A DNA stretch of 31,279 bases from a virus. Lineage: Duplodnaviria > Heunggongvirae > Uroviricota > Caudoviricetes > Ackermannviridae. Both the position numbers and the translations under genes were made by a program. The DNA is taken from positions 1-31,279 of IMG/VR virus record IMGVR_UViG_2974515140_000001; one strand, 5' to 3'. Positions 1 through 31,279 of the stretch are shown here, piece after piece (the stretch's first letter is position 1; the number at the start of each line of letters is the position of its first letter). A model generated the notes under the pieces. That model ran no database searches. It was not told where the DNA came from and saw only the letters and a program-made list of their open reading frames with translations.

Positions 1-196
1 CTGTTTTGCGAACTTGAAAATACTGCGCCTGTCTCGGGTTTCCCCTTAGTTCGGCCTCTCATTGTTCGTCTAGTCAGGGAGCTACCCTTGATGACCAGCT
101 TATTTTGAGATCTTCGCCAGCACCCACTAGTGTCTAGAATATGTAGGTGTCGAGGTCTGCAAGGCATTGCCCTATTTCATACAACGCTCTCTCAAG

Positions 197-334
197 TACG
201 CAAATCGAAGTTCTCTGGGCTTAACAGGTTCGACCCAACATGTTGTATATCGCCTAACTTGCTCATGGGACGGACACATCTGTGTACAGACCTTGAGGGT
301 TAAAAGATATACCCAGAGAACTTCGATTTGCGTA
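197..334. repeat. 23-bp perfect inverted repeat (197-219 / 312-334) enclosing a 92-nt spacer
   Basis: TACGCAAATCGAAGTTCTCTGGG at 197-219 is the exact reverse complement of CCCAGAGAACTTCGATTTGCGTA at 312-334. An inner TTAAC/GTTAA pairing continues the stem. Confidence 0.95.
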
Positions 335-378
335 GCCCTTCACTTGCCAAAGATCAGGGCTAATAACAAGACTTCGCT

Positions 379-467
379 CACATCTTTGAGGACACTGCGC
401 GGGACTTGAACCCGCCATGAACATCTGGCGCCAAATGCTTCCACCTGTCAATGTCCTCAAAGATGTG
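379..467 (-). ncRNA. tRNA-like element 1 (canonical T-arm, no D-stem, non-canonical anticodon arm, 19-bp closing stem)
   Basis: On the minus strand: T-arm GCGGG-TTCAAGT-CCCGC (415-399); arm CATTTGGCGCCAGATG (437-422); closing stem 467-449 / 397-379 with one G-U that only works on the minus strand. No CCA end and no 7-nt anticodon loop. Confidence 0.6.
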
Positions 468-592
468 GAGCCGTTTTAGGGAGTCGAACCCAAATGCTTG
501 GTCAGCGCTAACCTTACATCTCATCTGACTTAGGCAACCCACCTCTGCTTACTCAGGAGCTTATCCCCTTTGGACAGTCAGATATAACGGCT
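466..592 (-). ncRNA. tRNA-like element 2 (~127 nt, CCA-ended cloverleaf with enlarged arm)
   Basis: Perfect 7-bp terminal stem AGCCGTT (592-586) / AACGGCT (475-469) followed by CCA (468-466). T-arm-like TTGGG-TTCGACT-CCCTA (493-477). Internal stems ATCTGACT/AGTCAGAT and GGTTA-GCGC-TGACC. Confidence 0.6.
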
Positions 593-593
593 T

Positions 594-900
594 TGGGATT
601 GGAGGGAGGAATCGAACCTCCCAGGGTGCGCCCCAAATTAGGGGCTGGCTCACGCCTGAAACCTTATTAAGCACCTGCTCCGCTCATTGTCGACGGGAGC
701 TTATTAATCACACCCTCCCGCCTATTTTTAGTGCGCCAAATTTGGTTATGAGGGATTGGAAGACCTCACTGGTGTATGGCTGTTAAGCTACTGCCAGGAA
801 CGTATTATCGTTTGCATTTATCTTTGTGGTCAGTTTCTAAAAACCCGCAAAGCCGCACACAACGAGAACGAAAACCTGTTTGAGCACAAGACGACCTTGT
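594..900 (-). ncRNA. tmRNA-like RNA (tag reading frame plus downstream T-arm and CCA); 5' boundary uncertain
   Basis: Minus strand reads AAAGATAAAT-GCA AAC GAT AAT ACG TTC CTG GCA GTA GCT TAA (815-783) = ANDNTFLAVA*. The TAA sits in a hairpin loop. An H-type pseudoknot candidate lies at ~736-693, and T-arm GGAGG-TTCGATT-CCTCC (621-605) is followed by ...CCA (596-594). No 5' acceptor strand could be found by eye. Confidence 0.55.
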
Positions 901-1117
901 CCTGGATTCACATCGAAGCGCTTGTCAAGTGCCCAAACAGCTTTTCGTTCAGTGGGTTAACTATACTTTGTAACCCGTTATTGACAAAACTTTTAAACCT
1001 GCCGGAACTTACGCATCCGGCCTCGCCTGTCGGTGCTCCTTCGAATCCGGGAAGATCAGTAGGAACTATGAATCAAGTTAATTCTACCAACAGGAACCTT
1101 TGTGTTGCCCTTTGACG

Positions 1118-1154
1118 CAACATTATGAACCCTCTATGAAGACTCATAATGTTG
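1118..1154. repeat. 11-bp inverted repeat hairpin directly 3' (minus sense) of the tRNA-like element at 1157-1245
   Basis: CAACATTATGA (1118-1128) / TCATAATGTTG (1144-1154). Confidence 0.8.
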
Positions 1155-1156
1155 TC

Positions 1157-1245
1157 GGCGTGATGGAGATTAGCGCCCCCGACCTCCCCTTGTGTTGGTG
1201 TCGACTTGCCAACGGGGTGCTCTCATTCTTCTGAGCTAATCACGC
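1157..1245 (-). tRNA. degenerate or atypical tRNA-like gene with insertion in the anticodon arm (pseudo-tRNA; identity not assignable)
   Basis: Acceptor GCGTGAT/ATCACGC, TA at positions 8-9, D-stem GCTC/GAGC, anticodon stem CCCC/GGGG enclosing about 25 nt with an inner GTTGG/CCAAC hairpin, variable AGGTC. T-arm is degenerate (GGGGG-CGCTAAT-CTCC) and there is no CCA. Confidence 0.55.
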
Positions 1246-1444
1246 TACAACAGGGAGTTTCGTTCTCCGACGGTCAGTGCGTCCACTAACACCAGCGAGG
1301 TGGATACTACGCCTCTATTAACGCATGCCCCTGAGACTGGGATTAGTGAGGTCGGCTTTAGATGCCTAACTCAATGCGCTGTTCGCCTCGTGTTTGATAC
1401 TTTACTGCAAGCCAGCCAATTTGAAAAATCCTCTCCCCTTTGAA

Positions 1445-1591
1445 TTACACTGCCCACAGCAGTGCGGACGAACCTTCATTCAAAACCGGATGCGCCGAAA
1501 TGGGCGACTGTGTACCGGACTGATCAGGTCGACCCAGGAGAGAGCAGGTAATCCCAATCAGGAGGATGAGGAGTAACATCATGTAAAACAT
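1445..1591 (-). CDS. small putative membrane protein, 48 aa (MFYMMLLLILLIGITCSLLGRPDQ...LLWAV); below the ORF-track cutoff
   Basis: Strong SD (GGAGGG) ~6 nt before ATG at 1591; open frame to TAA at 1447-1445; N-terminal ~19-residue hydrophobic segment. Confidence 0.6.
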   Translation of the reverse strand: MFYMMLLLILLIGITCSLLGRPDQSGTQSPISAHPVLNEGSSALLWAV

Positions 1592-1648
1592 AGTGTTCCC
1601 TCCCTTCCATGCAACTAACTTTACCGCATTTATTTATTGAATAAAGCG

Positions 1649-2218
1649 TTATTTTATCACTTCTAACTTCACAACACGACGCAGAAGATAAACATATTCA
1701 TTAGATGCTTCATGCGACATATAATGTGTTGAGGGGGTAGAATGGTTGTTCTGGGTTTCTTTTAACCCAACGCGTTCAGCCCAACCATTGATGGAGTTCC
1801 CGTAAAACCCGATAATCGCGCCGAAATAAATGCGCTGGCTCTCTGGTTCTAAAATATAGTTGACAGTGAAACAGATGTCAGAACGAATAGATTCTAATTT
1901 TATACCGACCCGACCTTCAGAAAATTCGTTGCGCACATACAAATGACGAAAACGATCGCGCCGCGCTTGCGATGACTCTTCCAATTCTTGGCGAAGTGAG
2001 GTTGTTGCATCGATATTAAATGAAAATGTCGGATTTTGTAGATCAGAACGGGCTAATTCTAAAGCAGATTCAATAACACGGCGGAAATTAATATTTTTGC
2101 CAGTCAGACGTTTCACTTCTTCTGTAATTGTTCCGAAAGGAATTTTTACAACACGTTCCCCTTCGTATTTTGCTAACAAAGGGATAATGTGTTTCATTAT
2201 TGCTGTATTAATGTGCAT
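1649..2218 (-). CDS. hypothetical protein, 189 aa
   Basis: Long ORF in an otherwise ORF-free interval; AGGA SD-like sequence before ATG; promoter motif upstream. No family recognised. Confidence 0.8.
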   Translation of the reverse strand: MHINTAIMKHIIPLLAKYEGERVVKIPFGTITEEVKRLTGKNINFRRVIESALELARSDLQNPTFSFNIDATTSLRQELEESSQARRDRFRHLYVRNEFSEGRVGIKLESIRSDICFTVNYILEPESQRIYFGAIIGFYGNSINGWAERVGLKETQNNHSTPSTHYMSHEASNEYVYLLRRVVKLEVIK

Positions 2219-2255
2219 TTCCTGAGCCTCGTCAAATTAATTAAATGTCCCCACT

Positions 2256-2281
2256 ATTATATTGGGAATATGTTTATTGAA
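2256..2281 (-). promoter_or_regulatory. Vi01-like phage promoter motif TTCAAT-N14-TATAAT driving the minus-strand unit
   Basis: Minus strand reads TTCAAT AAACATATTCCCAA TATAAT, an exact match to the motif described for Vi01-like phages, 38 nt upstream of the 2218 ATG. Confidence 0.75.
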
Positions 2282-2534
2282 TATAACCTCAAGAAAGGCC
2301 AATAAAATAATGACAGCGATTATTAATAGGTAAAAACTACTTTTCTACAACATCAAGAAACTGTATCTTAACGCGGTGCCCTTCGAGTTGTGAGTGTTAA
2401 CGAACAACGAGAAGCAGCCTCCATGGCTGTGGAATGGGACTGCCTGTCAAGGCGGTGTTACGAGCGAGGGCTTCAGCCCCCTCGCGAGTATATTCGAATA
2501 AATTAACGCGCGAGAGCGTTTTGATTCCCGTTGG

Positions 2535-2577
2535 CTAAATATCTTCAACACCATATACAAACTCAGGTGATGGAGAT
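2535..2577 (+). promoter_or_regulatory. late promoter CTAAATA plus SD-occluding hairpin (gp6)
   Basis: CTAAATA at 2535-2541; ATCTTCA (2541-47) / TGGAGAT (2571-77) and CACC/GGTG pairings cover the GGAG SD. Confidence 0.7.
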
Positions 2578-2581
2578 TAAC

Positions 2582-4363
2582 ATGGCCACGCAAACAGTTC
2601 CTTCACTCGACGTCAGAGCATTTGAATATATTATTAAACAGCGAATGAAAGCAGATCCCACCTTTAAAGATTATGACTTTGAAGGTTCTGGTCTTAGTGC
2701 GATTATTCGTTTGTTGGCATCTGACGCGAACGCCATAGCCTTTATGCAGAACATGCTTAATGGTGAAGGTCATTTAAAAACAGCAAATCAACGTTCTAAT
2801 GTTGGTTTGTCCGCCGCTTTTCTTTCTTATACACCCGACAACTATCGGGCGGCATACATGTATGTCAACATCAAAGTAACGCCGTATGACGCCAGCACAG
2901 CTCCTAATGAGATCATTATGGACCGCCGTGTGATGTTCGTTGGTGCGAAGGATGGGAGTTCCTACAACTTTACTGTTGAAAAACCTGTGTCTGCTACGCT
3001 GACACCCGAAGGTTATTACATGTTCAACAACGTGAAATTGATTCAGGGGAACTGGTTGTACAAGACTTATGATGTTGAAGGGAGTGCAATATCTACTTAC
3101 ACAATTCCTTCTGAGAATGTTGATATCAATCATCTGGTCGTACAGGTACAGGAATCAGAATCATCGGACGTTTCAACAACATATCAACGTTACAACAGTC
3201 CGTTCGACCTGAGTCAATATGCATATCTTTATTTTGTGGAATTGGGGATAGATGGCCTGTATGTGTTTGAATTCGGTGATGGTTATTTGTCTCGCCGAGT
3301 AGAAGACGGAAACGTTATTTTCCTCCAGTATTTGGAAACTTCTGGTGCAGAAGGTAACGACATCACCAGCTTGTCTTCCGCGTCTTCGATTGGTGGGTTT
3401 AATCAGGTTGACATACAACTGGTTTCCGAACGCAGTGCGGGCGGCGGGGATCCAGAATCCATTGAAGACATCAAACGTCTTGCTCCTTTAGCTTATCAGG
3501 CCGATGGCGCTGCCGTTACAGAAACGGATTATGGTGTGTTGACAGAAAGGCTGTTCTCTAACGTTTCTCGTGCCAAATCTTATGGTGGTGACACGCTTTC
3601 TCCACCGGATTCCGGCTACGTTTATATTGCTGTGATACCATCTGTTGGTGAGACTCTTTCAGACGCGGAGAAGGCTGATATCGTTGCTTCTTTGGACAAA
3701 TATAATGTGGGGTCTATCACTCCCAAAGTGGTGGACTCAGACATAACATATATCCAAGTTGCGACAACAATATTTTGGGATCCGACTTCGACAGTTTATG
3801 TTGAAGAACAGATGAAAGTCGTGGTGGGAAACAGTATTGTCAAATGGGGCGAAAACAATCTCGGTGGGTTTGATCAGTTGTTCGACAAAGAGATATTGCA
3901 AGAAGCAATTACGAAAATGGAACGTTCTATTAACTCAAATATCACGTCTGTCGGTTATAAACGTCATTTCAAACCTGATTATGGTGTGTTAGATAGCTTT
4001 ACTTTCAGTTATGGGAGAAGCATTAAACCTGGTTCTGTGAAAATAACAGGGTTTAAACCGCTTCCGGCCGAAGTGGATTTCACTTATTACATGCGTGATG
4101 AAAATGGAAATTTGAACATGTATAAGGTGAATAACAATGACACAACCAAAGAATTTTTTGTACAGAAAACAGGCGTTGTGGATTACATCAACGGCGTTGT
4201 CGATCTTCAGCAGATTACTGTTTCAAACTATAATCCTGAAGGGATAACGATTGTTGTTCTGCCGGATGGGCTGAATCAGAATATACAGGCTTCACAGAAC
4301 CAAGTATTCAAAATTGGTGATGTGGTTGTTACGCCAGAGGTGCGCTATGTCCAAAGATCTTAA
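2582..4363 (+). CDS. gp6: baseplate wedge subunit, T4 gp6-like (593 aa)
   Basis: gp6 motifs (FKDYDFEGSGLS, FEFGDG, GG.DPESIEDIK, AVTETDY). The ATG at 2582 with GGAG SD is preferred over the TTG at 2531. Confidence 0.92.
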   Translation: MATQTVPSLDVRAFEYIIKQRMKADPTFKDYDFEGSGLSAIIRLLASDANAIAFMQNMLNGEGHLKTANQRSNVGLSAAFLSYTPDNYRAAYMYVNIKVTPYDASTAPNEIIMDRRVMFVGAKDGSSYNFTVEKPVSATLTPEGYYMFNNVKLIQGNWLYKTYDVEGSAISTYTIPSENVDINHLVVQVQESESSDVSTTYQRYNSPFDLSQYAYLYFVELGIDGLYVFEFGDGYLSRRVEDGNVIFLQYLETSGAEGNDITSLSSASSIGGFNQVDIQLVSERSAGGGDPESIEDIKRLAPLAYQADGAAVTETDYGVLTERLFSNVSRAKSYGGDTLSPPDSGYVYIAVIPSVGETLSDAEKADIVASLDKYNVGSITPKVVDSDITYIQVATTIFWDPTSTVYVEEQMKVVVGNSIVKWGENNLGGFDQLFDKEILQEAITKMERSINSNITSVGYKRHFKPDYGVLDSFTFSYGRSIKPGSVKITGFKPLPAEVDFTYYMRDENGNLNMYKVNNNDTTKEFFVQKTGVVDYINGVVDLQQITVSNYNPEGITIVVLPDGLNQNIQASQNQVFKIGDVVVTPEVRYVQRS

Positions 4364-5201
4364 TAATGGACACAATGGGGTTAAGTATGAAACCCCATTG
4401 TTCTATCAGAACGATTTTCCTCTGTTCATAGAGTTCATGGACACGTTCTTTAATTGGCTGTATCGGCAGCAGGGCTTCACTCAAGAAGAAATTTTGGCAT
4501 ATCTGGCAGACACTTCGAGTTGGATGAACCCTGAAAGTGAAGATTCTCCTGTTAAACAACTCATAGATTTAAAGGCCGACAAAACGCCAGGCTCTGAAGC
4601 CAAAGATTATCTATCAGATAAATTTTTGGTCAGAACATTTGAAAATATGATGGCACTTGATGCTGAGACGTTGTTGGATGCTGATGGAAGACCATTATTT
4701 TCTATTGAAGATAAGAATAAGCAGATAGACGACTGGTATAATGATTTTGGGTTTCAAAGAACCGTCGATAAATCATTTCAAGAATTTGGGCATTTTATTC
4801 CAGTCGGTTCGGATTCGTTGTTGACGGCCACGGGGGATACGTTCTCTGTTTATATCGAAGGAACTAAACGAAGAACCCTGGATCATCCGCGTTGGCTTAA
4901 ATTGTTGAAGCACATCTATAAAATACGTGGAACAAAGAAAGCGATTGAATTGTTTTTCTGGATATATTTCGGTTGCCCAGTCAGTGTCTATTTCACAAAA
5001 GAAGACATAGGCGGTCTGGACGGAAATTTTGAATGTGACGGCACGACAGGGATGCGTGATGATTACTATTATGATGAATACACTTATGTAATAGGAGTCC
5101 CAGGCGACGTATCTGATTTTGAAGGTGTGTTTGAGCGCGTCTTCCGTCAGCATTTCCATCCTGCTGGGTTTACTGTATTCCTAGAAAGCACAAGGAGCTA
5201 A
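4347..5201 (+). CDS. baseplate wedge subunit, gp7-like (284 aa)
   Basis: Overlaps the gp6 stop; GAGG SD before ATG 4347. Motifs FPLFIEFMDTFFNWL, HIYKIRGTKKAIELFFWIYFG and FHPAGF resemble the conserved gp7-type segments of T4-like phages. Confidence 0.75.
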   Translation: MSKDLNNGHNGVKYETPLFYQNDFPLFIEFMDTFFNWLYRQQGFTQEEILAYLADTSSWMNPESEDSPVKQLIDLKADKTPGSEAKDYLSDKFLVRTFENMMALDAETLLDADGRPLFSIEDKNKQIDDWYNDFGFQRTVDKSFQEFGHFIPVGSDSLLTATGDTFSVYIEGTKRRTLDHPRWLKLLKHIYKIRGTKKAIELFFWIYFGCPVSVYFTKEDIGGLDGNFECDGTTGMRDDYYYDEYTYVIGVPGDVSDFEGVFERVFRQHFHPAGFTVFLESTRS

Positions 5202-5203
5202 AA

Positions 5204-6394
5204 ATGGCCGATTTCCTGAGTCAATATACAGGTCAGCAGATAGATCAGATATTAGGTTCTGTTGATGACAAAGTAAGTAAAAACGACGTCATTGATGATT
5301 TTGAAGTCAATGACCCATTATTCCCGCCGTCTGCTCGTCTGACTTATGAATTGAAAAGATCTGTTGATACGATTAACGACACTCTGGCGAACAAAGTAAT
5401 AAGAACAGATAGCGGTGAACAGACAATTAACGGCAAGAAGACGTTTAATGCGCTGTTGGTTACAAACGGGGGGATCCAAGTCCCCACTGGGAAATCTGTT
5501 TCGATCGCAGATGAACCAACCAACTCAACAGACGGTGTCAACCTGAGTATGTTGAGGAAGCATGGTGTCAGTGAAGATACCGCGCCCGATGGCTCTGGTT
5601 TGGCTGGGGAGTTGTTGACTTCGGGGTATTACAAATTCAATTTGGATTTTACCAGATTGGCTGCGTATACAGGTTCAACACTCCCAACTTCAGTTCCTGT
5701 CCAGACAGATTCTGGAGTTCGTTCATGGTCGATGACGGCATTTTTTAATGCGCTGTTCGCTGACAACCGATTTAACGGGTACGTGACAACGACGGCGTAT
5801 GACGCTGACATGTTAAGTCTGGAATCCCAGATTAACAATATCAATACCACGCTGAATGGAAAAGTCAATACTTCGACATATAACACAAAGATGGCATCGT
5901 TAGATTTGAGTATCTCTAACATCAATTCATCTTTGAACAACAAGGTTGAGGTCAGCACATATAATACGAAGATGACTTCCTTGGACGGCAGTATCAGTTC
6001 TCTCACGACTGGTAAGGTCGATGTATCAACGTATAATGCCAAAATGACCACAATTGATAACAGTTTAGGGAACGCAGTTTATCGCACAAAAACAAACTTG
6101 TCATCCCTGACGGTATCGGCTTCTGGAACAACAGCTCTTCCAGACTTTGATTTGGTGAAACTCTGCCAGATATTGGTGACGGCGCAATGGGGCACAGGCG
6201 ATGTCGTAGACACATATCGAGTGACCATAACTCGAGATGGGACGATTAAGTCTGAGCTGCTGATCCAGAAAAGTACGAGCGGAACTGTGACGTTTACGGG
6301 TTCTGTAGTTGGTGGGAAACTGAGGATTTCTGTCGTCAATGCGAATACGACAACGCCATGTTCAGTGGATTATTCTATCGCAGCCTCTTTCTAA
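5204..6394 (+). CDS. putative tail/baseplate fibre-like protein with internal coiled-coil repeats (396 aa)
   Basis: Position between the wedge genes and the tailspikes; four 20-27-aa repeats of the form KV..STYNTKM.SLD..I; KTF motif near the N-terminus. Confidence 0.7.
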   Translation: MADFLSQYTGQQIDQILGSVDDKVSKNDVIDDFEVNDPLFPPSARLTYELKRSVDTINDTLANKVIRTDSGEQTINGKKTFNALLVTNGGIQVPTGKSVSIADEPTNSTDGVNLSMLRKHGVSEDTAPDGSGLAGELLTSGYYKFNLDFTRLAAYTGSTLPTSVPVQTDSGVRSWSMTAFFNALFADNRFNGYVTTTAYDADMLSLESQINNINTTLNGKVNTSTYNTKMASLDLSISNINSSLNNKVEVSTYNTKMTSLDGSISSLTTGKVDVSTYNAKMTTIDNSLGNAVYRTKTNLSSLTVSASGTTALPDFDLVKLCQILVTAQWGTGDVVDTYRVTITRDGTIKSELLIQKSTSGTVTFTGSVVGGKLRISVVNANTTTPCSVDYSIAASF

Positions 6395-6396
6395 AA

Positions 6397-6436
6397 CTAA
6401 ATACCCCTAGATGACATGAATACATTTAGGGGTATT
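6397..6436 (+). promoter_or_regulatory. late promoter CTAAATA plus SD-occluding hairpin (TSP4)
   Basis: CTAAATA at 6397-6403; AATACCCCTA (6400-09) / TAGGGGTATT (6427-36) form a perfect 10-bp stem, extendable to 14 bp. Confidence 0.8.
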
Positions 6437-6440
6437 ACAA

Positions 6441-9284
6441 ATGGCCAACAAACCAACACAGCCTCTTTTCCCTTTGGGTTTAGAAACTTCGGAGTCTTCG
6501 AACATAAAAGGCTTCAATAACTCCGGCATCATAGAGCATTCTCCTGGTGCGGTGTTGACGTTCCCTGAAGATACTGTTGTTGCAGGTCTTCCATCTTCTG
6601 TGCGTTACAATCCTGACAGTGATGAATTTGAAGGCTATTACGAAAACGGCGGGTGGTTGTCTTTGGGCGGCGGTGGAATACGCTGGGAAACGCTCCCACA
6701 CGCTCCCTCCAGCAATTTGTTAGAAGGTCGCGGTTATCTCATTAATAATACGACAGGGACTTCTACAGTGGTTCTCCCTTCCCCTACGCGCGTTGGTGAT
6801 TCAGTTACAATTTGTGATGCCTATGGGAAATTCGCGACGTATCCATTGACTGTATCCCCAGCAGGAAATAACCTGTACGGATCCACCGAAGATATGACGA
6901 TATCCACCGATAACGTGTCGGCGACTTTCACTTGGTCTGGTGCCGAGCAGGGTTGGGTTGTTACATCTGGTGTTGGCCTCGGTCAGGGGCGTGTCTACAG
7001 CCGCGAGATTTACACCCAGATTTTGGCGTCTATCACAAGTGAAGTCACTCTGAGTACTCCACCCACAATCGTTGACGTGTATGCTGACGGAAAACGTCTC
7101 ACAGAATCCAAATATTCATTAAATGAAAATGTGATCACTTTTAGTCCTTCTTTATCTGCCGGAACTGAACTTCAGGTGATAGAATACACTCCTATCCAAT
7201 TGGGTACTGGCGGCGGGGGTTCGGGCGCTTCTGTAATCACCTGGATTTATAATGGCGGCTCTGCTGTCGGTGGTGAGACTGAGATCACATTAGACGTCGT
7301 TGTTGATGATGTTCCGGCTATTGATATAAACGGGTCTCGCCAGTACAAAAATCTGGGATTCACATTTGATCCATTAACCAGCAAAATCACTCTTGCGCAG
7401 GAATTAGACGCAGGGGATGAAGTCGTTGTCATTATCAATGGAACGCCGAACATCTATAATCAGATTGATCGTTCTTTACAGGAAATTGCTCGTTCATCCA
7501 ATGTTAAAGATAGTGAAGTCATTTTAAGCACAAACACCACTCAGCCATTAAATGGGATGAAGGTAATTTATTCTGTATCTGAGCAGAAGTCTTATGGTCT
7601 ACCGGCATTACCTAATAATATCTACATACAGACAGTAGCTAACGGTAAGTTGGTATACAATCCTGGTTCTGTGGAAGTAGACCTACCCCTTTTACCCAAT
7701 GAGGAAACAACCAAAGAGTTGGTAGATTTTCGTAATAATATTACTTCTTCTACTGGTATTAGTGTAATTGGTGTGGGGCAAACTACGCTTGATAAAACTA
7801 TTTTCTGGGGTACTCCAGAACAATACGGTGGTGGTTTGGGGGGAGACGATACTGCGGCTATAGCAGCTTGCATAGCTAACCATAAACTTATGGTGCTATC
7901 CGACAAAACATATAACGCTACCGAAGTAGTATTAAACCCAGATACTTGTGTATGGGGTGTTGGCAAGACAAAAAGTATTATTAAAGCTTCTGCTCCAACA
8001 GGTTTCTTTTTCCAGGTAAGAGGCGCTGGCGGAGTGGGTTACTCTGGCGAAGTAAGTGGAATCGGGGTAGACGGTAACAGATTAGTAGACTGGACTGGTT
8101 ATTTTGGTGGAGATGCTACTACTACTGTAACCAAAGCAACTATTCGTAATAGTGCATTTCGTAATGGTATCAAAGCTAACGTTGTATTGGATGCCGTGCA
8201 GAATTCACTTTTCATGGACCTTGATGTTGCTAATGCTGTGGACTTTGAGGGTCAACGTGGTATTTACCTGGTAAACGGCGCAGGTAATAACATGATTATG
8301 AACCTTGAGTGCAGCGGCGGCTCTATCGGCAGCATAGTTATGGGACGAGACGCTGGTTTCCCTTGCTGGCCACTCAACACTTTTACTAGGAACAATACAA
8401 ACAACACAATTACCCGTTGTATTGGCGAGAGTATATCCGTAGAGGCAGTGTTGGCTAATCGTAAACGTTCTGTTCTTCTCGAGTACGCTAACTCAAACAC
8501 TTTTTCTGAGTGTGATTTGGTTACGCATGGTACATATGGAGACTGTGCGGTTAAGATAACGGATACATGCTCTTACAACACCTTTGACAACGTATCATTT
8601 GGTAGCAACCCTTCTGGTTCTATCCCTGCTATCATTAACCAAGGATTTAACACCCGTGTATTTGGTGGCAACATGGATGGCTTTGGTTCGCCAGAGATAA
8701 CCACAACCCAGGGAATAATGGTAAGAGATTGTCGAAACTTAGCAGGTGATTACGTAAAAGTACAAAACCTGGCTGGTAACACGAATGCTAATATCCAAGG
8801 TACTGTTAAATACAGTGAAACTTCTGGAGATACTTTACCAACATTCAACAATCCTAATGATATTGTATGTGATAATGATGGTCGTGTATGGGCTACTCGT
8901 GGCACTTCCTTCGGTGAATCTGTACAGTTCCTTACTGGGTATCAACGATCATATACTAATACGATGACCATAGACGCTGGTGTAGGTTCTACAGGATTAC
9001 AGTTGCCAGGATTTGGGGTGTACGAGATTGAAGTTGCACTGAAGGACAATGCAGATGGGTCTCATAGGGCCACCTTTGCAGCTCGCGTATCCTTCCACTC
9101 AGGTGTACAGTCACTGAATGAATCAACTATTACTGCAAACTTGGCAGCCACGGATGGGCAATTTAATACTCCTGCTATAGCTACATCAACTAGTGGTTTT
9201 GTTACTTTGAATGTAAATGTGTCATCTATTACATCAGCCACAATACGTATCAACCTAGTACGTAAAATTGACTTAGGCTTTTGA
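6441..9284 (+). CDS. TSP4: tailspike TSP4 (baseplate anchor and XD domains, TSP2-type head, beta-helix receptor-binding module), 947 aa
   Basis: N-terminus MANKPTQPLFPLGLETSESS... is the Kuttervirus TSP4 anchor. GGDDTAAIAAC is a beta-helix entry motif, followed by pectate-lyase-like repeats. Receptor specificity not identifiable. Confidence 0.9.
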   Translation: MANKPTQPLFPLGLETSESSNIKGFNNSGIIEHSPGAVLTFPEDTVVAGLPSSVRYNPDSDEFEGYYENGGWLSLGGGGIRWETLPHAPSSNLLEGRGYLINNTTGTSTVVLPSPTRVGDSVTICDAYGKFATYPLTVSPAGNNLYGSTEDMTISTDNVSATFTWSGAEQGWVVTSGVGLGQGRVYSREIYTQILASITSEVTLSTPPTIVDVYADGKRLTESKYSLNENVITFSPSLSAGTELQVIEYTPIQLGTGGGGSGASVITWIYNGGSAVGGETEITLDVVVDDVPAIDINGSRQYKNLGFTFDPLTSKITLAQELDAGDEVVVIINGTPNIYNQIDRSLQEIARSSNVKDSEVILSTNTTQPLNGMKVIYSVSEQKSYGLPALPNNIYIQTVANGKLVYNPGSVEVDLPLLPNEETTKELVDFRNNITSSTGISVIGVGQTTLDKTIFWGTPEQYGGGLGGDDTAAIAACIANHKLMVLSDKTYNATEVVLNPDTCVWGVGKTKSIIKASAPTGFFFQVRGAGGVGYSGEVSGIGVDGNRLVDWTGYFGGDATTTVTKATIRNSAFRNGIKANVVLDAVQNSLFMDLDVANAVDFEGQRGIYLVNGAGNNMIMNLECSGGSIGSIVMGRDAGFPCWPLNTFTRNNTNNTITRCIGESISVEAVLANRKRSVLLEYANSNTFSECDLVTHGTYGDCAVKITDTCSYNTFDNVSFGSNPSGSIPAIINQGFNTRVFGGNMDGFGSPEITTTQGIMVRDCRNLAGDYVKVQNLAGNTNANIQGTVKYSETSGDTLPTFNNPNDIVCDNDGRVWATRGTSFGESVQFLTGYQRSYTNTMTIDAGVGSTGLQLPGFGVYEIEVALKDNADGSHRATFAARVSFHSGVQSLNESTITANLAATDGQFNTPAIATSTSGFVTLNVNVSSITSATIRINLVRKIDLGF

Positions 9285-9291
9285 TTCCTAA

Positions 9292-9312
9292 ACCCCTACT
9301 GTTAAGTGGGGG
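9292..9312 (+). terminator. hairpin / putative intrinsic terminator after TSP4
   Basis: ACCCCTAC-TGTTAA-GTGGGGGT followed by ACTTTT. Confidence 0.55.
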
Positions 9313-9320
9313 TACTTTTA

Positions 9321-9411
9321 GAAAACAATGAGGTTGTTATGAACGAACTGTTTTCACAAGGTCGTGCGATATCAGCTAACAAAATCAGTAACTAGACACT
9401 TTGGAATATAA
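9321..9411 (+). pseudogene. relic 5' end of a TSP1-type tailspike gene (RBS + MNELFSQG...NK/SVTRHFGI*, frameshifted)
   Basis: GAAAACAATGAGGTTGTT ATG AAC GAA CTG TTT TCA CAA GGT parallels the TSP1 start GAAAAACAATGAGGTACTT ATG AAC GAA ATG TTT AGT CAA GGT (14011-14053). AGACACTTTGG is shared with 14099-14109. Confidence 0.85.
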
Positions 9412-9437
9412 TTCTCCTGTCGGTTCTTCTGTATAAC

Positions 9438-9474
9438 CTAAATACCCCATATTGGTCATCCTTTATGGGGTATT
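9438..9474 (+). promoter_or_regulatory. late promoter CTAAATA plus SD-occluding hairpin (TSP3)
   Basis: CTAAATA at 9438-44; AATACCCCATA (9441-51) / TATGGGGTATT (9464-74), an 11-bp stem. Confidence 0.8.
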
Positions 9475-9477
9475 ATC

Positions 9478-11574
9478 ATGATTTCTCAATTCAATCAACC
9501 ACGCGGCTCCACTTCCATAGAAGTTAACAAACAATCTATCGCTCGAAATTTCGGTGTCAAAGAAGACGAAGTCATTTATTTCACTGCTGGTATTGATCTC
9601 AGTGGATTTAAAGTAATTTATGATGAGTCTACCCAACGGGCTTATTCTCTTCCTTCAGGTATTGTTTCAGGAACGACTGCGATAAGTCTGAACGAACAAG
9701 CCATCCTCACTCATTCTTCTGGCTCTGTTGATCTCGGGGAATTAGCAGTAAGTCGCGAAGAATATGTGACTTTACCTGGTTCTTTTAATTTCGGCCATAC
9801 CATTAATGTGAAAAATGAACTTCTTGTTCACGATGATAAAAAATATCGATGGGATGGTTCACTTCCTAAAACTGTCGATGCTGGCTCAACACCTGAAACA
9901 TCTGGTGGCGTTGGTTTAGGTGCATGGTTGAGTGTTGGTGACGCAGCATTTAGGCAGGAAGCCAACAAAAAATTCAAATATTCAGTAAAGTTATCTGATT
10001 ATTCTACATTACAGGATGCAGCGACAGCAGCCGTAGATGGATTGCTTATTGATGTTGACTACACTTTTACTGCAGATGAGAGTGTAGATTTTAGCGGTAA
10101 AGTTTTAATCATTGAATGCAAAGGAAAATTCATTGGCGATGGTATGTTGGTTTGGAATGGTTTGGGTGCGGGTTCAGTAATTAAGAAACCGCACATGCAT
10201 ACTAAAACTACGCCGTATACTGTTTACCGATTCGATGCAAACGGTAATTGGGTTACAGACCCAACACAAGTTCTGGCATCTGTTCAGCAGCGTTTGGATG
10301 TTGGATATAAGCCAAATATTAACGATTTAGATATTTGGGACGACCTTCCTGATAATGTAAAAAATCAGGTTGCTGGTGCTACTTTGCGAATAATGAGCGG
10401 CGATAATATCATCGTAGAGAACCCAGAAGCTACATTTGGTGGTTATCTATTTACTTTATGTAATAGGATTCTTGTTAAGAATCCACGCAATTTTATTGCT
10501 TTGGAATCGGGTATTACATTTGAGAACCATCATACAACTGCATGGGGTACTGGCAACTGGGTTGTTGGGGGTGAGATTAAATATGGCTCTGGTTCCGCTG
10601 TACTGTTCATTCGCAATGATGGTGGTACAGACCATGATGGTGGAGTAAGGGATTTAATCTCATACCGTGTTGGAGAATCAGGTACTAAAACCTATCAGAA
10701 CGAAATTGGAGGTCGTTCAGCCAGGAACTACCGTTTAGTGTTCGACAATATAACTACAATCCAGTGTTACTATGATGGTATTGATGTTAATGCTGACACA
10801 GGGTCGCCAACTGAACGTGTGGATGACTACTCACTCGCAGAGTATCCATGGTTCCACCTACCTACTCAACATATCATCCGTAATATTATTACTCGTGATT
10901 GTATGGGGATTGGTGCTTGGTGGGATGGTCAGAAAAATATTATTGATAATGTTGTTACTTATGAGGCCCATAAGGAAGGCGTCTTCGATAGGGGTACTAA
11001 CAATGATATTACTAACATTACTGTAGTAGGTGCGAATAAGGATTTAACTAACCTAAATCAGATTACCTGTGAGGGAGGTAGTAGACTTCGTGGTATTAAC
11101 ATCCATGCATATACTACACAAGGTTACGCTATATACGCTCCGTCTTCAGAAGTAAGTAATGTTTCCTGTGCTGGTTCCGGTACTAAGAAATTACTATGTA
11201 CCTATATAAGCGATATTCAGGGAGGTAATATCAATGTTCAGCATAGTGCCAACCAAATGACACTTGCAATGCAACCTGCTATGGGTGGTACTACAAACCC
11301 ATCTTTGCTTATGACGGCAGATTGCCAGGTTGCTACACCAGGGGGTGAGGCAAGTATTGTCAAGCTTTCGGCAATTCAGGAGGGTGTACGTGTAGGTGAG
11401 TTTCAGCTTAACCGCTTAGGCTTTAAGCATATGAGTATACCTGCTGCCCCTTTACAATTACCAGAGAGCGCTCTGGAACATAATTCATCTATAGGATTCT
11501 TCTTCGGAAGTGACGGAGCATTGAGGTTGCTTGCTAAAAAACCAGATGGAAGTTATGTAACATACACACTTTAA
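9478..11574 (+). CDS. TSP3: tailspike TSP3, P22/Det7-family O-antigen endoglycosidase (698 aa)
   Basis: TSP3 head MISQFNQPRGSTSIEVNKQSIARNFG. Body resembles P22 tailspike (YSVKLSDYSTLQDAA.AAVDGLLID, KFIGDG). Catalytic-type motifs YRVGESG and YDGID are present; C-terminus LLAKKPDGS. Confidence 0.92.
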   Translation: MISQFNQPRGSTSIEVNKQSIARNFGVKEDEVIYFTAGIDLSGFKVIYDESTQRAYSLPSGIVSGTTAISLNEQAILTHSSGSVDLGELAVSREEYVTLPGSFNFGHTINVKNELLVHDDKKYRWDGSLPKTVDAGSTPETSGGVGLGAWLSVGDAAFRQEANKKFKYSVKLSDYSTLQDAATAAVDGLLIDVDYTFTADESVDFSGKVLIIECKGKFIGDGMLVWNGLGAGSVIKKPHMHTKTTPYTVYRFDANGNWVTDPTQVLASVQQRLDVGYKPNINDLDIWDDLPDNVKNQVAGATLRIMSGDNIIVENPEATFGGYLFTLCNRILVKNPRNFIALESGITFENHHTTAWGTGNWVVGGEIKYGSGSAVLFIRNDGGTDHDGGVRDLISYRVGESGTKTYQNEIGGRSARNYRLVFDNITTIQCYYDGIDVNADTGSPTERVDDYSLAEYPWFHLPTQHIIRNIITRDCMGIGAWWDGQKNIIDNVVTYEAHKEGVFDRGTNNDITNITVVGANKDLTNLNQITCEGGSRLRGINIHAYTTQGYAIYAPSSEVSNVSCAGSGTKKLLCTYISDIQGGNINVQHSANQMTLAMQPAMGGTTNPSLLMTADCQVATPGGEASIVKLSAIQEGVRVGEFQLNRLGFKHMSIPAAPLQLPESALEHNSSIGFFFGSDGALRLLAKKPDGSYVTYTL

Positions 11575-11589
11575 TTTATCTTGAGCAAA

Positions 11590-11609
11590 AACCCCGCTTT
11601 GGCGGGGTT
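11590..11609 (+). terminator. intrinsic terminator after TSP3
   Basis: AACCCCGC-TTTG-GCGGGGTT followed by CTTATT. Confidence 0.75.
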
Positions 11610-11647
11610 CTTATTATACCTTTGTTCATAAATTTTATTAGTTCAGA

Positions 11648-11685
11648 CTAAATACCCCATATTGGCAAATCCTTATGGGGTATTT
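11648..11685 (+). promoter_or_regulatory. late promoter CTAAATA plus SD-occluding hairpin (TSP2)
   Basis: CTAAATA at 11648-54; AAATACCCCATA (11650-61) / TATGGGGTATTT (11674-85), a 12-bp stem. Near-identical to the TSP3 leader. Confidence 0.8.
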
Positions 11686-11689
11686 TCAA

Positions 11690-13978
11690 ATGACCAGAAA
11701 TGTAGAAGAATTATTCGGCGGCGTAATCACAGCTCCCCACCAGATTCCTTTCACGTATAAATCAAATGTCGGTGGAGAAACTTTCCTTTCCTTGCCGTTC
11801 TATCCTGTCACTGGCGTAGTCACAATCAACGGTGGTATGCAAGTTCCGTTAGACAACTTTGAAATCGAAGGAAATACGTTGAATCTCGGGCGCGCATTGT
11901 CCAAAGGCGATGTTGTGTATTGCTTATTCGATAAAATTCTTTCGCCAGAAGATACAGCCAAAGGTATCCGCATATACAAATTTCAGGCCGTAGGAGGTGA
12001 AACCGAGTTCACTCCTGATTTCACATCTTATGGAGTCCAATCTCTTTATATCGGTGGTGAGTACAAAACACCCGAAATTGAATATTCCTATGACAGCACG
12101 ACAGGGAAAGTATCTTTGCAAACTGCACTGACTGCAGGCGTTTGGGTAGTCGCTGAAATGTCTGTTAAACAGCCGAATATCAGTCCGTTGTTTGACCGAA
12201 GTATTCAAGAAATCGCCCGTTCTGCTAATGTTAAAGACTCTGAAGTCATCGTTAGTACGGACACCATATCTTTGTTGGATGGGAAGAAAGTCGTATTTGA
12301 TGTAATTGCACAGAAATCATACGGATTACCTACATTACCTACTAACGTATTTATTTCTTCTGTTAATGGTAACCAATTAACATACAATCCTGGTGGGGTT
12401 GTTGTTGACCTGCTCCCTGCACCTAATGATGTAACTCCAGTGGAGAATGAGTTGCAGGCGTATAAAACGGCTATGGCTACTGATGGGGGAACGTTAGTAA
12501 ATTCTGGTTTATCTGGAGTTTCTTCTGCAATTAAGCGATCCATTGATAGCCATTTTAAAGACTACTACAACGTTAAAGATTTTGGTGCTGTGGGGGATGG
12601 TGTAACTGATGATACTGATGCTATTCAATTAGCGGTGGCATATCTTGGAGACTTAACCACTAAAACTATGTTTAGTAGGCCGTCTGTATTGTTTTTCCCT
12701 GATGGTGATTACTTAACTAGTAAGCCTATTATAGCATGGGATGGTGTTAGTATACGCGGTGCATCCCAATCCTCTACCAGGATTGGGATGACTTCTTCTA
12801 CTAATACTACAGAAGTCACTACTAACTCTCCTGTCAGGAATCTTCCGCGTAATGTTAACTGTATTATTGCAGTTTTCTCTTCTGTGGCAGGTTATCCGTA
12901 TAGAACTACTATCTCAGATATTCAACTGTATGGTATAGCTGGCACGACTGGAGTAACTACAGGTAAGGTAGTTCACGCAATCTATGCACCGGAAGCAGCA
13001 TTTCTAACCGTGGAAAGAGTACGTACTTGGTATACAAATTATGGCATTATGTCATATAACTTGTGGATGTGTTCTTTCCGAGACTTAGATTTACGTGAAC
13101 ATGCTGAATGGAGTTTCTTACTATCTAATGATGGTACGGGTGCGGGGGGTTCTACATCTATTTCCCTAGAACGAGTATATGGGCATACTAGTGAAGGGGG
13201 CATTAAACTATACGGAGCCAATTATTCTACACTGTCTTCCTGTGGAGTAGACGCAGCAGGTTCGTCTAATCCCTCCGCAGCGGATGCGGCATCTAAAGCC
13301 CCATATGTATTTGAAAGTTGTCAGGGTCTTGTAGCTAGTTCTTTAGGTGCAGAATCTATTTATACAAGACGTTGTATCTTTATTATTGGTGGGCATGTAA
13401 CCCTTAATGAGCCTGATTTATACGCTTGGCGTGGTGATGTTACTGGACGGCGTATGTATGGTATACACATTACTTCCAATGGTAACTTGGTCCTAAATGG
13501 TGGGCGACTCTGGGGTATTCAATTTAGTGCAGCATCCGCTACAGAGTGTTTTGCCATAGCACAGTCTGATGGTATTAACGGTTCTGTTCAATGCAATGGG
13601 TCATTAATTTCTGATGCTTCTGTTGATTCAGGTGGTACAGCGATTGGTAATATTTTCTTTGGTTCTCGTACTTATAGAGGTAGAACCATTCAGCAAGAGG
13701 CGGGAGTATCTAGATACCAGACTAATACTGTAACCCTTACTGCAAGTGTTACTACAGGTGATTTATTCTCATCTGGCTTAGATACTACAAGGTATACTGT
13801 AATAGATGCTGTAGCCCAAATGAACAGTAGTTCTCCTACCTTAGACCAAGCAAAATTGCATGTACAAGTTATGAATGTCAGTGCAAATAGTGCTCGAATT
13901 TGGATTATTAACCCAGATGGTACAGCTAATTTTACTGCCCAAAATTTACGTGTGACTTTTACTTATAGAGTAAATTAA
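11690..13978 (+). CDS. TSP2: tailspike TSP2 (XD domains, head, beta-helix), 762 aa from ATG 11690
   Basis: N-terminus MTRNVEELFGGVITAPHQIPF is Kuttervirus TSP2. NVKDFGAVGDGVTDDTDAIQ is a pectate-lyase-3-type entry motif. The start at 11690 is chosen by analogy with the GGGG-N7/8-ATG spacing of TSP3 and TSP4. Confidence 0.9.
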   Translation: MTRNVEELFGGVITAPHQIPFTYKSNVGGETFLSLPFYPVTGVVTINGGMQVPLDNFEIEGNTLNLGRALSKGDVVYCLFDKILSPEDTAKGIRIYKFQAVGGETEFTPDFTSYGVQSLYIGGEYKTPEIEYSYDSTTGKVSLQTALTAGVWVVAEMSVKQPNISPLFDRSIQEIARSANVKDSEVIVSTDTISLLDGKKVVFDVIAQKSYGLPTLPTNVFISSVNGNQLTYNPGGVVVDLLPAPNDVTPVENELQAYKTAMATDGGTLVNSGLSGVSSAIKRSIDSHFKDYYNVKDFGAVGDGVTDDTDAIQLAVAYLGDLTTKTMFSRPSVLFFPDGDYLTSKPIIAWDGVSIRGASQSSTRIGMTSSTNTTEVTTNSPVRNLPRNVNCIIAVFSSVAGYPYRTTISDIQLYGIAGTTGVTTGKVVHAIYAPEAAFLTVERVRTWYTNYGIMSYNLWMCSFRDLDLREHAEWSFLLSNDGTGAGGSTSISLERVYGHTSEGGIKLYGANYSTLSSCGVDAAGSSNPSAADAASKAPYVFESCQGLVASSLGAESIYTRRCIFIIGGHVTLNEPDLYAWRGDVTGRRMYGIHITSNGNLVLNGGRLWGIQFSAASATECFAIAQSDGINGSVQCNGSLISDASVDSGGTAIGNIFFGSRTYRGRTIQQEAGVSRYQTNTVTLTASVTTGDLFSSGLDTTRYTVIDAVAQMNSSSPTLDQAKLHVQVMNVSANSARIWIINPDGTANFTAQNLRVTFTYRVN

Positions 13979-13985
13979 TTTTTAC

Positions 13986-14001
13986 CCCCTCTTCGGAGGG
14001 G
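13986..14001 (+). terminator. cUUCGg hairpin between TSP2 and TSP1 (terminator or stabilising stem)
   Basis: CCCCTC-TTCG-GAGGGG followed by only TTTCT. Confidence 0.6.
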
Positions 14002-14029
14002 TTTCTCCTAGAAAAACAATGAGGTACTT

Positions 14030-16030
14030 ATGAACGAAATGTTTAGTCAAGGTGGTAAAGGTTCGACTGGAATCTTAACCAATAAACAAGCAGTAGCCAG
14101 ACACTTTGGTGTTAAACAATCTGAGGTTGTTTATGCCAAAGCGGGACAGTCATTGTCTGGTTATAAAGTGATCTACGATAAGTTGTCTCAACGTGCCTAC
14201 GCTCTCCCTTCTAACATTGGTGCTGTAACGGTCACCAGTTTGGTCGACGGCATCCTCACACACTCTGGAGGAACTGTAGATTTGGGTGCGCTGGCCGTAT
14301 TGCGTGAGGAATACGTCATTCTGATAGAAAATTTCACTTCTGGATTTACGATTCGTGTCAAGAACGAAGTCGTGAGCGATGGGGTATACTTGTATCGTTG
14401 GGATGGGGAACTCCCAAAGATCGTACCTCCTTCTTCTACGCCTTTGAATTCTGGTGGGATCGGAGTTGGTAAGTGGGTTCTTAGTGATAGAACGAAGGCC
14501 GAACTTGGAAGTTCTTCTGGAGCCGGGATGAGTGGGTTTGACCCATTCTATACGTACCCTGATAAAACAGTTGGGAATTATTTGTCACAAGTGCCAGGGT
14601 CAGATAATACAGGCATGAATAATTCTTTGGATTCGTTTAATGCAGCCATCTTGAAACTCGCTCTTAAAGGTGGGGGTGTCCTTCACCCAGAGCCGGGAAT
14701 TTACAAAATATCCGGCGGGTCGGTTTTACTCCCATCATATGTTACTTTGGATCTTCGTGGGTGTGAACTTCGTGGCGATGGGAAAGGGACAAACACACTC
14801 ATAGCTTCTGGGTGGGTCGAAAATGGGACTCTGATAGATATTACGCCAGAATATGGAACCGGCGGCGGTGATGGCAATGGAACTCACTTCGTTATACAAG
14901 CCCGCGTGTTTGGTGGCAAGCTGACCAATGCCGGGATAGGCATCCGAGGCCAACGTTTTAACTACGGCACCACCATAGAGGGTGTATGGTTCGAAAATTC
15001 GCTTTCTCAGGGTTGGTTTACAACTCATTCATGGGGGTTAAAAGTAACACGTTGTTTGGCTCGCGCGACTTGTAAGATGCTGGACTTTGTTGATTGGACC
15101 GAGGTTTCAAACAATGATTTTGAAGGTCTTGCATATTTCGTTTCTGGTTACGTGGGCCTGATCATTGGAACTGGTGGATACGGGGGTAGTTACAGTTGCC
15201 GTATTATATCCAATGGGTTCCACCAAATGGAGACAGCCATAAAACTTGAAGGTGAAATAGACGATTTAGTTATTGAAAGTAACCATTATGAACGTACCGT
15301 ATACCATGTGGTGGGTGATCAATACACGAAGACTAATTTCCGAATCAAACATAACTGGATGAAAGCAAACCTTGCACACCCAGATGACCCGAGTCTGGAA
15401 CCACCAACCAAACCTGGTGTTATCCCTATGGTTTTCCAGAACCTGAAAGATTCAGACATCGGGCCAAACAGATTTACGAATGATTCCGGCTCTACTTATT
15501 CAGCACACATTGTGGCCACTGGTGATGAATGTTACGGCAACCGCTACTATGTTGGTTACAAAACAGATGTTGATAACGATTTTTCAAAAATCCAGATGTC
15601 TAATGCAAACGCGTTGTATGTTATGCGTGGTTCTAACAACTCCACGATTTCCCAACCTAGCATTGAATTACGATCTGGTAGTGCGGCATATACTGTAGAG
15701 AAGTACAAAGCTAGCTACAACATGCAACTAAACAAGATTCCACTTTGTGATGTTTATCTAGATGGTTCTGGAAACGCGACCGTCACCACTTGGTTCCAAC
15801 AGAGCGACCAATTACTTGGAGCCTTCAGTTTCAGGTTTGTTGGTAGTTCAGCAACTGCGGTCGTTGCTGGAACATTCTGCTATGATACAGCGAATGTGAC
15901 TATCAACAAAATATCCTCCGGTGGGTCGTTACCAATCGCTATTGGTGCTGCCGGAGATGGGAGATTAACCATATCTTTTGCACAAGTCCCGGTCGGCGCA
16001 AGCATTACAGGTTGGGTTAAACAATTGTAA
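14030..16030 (+). CDS. TSP1: tailspike TSP1 (two head domains plus beta-helix), 666 aa
   Basis: N-terminus MNEMFSQGGKGSTGILTNKQAVARHFG is Kuttervirus TSP1. Head is homologous to the TSP3 head (VDLG.LAV.REEYV, YRWDG.LPK). GAGG SD present. Confidence 0.9.
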   Translation: MNEMFSQGGKGSTGILTNKQAVARHFGVKQSEVVYAKAGQSLSGYKVIYDKLSQRAYALPSNIGAVTVTSLVDGILTHSGGTVDLGALAVLREEYVILIENFTSGFTIRVKNEVVSDGVYLYRWDGELPKIVPPSSTPLNSGGIGVGKWVLSDRTKAELGSSSGAGMSGFDPFYTYPDKTVGNYLSQVPGSDNTGMNNSLDSFNAAILKLALKGGGVLHPEPGIYKISGGSVLLPSYVTLDLRGCELRGDGKGTNTLIASGWVENGTLIDITPEYGTGGGDGNGTHFVIQARVFGGKLTNAGIGIRGQRFNYGTTIEGVWFENSLSQGWFTTHSWGLKVTRCLARATCKMLDFVDWTEVSNNDFEGLAYFVSGYVGLIIGTGGYGGSYSCRIISNGFHQMETAIKLEGEIDDLVIESNHYERTVYHVVGDQYTKTNFRIKHNWMKANLAHPDDPSLEPPTKPGVIPMVFQNLKDSDIGPNRFTNDSGSTYSAHIVATGDECYGNRYYVGYKTDVDNDFSKIQMSNANALYVMRGSNNSTISQPSIELRSGSAAYTVEKYKASYNMQLNKIPLCDVYLDGSGNATVTTWFQQSDQLLGAFSFRFVGSSATAVVAGTFCYDTANVTINKISSGGSLPIAIGAAGDGRLTISFAQVPVGASITGWVKQL

Positions 16031-16035
16031 ACGAG

Positions 16036-16062
16036 AAGCCCCTTGATTGGGGCTTATTTCTT
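16036..16062 (+). terminator. intrinsic terminator after TSP1
   Basis: AAGCCCC-TTGATT-GGGGCTT followed by ATTTCTT. Confidence 0.75.
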
Positions 16063-16085
16063 TCTATTCCTCGGTTGGCTGTATA

Positions 16086-16119
16086 CTAAATATCTCTATA
16101 ATGGCACCTATCGTTGGAG
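16086..16119 (+). promoter_or_regulatory. late promoter CTAAATA plus weak SD-occluding stem (VrlC-like gene)
   Basis: CTAAATA at 16086-92; CTCTA (16094-98) / TGGAG (16115-19). Confidence 0.65.
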
Positions 16120-16126
16120 CATCAAA

Positions 16127-19100
16127 ATGCAATCTACAAATTTAAACCGTCGCCCGTATTGGGATGACTGGAATCCTGGGAAACGTTTTTCACGGATTCT
16201 TTTTCGTCCGATGCCTATCAAGGTTCAGACTCGCGAACTGAACCAGATGCAGACTATTCTTCAGGATCAAATTGAAAAACTAGGCAACCATTTGTTCAAA
16301 GATGGTTCTATGGTTATCCCTGGCGGTCTGACGATTACCAATGCCGCAGTCTCTTTGAAATTCACTTTGGCTGGCGGTACTGAATTCACTGATCTGGAAG
16401 GTATTTCTGAACTCTACGTTTTGGGGAAGGACAATAATGCCAAAGCGCGTGTGTTGTCTCTTGAACGTGATCTGTCTGCTCCTGATACGATGCTGGCTAT
16501 CCTTGAGATGACTGAAGCGGGTAATGCTGACGGATTCCATGTTAACGATAATCTGTATTTCCAGACTTACGACGTGAATGATAATTTCATTCGTATTGGT
16601 TATGGTATCGCAGCTGCGGTGACTGGTTCTATCGTCGCTCGTATGACGAAAGGCGTTTACTTCATTCGTGGGATGTTCCTAGACGTTGATGACGCAACTC
16701 TTATCGTTGATAAAACTTCTAACATCACTTCCCACCGCATCGGATTTAAAGTCACCGAAACTATTGTCACCGAAACAGAAGATGAATCCCTTTATTCAAA
16801 TGCTCAGGGAACGATTAACTCCAAAGCCCCAGGCGCTCATCGTCTTCGAATAGATCTGGTCTTATCTCGATTTGATTATGATGCTGTGGTTGAAGACTTT
16901 GTTGAACTGGCCAAAGTTCGTGATGGTAAAATCCAGTCTATGGTGACTCAGTCCACCTATAATATTCTGGAAGACACGTTAGCCCAACGGACGTATGAAA
17001 CCAACGGCGATTACAACGTTTCAACGCACCAGATCGACATCCGCGAACACCTGAAAGTCAATAACAATGGTGGTGTATTCAATGCTGCTGATGGCGGCGA
17101 CGAAAGTAAATTCGTGTCTGTAATGAAACCAGGTATTTCCTATGTTCGCGGTCGCCGTATCGAAAACGTCGGGGAAGAGTTGGTGATCGTTGATAAGGCG
17201 CGGGATACCGATGTCCTGAATAACACCCCTGTTGCGGTGGCCACAGGCAATTATCTGGTCACCAAGAATTCTAAAGGTGTGCCAGTGATATCCCGCACCG
17301 TTCGATACAAATTACTGAATGCTTCAGGCGTTACCCAGGCTACAGCACTTTGTATATCAGCTGAACGTAATTCAACAGAATTTCGTCTGTATATGCGCGA
17401 CCTGGTCGTTACTGGCGATGCATCCACTATCACCAAAGTGTCTTACGAAGAAAGCGGTATCACCATGTTCTCTGCTGAACTTGAATCCAATCAGTTTAAC
17501 CAGAGTTCTATGATAGATCTGATCTTCTCTCTTCCGGTATTCGGTGTCAAGACTTTAGCACCAACTGGCTCCGTGGATATCAACTACACTGTTCTCAGAA
17601 CGTATAAAGTGACGTTGGACAACAGCGGCGCGGGTTCTATTTCTGCTCCATTGGGATATAGTTTTTCCCCAGAATTTTCGTTGTACTCTGCAGCGAAATC
17701 AGATGGTTCGGAAGCGCAGTTCGATATCTCTGGTTCTTTGTCTTTGACTGGTTCTCCGGTCGGTTCGGCGCTGCAGATTTCTCTGGGCAGTGGTAATGCT
17801 AACCAGTCAATCAATTTGCTGGCGCTGATGATTCGTACCACGGCCACAATCAAAACGAAGACCATCACTGAAACAACTGAAACAGTGACGTTCACCTCGC
17901 AGACTAGCCGTCCTTTGGCGAATCACGATGGTTGGAAATTGGTATCGGTCAAAAACGATACTGGCGCAGACGTGACCTCCAGCTTCGTCCTAGATGGCGG
18001 ACAGCGTGATGCAGGGTATTACAAGTCTAACTTGTTATCCAGCGCTGGAGCAATCTCAGGGACGTATACAGTGGTGTATCAATACTTCGCCCACAGTTCC
18101 GGTGATTTCTTCTCTGCTGATTCGTATACTTCGATGGATTATAAAGATATCCCGAATTATACATCATCTACATCAGGCGCGGTGTACGGCCTGGCAGATA
18201 GTTTGGATTTCCGTCCGAAAATTACCAACGGAACTTCTGACACAGATATGGTTCGTCCAAACACTGCAGTTATTCTGGACACAGAATATTATCTGCCGCG
18301 TATTGACGCGATTTATCTGGCAGACAACGGTGTGTTTGGTGTGGCTCGAGGCATTAGTTCTAATAATCTGGCTTCTCCAGCAATCCCAGCGAACGCCATG
18401 CGTTTGTATGAATTGTTGATCCCGCCGTATACGCCGAATATTGATGATATCCAAATTCGAACTATTGATAATCGTCGTTATACGATGCGCGATATCGGTA
18501 AACTGGAAACCCGTATTTCCAATGTTGAATACTATACCTCTTTGTCACAGCTGGAATCTTCAGCGATGACACAGCAAGTGTTCGACCCCATCACGGGTAA
18601 TCCCCGTTTCAAAAATGGTATTGCGGCTGATCCGTTCAAAGACTTCCGGTTGATTGATGACTTGTCTGAAGATTGGATGGGTTCTATCGATACCGAAAAC
18701 GGACGTCTGCGCCCGTTTGTACAACAGAACGTTGTTGACATGACTCCTGTTGGCTGGAACAAAGTGATGGATGGAATGGTGGTTTGTAATTACACGCCTG
18801 AAATCTCGGTGAACCAAGAATATGCGACGACGACGATCAACGTTAACCCGTATGCTGTATTCAATTGGGAAGGTTTCTTGAAGATTAACCCGACCACAGA
18901 CTACTGGTTCGAAAACTATTATGTTGCACCGCGTATTATCAATGAAACGATCAACACCCGTGGTACTGTACAAGAAGGTTCAGTGTACGGAACATGGCGG
19001 ACTGTTTCTGTTTCTGATCGTGTTTGGGAGCCGCATGGTGCTGGTGGTGTGTGGTGGGGATATCGTTACCGCACGACTGTTTCTGCCCGTGATGTCACCA

Positions 19101-20965
19101 CATATACATACACGGACAAAACAACCACGACCATGACCGGCGAACAGATTGTGGAGACGCAAGTTATCCCATACATGCGCGAGATCGATATTTCTTTCGA
19201 CGCATCTGGGCTGCGACCTTTCACTCGTATGTATGCGTTCTTCTCTGGTCGTGACGTCAATCTGTATTGCAAACCGAATGGTGGTAATTTCGGTGACCCA
19301 ATCACCACTGATGCCAATGGTGCTGTTAAAGGTGTATTCCGCGTTCCACAGAACGATACAATCAAGTTCAACACAGGCGACAACGTGTTCCGCTTAACGG
19401 ATAGCCCTGTTGACAGTAAATCTGCGGATGATACACTGACCAATGCAGAAATTGTTCATAAATCTTTCGGTAAGAAACAAGGTATTCAAAAGACCTTTGT
19501 CAACACTCGTGTCCTGGGTTACACTGCTAGTACTCGCACCGAAACTTCTACTTCTGAAGTGGTTGTTGATCAATGGCGTGATCCGATTGCCCAATCGTTT
19601 ATGGTGGCGACTAAGATTGGCGGCGAGTATATTGAAGGCGTGGAAGTATTCTTCTCTACCAAGTCACGTGATGTTCCGATCACTCTGGAAATTCGCGAGA
19701 TGGAGAATGGCTTACCTTCTCATACAGTCATTACTCGTAAAACTTTGAACCCGTCTGAAGTGGCGATCTCTACAGACTCTTCCGGCGGTACGAAGTTCAC
19801 CTTTGATTATCCGGTGTATCTGCAAGCATCGACTGAGTTTGCTATCGTTTTGTTGGCGAATACTCAGGATTACAACGCGTATATCGCGGAAATGGGCAAG
19901 AAAAACCTTCTGTCCAACGAATATATCGCCAAACAACCGTATACAGGGGTGTTCTTCACTTCTTCAAACGGTTCTACATGGTCTCCAAACCAAATGGCTG
20001 ATATGAAATTCCGCATATATCGTTGTAACTTCGCTGCGGGACAGAACGTTGTAACATTTGATCCGAAGCTCGGGCCAAAACAACGTCCGTTGGGATTGAA
20101 CACTCTGAACTGCGTAAGCGGGTCTTCTGTTGTGACTGTGTTTGCACCTGGTCATGGTTTGGTTGCTGGGAACAATGTCACTCTTTCTGAATTGACAGGC
20201 GGTTGTGGCTTTACTCCTGAACAACTTAACAAAACGTTTACTGTGACAGATGCGAGTTATACTTCATTCAAGATTGACGTCGGTACGGCAGCAGACAGCA
20301 ATGGACAAATCGGTGGAGATAATGCTTCTTTCTTGGGCAATTATCTGGTTGATATGTTCTATGCCAGCGTTACCAATTCGGCTCTGGAAGGTTCAATTCT
20401 GAAATTGGAATACCGTTATCGCGATGCCACTTCAAATTCTATGTCTGATTGGGCTGAGTTTGAAACTGACACTGACGTGGCATTGCCGACTGAAGGTATC
20501 TATCGTCAGGTCGGGGATTTCCAAATCCGAGCCACCATGACGCGTAGTGAAAACAACGTGTACACTGCTCCAATGATTGATGGTGATGACCTAAGTGTGA
20601 TCTTCAACTCTTATGGCGTAGATCCTTTTGAAGACGTTTTCAAATATGTCACAAAGGACATTGGTTTCGATAACCCATGTTCGACTGTGAAACTGTTCTT
20701 CGGGGCGATGCTGCCTTCTCAATCCTCCATGAAGGTGCAGGTGAAACTTCTAAGAGCAGGGCAAGAGATGGATAGTGTGGCTTGGGAAGACGTCACCCCA
20801 ACTTCGCCTCTGGTTAACGACGGTTCCACATTCTTTGAATATGAGTATGACAAGACTGTGGCGAGCAATAACCCGTTTGTTGGCCTGAAAGTCCGAGCGC
20901 TTGTACGGGGGAACCGCGTTGCTCCTCCATCATTCAAAGACTTCCGTCTTATTGCTCTGGCATAA
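16127..20965 (+). CDS. vrlC: VrlC-like large virion structural protein (DUF4815-type), 1612 aa
   Basis: MQSTNLNRRPYWDDWNPGKRFSRILFRP...VQTRELNQMQT, RTYETNGDY, LETRISNVEYYTSLS and DPIAQSF are typical motifs of this family. Conserved position after the TSP cluster; start at ATG 16127 with GGAG SD. Confidence 0.88.
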   Translation: MQSTNLNRRPYWDDWNPGKRFSRILFRPMPIKVQTRELNQMQTILQDQIEKLGNHLFKDGSMVIPGGLTITNAAVSLKFTLAGGTEFTDLEGISELYVLGKDNNAKARVLSLERDLSAPDTMLAILEMTEAGNADGFHVNDNLYFQTYDVNDNFIRIGYGIAAAVTGSIVARMTKGVYFIRGMFLDVDDATLIVDKTSNITSHRIGFKVTETIVTETEDESLYSNAQGTINSKAPGAHRLRIDLVLSRFDYDAVVEDFVELAKVRDGKIQSMVTQSTYNILEDTLAQRTYETNGDYNVSTHQIDIREHLKVNNNGGVFNAADGGDESKFVSVMKPGISYVRGRRIENVGEELVIVDKARDTDVLNNTPVAVATGNYLVTKNSKGVPVISRTVRYKLLNASGVTQATALCISAERNSTEFRLYMRDLVVTGDASTITKVSYEESGITMFSAELESNQFNQSSMIDLIFSLPVFGVKTLAPTGSVDINYTVLRTYKVTLDNSGAGSISAPLGYSFSPEFSLYSAAKSDGSEAQFDISGSLSLTGSPVGSALQISLGSGNANQSINLLALMIRTTATIKTKTITETTETVTFTSQTSRPLANHDGWKLVSVKNDTGADVTSSFVLDGGQRDAGYYKSNLLSSAGAISGTYTVVYQYFAHSSGDFFSADSYTSMDYKDIPNYTSSTSGAVYGLADSLDFRPKITNGTSDTDMVRPNTAVILDTEYYLPRIDAIYLADNGVFGVARGISSNNLASPAIPANAMRLYELLIPPYTPNIDDIQIRTIDNRRYTMRDIGKLETRISNVEYYTSLSQLESSAMTQQVFDPITGNPRFKNGIAADPFKDFRLIDDLSEDWMGSIDTENGRLRPFVQQNVVDMTPVGWNKVMDGMVVCNYTPEISVNQEYATTTINVNPYAVFNWEGFLKINPTTDYWFENYYVAPRIINETINTRGTVQEGSVYGTWRTVSVSDRVWEPHGAGGVWWGYRYRTTVSARDVTTYTYTDKTTTTMTGEQIVETQVIPYMREIDISFDASGLRPFTRMYAFFSGRDVNLYCKPNGGNFGDPITTDANGAVKGVFRVPQNDTIKFNTGDNVFRLTDSPVDSKSADDTLTNAEIVHKSFGKKQGIQKTFVNTRVLGYTASTRTETSTSEVVVDQWRDPIAQSFMVATKIGGEYIEGVEVFFSTKSRDVPITLEIREMENGLPSHTVITRKTLNPSEVAISTDSSGGTKFTFDYPVYLQASTEFAIVLLANTQDYNAYIAEMGKKNLLSNEYIAKQPYTGVFFTSSNGSTWSPNQMADMKFRIYRCNFAAGQNVVTFDPKLGPKQRPLGLNTLNCVSGSSVVTVFAPGHGLVAGNNVTLSELTGGCGFTPEQLNKTFTVTDASYTSFKIDVGTAADSNGQIGGDNASFLGNYLVDMFYASVTNSALEGSILKLEYRYRDATSNSMSDWAEFETDTDVALPTEGIYRQVGDFQIRATMTRSENNVYTAPMIDGDDLSVIFNSYGVDPFEDVFKYVTKDIGFDNPCSTVKLFFGAMLPSQSSMKVQVKLLRAGQEMDSVAWEDVTPTSPLVNDGSTFFEYEYDKTVASNNPFVGLKVRALVRGNRVAPPSFKDFRLIALA

Positions 20966-21017
20966 ATAATGTTGAAAGGTGGGCGTAAAGCCCACCAAAC
21001 CAATAGAGGATAAAGAT

Positions 21018-21266
21018 ATGCGTGGAGTGAAAGTACAGGGGCACGCATCCATGTTGAGAAGCAGTTCTTGCCCTGGCGCGATTATTTGCACCGATCACGC
21101 CGCTGGCATGGCTGCATTGCAAGCCCGTCAACGCAATGAAACCCGTGAAGCCACCATTGTTGAACAATCAAACCAGATATCTAATCTGGAGGCGACAATC
21201 AAAATGATGGCCGAAAAGTTGGGGATCGAAATCCCCGAAGGAGGTCAGAATGGCGACGCAAGCTGA
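21018..21266 (+). CDS. conserved hypothetical protein following VrlC, with coiled-coil C-terminus (82 aa)
   Basis: GAGG SD before ATG 21018; resembles the small KV.GH..L.R....GAII.TD proteins found after VrlC in T4-like phages. Confidence 0.8.
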   Translation: MRGVKVQGHASMLRSSSCPGAIICTDHAAGMAALQARQRNETREATIVEQSNQISNLEATIKMMAEKLGIEIPEGGQNGDAS

Positions 21267-21591
21267 AAGAACGGGGCTTGACATCCGTGGTATCTTAACC
21301 GCTGTCGTGGCTTCTGCATTGGTCTCGGCAGCATCGTTCCTTTGGTTCATGGGCGGGATGGAAACGCGCGTGAATGTATTGGAACGAGATTCCAACAAGA
21401 TGGATCAAGTTCTTCAGAAAGTGAATGACATGAGTGAACGTATGGCGATCATGAATACTGACCTCGCATATGTCAAACAAAACATGGCTGAGTTAAAACT
21501 CAATAGCAGCAGTCTTTCAGATGATGTTCGCACACTGCGGATTACTGTATCTGATTTGCAGCAAAAGGGGAATAACAATGGCCGTCAATAA
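21250..21591 (+). CDS. hypothetical protein with N-terminal TM segment and coiled coil (113 aa)
   Basis: GGAGG SD; overlaps both neighbours; hydrophobic ILTAVVASALVSAASFLWFM followed by a heptad-rich region. Confidence 0.82.
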   Translation: MATQAERTGLDIRGILTAVVASALVSAASFLWFMGGMETRVNVLERDSNKMDQVLQKVNDMSERMAIMNTDLAYVKQNMAELKLNSSSLSDDVRTLRITVSDLQQKGNNNGRQ

Positions 21592-22330
21592 GATTCGAGA
21601 CAAAAAATCTTTTATGAATTATGTCTTGCGTAAATTGGGCGCTCCTGTGATCCAAATTAACCTTGACAGTTCACAAGTCGAAGATGCAGTCGATGATGCT
21701 CTGCAGAAATTTTGGGAATATCATCGTGATGGTAGCCAAGATGCGTTCTTCCTGTACCAAGTTAAACAAGAAGATATCGACAAGGGATATATAGAATTTC
21801 CCGATGATATTGACGATGTGATTGAAGTTATCCCTGGACCTCCGATTGAGTCAATCGGAAACTGGGCAACTCCTCAATGGCAAATGGCTCAAGCAATGCT
21901 TGTCCCCAAAGCAGCGCTGGTTTCTATTCGTCTCATTGATTATGTTTCCATGCAACAACGCCTGTCGGATATCACAAGCGTCTTAAATGTTCGCCGTAAT
22001 TTTGTGTACAAGAAGTTCCAGCGACGCCTTTACCCGCAGTTTGCTGCCATTGTTGATGAAACTCTGGCTTTTCGTTGTTATCAAAATATCGACCCCGAAT
22101 CGGAAGAAAACGCTGAAGCATGGAATGATATGTGGTTGAAAGCGTATGCGACTGCATTGGTCAAGCGCCGTTGGGCAGAGGTGCTTAAGAAGGCAAGAGG
22201 CATCCGTCTCCCTGGTGGTATCGAACTGGATGGTGATAGTATGTTCAGTGAGGCCGAGACCGAGATAGAGCGGCTGGAGGAAGAATTGCGTACTGGTCAG
22301 CAATACCCTATCGATTTTATGATGGGATAA
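21578..22330 (+). CDS. gp13: neck protein gp13 (250 aa)
   Basis: LRKLGAPVIQINLDSSQVEDAVDDALQKFWEYH.DG and WLKAYATALVKRRW...LPGGIELDG are gp13 motifs. Confidence 0.93.
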   Translation: MAVNKIRDKKSFMNYVLRKLGAPVIQINLDSSQVEDAVDDALQKFWEYHRDGSQDAFFLYQVKQEDIDKGYIEFPDDIDDVIEVIPGPPIESIGNWATPQWQMAQAMLVPKAALVSIRLIDYVSMQQRLSDITSVLNVRRNFVYKKFQRRLYPQFAAIVDETLAFRCYQNIDPESEENAEAWNDMWLKAYATALVKRRWAEVLKKARGIRLPGGIELDGDSMFSEAETEIERLEEELRTGQQYPIDFMMG

Positions 22331-22333
22331 GAG

Positions 22334-22360
22334 AAGGCGGGTTATCCCGCCTTTCTTTTT
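22334..22360 (+). terminator. intrinsic terminator between convergent genes (likely bidirectional)
   Basis: AAGGCGGG-TTAT-CCCGCCTT followed by TCTTTTT; A-rich flank on the left. Confidence 0.8.
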
Positions 22361-22571
22361 ATAACTTGATGTCGCGTCCGGAAGGATCTGAATTTGCTAG
22401 AATATAACCATCAACCACGTTCTTTTCGTCCCACCATTCAATAAAATCATTACCCTTTTCGCCTTTGATAAGACCCACAATGTTATATGAACCATCGGCG
22501 ATTTTAGCATCTACACAGATAATTCTCACACGCCTTCCGTCACGAGTTTCTTTAATATCTTCAACCTTCAT
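22359..22571 (-). CDS. small hypothetical protein, antisense between gp13 and gp14 (70 aa)
   Basis: GAGG SD on the minus strand; fills the intergenic gap exactly; ends at the terminator; TRDGRRVRIIC motif. Confidence 0.75.
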   Translation of the reverse strand: MKVEDIKETRDGRRVRIICVDAKIADGSYNIVGLIKGEKGNDFIEWWDEKNVVDGYILANSDPSGRDIKL

Positions 22572-22602
22572 TTATCAATTCCTCAAAAGAATTAATGATT
22601 GA

Positions 22603-22627
22603 CTAAATACCTTCAAAATTGAGGGTA
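22603..22627 (+). promoter_or_regulatory. late promoter CTAAATA plus SD-occluding hairpin (gp14)
   Basis: CTAAATA at 22603-09; TACCTTCA (22608-15) / TGAGGGTA (22620-27) cover the GAGGG SD. Confidence 0.75.
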
Positions 22628-22632
22628 AAGTC

Positions 22633-23274
22633 ATGGCTACTTCAAAATATTTCAACTATACGGCACACCAAGGTACTCAAAAATTAATTGATGACTTGGT
22701 GGTCGAGATGATACAATTGCGTGGGATTGACGTCAAGTATATCCCACGTTCTATTGTTGAAAAATACCCAATTTTAAACGAGGCTGAACACAAATTCGAC
22801 CAAGCGTTTGACATCGAAGTGTACATGCAGGATTATCAAGGCTTCAACACACAGATGTGGGAAAAGTTCGGCGGTATCCAATTACAAGATGAAGTGACAT
22901 TCACTATTGCTCGTCGTCGTTTTTCAGAAGTTATTGGTAATGGTCCAGGCCTTGAACAAATGCCTCAAGAAGGTGATTTGATATATCTGCCTATGGCTAA
23001 CAAAATATTTAAAGTGAATAACCCGAATAACGATGAAGAATTCATGCAATTTGGGAAATGGTACACATATTCTCTACCATGTACGTTGTTCCAATACGGT
23101 AACGAAGATTTCGATACAGGTGTATCTGAAATAGACGATATTGATAAACGATTGCAGGATCTGGAAGGAGACGGTGTGTACAAAGACGCCAGCCTGCAAA
23201 CGGATAACCAATTTGCGGACGAAATAGAGAAAGATCTTTCGCCCAATAAAATGAAGATAGACTTCGGGGAATAA
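22633..23274 (+). CDS. gp14: neck protein gp14 (213 aa)
   Basis: LVVEMIQLRGIDVKYIPR, KFGGIQLQDEVTF and PQEGDLIYLPM motifs. Confidence 0.93.
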   Translation: MATSKYFNYTAHQGTQKLIDDLVVEMIQLRGIDVKYIPRSIVEKYPILNEAEHKFDQAFDIEVYMQDYQGFNTQMWEKFGGIQLQDEVTFTIARRRFSEVIGNGPGLEQMPQEGDLIYLPMANKIFKVNNPNNDEEFMQFGKWYTYSLPCTLFQYGNEDFDTGVSEIDDIDKRLQDLEGDGVYKDASLQTDNQFADEIEKDLSPNKMKIDFGE

Positions 23275-23276
23275 TC

Positions 23277-23975
23277 ATGGCCAGACCATTTGAAAAATAT
23301 TTCTACCATGAATCGTTGTTGAAATATATCCATGTTTTCAACGCTATCATGTCGGATTTAAAAGTCAAAACCGAACGTGGCTTGATGGAAATCCCGCTGC
23401 ATATGGCCATTGGCCGCCGTAATGACCTCAACAGGAACGTGCCAGCCAATATGCTGCCATTTGCAACAATGTCCTTTGGTCAGTTCGAAATCAATAAACA
23501 GGTGACCAAGTCGTATCACAATCAGATATCGACTGTAACTGCGCGGTCCAAACAACGAATTCCGATCATTATAGATTTTGAATATAACATCAGAACGAAG
23601 AAACTGGTCGAAATGCTACAGGTGTTGGAACAAATTTATTCTGTGTTCACTCCTTCTATTGATTGTCAGATAAAAGACAACGATACGTTATCTCAAGATC
23701 AGAACGTGAAGATAATGTTGGTAAATCACACGATTTCTGACAACTGGGAAGGAGACGCAACAGAATCACCACACATAGATTGTTCATTCAATTTTCAATT
23801 ACATGGTCACATCTATGGAGAAGATTATTGGGTTGATGATGGTTCGGGCGGTGGGGATCCAAACGTCATCAAAGAGATAATTATTGAAATGTCTAATGAT
23901 TTGAACATGCCATGGTCGGAACTCCCTGAGTGGTTCCGAGTTGATAAAGACGGCATACATCATCCGGAGGATTGA
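23277..23975 (+). CDS. gp15: tail sheath stabiliser/terminator gp15 (232 aa)
   Basis: YFYHESLLKYIHVFNAIMSD and MLQVLEQIYSVFTP motifs; position after gp14. Confidence 0.88.
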   Translation: MARPFEKYFYHESLLKYIHVFNAIMSDLKVKTERGLMEIPLHMAIGRRNDLNRNVPANMLPFATMSFGQFEINKQVTKSYHNQISTVTARSKQRIPIIIDFEYNIRTKKLVEMLQVLEQIYSVFTPSIDCQIKDNDTLSQDQNVKIMLVNHTISDNWEGDATESPHIDCSFNFQLHGHIYGEDYWVDDGSGGGDPNVIKEIIIEMSNDLNMPWSELPEWFRVDKDGIHHPED

Positions 23976-23977
23976 CC

Positions 23978-24658
23978 ATGAGCAATATGTCAGAAAGGTT
24001 ACTTGCGACGCTAGACGCGGTGACTGCCAGAGATGAAGTTGGTAAGGAGGCGATGGAAGCCGTCTCTCCACGCCCAGGTATTGACTTCGATGAAAAAACG
24101 GGCGAGTGGTTTGGTGAACGCCCAGAAGGTTATCAGCCGATTCCAGAACCTCCATCATTGGAAGATATCGCGTCCAAAGAATCCAAGGTTCCGGAGTTTG
24201 CGGATACTGATGCCACAACAGATTACAAGCGGATACGCGATACAACATACGCCATGCAGGAAGCCACGATGTTCATGATGGGGCAAGCTGCTAAATTAGC
24301 TGCATCTACCGAAGCCCCAAGAGCGTTTTCCGTGTTTCGTGAATTGGGCGAACTCATGCGCGGTCTGAACAAAGACCTGATGGAAAACCAAAAAACCATC
24401 AAAGCTGTGACAGGGGACAAAGAACCGCCCACTGATGATACAACCGTGGATGTTACCACTTCACCCGACGGGACCACAACAGTATCTGTCGGAAAGAAAG
24501 CAAGATCTTCACGTGATTTATTGAAAACTATTGAAGATGCCCGCCGCCGCGCCGAAGAACGCGCTCAAGCAAAGGCCACCCAACAAACCGAAGATGAAAT
24601 TATTGACGGTGAAACGGTTGATGTGAAGGAAGAAGACGATGGCGTATCAGAAGCGTGA
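23978..24658 (+). CDS. gp16: terminase small subunit gp16 (226 aa)
   Basis: DYKRIRDTTY...AASTEAPRAFSVFRELGELMRGLNKDLM is the gp16 core; directly upstream of gp17; GGAGG SD. Confidence 0.88.
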   Translation: MSNMSERLLATLDAVTARDEVGKEAMEAVSPRPGIDFDEKTGEWFGERPEGYQPIPEPPSLEDIASKESKVPEFADTDATTDYKRIRDTTYAMQEATMFMMGQAAKLAASTEAPRAFSVFRELGELMRGLNKDLMENQKTIKAVTGDKEPPTDDTTVDVTTSPDGTTTVSVGKKARSSRDLLKTIEDARRRAEERAQAKATQQTEDEIIDGETVDVKEEDDGVSEA

Positions 24659-26849
24659 TATAGAATATGCCCCGATAAAAACGGGGTTTAAAATCGACGA
24701 CGTGAAATTGCGCATGGACCAAACGTTCATGCGCAAACCTTCTGTGCGCGCTCCACGAGTCGAGTTGATGCTAACCGATGAACAAGAAGATGAATTTGTT
24801 GAATGTTCAATGGACGCGCATTACTTCGCCGCCAACTATTACAAGATAACCACGATCGATAAAGGCTTTATCCTTTTCGATATGCATGATTATCAGAAAC
24901 AATTGTTCCATGACTTTCAGGACTATCGATTCAATGCGGTCGTCCAGGCTCGTCAGTCCGGTAAATGCGTCCGTGGTGATACTCTTGTTTATGTCTATGA
25001 TACAATCAGTCAACAAGAGTTGCATCTCACCATAGAAGAGCTTCACAAGCGCTTCGAAGGACCGAACCATGCTGTGCCACTGAATACCATTGGCAACCAC
25101 AATAAGTTTGTAGACAGCCGTTTCGGGAAACGATATTTTGTTGAGTCCGACACTGGCTGGGTTCCGGTTATTGCCGCTCATAAAACGAAAGAATACGCTG
25201 AATACGTTGTCAGGACTGAAACCGGACGCACAATTCATGTCGCAGATGAGCACATGTTCTTCAATGAATATGGGCGCGAAGTATTTGCTAAAGACATGGA
25301 GGCCGGAGATGCCATAATGACCCAGGAGGGAATAGAATTCATCTCTGAGATCTGGGAGACTGGTGAGTACCACCACATGTATGACTTGCAAGTCAAGTCC
25401 AGCGATCAACGTTATTACACGAATGGGTTCCTCAGCCATAATACCACGGTCGTGGCTGCGTTTCTTCTTTGGTATGCGATGTTCCACTCAGACAAAGAAA
25501 TCGCGGTACTGGCAAACAAAGAGAAACAAGCGATTGAAATTCTTGACCGTATCAGGAAGGCGTATCAGGACCTCCCATTCTTCCTTCAGCAGGGTTGTGA
25601 GAAGTTTGGTTCTACACTGATAGAGTTTGAGAACGGCTCTAAGATATATGCTTATGCAACGTCTTCGGACTCTATTCGTGGTCGTTCTGTATCTCTCTTG
25701 TACGTGGACGAAGTAGCGTTCATCGAAAATGACTTTGAATTTTGGGAATCAACATTCCCAGCGATCGCATCTGCTGATACTTCACGTTGTATCCTGACCA
25801 GTACTCCGAAAGGCCAGCGAGGGTTGTTCTACGATATCGTTACAAAAGCCGACCCATGCCATCCACAATACAACGACTTCCATCTTACCGAAGTCCCTTG
25901 GTACAAGGTTCCGGCGTACACCAAAGACCCTGATTGGGAAACCAAACAACGCGCTCGTCTGGGGGATGCCCGTTTTGACCAGGAATTTGGAATCAAGTTC
26001 CGTGGTTCTGTAGGTTCATTGATACCAGCCAAATGCTTGGATAAAATGACATCCAAGTTATATCGAGAGCCTAATGAGTTCACCAAAATTTACAAGGAAT
26101 ATGACCCGCAACGCATCTACTTCGGGATTGCAGATACGGGGAAAGGTGTTGAAGGAGATTATTCGGTTCTGACAATTCTAGATATAACGGAATACCCGCA
26201 TGTTATAGCGGCCAAGTACAGGAACAATACAATACCACCAATGATGTACGCATACACGATAGCCGATATGTGTACTGAATACGGAGAGTGTCCAGTCCTT
26301 GTAGAAACCAACAACGATGTCGGTGGACAGGTTATCACGATCTTGTATCAAGAAATTGAGTATCCAGAGATCATATTCACGTCGACGGATAACAAAGGGA
26401 CAGGGAAACGGATTGGTGGTCGTAAACCAGAGCCAGGCATTAACACCAACAGGAAAGTGCGATCTATTGGGTGTGCTAACCTGAAAGCGCTTATTGAGAA
26501 AGAAATGTTGGTGATCGAAGACCAAGACACGATAGATGAACTCAGCACATTCGTGTTCCGTGGTGCGCGTTATGAAGCAGATGATGGATGTCACGACGAC
26601 TGCGTTATGCCGTTGGTATTATATTCTTGGGCAGTTAAACAAGAATGGTTCAGTGATTTGACTTCTACCAGTATTTCTCAAGACATGAGAAATAGAATGT
26701 CTTCGACTGAGTCACAACAAGTATTCCCGTTTGGTGGTTTAGTCGTGGGAGACACTCCATCTGGAACTGAGCATCTCCCTGGGTTCGGTGGTGTTCAAGT
26801 CTTCGACGAACGTTCAGGGATGACAATGGACGAGTGGTTTAAGAATTGA
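24639..26849 (+). CDS. gp17: terminase large subunit gp17 with in-frame mini-intein (736 aa precursor, 577 aa spliced)
   Basis: Walker A ARQSGK|TT is interrupted by the intein; Walker B LLYVDEVAF; STPKG motif; nuclease motifs GIADTGKG and HDDCVM. Confidence 0.95.
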   Translation: MAYQKRDIEYAPIKTGFKIDDVKLRMDQTFMRKPSVRAPRVELMLTDEQEDEFVECSMDAHYFAANYYKITTIDKGFILFDMHDYQKQLFHDFQDYRFNAVVQARQSGKCVRGDTLVYVYDTISQQELHLTIEELHKRFEGPNHAVPLNTIGNHNKFVDSRFGKRYFVESDTGWVPVIAAHKTKEYAEYVVRTETGRTIHVADEHMFFNEYGREVFAKDMEAGDAIMTQEGIEFISEIWETGEYHHMYDLQVKSSDQRYYTNGFLSHNTTVVAAFLLWYAMFHSDKEIAVLANKEKQAIEILDRIRKAYQDLPFFLQQGCEKFGSTLIEFENGSKIYAYATSSDSIRGRSVSLLYVDEVAFIENDFEFWESTFPAIASADTSRCILTSTPKGQRGLFYDIVTKADPCHPQYNDFHLTEVPWYKVPAYTKDPDWETKQRARLGDARFDQEFGIKFRGSVGSLIPAKCLDKMTSKLYREPNEFTKIYKEYDPQRIYFGIADTGKGVEGDYSVLTILDITEYPHVIAAKYRNNTIPPMMYAYTIADMCTEYGECPVLVETNNDVGGQVITILYQEIEYPEIIFTSTDNKGTGKRIGGRKPEPGINTNRKVRSIGCANLKALIEKEMLVIEDQDTIDELSTFVFRGARYEADDGCHDDCVMPLVLYSWAVKQEWFSDLTSTSISQDMRNRMSSTESQQVFPFGGLVVGDTPSGTEHLPGFGGVQVFDERSGMTMDEWFKN
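24966..25442 (+). mobile_element. 159-aa mini-intein in the gp17 Walker A motif (no homing endonuclease domain)
   Basis: Starts with C (CVRGDTLV), block B IHVADEHMF, block F MYDLQV, block G YYTNGFLSHN, +1 Thr. Removal restores QSGKTT. Confidence 0.93.
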
Positions 26850-26852
26850 TCA

Positions 26853-26901
26853 CTAAATATCTTTCAAATTGAGCGAAACTCTACCGAGAAGGAATGATAT
26901 T
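26853..26901 (+). promoter_or_regulatory. late promoter CTAAATA plus SD-occluding hairpin (gp18)
   Basis: CTAAATA at 26853-59; AATATC (26856-61) / GATATT (26896-901) plus TTTC/GGAA pairing over the AAGGA SD. Confidence 0.7.
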
Positions 26902-28797
26902 ATGGCAACTCAAAGCTTCAGCGTTGCGCCGTCCGTTCAGTGGACTGAGCGTGATGCCACGCTTCAGACGTCCCCGTCCGTTGTTGTTCAGGGCGCGACC
27001 GTCGGCAAATTTCAATGGGGTGAAGTCGAACTCCCAGTGCTGGTGACTGGTGGCGAGACAGGTTTGGTGAAGAAATTCTTCAAACCTAACGACAGTACTG
27101 CGACCGATTTTCTCGTAATCGCGGACTTTTTGTCTTACAGCTCTATGGCATGGGTGACCCGTGTTGTTGGTCCTCTGGCCAAGAACTCTGTTACCAAAGG
27201 TCAGACAGCGATTGCGATCAAAAACAAACTGGATTTTGAAACAGCAAGTCCTTCGGCGTCCATTACTTGGACTGGTCGTTATCCAGGTTCCCTGGGTAAT
27301 GATATTGCTATCAATGTTTGTGATGCTGCTGGGTTCTCGACTTGGGAATTCCGTAATAACTTTGCATACGCACCTCAGTCTGGTGAATTCCATGTAGTTG
27401 TCGTAGACAAAGTTGGTCGCATTACCGACTCTGCTGGCGCGGTCGGTCAGGTTGACCGTATCTCCGTTTCTGGTACGGCTACTGCTGCTGGCACCATCAG
27501 TGTGGCAGGTGAAGATATCGCATATCTGGATACTGATACTCCGGCCACTTTGGCGACCAAAATTGGCGCGGCGCTGACGGCGCTGACAGATGTTTATTCT
27601 TCTGTCGTTGTTAAGTCTAACACTGTCATCGTGACCCATAAAGCTATTGGTCCCCAGACAGTTACTGCTATTGTTCCAGATGATAAGGGACTGACTGCAA
27701 CCGCCGTGATTACCACTGTTGGCGCATCTGGTTCTATTATCGAAAAATACGAACTCATGCAGAACACACAGGGTTCCAAAAAGTCCGATGGCGCGAATGC
27801 GTACTTCAAAGATGTCATCAATGATACATCAAATTGGGTGTACACCTTCGCTACCGCTCTGGCCGCAGGTGTTGTTGAATTAGAAGGCGGCGTAGACGAC
27901 TACAATATCAACCGTGTCGCGGCTATCCAAGTTCTGAACAACGCCGAAGCATATGATGCGAAGCCAGTATTTGCATACTGTGAAGAGTTAATTGAACAAC
28001 AGGCATTAATCGACTTGTCTACCGAGCGAAAAGACACCGTTTCCTTCGTGTCGCCTTTGCGTGATACTGTGGTCGGCAACCGTGGCCGTGAGATGGACGA
28101 TGTGGTCGCTTGGCGTGAAAGTCTGGTGCGCGACTCCTCCTATTTCTTCATGGACGACAACTGGGCATACGTGTACGATAAATACAACGATAAGATGCGC
28201 TGGATCCCTGCTTGCGGTGGTACAGCGGGTGTTTGGGCACGTAGTATTGAAATCGCGGGTATCTACAAATCTCCTGCGTTCCACAACCGTGGCAAATACA
28301 ACAACTACAATCGAATGGCGTGGTCTGCGTCTTCCGATGAACGTGCCGTGTTGTACCGCAACCAGATTAACAGCATTGTGACCTTCTCCAATGAAGGTAT
28401 CGTGTTGTATGGTGACAAAACTGGCCTGACTCGTCCGTCTGCTTTCGATCGTATCAATGTTCGCGGTCTGTTTATTATGGCAGAACAGAACATCGCTGCA
28501 ATCGCCAAATATTACCTTGGTGAGAACAATGATGCGTTCACTCGCAGTCTGTTCAGCAACGCTGTTCGTCCTTATATTCGCCAGCTGGCAAATATGGGTG
28601 CGATTTACGATGGTAAAGTCAAGTGTGATGAAGATAACAACACTGCTGATGTTATCGCAGCAAATCAGCTTGTAGCGGGCATTTGGTTGAAGCCTGAGTA
28701 CAGCATTAACTGGATTTATTTGGATTTTGCTGCAGTTAGACCAGACATGGAGTTCTCGGAAATCGAATCGGGCGGTGGCATCGTTGCTGCATCCTAA
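26902..28797 (+). CDS. gp18: tail sheath protein gp18 (631 aa)
   Basis: APSVQWTERD, GKFQWG, RYPGSLGN, YDKYND..RWIP, SAFDRINVRGLF motifs; ATG 26902 with AAGGA SD. Confidence 0.95.
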   Translation: MATQSFSVAPSVQWTERDATLQTSPSVVVQGATVGKFQWGEVELPVLVTGGETGLVKKFFKPNDSTATDFLVIADFLSYSSMAWVTRVVGPLAKNSVTKGQTAIAIKNKLDFETASPSASITWTGRYPGSLGNDIAINVCDAAGFSTWEFRNNFAYAPQSGEFHVVVVDKVGRITDSAGAVGQVDRISVSGTATAAGTISVAGEDIAYLDTDTPATLATKIGAALTALTDVYSSVVVKSNTVIVTHKAIGPQTVTAIVPDDKGLTATAVITTVGASGSIIEKYELMQNTQGSKKSDGANAYFKDVINDTSNWVYTFATALAAGVVELEGGVDDYNINRVAAIQVLNNAEAYDAKPVFAYCEELIEQQALIDLSTERKDTVSFVSPLRDTVVGNRGREMDDVVAWRESLVRDSSYFFMDDNWAYVYDKYNDKMRWIPACGGTAGVWARSIEIAGIYKSPAFHNRGKYNNYNRMAWSASSDERAVLYRNQINSIVTFSNEGIVLYGDKTGLTRPSAFDRINVRGLFIMAEQNIAAIAKYYLGENNDAFTRSLFSNAVRPYIRQLANMGAIYDGKVKCDEDNNTADVIAANQLVAGIWLKPEYSINWIYLDFAAVRPDMEFSEIESGGGIVAAS

Positions 28798-28803
28798 GAC
28801 AAC

Positions 28804-28830
28804 AACCCCGCTTCGGCGGGGTTTTTATTT
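28804..28830 (+). terminator. intrinsic terminator after gp18 (convergent with the endonuclease gene)
   Basis: AACCCCGC-TTCG-GCGGGGTT followed by TTTATTT. Confidence 0.88.
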
Positions 28831-29613
28831 CCTGCTGATATGCCATCCTGTAGTGTTTGTTCTCTTCAGTGAAGATTTCCTGTAAGGTTTAGGGATGGGA
28901 TTCTGCATCCTTCCAGCTAATGCCATGTTGAAAGATTCTATACACAAACATTGTTCTTGACAAAATTTGTTTAGATTCTTGATTTCATATTTTTCACCAT
29001 CTGGTGAAAGAAGTGTAAACCATCTTCCGAGAGATCGTTTTATTTTCTCTTGGTATTCAGGATTCATGCGCACTTTGTTCATAGCGGCACGGAGATTTTC
29101 TTTACATTTTGGATTTTCGTACGCTTTCTTCAAACATTGTGAATGTATATGGCGTTTGTTTTTGTCCCAAGCCTTGGTTTGAGATTCAGACATTTTCGTT
29201 TTTGTTTCTTCGGAAAGTTTAATGCCTGTCATTGAATGAACAAACAAAACATTCCAACCAGCATCTTTAACTGGTTTCATCCCGATGAATTCTCTGGTTT
29301 CTATATCATATGCTGCTGCCATACCCGATATGTCTATTTGACCACCATGACTGATGTTCAGTCCACCTTCAGAGATATGAGTCTTATGTAATTTTATGAG
29401 TTCAATTTCTTTAGAATTTAGTTCATCGACTTGGCATTCCAGCAATATCTCTTGGTCAGTAATTCCATATTTTCGGATATAATTGTAGAGGATAGTTTTA
29501 TTTCCTCTTCTGGCCTCACCCAGATGCTCCTTTATTCGGTGTTCAACCCCATTTCTTGTTTGTCCAATATACTTCTTTCCACCAACGATTAACATGTAAA
29601 TGTGACCGATCAT
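28825..29613 (-). CDS. free-standing GIY-YIG (seg-like) homing endonuclease with NUMOD3-type repeats (262 aa)
   Basis: HIYML...KKYIGQT...RIKEH catalytic motif; LNISHGG; TGIKLSEETKTKMSES NUMOD3-like segment. GGAGG SD before the ATG at 29613, preferred over 29697. Confidence 0.87.
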   Translation of the reverse strand: MIGHIYMLIVGGKKYIGQTRNGVEHRIKEHLGEARRGNKTILYNYIRKYGITDQEILLECQVDELNSKEIELIKLHKTHISEGGLNISHGGQIDISGMAAAYDIETREFIGMKPVKDAGWNVLFVHSMTGIKLSEETKTKMSESQTKAWDKNKRHIHSQCLKKAYENPKCKENLRAAMNKVRMNPEYQEKIKRSLGRWFTLLSPDGEKYEIKNLNKFCQEQCLCIESFNMALAGRMQNPIPKPYRKSSLKRTNTTGWHISRK

Positions 29614-29654
29614 ACAACACCTCCAAGAACATGATACCCCGAAATTGTTCAACA

Positions 29655-29661
29655 CTAAATA
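29655..29661 (+). promoter_or_regulatory. late promoter CTAAATA upstream of the second GIY-YIG gene and gp19
   Basis: Exact CTAAATA 20 nt before ATG 29681; GAGGTG SD follows. Confidence 0.7.
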
Positions 29662-29680
29662 AAATAGAGGTGAATTTGAA

Positions 29681-30139
29681 ATGATATACGCATACAAAAT
29701 TGAAACGATAACTAATGGAAAGGTCTACATCGGTGTGACCAATCACCCACAACGAAGATATGATCAGCATTTTGCGAATGCTTTTCATCATGGAGTCCAA
29801 AGTGAATTGTATGATGCCATGCGTAAGTATGGAACATCTGGATTTACTTTCGTTGTAATTGCTCAGACCGATGAAGTCCATAAATGGGAATTAGAGAAGC
29901 AACTCATCGCTCAATATAATTCTTATGAGATGGGTTACAACATGAATAAAGGCGGTAATGATGGAAGTCATATGCTGGGTAAAACTGCAGCAAAATTGAC
30001 ATCTACAGGTGAACACATTGGTCTTGTTTCTCTCATAGATCCCCGTTGGGAATTGTGTGAAATCGAACCCGTTTTAAGCAATGTTGACCACGGATTTGAT
30101 TTTTCTTCCATGAAGATTAAAAGATTGACGACTAATTAG
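29681..30139 (+). CDS. GIY-YIG endonuclease-domain protein, short and possibly truncated (152 aa)
   Basis: YAYKI....NGKVYIGVT....RRYDQH, LYDAMRKYG, E..LI..YNS...GYNMNKGG form a complete GIY-YIG module with only a short C-terminal tail. Confidence 0.85.
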   Translation: MIYAYKIETITNGKVYIGVTNHPQRRYDQHFANAFHHGVQSELYDAMRKYGTSGFTFVVIAQTDEVHKWELEKQLIAQYNSYEMGYNMNKGGNDGSHMLGKTAAKLTSTGEHIGLVSLIDPRWELCEIEPVLSNVDHGFDFSSMKIKRLTTN

Positions 30140-30169
30140 AATTGTGTACTCTTATTTGGAGATATAAAA

Positions 30170-30703
30170 ATGGCGACAGTCAATGAGTTTCGCGCAGCCA
30201 TGTCACGAGGGGGCGGCGTACAACGCCAACACCGCTGGCGTGTGACTGTAAACTTTCCTTCTTTTGTTGCTGGTTCCGACACAATTCGTGACGTGTCCTT
30301 GCTGGCTGTAACCACCAACACCCCAACAGGTCAGCTGGGCGAAATTCTGGTGCCCTGGGGTGGTCGTGAACTTCCGTTCCCAGGGGATCGTCGTTTCGAA
30401 GCGCTTCCTGTGACGTTCATTAACGTGGTGAACAACGCTCCATACAATGCTTTTGAAGTGTGGCAGCAATTCATCAACGGTAGTGAAAACAACCGCGCCA
30501 GCGCGAATCCAGATGATTATTTCCGTGATATCATCATGGAACTTCTGGACGCGAATGACAACGTGACTAAGACATGGACTTTGCAGGGTGGCTGGCCTCA
30601 AAACCTCGGCCAATTGGAACTCGATATGTCGGCAATGGACTCTTACACACAGTTCACTGTCGACTTGCGTTATTTCCAAGCCGTTTCTGACAAGTCATTG
30701 TAA
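30170..30703 (+). CDS. gp19: tail tube protein gp19 (177 aa)
   Basis: GGGVQRQHRW, VPWGGRELPFPGDRRF, W.LQGGWPQNLGQLELD motifs. Confidence 0.93.
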   Translation: MATVNEFRAAMSRGGGVQRQHRWRVTVNFPSFVAGSDTIRDVSLLAVTTNTPTGQLGEILVPWGGRELPFPGDRRFEALPVTFINVVNNAPYNAFEVWQQFINGSENNRASANPDDYFRDIIMELLDANDNVTKTWTLQGGWPQNLGQLELDMSAMDSYTQFTVDLRYFQAVSDKSL

Positions 30704-30716
30704 TGTCCTCGGTGCT

Positions 30717-30735
30717 GGGGGAATGTTATTCCCCC
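30717..30735 (+). terminator. hairpin between gp19 and gp20 (terminator or attenuator-like; no U-tract)
   Basis: GGGGGAAT-GTT-ATTCCCCC. Confidence 0.45.
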
Positions 30736-30770
30736 TCACTAATTACAAGAAAATGTTGAGGACTTAGATC

Positions 30771-31279
30771 ATGGCTGGATACGGCAGAGGGTTCTTCGGT
30801 TTGTTTGGCGGCGGCGGTTTAGTCAATGCCAAAGTCGACACCGATAAGTTAGCCCAAAAACAAGATGAACGGTTGCTCACCAAAGCGACAGTTGTTGCTC
30901 TGGACGACGCTCAAGACGGTTCTATAATCCTTCAGGGTGGTGCGAACACCTACAACTATGTTGGCGTTGAAAGTGAACTTCTCAGCGTTAAAACAGTTGT
31001 GGAAGAATATCAGTCCATGGCTCAACAGCCTGAAATTCGCAAAGCGGTGGACATTATTGTCAATGATGTTGTCACCTGTGAGGAAGATGAAACTCCAGTG
31101 ACAGTAAACCTTGACAAAGTTGAAGGGATATCTGATACTGTTAAAGAATCTATCACCGAATGCTTCAAAGAAGTTATGCACTTGATGGACTTTGACAATA
31201 CAGCATATCAGAAGATCCGGAAATGGTATGTTGACGGTCGACAAGCATATCATGTCATCGTTGATCCCACGAATAAAAA
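30771..31279 (+). CDS. gp20: portal protein gp20, 5' part (runs off the window; absent from the ORF track)
   Basis: Manual translation from ATG 30771 (GAGG SD) is open to the window end and contains YQSMAQQPEIRKAVDIIVND and KIRKWYVDGRQAYHVIVD, the T4-type portal motifs. Confidence 0.92.
   Translation, partial: MAGYGRGFFGLFGGGGLVNAKVDTDKLAQKQDERLLTKATVVALDDAQDGSIILQGGANTYNYVGVESELLSVKTVVEEYQSMAQQPEIRKAVDIIVNDVVTCEEDETPVTVNLDKVEGISDTVKESITECFKEVMHLMDFDNTAYQKIRKWYVDGRQAYHVIVDPTNK

What the first reader, a model, noticed from the sequence alone, without database searches (positions are those of the whole stretch)
783..825. Hidden tmRNA-type proteolysis-tag frame (ANDNTFLAVA*) in the non-coding island
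Seen: the minus strand reads AAAGATAAAT GCA AAC GAT AAT ACG TTC CTG GCA GTA GCT TAA. This is a 10-codon frame starting at a GCA codon with T and A at positions -5 and -4. It ends in a TAA in the loop of a TGGC/GCCA hairpin. Downstream are an H-type pseudoknot candidate (CGCAC/GTGTG crossed with GGCGGGAG/CTCCCGTC, ~736-693) and a T-arm plus CCA (621-594). Known: E. coli tmRNA resumes at GCA, needs U85/A86 at those offsets, encodes ANDENYALAA* and has the stop in the helix-5 loop. Phage-encoded tmRNAs are known in some other phage groups. Inference: this is a phage tmRNA or tmRNA-derived RNA. It is atypical because I found no 5' strand pairing with the CTCCAAT-C-CCA end, no G3-U70 acceptor, and the upstream region is a long multi-hairpin domain (stem AACGAAAA.CTGTTTGGGCAC / GTGCTCAAACAG.TTTTCGTT) rather than a short pk1. 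It may be split, trans-paired or re-purposed. It could restore ribosome rescue against anti-phage tRNA/tmRNA-cleaving defences, or change the fate of tagged proteins (C-terminal AVA rather than LAA).
Basis: partly seen in the sequence, partly recalled or inferred. Interest (0 to 1): 0.88.

Follow-up and report, generated by a model that had tools for sequence, protein, structure and literature searches.

The report
Headless tmRNA-like phage RNA
The tag-like frame is real: it lies in an unannotated phage RNA that copies the tag-coding half of the bacterial ribosome-rescue RNA (tmRNA), lacks its tRNA half, and carries an arm complementary to the host's own tmRNA, so the phage probably blocks or rewrites the host's degradation tag.

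Summary
Observation confirmed. Window 815-783 (minus strand) reads GCA...TAA = ANDNTFLAVA*, preceded by AUAAAU with U at -5 and A at -4.

The frame is conserved in about 75 distinct loci of unrelated enterobacterial phages (Kuttervirus, Mooglevirus, Moazamivirus, N4-like, 46-48 kb phages, lambdoid prophages). Within Kuttervirus every tag difference is synonymous. A helix around the stop and two pseudoknots after it covary strongly.

It is not a canonical tmRNA:
- ARAGORN and Rfam find none.
- There is no G3-U70 acceptor and no phage SmpB gene.
- The T-arm plus CCA at 622-594 belongs to a separate tRNA-like module that close relatives lack.

The 39 nt before the tag (876-838) are antisense to host tmRNA nt 68-106, which hold the pseudoknot-1 3' strand, A86, the resume codon and five codons. 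In 42 of 43 family members the best antisense match falls there. None matches its own tag as well.

Best reading: a promoter-driven RNA of about 260 nt (about 953 to 690) docks on host tmRNA. It either supplies its own tag template (favoured) or simply blocks tagging.

I found no published description; a kuttervirus genome paper lists 0 tmRNAs. This scan has reported the same RNA family several times before on other phage DNA. I re-tested its central claims here. Expression and tagging remain untested.

The parts
960..987 (-). Sigma-70-like promoter: TTGTCA (987-982), 16 nt spacer, TATAGT (965-960). Predicted start near 953.
   Evidence: 10 of 12 consensus match. The -10 hexamer and the start region are conserved in Det7, RCIP0012, AKM_ssTn, heyday and in Dickeya phage Coodle. 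Short contigs in guessed-RNA runs end at 954 and 946 (weak).
867..949 (-). 5' hairpin: AACGAAAAGCTGTTTGGGCAC (949-929) pairs with GTGCTCAAACAGGTTTTCGTT (887-867). Its 3' strand overlaps the start of the antisense arm. Its 5' strand (AACGAAAAGC) resembles the host tag codons GACGAAAAC.
   Evidence: Fold -38.9 kcal/mol, z -6.1, 0 of 200 shuffles as good. Compensatory changes GGGCAC/GTGCTC to GAGTCC/GGACTC in Det7, AKM_ssTn and heyday. Phage 7-11 has the same outer stem with a different interior.
838..876 (-). Arm antisense to host tmRNA nt about 68-106: pseudoknot-1 3' strand, A-rich linker with U85/A86, resume codon, first 5 codons.
   Evidence: Local alignment to the reverse complement of E. 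coli ssrA maps to nt 68-104 (score 26; shuffles 15.5 +/- 2.1). Cofold: 26 intermolecular pairs, 865-838 with tmRNA 68-100, gain -12 kcal/mol. Family-wide, 42 of 43 arms map to nt 66-107, and all match the host better than their own tag.
828..846 (-). Small conserved hairpin or pseudoknot-1-like element: GGGTTTTTAGAAACTGACC.
   Evidence: Highly conserved in the main clade. GG/CC pairs are invariant and GTTT/AAAC is 74% paired, with no covariation. The structure is unproven.
816..827 (-). Resume context ACAAAGAUAAAU, with U at -5 and A at -4.
   Evidence: AUAAAU is invariant in 43 aligned family members. The Kuttervirus variant AUAAUC keeps U-5/A-4. Matches ARAGORN's resume consensus as printed for real phage tmRNAs.
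783..815 (-). Tag frame GCA...GCT TAA = ANDNTFLAVA*.
   Evidence: There are 30 distinct tag sequences and 18 peptides in 67 loci, with variation concentrated at third positions. The other two frames hold stops in 24-26 of 30. Within Kuttervirus only synonymous changes occur: GCA/GCT, AAC/AAT, AAT/AAC.
769..797 (-). Helix-5-like stem CUGG (797-794)/CCAG (772-769) enclosing the stop codon and a small apical hairpin.
   Evidence: 96.4% of cells paired; G-C 24, A-U 16 at one pair.
736..768 (-). Pseudoknot 2: S1 UGAGG (768-764)/CCUCA (753-749); S2 CCAA (759-756)/UUGG (739-736).
   Evidence: 97% and 91% paired. 8 of 9 pairs show changes on both sides. Examples: CAAGG/CCTTG, CCGA/TCGG, CCAG/CTGG, GTCG/CGAC.
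692..735 (-). Pseudoknot 3: S1 CGCAC (735-731)/GUGUG (713-709); S2 GGCGGGAG (722-715)/CUCCCGUC (699-692).
   Evidence: 95% and 79% paired. 6 of 9 pairs show changes on both sides, for example GCCC/GGGC in most relatives against GGAG/CUCC here.
594..685 (-). Neighbouring tRNA-like module (T-arm GGGAGG-UUCGAUU-CCUCCC, tail UCCAAUCCCA). Not part of the tag RNA proper.
   Evidence: Folds with its own imperfect acceptor-like stem, z only -1.6. Present in RCIP0012, absent in Det7. Relatives in sequencing runs skip 591-684/689.

Best explanation
Window about 953 to 690 (minus strand) encodes a non-coding RNA of about 260 nt. It belongs to a widespread, unannotated family of 'headless' tmRNA-like RNAs in enterobacterial phages.

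Shown:
- It keeps the mRNA-like half of a tmRNA: resume context, 10-codon tag ANDNTFLAVA, stop inside a helix, and two pseudoknots.
- The peptide evolves under coding constraint.
- It has no tRNA-like domain.
- The segment 5' of the tag is antisense to host tmRNA nt 68-106, which hold A86, the resume codon and the first five host tag codons.

Inferred mechanism: after transcription from its own promoter, the arm anneals to host tmRNA. This masks the host's resume signals and tag start, and places the phage's resume codon about 22 nt beyond the duplex end that abuts host pseudoknot 1. Host Ala-tmRNA with SmpB would still enter stalled ribosomes, but translation would resume on the phage template. 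Rescued proteins would then end in AANDNTFLAVA instead of AANDENYALAA.

At the least, the duplex blocks host tagging. The benefit to the phage (changed fate of tagged proteins, or control of ribosome rescue late in infection) is unknown.
For: - Frame and context.
- Family-wide frame conservation and coding-type variation.
- Covariation of helix 5, PK2 and PK3: 87.9% of cells paired against 30-43% when partners are slid. 146 cells changed on both sides against 52 +/- 7 in shuffles, 0 of 500 shuffles as high.
- Weak but colinear tmRNA model hits: RF04321 21.8 bits, RF01850 15 bits. In a prophage copy, 26.3 bits, E 0.004.
- No tRNA-like domain: ARAGORN finds 0 genes, no Rfam hit at gathering score, no SmpB gene.
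- Antisense arm, this window: duplex z -3.7, 0 of 500 shuffles as good. Alignment score 26 against 15.5 +/- 2.1.
- Antisense arm, family: 42 of 43 arms map to tmRNA nt 66-107, mean score 24.2, against 13.8 for the sense strand. The score against the antisense of their own tag is 12.2, with host better than own in 43 of 43. Real phage tmRNAs show no such upstream self-antisense.
- Cofold gain of -12 kcal/mol with the 5' hairpin intact.
- None of the 43 phage tags carries the host's GACGAAAAC.
- The target 34-mer is exact in Escherichia, Klebsiella, Enterobacter, Citrobacter, Kluyvera, Kosakonia and others.
- Promoter.
- Prophage copies sit directly after tR' of the late operon, in the late-gene direction.
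Against: - There is no direct evidence of transcription, of a phage RNA-tmRNA duplex or of tagging. The RNA-library data are contigs only, of relatives, partly with guessed library type.
- No case is known of a tag template supplied in trans to a one-piece tmRNA. The geometry (a duplex of 26-33 bp beside PK1, a 22-nt linker against 10 nt in the host) is untested.
- The phage tags keep the features of a normal degron (AAND/E at the start, an aromatic or hydrophobic residue at position 7, a small hydrophobic C-terminus). What 'rewriting' would gain is therefore unclear.
- In this window the first 10 nt of the arm are sequestered in the 5' hairpin.
- In divergent family members the arm's complementarity is short (scores 15-20, near the shuffle level). 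There, only the consistent map position supports it.
- Salmonella tmRNA, the likely host's, was not checked directly.
Confidence: 0.5

Rival explanations
1. Pure antisense inhibitor. The RNA anneals to host tmRNA and shuts down tagging, or guides RNase III to cut it. Its own tag frame is never translated and persists only as structure or inheritance.
For: The antisense arm is the best-supported functional feature. It covers A86 and the resume codon. A duplex of 26-33 bp is in the size range of RNase III substrates (established knowledge). There is no tRNA-like domain.
Against: A mere inhibitor needs no intact frame. Yet the frame, its length, the TAA and a tag-like peptide are kept across unrelated phage families, with third-position variation and only synonymous changes within Kuttervirus. 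The resume context AUAAAU|GCAAA is invariant.
Confidence: 0.25
2. A complete but unconventional phage tmRNA. The tRNA-like domain would come in cis or as a second piece from a neighbouring phage T-arm module, such as 685-594 with its CCA end, or the units at 592-466 and 467-379.
For: Three T-arm units follow the tag RNA on the same strand, and two end in CCA. Two-piece tmRNAs exist, also in phages (PMC9004378). The resume context is that of permuted tmRNAs.
Against: - None of the units has G3-U70. Each pairs with its own 5' strand.
- Unit 685-594 is absent in Det7 and in relatives seen in runs.
- Lambdoid prophage copies have no T-arm module nearby.
- In ESh21 the RNA lies between ordinary tRNA-Ile and tRNA-Arg.
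- BLAST found no copy of the 467-379 unit in three of four other phage lineages.
- ARAGORN, including its permuted mode, finds nothing in the 79 enterophage-type loci examined, while it finds 38 real phage tmRNAs in the same scan.
Confidence: 0.08
3. Decoy or sponge. The RNA mimics the mRNA-like domain and pseudoknots of tmRNA to soak up a protein that binds them (SmpB, S1, RNase R) or a host nuclease that targets tmRNA.
For: The pseudoknots and the resume region are conserved at nucleotide level.
Against: This does not explain the host-specific antisense arm or the coding-type variation of the tag. The pseudoknot sequences are unlike those of enterobacterial tmRNA (sense alignment is at noise level).
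Confidence: 0.1
4. Inert relic of a captured tmRNA gene, or a chance frame.
For: Rfam scores are below every gathering threshold.
Against: There are 729 phage records with a match. Covariation is strong, the frame is conserved, and the RNA has its own promoter.
Confidence: 0.02

Closest known systems
Coding piece of two-piece (circularly permuted) tmRNA, including phage-encoded ones (Rfam RF04321, RF01850; Melnitz-type marine phages, PMC9004378)
   Same: The resume context AUAAAU|GCAAACGA is shared with real permuted phage tmRNAs. So are the tag length and composition: ANDERFLMAA in marine phages against ANEERFLMAA, ANDDVVLMAA and ANDNTFLAVA here. The stop lies in a helix and a pseudoknot follows.
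   Different: There is no 5' acceptor strand, D-loop or helix 2, and no acceptor piece upstream. An arm antisense to another (the host's) tmRNA takes their place.
One-piece tmRNA (SsrA) of Enterobacterales, Rfam RF00023
   Same: The order of parts is the same: structured element, linker with U-5/A-4, GCA resume codon, 10 codons, UAA, helix 5, pseudoknots. The peptide starts AND and ends in small hydrophobic residues.
   Different: No tRNA-like domain. Only two pseudoknots follow the tag. The sequence is unrelated outside the resume region (sense alignment at noise level). Part of it is the reverse complement of host nt 68-106.
Trans-acting antisense or 'anti-sRNA' RNAs of phages and prophages (for example AgvB and AsxR of EHEC prophages; from my own knowledge, not checked here)
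   Same: A phage-encoded RNA with extended complementarity to an abundant host RNA. In lambdoid prophages it is expressed from the late region.
   Different: The target is tmRNA. The antisense arm is fused to a full replacement tag template with conserved coding capacity.
Stable RNAs of unknown function in phage tRNA clusters
   Same: Small structured RNAs embedded in, and probably processed out of, a phage tRNA or tRNA-like array.
   Different: No sequence relation was tested. The T4 RNAs are not known to carry a tag frame or tmRNA complementarity.

Membership tests
tmRNA (SsrA), one-piece, RF00023 | tRNA-like domain: 7-bp acceptor stem formed by the 5' and 3' ends, T-arm, 3' CCA | tested here: not met
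   ARAGORN finds 0 genes. Rfam RF00023 gives only 12.6 bits, on the neighbouring T-arm. The conserved RNA ends after PK3. The T-arm unit 685-594 is separate and dispensable.
tmRNA (SsrA), one-piece, RF00023 | G3-U70 alanine identity pair | tested here: not met
   None of the acceptor-like stems at 685-594, 592-466 or 467-379 has G-U at 3:70 (reading of the sequence with the folds).
tmRNA (SsrA), one-piece, RF00023 | Resume codon for Ala preceded by U-5/A-4, then a short tag frame ending in an in-frame stop | tested here: met
   Conserved in the family.
tmRNA (SsrA), one-piece, RF00023 | Stop codon in helix 5, followed by pseudoknots | tested here: met
   Helix 5 and two H-type pseudoknots are supported by covariation. 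Canonical tmRNA has three pseudoknots after the tag; here there are two.
tmRNA (SsrA), one-piece, RF00023 | Score above the curated Rfam threshold, or ARAGORN detection | tested here: not met
   0 matches at gathering score. The best is RF04321 at 21.8 bits against 47.
tmRNA (SsrA), one-piece, RF00023 | Alanylation, SmpB binding and tagging activity | not testable with these tools
   No SmpB gene in the phage. Biochemistry is needed.
Two-piece (permuted) tmRNA, RF04321/RF01850 | Acceptor piece (T-arm, 3' acceptor strand, CCA) upstream of a coding piece that starts with the 5' acceptor strand and D-loop | tested here: not met
   ARAGORN's permuted mode detects 38 real phage tmRNAs in the same scan but none of the enterophage-type loci. 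In several phages a promoter abuts the RNA's 5' motif, leaving no room for an acceptor strand. My tentative D-loop homology of UAGUUUUCGU was rejected in favour of antisense to the host tag.
Trans-encoded antisense RNA against host tmRNA (proposed kind) | Extended complementarity to the target that exceeds chance and is conserved across the family | tested here: met
Trans-encoded antisense RNA against host tmRNA (proposed kind) | Physical pairing with the target in vivo | not testable with these tools
   Needs RIL-seq, CLASH or psoralen cross-linking in infected cells.

The most novel reading that the evidence does not exclude
The phage RNA and the host's Ala-tmRNA with SmpB form a hybrid, inter-species 'two-piece tmRNA'. 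The host supplies the tRNA-like head and the phage the message. During infection (or prophage induction) every rescued ribosome would write a phage-chosen tag, here AANDNTFLAVA, instead of the host's AANDENYALAA. This would be the first case of a tag template delivered in trans by a virus.
Probability: 0.4. Interest if true: 0.92.

Novelty: new variant of a known kind. Interest (0 to 1): 0.8.

Why it matters
tmRNA is universal in bacteria and is a drug target. Phage-encoded complete tmRNAs are known, but an RNA that keeps only the message half and is aimed by base-pairing at the host's tmRNA is not described in the papers I could search.

It is common. It matched in 729 of 50,697 phage records and in 178 of 5,426 complete E. 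coli genomes (prophages and plasmids). These include therapy-relevant Kuttervirus and Felix O1-like phages, whose genome papers report 'no tmRNA'.

If it rewrites or blocks tagging, it is a new layer of phage control over host protein quality control, and a natural tool for reprogramming degradation tags. If it does not, it still marks a conserved RNA gene that annotation pipelines miss.

Tried and rejected
1. T-arm plus CCA (622-594) as the RNA's tRNA-like end: rejected. The unit has its own 5' strand and is absent in relatives.

2. The unit at 467-379 (long stem plus T-arm, also seen in UTK0001) as an acceptor piece: rejected. It is self-closed by a 19-bp stem (z -6.8), has no G3-U70, and BLAST did not find it in ESh21, BUCT610 or 7-11.

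3. A permuted layout built from the repeats flanking the RNA in 46-48 kb phages and prophages (CAGTGCTCTT on the 5' side, complementary to AAGAGCATTG on the 3' side): rejected. These are repeated stem modules around varied cargo, probably processing stems. In some phages a promoter replaces the upstream one.

4. UAGUUUUCGU as a relic of the tmRNA D-loop: rejected. Sense alignment to tmRNA is at noise level and the antisense match maps consistently.

5. The arm as a cis partner of the phage's own tag: rejected.

7. A pseudoknot-1-like fold for 846-828: no covariation, left open.

8. Expression: two searches for sequencing runs and two lay-downs gave only contigs of relatives, some in RNA libraries. 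Contig ends at 954 and 946 lie near the predicted start. This is suggestive, not evidence of a transcript.

9. Co-variation of the arm with the tmRNAs of different hosts: not done. The target is nearly invariant in Enterobacteriaceae, and the hosts of the divergent IMG/VR members are unknown.

10. Literature: five searches found no description.

Full report
**Where the window lies.** The window is the first 31 kb of a 156-kb Ackermannviridae (Kuttervirus-like) phage record. Positions 1 to about 1650 hold no convincing ORF and are read on the minus strand. In relatives this island lies directly upstream of a tRNA cluster on the same strand.

**The observation.** The minus strand reads AAAGAUAAAU (825-816), then GCA AAC GAU AAU ACG UUC CUG GCA GUA GCU UAA (815-783), which is ANDNTFLAVA*. 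U is at -5 and A at -4.
- ARAGORN finds no tRNA or tmRNA in the whole window.
- Rfam finds nothing at gathering score.
- With relaxed thresholds, three tmRNA models give weak, colinear hits: permuted tmRNA RF04321 on 783-896 (21.8 bits), beta-proteobacterial tmRNA on 735-836 (15 bits), and RF00023 on the T-arm at 604-666 (12.6 bits).

**Is it more than chance?** Yes.
- blastn shows that window about 729-860 is 77-86% identical to unannotated DNA in many unrelated phages. In all, 729 of 50,697 phage records match.
- Four of these align with the frame intact and the codons changed. They are ANDNVFLAVA (Shigella phage ESh21, Mooglevirus, Ounavirinae), ANEEMYLAVA (Klebsiella phage BUCT610, 46.8 kb, not assigned to a family), ANDNAFRVAA (Salmonella phage 7-11, Moazamivirus, Grimontviridae) and ANDDVVLMAA (N4-like Salmonella phage UTK0001).
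- A pattern scan of IMG/VR (ATAAATGCAAAYGA, 12-27 free bases, GCNTAA) returned 117 or more loci. 113 of 118 matches were in frame.
- ARAGORN recognises 38 of those loci as real, mostly permuted, phage tmRNAs. It recognises none of the 79 enterophage-type loci (75 distinct).
- In 67 enterophage-type loci there are 30 distinct tag sequences and 18 peptides. All fit A-N-[DE]-x-x-[FYVMI]-[LR]-[AMVI]-[AV]-A. Variation is concentrated at third positions, and the other two frames hold stops in 24-26 of 30. The pattern forces the first two and last two codons, so the unbiased parts of this result are the in-frame spacing and the BLAST-found homologues.
- Within Kuttervirus, AKM_ssTn and heyday differ from the window by GCA to GCU, AAC to AAU and AAU to AAC. 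All three changes are synonymous, and AUAAUC keeps U-5/A-4.

**Structure after the tag.** I aligned 43 non-identical family members and counted pairs for a structure derived from the window. The structure has a helix round the stop, CUGG 797-794 with CCAG 772-769, plus a small apical hairpin. It then has pseudoknot 2 (UGAGG/CCUCA crossed with CCAA/UUGG) and pseudoknot 3 (CGCAC/GUGUG crossed with GGCGGGAG/CUCCCGUC).
- 87.9% of cells are paired, against 30-43% when the partners are slid by 1-3 columns.
- 20 of 27 pairs show changes on both sides.
- 146 cells are changed on both sides, against 52 +/- 7 in shuffles (0 of 500 shuffles as high).
His TGGC/GCCA hairpin is less well supported than CUGG/CCAG.

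**No tRNA-like domain.** The T-arm plus CCA at 622-594 folds with its own imperfect 5' strand at 685-678. It is present in Klebsiella phage RCIP0012 but absent in Det7. Relatives in sequencing runs skip 591-684/689.
- The two further T-arm units (592-466, 467-379) are self-closed and lack G3-U70.
- In ESh21 the RNA lies between ordinary tRNA-Ile and tRNA-Arg.
- In BUCT610-like phages a promoter abuts its 5' motif.
- In an E. coli O26 lambdoid prophage it follows tR' directly, between Q and the holin gene, with no T-arm module nearby.
- The phage has no SmpB gene.
- In the 46-48 kb phages and the prophage, the RNA is flanked by repeated, mutually complementary stems (CAGTGCTCTT and AAGAGCATTG). 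These also flank other cargo, so they look like processing stems.

**The 5' arm.** I first read the universal motif UAGUUUUCGU as a relic of the tmRNA D-loop. Earlier notes of this scan claim instead that the arm is complementary to host tmRNA. I tested that claim against E. coli ssrA, taken from MG1655.
- The window's arm forms a duplex with z -3.7; 0 of 500 dinucleotide shuffles are as good.
- It aligns to the reverse complement of nt 68-104.
- Across the family, 42 of 43 arms have their best antisense match inside nt 66-107. The mean score is 24.2, against 13.8 for the sense strand, whose matches scatter.
- All 43 arms match the host better than the antisense of their own tag (12.2). Real phage tmRNAs show no upstream self-antisense (10.8). 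No phage tag contains the host's GACGAAAAC.
- Cofolding the 263-nt phage RNA with tmRNA keeps the 5' hairpin. It pairs 865-838 with tmRNA 68-100 (26 pairs) and gains 12 kcal/mol in a nested model that ignores pseudoknots.
- The paired host segment holds the 3' strand of pseudoknot 1, U85/A86, the resume codon and codons 2-5. U85 and A86 are needed for frame choice (established knowledge).
- The exact 34-nt target occurs in species representatives of Escherichia, Klebsiella, Enterobacter, Citrobacter, Kluyvera, Kosakonia and others.

**Transcription.** A sigma-70-like promoter (TTGTCA 987-982, 16 nt, TATAGT 965-960) precedes the 5' hairpin and is conserved in relatives.
- Dickeya phage Coodle (Limestonevirus) shares the promoter and the start of the hairpin but then carries different RNA. 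The tag RNA is therefore a cargo, not a fixture of the family.
- Contigs of relatives occur in metatranscriptome libraries. Three short contigs (184-234 nt) in runs guessed to be RNA cover just this RNA, and two of them end at 954 and 946. This is weak evidence.

**Interpretation.** Identity is well supported: a tmRNA-derived, tRNA-head-less RNA with a conserved tag template and a host-tmRNA antisense arm.

The mechanism is inferred. I favour docking on host tmRNA with use of the phage template, because only translation explains the conserved frame, peptide and resume context. A pure antisense block is the main rival. A hidden phage tRNA-like partner, a protein decoy and an inert relic are less likely.

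One caveat applies to 'rewriting'. The phage tags still look like working degrons, so its benefit is unclear.

**Novelty.** Five literature searches found no description. Phage tmRNAs reported so far are those ARAGORN finds (PMC9004378). The genome paper of kuttervirus vB_Hercules_Set lists 0 tmRNAs, although that phage's island is 92% identical to this one. The scan itself has reported this family repeatedly on other phage DNA. This report confirms it on this window with independent tests.

Noticed in passing
window 199-332: Perfect inverted repeat of about 20 bp (GCAAATCGAAGTTCTCTGGG ... CCCAGAGAACTTCGATTTGC) with a spacer of about 90 nt. It surfaced as a spurious MIR781 hit on both strands. 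Probably another closing stem of a structured RNA in the island.
   Followed up: no
window 379-467, 466-592, 594-685 (minus strand): Three head-to-tail tRNA-like units with T-arms. None is called by ARAGORN. Two end in CCA. The last one (467-379) is closed by a 19-bp stem (z -6.8) and recurs upstream of the tag RNA in N4-like phage UTK0001.
   Followed up: partly
window 591-689: One whole tRNA-like unit behaves as an indel. It is skipped in contigs of relatives (94-97 nt) and in one run is replaced by 163 other letters. Det7 diverges at the same point. The island looks like an array of exchangeable RNA cassettes.
   Followed up: partly
window 590-1000 against the phage collection: This stretch is 95% identical to Klebsiella phage RCIP0012 but only 78-85% identical to most Salmonella kutterviruses. 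This points to recent exchange of the RNA island between phages of different hosts.
   Followed up: no
relatives of window 1-1700 (SP1, FrontPhageNews, Klebsiella phage 0507-KN2-1): HNH homing endonuclease genes are inserted inside the non-coding island in some relatives.
   Followed up: no
L133 (BUCT610) about 2530-2840 of the reverse strand; L138 3400-3760: Repeated inverted-repeat modules (ACAACAGGTAAGAGCATTG ... CAGTGCTCTTTCCGTTGTGG) flank several different short cargos besides the tag RNA. Possibly RNase III processing stems or recombination cassettes.
   Followed up: partly
L138 (E. coli O26 prophage) 3126-4197: In lambdoid prophages the tag RNA array starts immediately after the late terminator tR'. 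It would therefore be made only when Q antitermination turns on the late operon.
   Followed up: partly
window 929-949: The 5' strand of the hairpin (AACGAAAAGC) resembles the host tag codons GACGAAAAC and pairs in cis with the first 10 nt of the antisense arm. This could act as a built-in mask or toehold.
   Followed up: no
L135 (Dickeya phage Coodle) 1505-1570: Limestonevirus shares the promoter and the first 40 nt of the hairpin, then carries an unrelated structured non-coding stretch of about 700 nt instead of the tag RNA.
   Followed up: no

Follow-up and report, generated by a model that had tools for sequence, protein, structure and literature searches.

A mosaic TSP4 tailspike gene followed by the stump of a TSP1-type gene in a Kuttervirus-type phage

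Exchange of tailspike modules is the main route by which broad-host-range phages of this kind change hosts, and it has been put to use in engineering phages for detection and therapy. The window analysed here, the whole stretch of 31,279 nucleotides, comes from a Kuttervirus-type, Salmonella/E. coli-type phage with four host-recognition spikes, and its first tailspike gene, TSP4, raises the question of how a gene with an ordinary TSP4 anchor came to carry a head of another kind and to be followed by the broken start of a further tailspike gene. The original prediction was that the segment from about 7467 to 9411 had been imported from the TSP2–TSP1 junction of another phage. We found that TSP4 is a mosaic gene whose distal part is foreign to TSP4 of the CBA120 type, a tidy instance of known phage gene shuffling rather than a new mechanism.

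The composition of TSP4

The gene was divided as follows:

6441–9284, plus strand: TSP4 open reading frame, 947 amino acids
6441–7466, plus strand: TSP4 anchor, residues 1–342, the baseplate-binding N-terminus and XD1–XD3 (T4 gp10-like)
7467–7700, plus strand: lone TD1 head, of TSP2/gp66 type, residues 343–420, without TD2; matches PDB 6w4q and lacks PF18668
7701–7760, plus strand: neck or linker, residues 421–440 (PNEETTKELVDFRNNITSSTGI), with no detectable relatives
7761–9284, plus strand: receptor-binding module, residues about 441–947, a predicted right-handed beta-helix and C-terminal beta-sandwich, stop codon included

TSP4 is the first gene of a tsp4-tsp3-tsp2-tsp1 cluster located 3' of the baseplate wedge genes, according to the order of open reading frames in the window and 15 related loci, and its domains and gene order both identify it as an Ackermannviridae TSP4, the baseplate-anchored hub tailspike. 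Residues 1–339 matched the CBA120 TSP4-N structures 7rej and 7rfo (phmmer against the PDB, E 7e-207). The anchor was 90–94% identical in amino acid sequence to Kuttervirus TSP4 N-termini, with a patchy nucleotide identity profile of 70–100% against other Kuttervirus TSP4 genes; it is the usual Kuttervirus anchor, kept as had been proposed.

The head that follows, from residue 343 (nt 7467, DRSLQEIARSSNVKDSEVILS...SVSEQKSYGLPALPNNIYIQTVANGKLVYNPGSVEVDL), was 61.5% identical over 78 amino acids to the TSP2 head of the same genome, which begins at nt 12194 (DRSIQEIARSANVKDSEVIVS...). In the PDB it matched only residues 169–248 of CBA120 TSP2 (6w4q, E 5e-21) and a pair of entries for G7C-like fibres; the heads of TSP1, TSP3 and TSP4 gave no match. 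The Pfam domain PF18668 (Tail_spike_N, the REEYV...YRWDG domain) matched TSP3 and TSP1; a search of TSP4 gave no match, and the YRWDG motif was also absent. TSP4 therefore resembles the TSP2/gp66-type spikes in having one TD1 right behind XD3 and no TD2, whereas the CBA120-type TSP4 of the majority of Kutterviruses has tandem TD1-TD2 with GTTAVSL, and identity to its TD1 was 41–43%. Both head domains are present on TSP4 in 10 of the 11 other Kuttervirus clusters and in CBA120, where they were read directly in NC_016570. These results bear out three parts of the original prediction, namely a single TSP2-type head from about 7467, the loss of the second head domain that TSP1 and TSP3 possess, and the two-domain head of CBA120 TSP4.

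The accompanying assumption that this type of head is exclusive to the TSP2 slot did not hold. The closest heads were TSP2-slot (P0023 and P0021, 78%; SeKF_19 TSP2, 76%), followed by a gp66-slot head (P0027, 75%, or 76% over the 78-residue core) and an Ackermannviridae TSP4-slot head of the same subtype (P0030, 72%), and a range of 72–78% over 78 residues is, as far as sequence comparison goes, non-discriminating between the candidate slots. The subtype was also found in a further TSP4-slot gene (P0100), at gp66-slot positions, and on TSP2 of the Kutterviruses LPST94 and SeKF_19. Among the locally detected head matches, 131 of 145 occupied TSP2, gp66 or TSP4 slots behind an XD3-type domain. 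On a tree of 150 heads and 80 columns, the five rows nearest to the TSP4 head were all TSP2-slot, but the slot label switched 17–21 times and no supported clade contained the TSP4 head, so that the slot of origin is not decided by the tree. Because the same subtype occurs on non-Kuttervirus TSP4 and on G7C-like gp66, the head is no proof of a TSP2 origin.

Identity to other Kuttervirus TSP4 genes drops away after about 7490–7520. Judging from this profile, the left breakpoint lies about 20–50 nt inside the head, and not at 7467 where it was first drawn. The neck aligned with neither TSP2 necks nor the post-TD2 linker of the module's relatives, and an orphan neck between head and module makes it possible that the two were joined separately.

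The AlphaFold2 model of the module (pLDDT 83.6) predicts the parallel beta-helix and C-terminal beta-sandwich of the tailspike fold, and Foldseek matched it with probability 1.0 to many phage tailspike beta-helices, none of them close (TM 0.3–0.47). The homologues of the module include no characterized protein. The best sequence matches were to genes in the TSP1 slot, to the tailspikes of phages that have a single spike, and to prophage spikes of the P22 type; their N-termini are of the TD1-TD2 or other kinds. Amino acid identity was 73–75% to the SeKF_19 TSP1-slot gene and four metagenomic spikes, and 48–52% to Citrobacter-type prophage spikes. The expectation that the best matches would be TSP2-position genes failed, as the best was SeKF_19 TSP1 (73.6%) and none of the best matches was in the TSP2 slot. 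Searches of the GenBank phage set by protein and DNA, and of 5.8 billion protein clusters and 1.84 billion representatives, found the module in no gene of the TSP2 or gp66 slot. The same three collections contained no TSP4-slot homologue, contrary to the alternative that the closest relatives are all TSP4-position genes lacking a downstream relic, and a search of IMG/VR with the module profile returned nothing. The module relatives P0010, P0011 and P0014 were considered as junction donors and rejected; they have no TSP1-type start 3' of them, and lie in single-spike siphophage-like or temperate phage regions.

The relic between TSP4 and TSP3

The region downstream of the TSP4 stop codon, together with the intact junction used for comparison, contains the following:

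9290–9338, plus strand: GC-rich hairpin, then TAGAAAACAATGAGGTTGTT (ribosome-binding site), a junction of TSP2-to-TSP1 type by fold and alignment
9339–9404, plus strand: decayed TSP1-type start, with an 18-codon open reading frame (MNELFSQGRAISANKISN) and a stop at 9393–9395
9405–9439, plus strand: filler, with no matches in the fetched loci
9438–9477, plus strand: late-promoter-type box CTAAATACCCC and inverted repeat ACCCCATA/TATGGGGT, just 5' of TSP3 (ATG at 9478)
13979–14100, plus strand: intact TSP2-to-TSP1 junction of the same genome (hairpin, ribosome-binding site, MNEMFSQGGKGSTGILTNKQAVARHFG)

The hairpin folds at -16.6 kcal/mol (z -2.8). The short reading frame opens with ATG AAC GAA CTG TTT TCA CAA GGT, and the likeness to TSP1 runs past its stop, ending at ...AGACACTTTGG; compared to intact TSP1 genes, the relic has a 14-nt deletion plus a stop. 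In an alignment of 18 junctions, it was collinear, column by column, with the TSP2-to-TSP1 junctions of its own genome and of other phages, in agreement with the original prediction for 9285–9411 and its description of a hairpin and decayed TSP1 start that mirror the junction at 13979–14100. The order of hairpin, TAGAAAAACAATGAGGT and ATG AAC GAA xTG TTY TCA CAA GGT is kept in the relic and in TSP2-to-TSP1 and gp66-to-gp63.1 junctions. Like these, the relic has no late promoter box, an element that every Kuttervirus locus has before TSP3 and before TSP2 and lacks before TSP1. A database blastn search with 116 nt of the relic matched 133 phage records at one place each (E down to 8e-9), and the annotated features under these matches were always tailspike or tail-fibre gene starts, never following TSP4; identity to TSP1/gp63.1-type gene starts was 82–89%.

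Nor is the relic a general property of Kuttervirus TSP4 loci, as it was absent after TSP4 in all 11 other Kuttervirus clusters, in which this position is taken up by a terminator and promoter or by a gap of 50 nt. Exact-pattern scans of IMG/VR and JGI metagenomes for the relic returned nothing. It was found in a second metagenomic phage, L022, which shares this TSP4 and this relic, lesions included, while its TSP3, TSP2 and TSP1 differ. The L022 module was 99.4% identical to that of the window, compared to about 94% for the backbone, indicating that head, module and relic move as one unit. A chance likeness or an assembly artefact behind an ordinary TSP4 subtype is a very improbable explanation of these observations. 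At about 115 nt the relic is short, and it occurs in only two genomes and one sequencing run, possibly that of the source sample and given no weight as evidence, but its collinearity extends over the hairpin, ribosome-binding site, start codon and at least 20 codons, and an independent metagenomic assembly repeats it at 95–98% identity. The alignment, the database matches and the L022 copy together contradict this explanation.

The window and L022 differed at 7 of 120 positions in the relic and at 9 of 1584 in the module, so that the relic seems to have diverged the faster of the two, but these counts are too few for a claim of relaxed selection on the relic. The 35-nt filler had no source among the fetched loci; by eye, its 3' half (CGGTTCTTCTGTATAACCT) resembles the standard post-TSP4 terminator of Kutterviruses (...CGGGGTTCTTATTATACCT), of whose tail it may be an eroded remnant. 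The motif CTTTGG is common to the TSP1 start and the standard-terminator loop and is followed by a 16-nt unexplained insert, and one could speculate that it served as a microhomology crossover point.

Possible origins of the distal part

Our preferred explanation, which we consider about evenly balanced between right and wrong, is that the distal part was imported en bloc from a TSP2/gp66-type locus. The normal anchor would have been retained, and everything from about 20–50 nt inside the first head would have been replaced by a foreign cassette comprising the TD1 head, neck, beta-helix module, stop, hairpin plus ribosome-binding site, and about 65–110 nt from the 5' end of the next gene. The donor would have had an XD3-TD1-module gene followed by a MNEMFSQGG-type tailspike gene, an arrangement known both from Ackermannviridae phages (tsp2-tsp1) and from G7C-like podophages (gp66-gp63.1), either of which could have been the donor. 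The left crossover would have taken place in the conserved 5' part of TD1, and the right end may have been an illegitimate landing in or near the old TSP4 terminator, leaving a stump of the TSP1 start that later decayed through the 14-nt deletion and the stop; TSP3 would have been untouched and would have kept its own promoter. The baseplate-anchored spike probably recognizes a different surface polysaccharide, with the XD1–3 docking surfaces for the other three spikes intact. A weak concordance points to the same kind of donor: the relic loop CTGTTAAGTGGGG most resembles the hairpins (CTTAACTGGGG) after L023, L024 and L025, the three genes with the nearest heads. Such an architecture of TSP4 is viable, since a laboratory chimera of a TSP4 anchor and a TSP2 module was infectious (PMC11414711).

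Because no donor was found in the GenBank phage set, the 5.8 billion protein clusters, the 1.84 billion representatives or IMG/VR, the en-bloc import is something that we infer. Nucleotide identity to every candidate donor was just 66–72%, suggesting either an old event or an unsampled donor lineage. With regard to the original proposal of an import from a TSP2–TSP1 junction, the mosaic structure, the TSP2-slot position of the nearest heads and the TSP2-to-TSP1 type of the relic all speak for it; against it are the TSP1-slot relatives of the module, a head that is not TSP2-specific, the equally good fit of the gp66-gp63.1 pair, and the missing donor.

A stepwise mosaic is, in our judgement, the less probable history. 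In this scenario a TSP4 lineage with a single TD1 acquired the module separately, and the relic is what remains of an additional TSP1-like gene that formerly lay 3' of TSP4 and was later deleted; this gene would have been either a fifth spike or the occupant of the TSP3 slot, with a start of TSP1-like type. A single TD1 without TD2 is the rule for TSP4 in the sampled non-Kuttervirus Ackermannviridae clusters (L012–L014, L016 and L017) and is likewise found in TSP4 of the Kuttervirus ECML-4 (L007), and the P0030 TSP4 head is of the same subtype as the one studied here. The head opens with 18 nt (GATCGTTCTTTACAGGAA) that ECML-4-type TSP4 shares in full and TSP2 at just 12 positions, and over its opening 60 nt it has higher identity to TSP4-slot heads (77–78%) than to TSP2 heads (68–70%); from nt 61 on, however, the TSP2 and gp66 heads (72% and 71%) are nearer than the TSP4 heads (66% and 53%). 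The TSP1-type relatives of the module and the orphan neck are consistent with stepwise assembly. So is L015, in which a hairpin, ribosome-binding site and TSP1-like start lie directly 3' of TSP4. In addition, one Phapecoctavirus has a junction of the relic kind as a stump with no TSP2-like gene upstream, and a scar of this type on the right side is thus not confined to TSP2 loci. Nevertheless, the stepwise history requires at least two or three events in place of one, the P0030 genome has an ordinary terminator and promoter 3' of TSP4, and neither a five-spike Kuttervirus nor a MNEMFSQGG-type gene 3' of TSP4 was present among the loci examined. The 18-nt identity is too short to serve as proof that the recipient was an ECML-4-type TSP4, and the anchor immediately upstream of the head is closer to the CBA120 type.

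Within the preferred en-bloc import, a donor specifically of the G7C-like (Gamaleyavirus) kind, which would imply exchange across families and tail types, is an unlikely sub-case. The gp66-gp63.1 pair has the same layout as TSP2–TSP1, and gp66-slot heads (at residue 302 or so, N-terminus MNAHTPFDANQDW) made up 83 of the 145 local head matches, with identities up to those of P0027 (76% over the core). The L024 gp66-gp63.1 junction topped the aligned set at 69%, compared to 63–67% for TSP2-to-TSP1 junctions, and its loop is similar. E20 and F22, both G7C-like phages, were among the best full-length blastn matches to the relic (84.7%). These margins come down to a handful of positions among about 120 nucleotides and 78 residues, the TSP2-slot heads are slightly nearer (78%), and the Kuttervirus TSP2 genes of LPST94 and SeKF_19 carry the same head subtype.

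Comparison with known tailspikes and module exchanges

CBA120 TSP4 (orf213; 7rej/7rfo) is likewise the first gene of its cluster, with the same anchor and XD1–XD3 and the same role as baseplate-attached hub of the branched spike complex. It differs in having tandem TD1-TD2 where the present gene has one TD1 of another subtype, in its unrelated receptor module, and in the plain terminator and promoter that follow it. CBA120 TSP2 (orf211, 6w4q) and the G7C gp66-type fibres (relatives of 9d80/9d83) share the single TD1 right behind XD3, and are followed by a hairpin, ribosome-binding site and MNEMFSQGG-type spike gene, the arrangement fossilized here at 9285–9404. Unlike TSP4, they are anchored by two XD domains or a podophage adaptor part, carry other receptor modules, and have an intact downstream gene.

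Two published kinds of exchange are comparable. The laboratory recombinant S117-tsp5, engineered with CRISPR counter-selection, joins a Kuttervirus TSP4 N-terminus to the receptor-binding part of Det7 TSP2 and is infectious on a new host (Sorensen et al. 2024, PMC11414711). The present gene similarly appears to join a TSP4 N-terminus to a foreign receptor part by recombination, but the event would be natural and old, the module is another one, and a stump of the downstream gene was left. In Kutterviruses, modules have also been swapped at the GTTAVSL motif of TD1, in a network that linked TSP1, TSP3 and TSP4 and left out TSP2, whose TD1 the study reported to be unlike that of every other Kuttervirus spike (Sorensen et al. 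2021, PMC8432352). Those swaps resemble the present case in that receptor modules changed spike slots and the crossover fell within TD1 or close to it, but here a TSP2/gp66-type TD1 without GTTAVSL is found on TSP4, and the break comes where TD1 begins instead of where it ends. A natural TSP4 with a TSP2/gp66-type head indicates that such cassettes are compatible with the hub position, in agreement with the 2024 chimera, and the downstream stump is rare direct evidence on the layout of a donor locus.

We tentatively suggest, while considering it rather doubtful, that head, module, hairpin with ribosome-binding site and the first MNEMFSQGG-type codons form a portable cassette that moves across slots (TSP2, gp66, TSP4) and families (Ackermannviridae myophages, G7C-like podophages, Phapecoctavirus). 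The conserved 5' ends of TD1 and TSP1 would serve as its left and right homology arms, respectively, and stumps such as those here, in ECML-183-2 and in Menlow would be a regular by-product where the right arm lands with no TSP1-type gene behind it. If so, TSP1-start stumps could serve as markers from which donor contexts and the history of host range are read back in this group of phages.

Two individual genes share single features with the present one. TSP4 of ECML-4 (YP_009101511; L007 type) is a natural TSP4 with a single TD1, no TD2 and the same first six head codons, but its head is of another subtype (39% identical), its module is different, and its 50-nt intergenic region lacks the relic. 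TSP1 of SeKF_19 (WWQ71081.1) is the nearest named relative of the module, alike from ...IGVGQTTLDK to the last residue. There the module follows a TD1-TD2 head in a TSP1-slot gene, and no likeness extends past the stop codon.

Tailspike cluster and the TSP4 head

The tailspike cluster is of the Kuttervirus type, and its spike order equals the transcription order orf213 to orf210 in CBA120.

Genes of the cluster
6441-9284, +, TSP4, 947 aa
9478-11574, +, TSP3, 698 aa
11675 (more likely 11690)-13978, +, TSP2, 767 aa counted from 11675
14030-16030, +, TSP1, 666 aa
16127-20965, +, VriC-like gene, 1612 aa

The mechanical ORF of TSP2 starts at an ATG at 11675 (MGYFQM...), within the promoter element's conserved inverted repeat (window 11675-11692); the CBA120 orf211 annotation begins at the second ATG (MTRNVEELFGG), and the real start is probably 11690.

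Comparison with the PDB matched the TSP4 anchor (aa 1-342, with XD1-XD3) to CBA120 TSP4-N (7rej, E 7e-207). From aa 343 the sequence reads DRSLQEIARSSNVKDSEVILS...SVSEQKSYGLPALP...YNPGSVEVDL, and across 78 aa this head shared 61.5% identity with its TSP2 counterpart in the same genome. Its PDB matches were limited to two fibre entries of G7C-like type and CBA120 TSP2 (6w4q, residues 169-248, E 5e-21). The second head domain (TD2; Pfam PF18668) was present in TSP3 and TSP1 and absent from TSP4, confirming the original observation of a single TSP2-type head. TD1 and TD2 were both found in CBA120 TSP4, as had been stated, and in 10 of 11 further TSP4s from Kuttervirus. A single TD1 behind XD3 is the normal TSP4 condition in five non-Kuttervirus Ackermannviridae clusters (L012-L014, L016, L017), and also occurs in Kuttervirus ECML-4. 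The head subtype was found in three slots.

Best matches to the TSP4 head, by slot
TSP2, head position ~173: proteins P0023 and P0021, 78% aa identity
G7C-like gp66, head position ~302: protein P0027, 75% aa identity (76% over the 78-aa core)
TSP4 of another Ackermannviridae lineage, head position ~343: protein P0030, 72% aa identity

In the genome that encodes P0030, TSP4 is followed by the ordinary terminator and promoter. On a tree of 150 heads, where the slot label switches 17-21 times, the five rows nearest TSP4 were all TSP2-slot, but no supported clade contained it; nucleotide identity to all candidates was 66-72%. The proposed TSP2 origin of the head thus agrees with its nearest relatives, but is weakened because a single TD1 is normal in TSP4s of those non-Kuttervirus clusters and the subtype occurs in three slots.

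The junction downstream of TSP4

Features 3' of the TSP4 stop (TGA, 9282-9284)
3' of the stop, +, hairpin, -16.6 kcal/mol
after the hairpin, +, TAGAAAACAATGAGGTTGTT
ending at 9395, +, 18-codon frame, ATG AAC GAA CTG TTT TCA CAA GGT...
9404, +, last point of TSP1 likeness, ...AGACACTTTGG

Alignment with 16 junctions of other loci showed this region to be collinear with the TSP2-to-TSP1 junction, with a 14-nt deletion compared to intact TSP1 genes. Relatives of the relic were found by blastn in 133 phage records, at one site each, which where annotated was a tailspike or tail-fibre gene start. These results confirm the earlier reading of a hairpin and decayed TSP1 start like those following TSP2. 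Beyond 9404, where the likeness ends, lie 35 nt that matched none of the loci compared, the end of which may be an eroded terminator tail.

The usual Kuttervirus spacer after TSP4 and TSP3 holds a terminator and then a box, CTAAATACCCCATATTGG...TATGGGGTATT, and that after TSP2 only a ~50-nt hairpin and ribosome-binding site; ECML-4/L007 has a bare 50-nt gap 3' of TSP4. No TSP1 stump lay 3' of TSP4 in any of the 11 further Kuttervirus clusters, so the relic is not a general companion of Kuttervirus TSP4; a universal relic would have counted against an import. Hairpin, ribosome-binding site and TSP1-like start also occur together outside TSP2 loci, immediately 3' of TSP4 in locus L015 and, in Phapecoctavirus ECML-183-2 (L033:4480-4841, an unannotated gap), ahead of a 103-aa TD1-only open frame with no TSP2-like gene upstream; these cases weaken a TSP2 origin for the junction. 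The ECML-183-2 frame, unannotated in the record, is a TSP1-type TD1 head alone (MNEMFSQGGKGSTGILTNK...SVDLGELDVS), and may represent a stump or else encode a small docking-domain protein.

Several related features were observed in these spacers. Across all Ackermannviridae loci L001-L017, the box CTAAATACCCCATATTGG(6-7 nt)CCTTTATGGGGTATT lies upstream of TSP3 and TSP2 (window 9438-9477 and 11650-11689), or of TSP2 in other genera; the element contains an 8-bp inverted repeat, ACCCCATA/TATGGGGT, ending a few bases 5' of the start codon, and pairs a late-promoter-like box with a hairpin across the ribosome-binding region. In SeKF_19 (L001:3851-3960), and likewise in L002, L009 and L010, ~90 additional bases follow their TSP4 subtype, including a patch like the 3' end of a P22-type TSP3 gene (AAAAGACCAGACGGA... 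versus AAAAAACCAGATGGA...), with weak likeness outside the terminator, and then a terminator identical to the post-TSP3 one. SeKF_19-type phages may carry another relic after TSP4, and the insert may be a second module-transfer scar. The post-TSP2 spacer of the Klebsiella phage Menlow type (L017:15120-15223..15719) has ATGAATAGGATGTTCACACAACCCACTGGTCCAGTAGGAACCCAAACCAATAAGTAG, a short decayed TSP1-type start (MNRMFTQPTGPVGTQTNK*), 5' of an intact TSP1-type gene, a stump of the same kind in another genus.

The receptor module and the extent of the proposed exchange

The module (aa ~441-947) had been expected to match TSP2-position genes best; its closest relatives were instead TSP1-slot genes, one in SeKF_19 and one on a Kuttervirus contig with a wrong label (73-74%), with others among spikes of single-spike phages with different N-termini (74-75% and 52%) and among P22-type prophage spikes of Citrobacter (48%), with none in a TSP2, gp66 or TSP4 slot. 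Among 1.84 billion representatives, searched exhaustively, no second protein spanned head and module, and no relative was found for the 20-residue neck joining them. The AlphaFold2 model of the module (pLDDT 83.6) had a right-handed beta-helix and a C-terminal beta-sandwich; Foldseek matched it to many phage tailspikes, none close. As modelled, the module is very probably a spike that binds or depolymerises polysaccharide. Its relatives occur in phages and prophages of Salmonella and Citrobacter type. One of them, P0014 (L029/L030:6975-9908), lies in a region resembling a temperate phage and adjoins a gtrA/GT2/STM0557-like operon for O-antigen glycosylation, a neighbourhood consistent with an O-antigen receptor for the family.

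Identity to other Kuttervirus TSP4 genes was 75-100% until about 7490 and 40-58% by 7520. Over its initial 18 nt the head was identical to ECML-4-type TSP4, and from nt 61 on the closest sequences were TSP2 and gp66 heads, which places the left crossover inside the conserved 5' end of TD1 rather than at the originally proposed 7467. The TSP4 encoded by L022, a 14-kb metagenomic contig, differs from that of the window at 7 amino acids, and the spacer after it is 98% identical, with the deletion and stop both shared; the TSP3, TSP2 and TSP1 of L022 differ. Identity between the two was 99.4% in the module, 97.9% in the head, 96.4% in the anchor and about 94% in the upstream backbone, indicating that head, module and relic act as one transferable unit. 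The relic is older than the split between the two phages.

The most economical account, to which we give roughly even chances, is that one event brought in everything from the head and neck through the module and hairpin to the gene start, out of a donor locus of tsp2-tsp1 type (an Ackermannviridae pair) or gp66-gp63.1 type (a G7C-like podophage pair of similar layout). A stepwise mosaic, in which a downstream TSP1-like gene has since been lost, is the main rival and a realistic, if less favoured, possibility. Kuttervirus TSP1, TSP3 and TSP4 exchange receptor modules at a TD1 motif, the TSP2 TD1 being unlike the others and one TSP4 subtype matching poorly (Sorensen et al. 2021, PMC8432352), and a TSP4-anchor/TSP2-receptor chimera made by recombination is infectious (Sorensen et al. 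2024, PMC11414711). The window TSP4 is therefore a naturally occurring counterpart, marked by a scar in its genomic context, and a variant of known modular exchange, not a new mechanism.

The TSP3-to-TSP2 spacer of L022 (L022:9037-9366) is 330 nt compared to the usual ~100 nt, with about 280 nt of unassigned sequence between terminator and promoter box. Two records showed oddities. L002 (OR844942.1, 'Enterococcus phage Efm 3-10', UNVERIFIED_ORG), of 111 kb, contains a full Kuttervirus tsp4-3-2-1 cluster that is almost the same as that of SeKF_19; the organism and host given in its label are almost certainly incorrect, via contamination or mix-up. In L004 (18586-19258), the IMG/VR version of a Kuttervirus of 157,013 bp, TSP1 begins normally and loses frame at a G run (GGGGGGG) about 170 nt in, reflecting either a frameshifted gene or a sequencing error.
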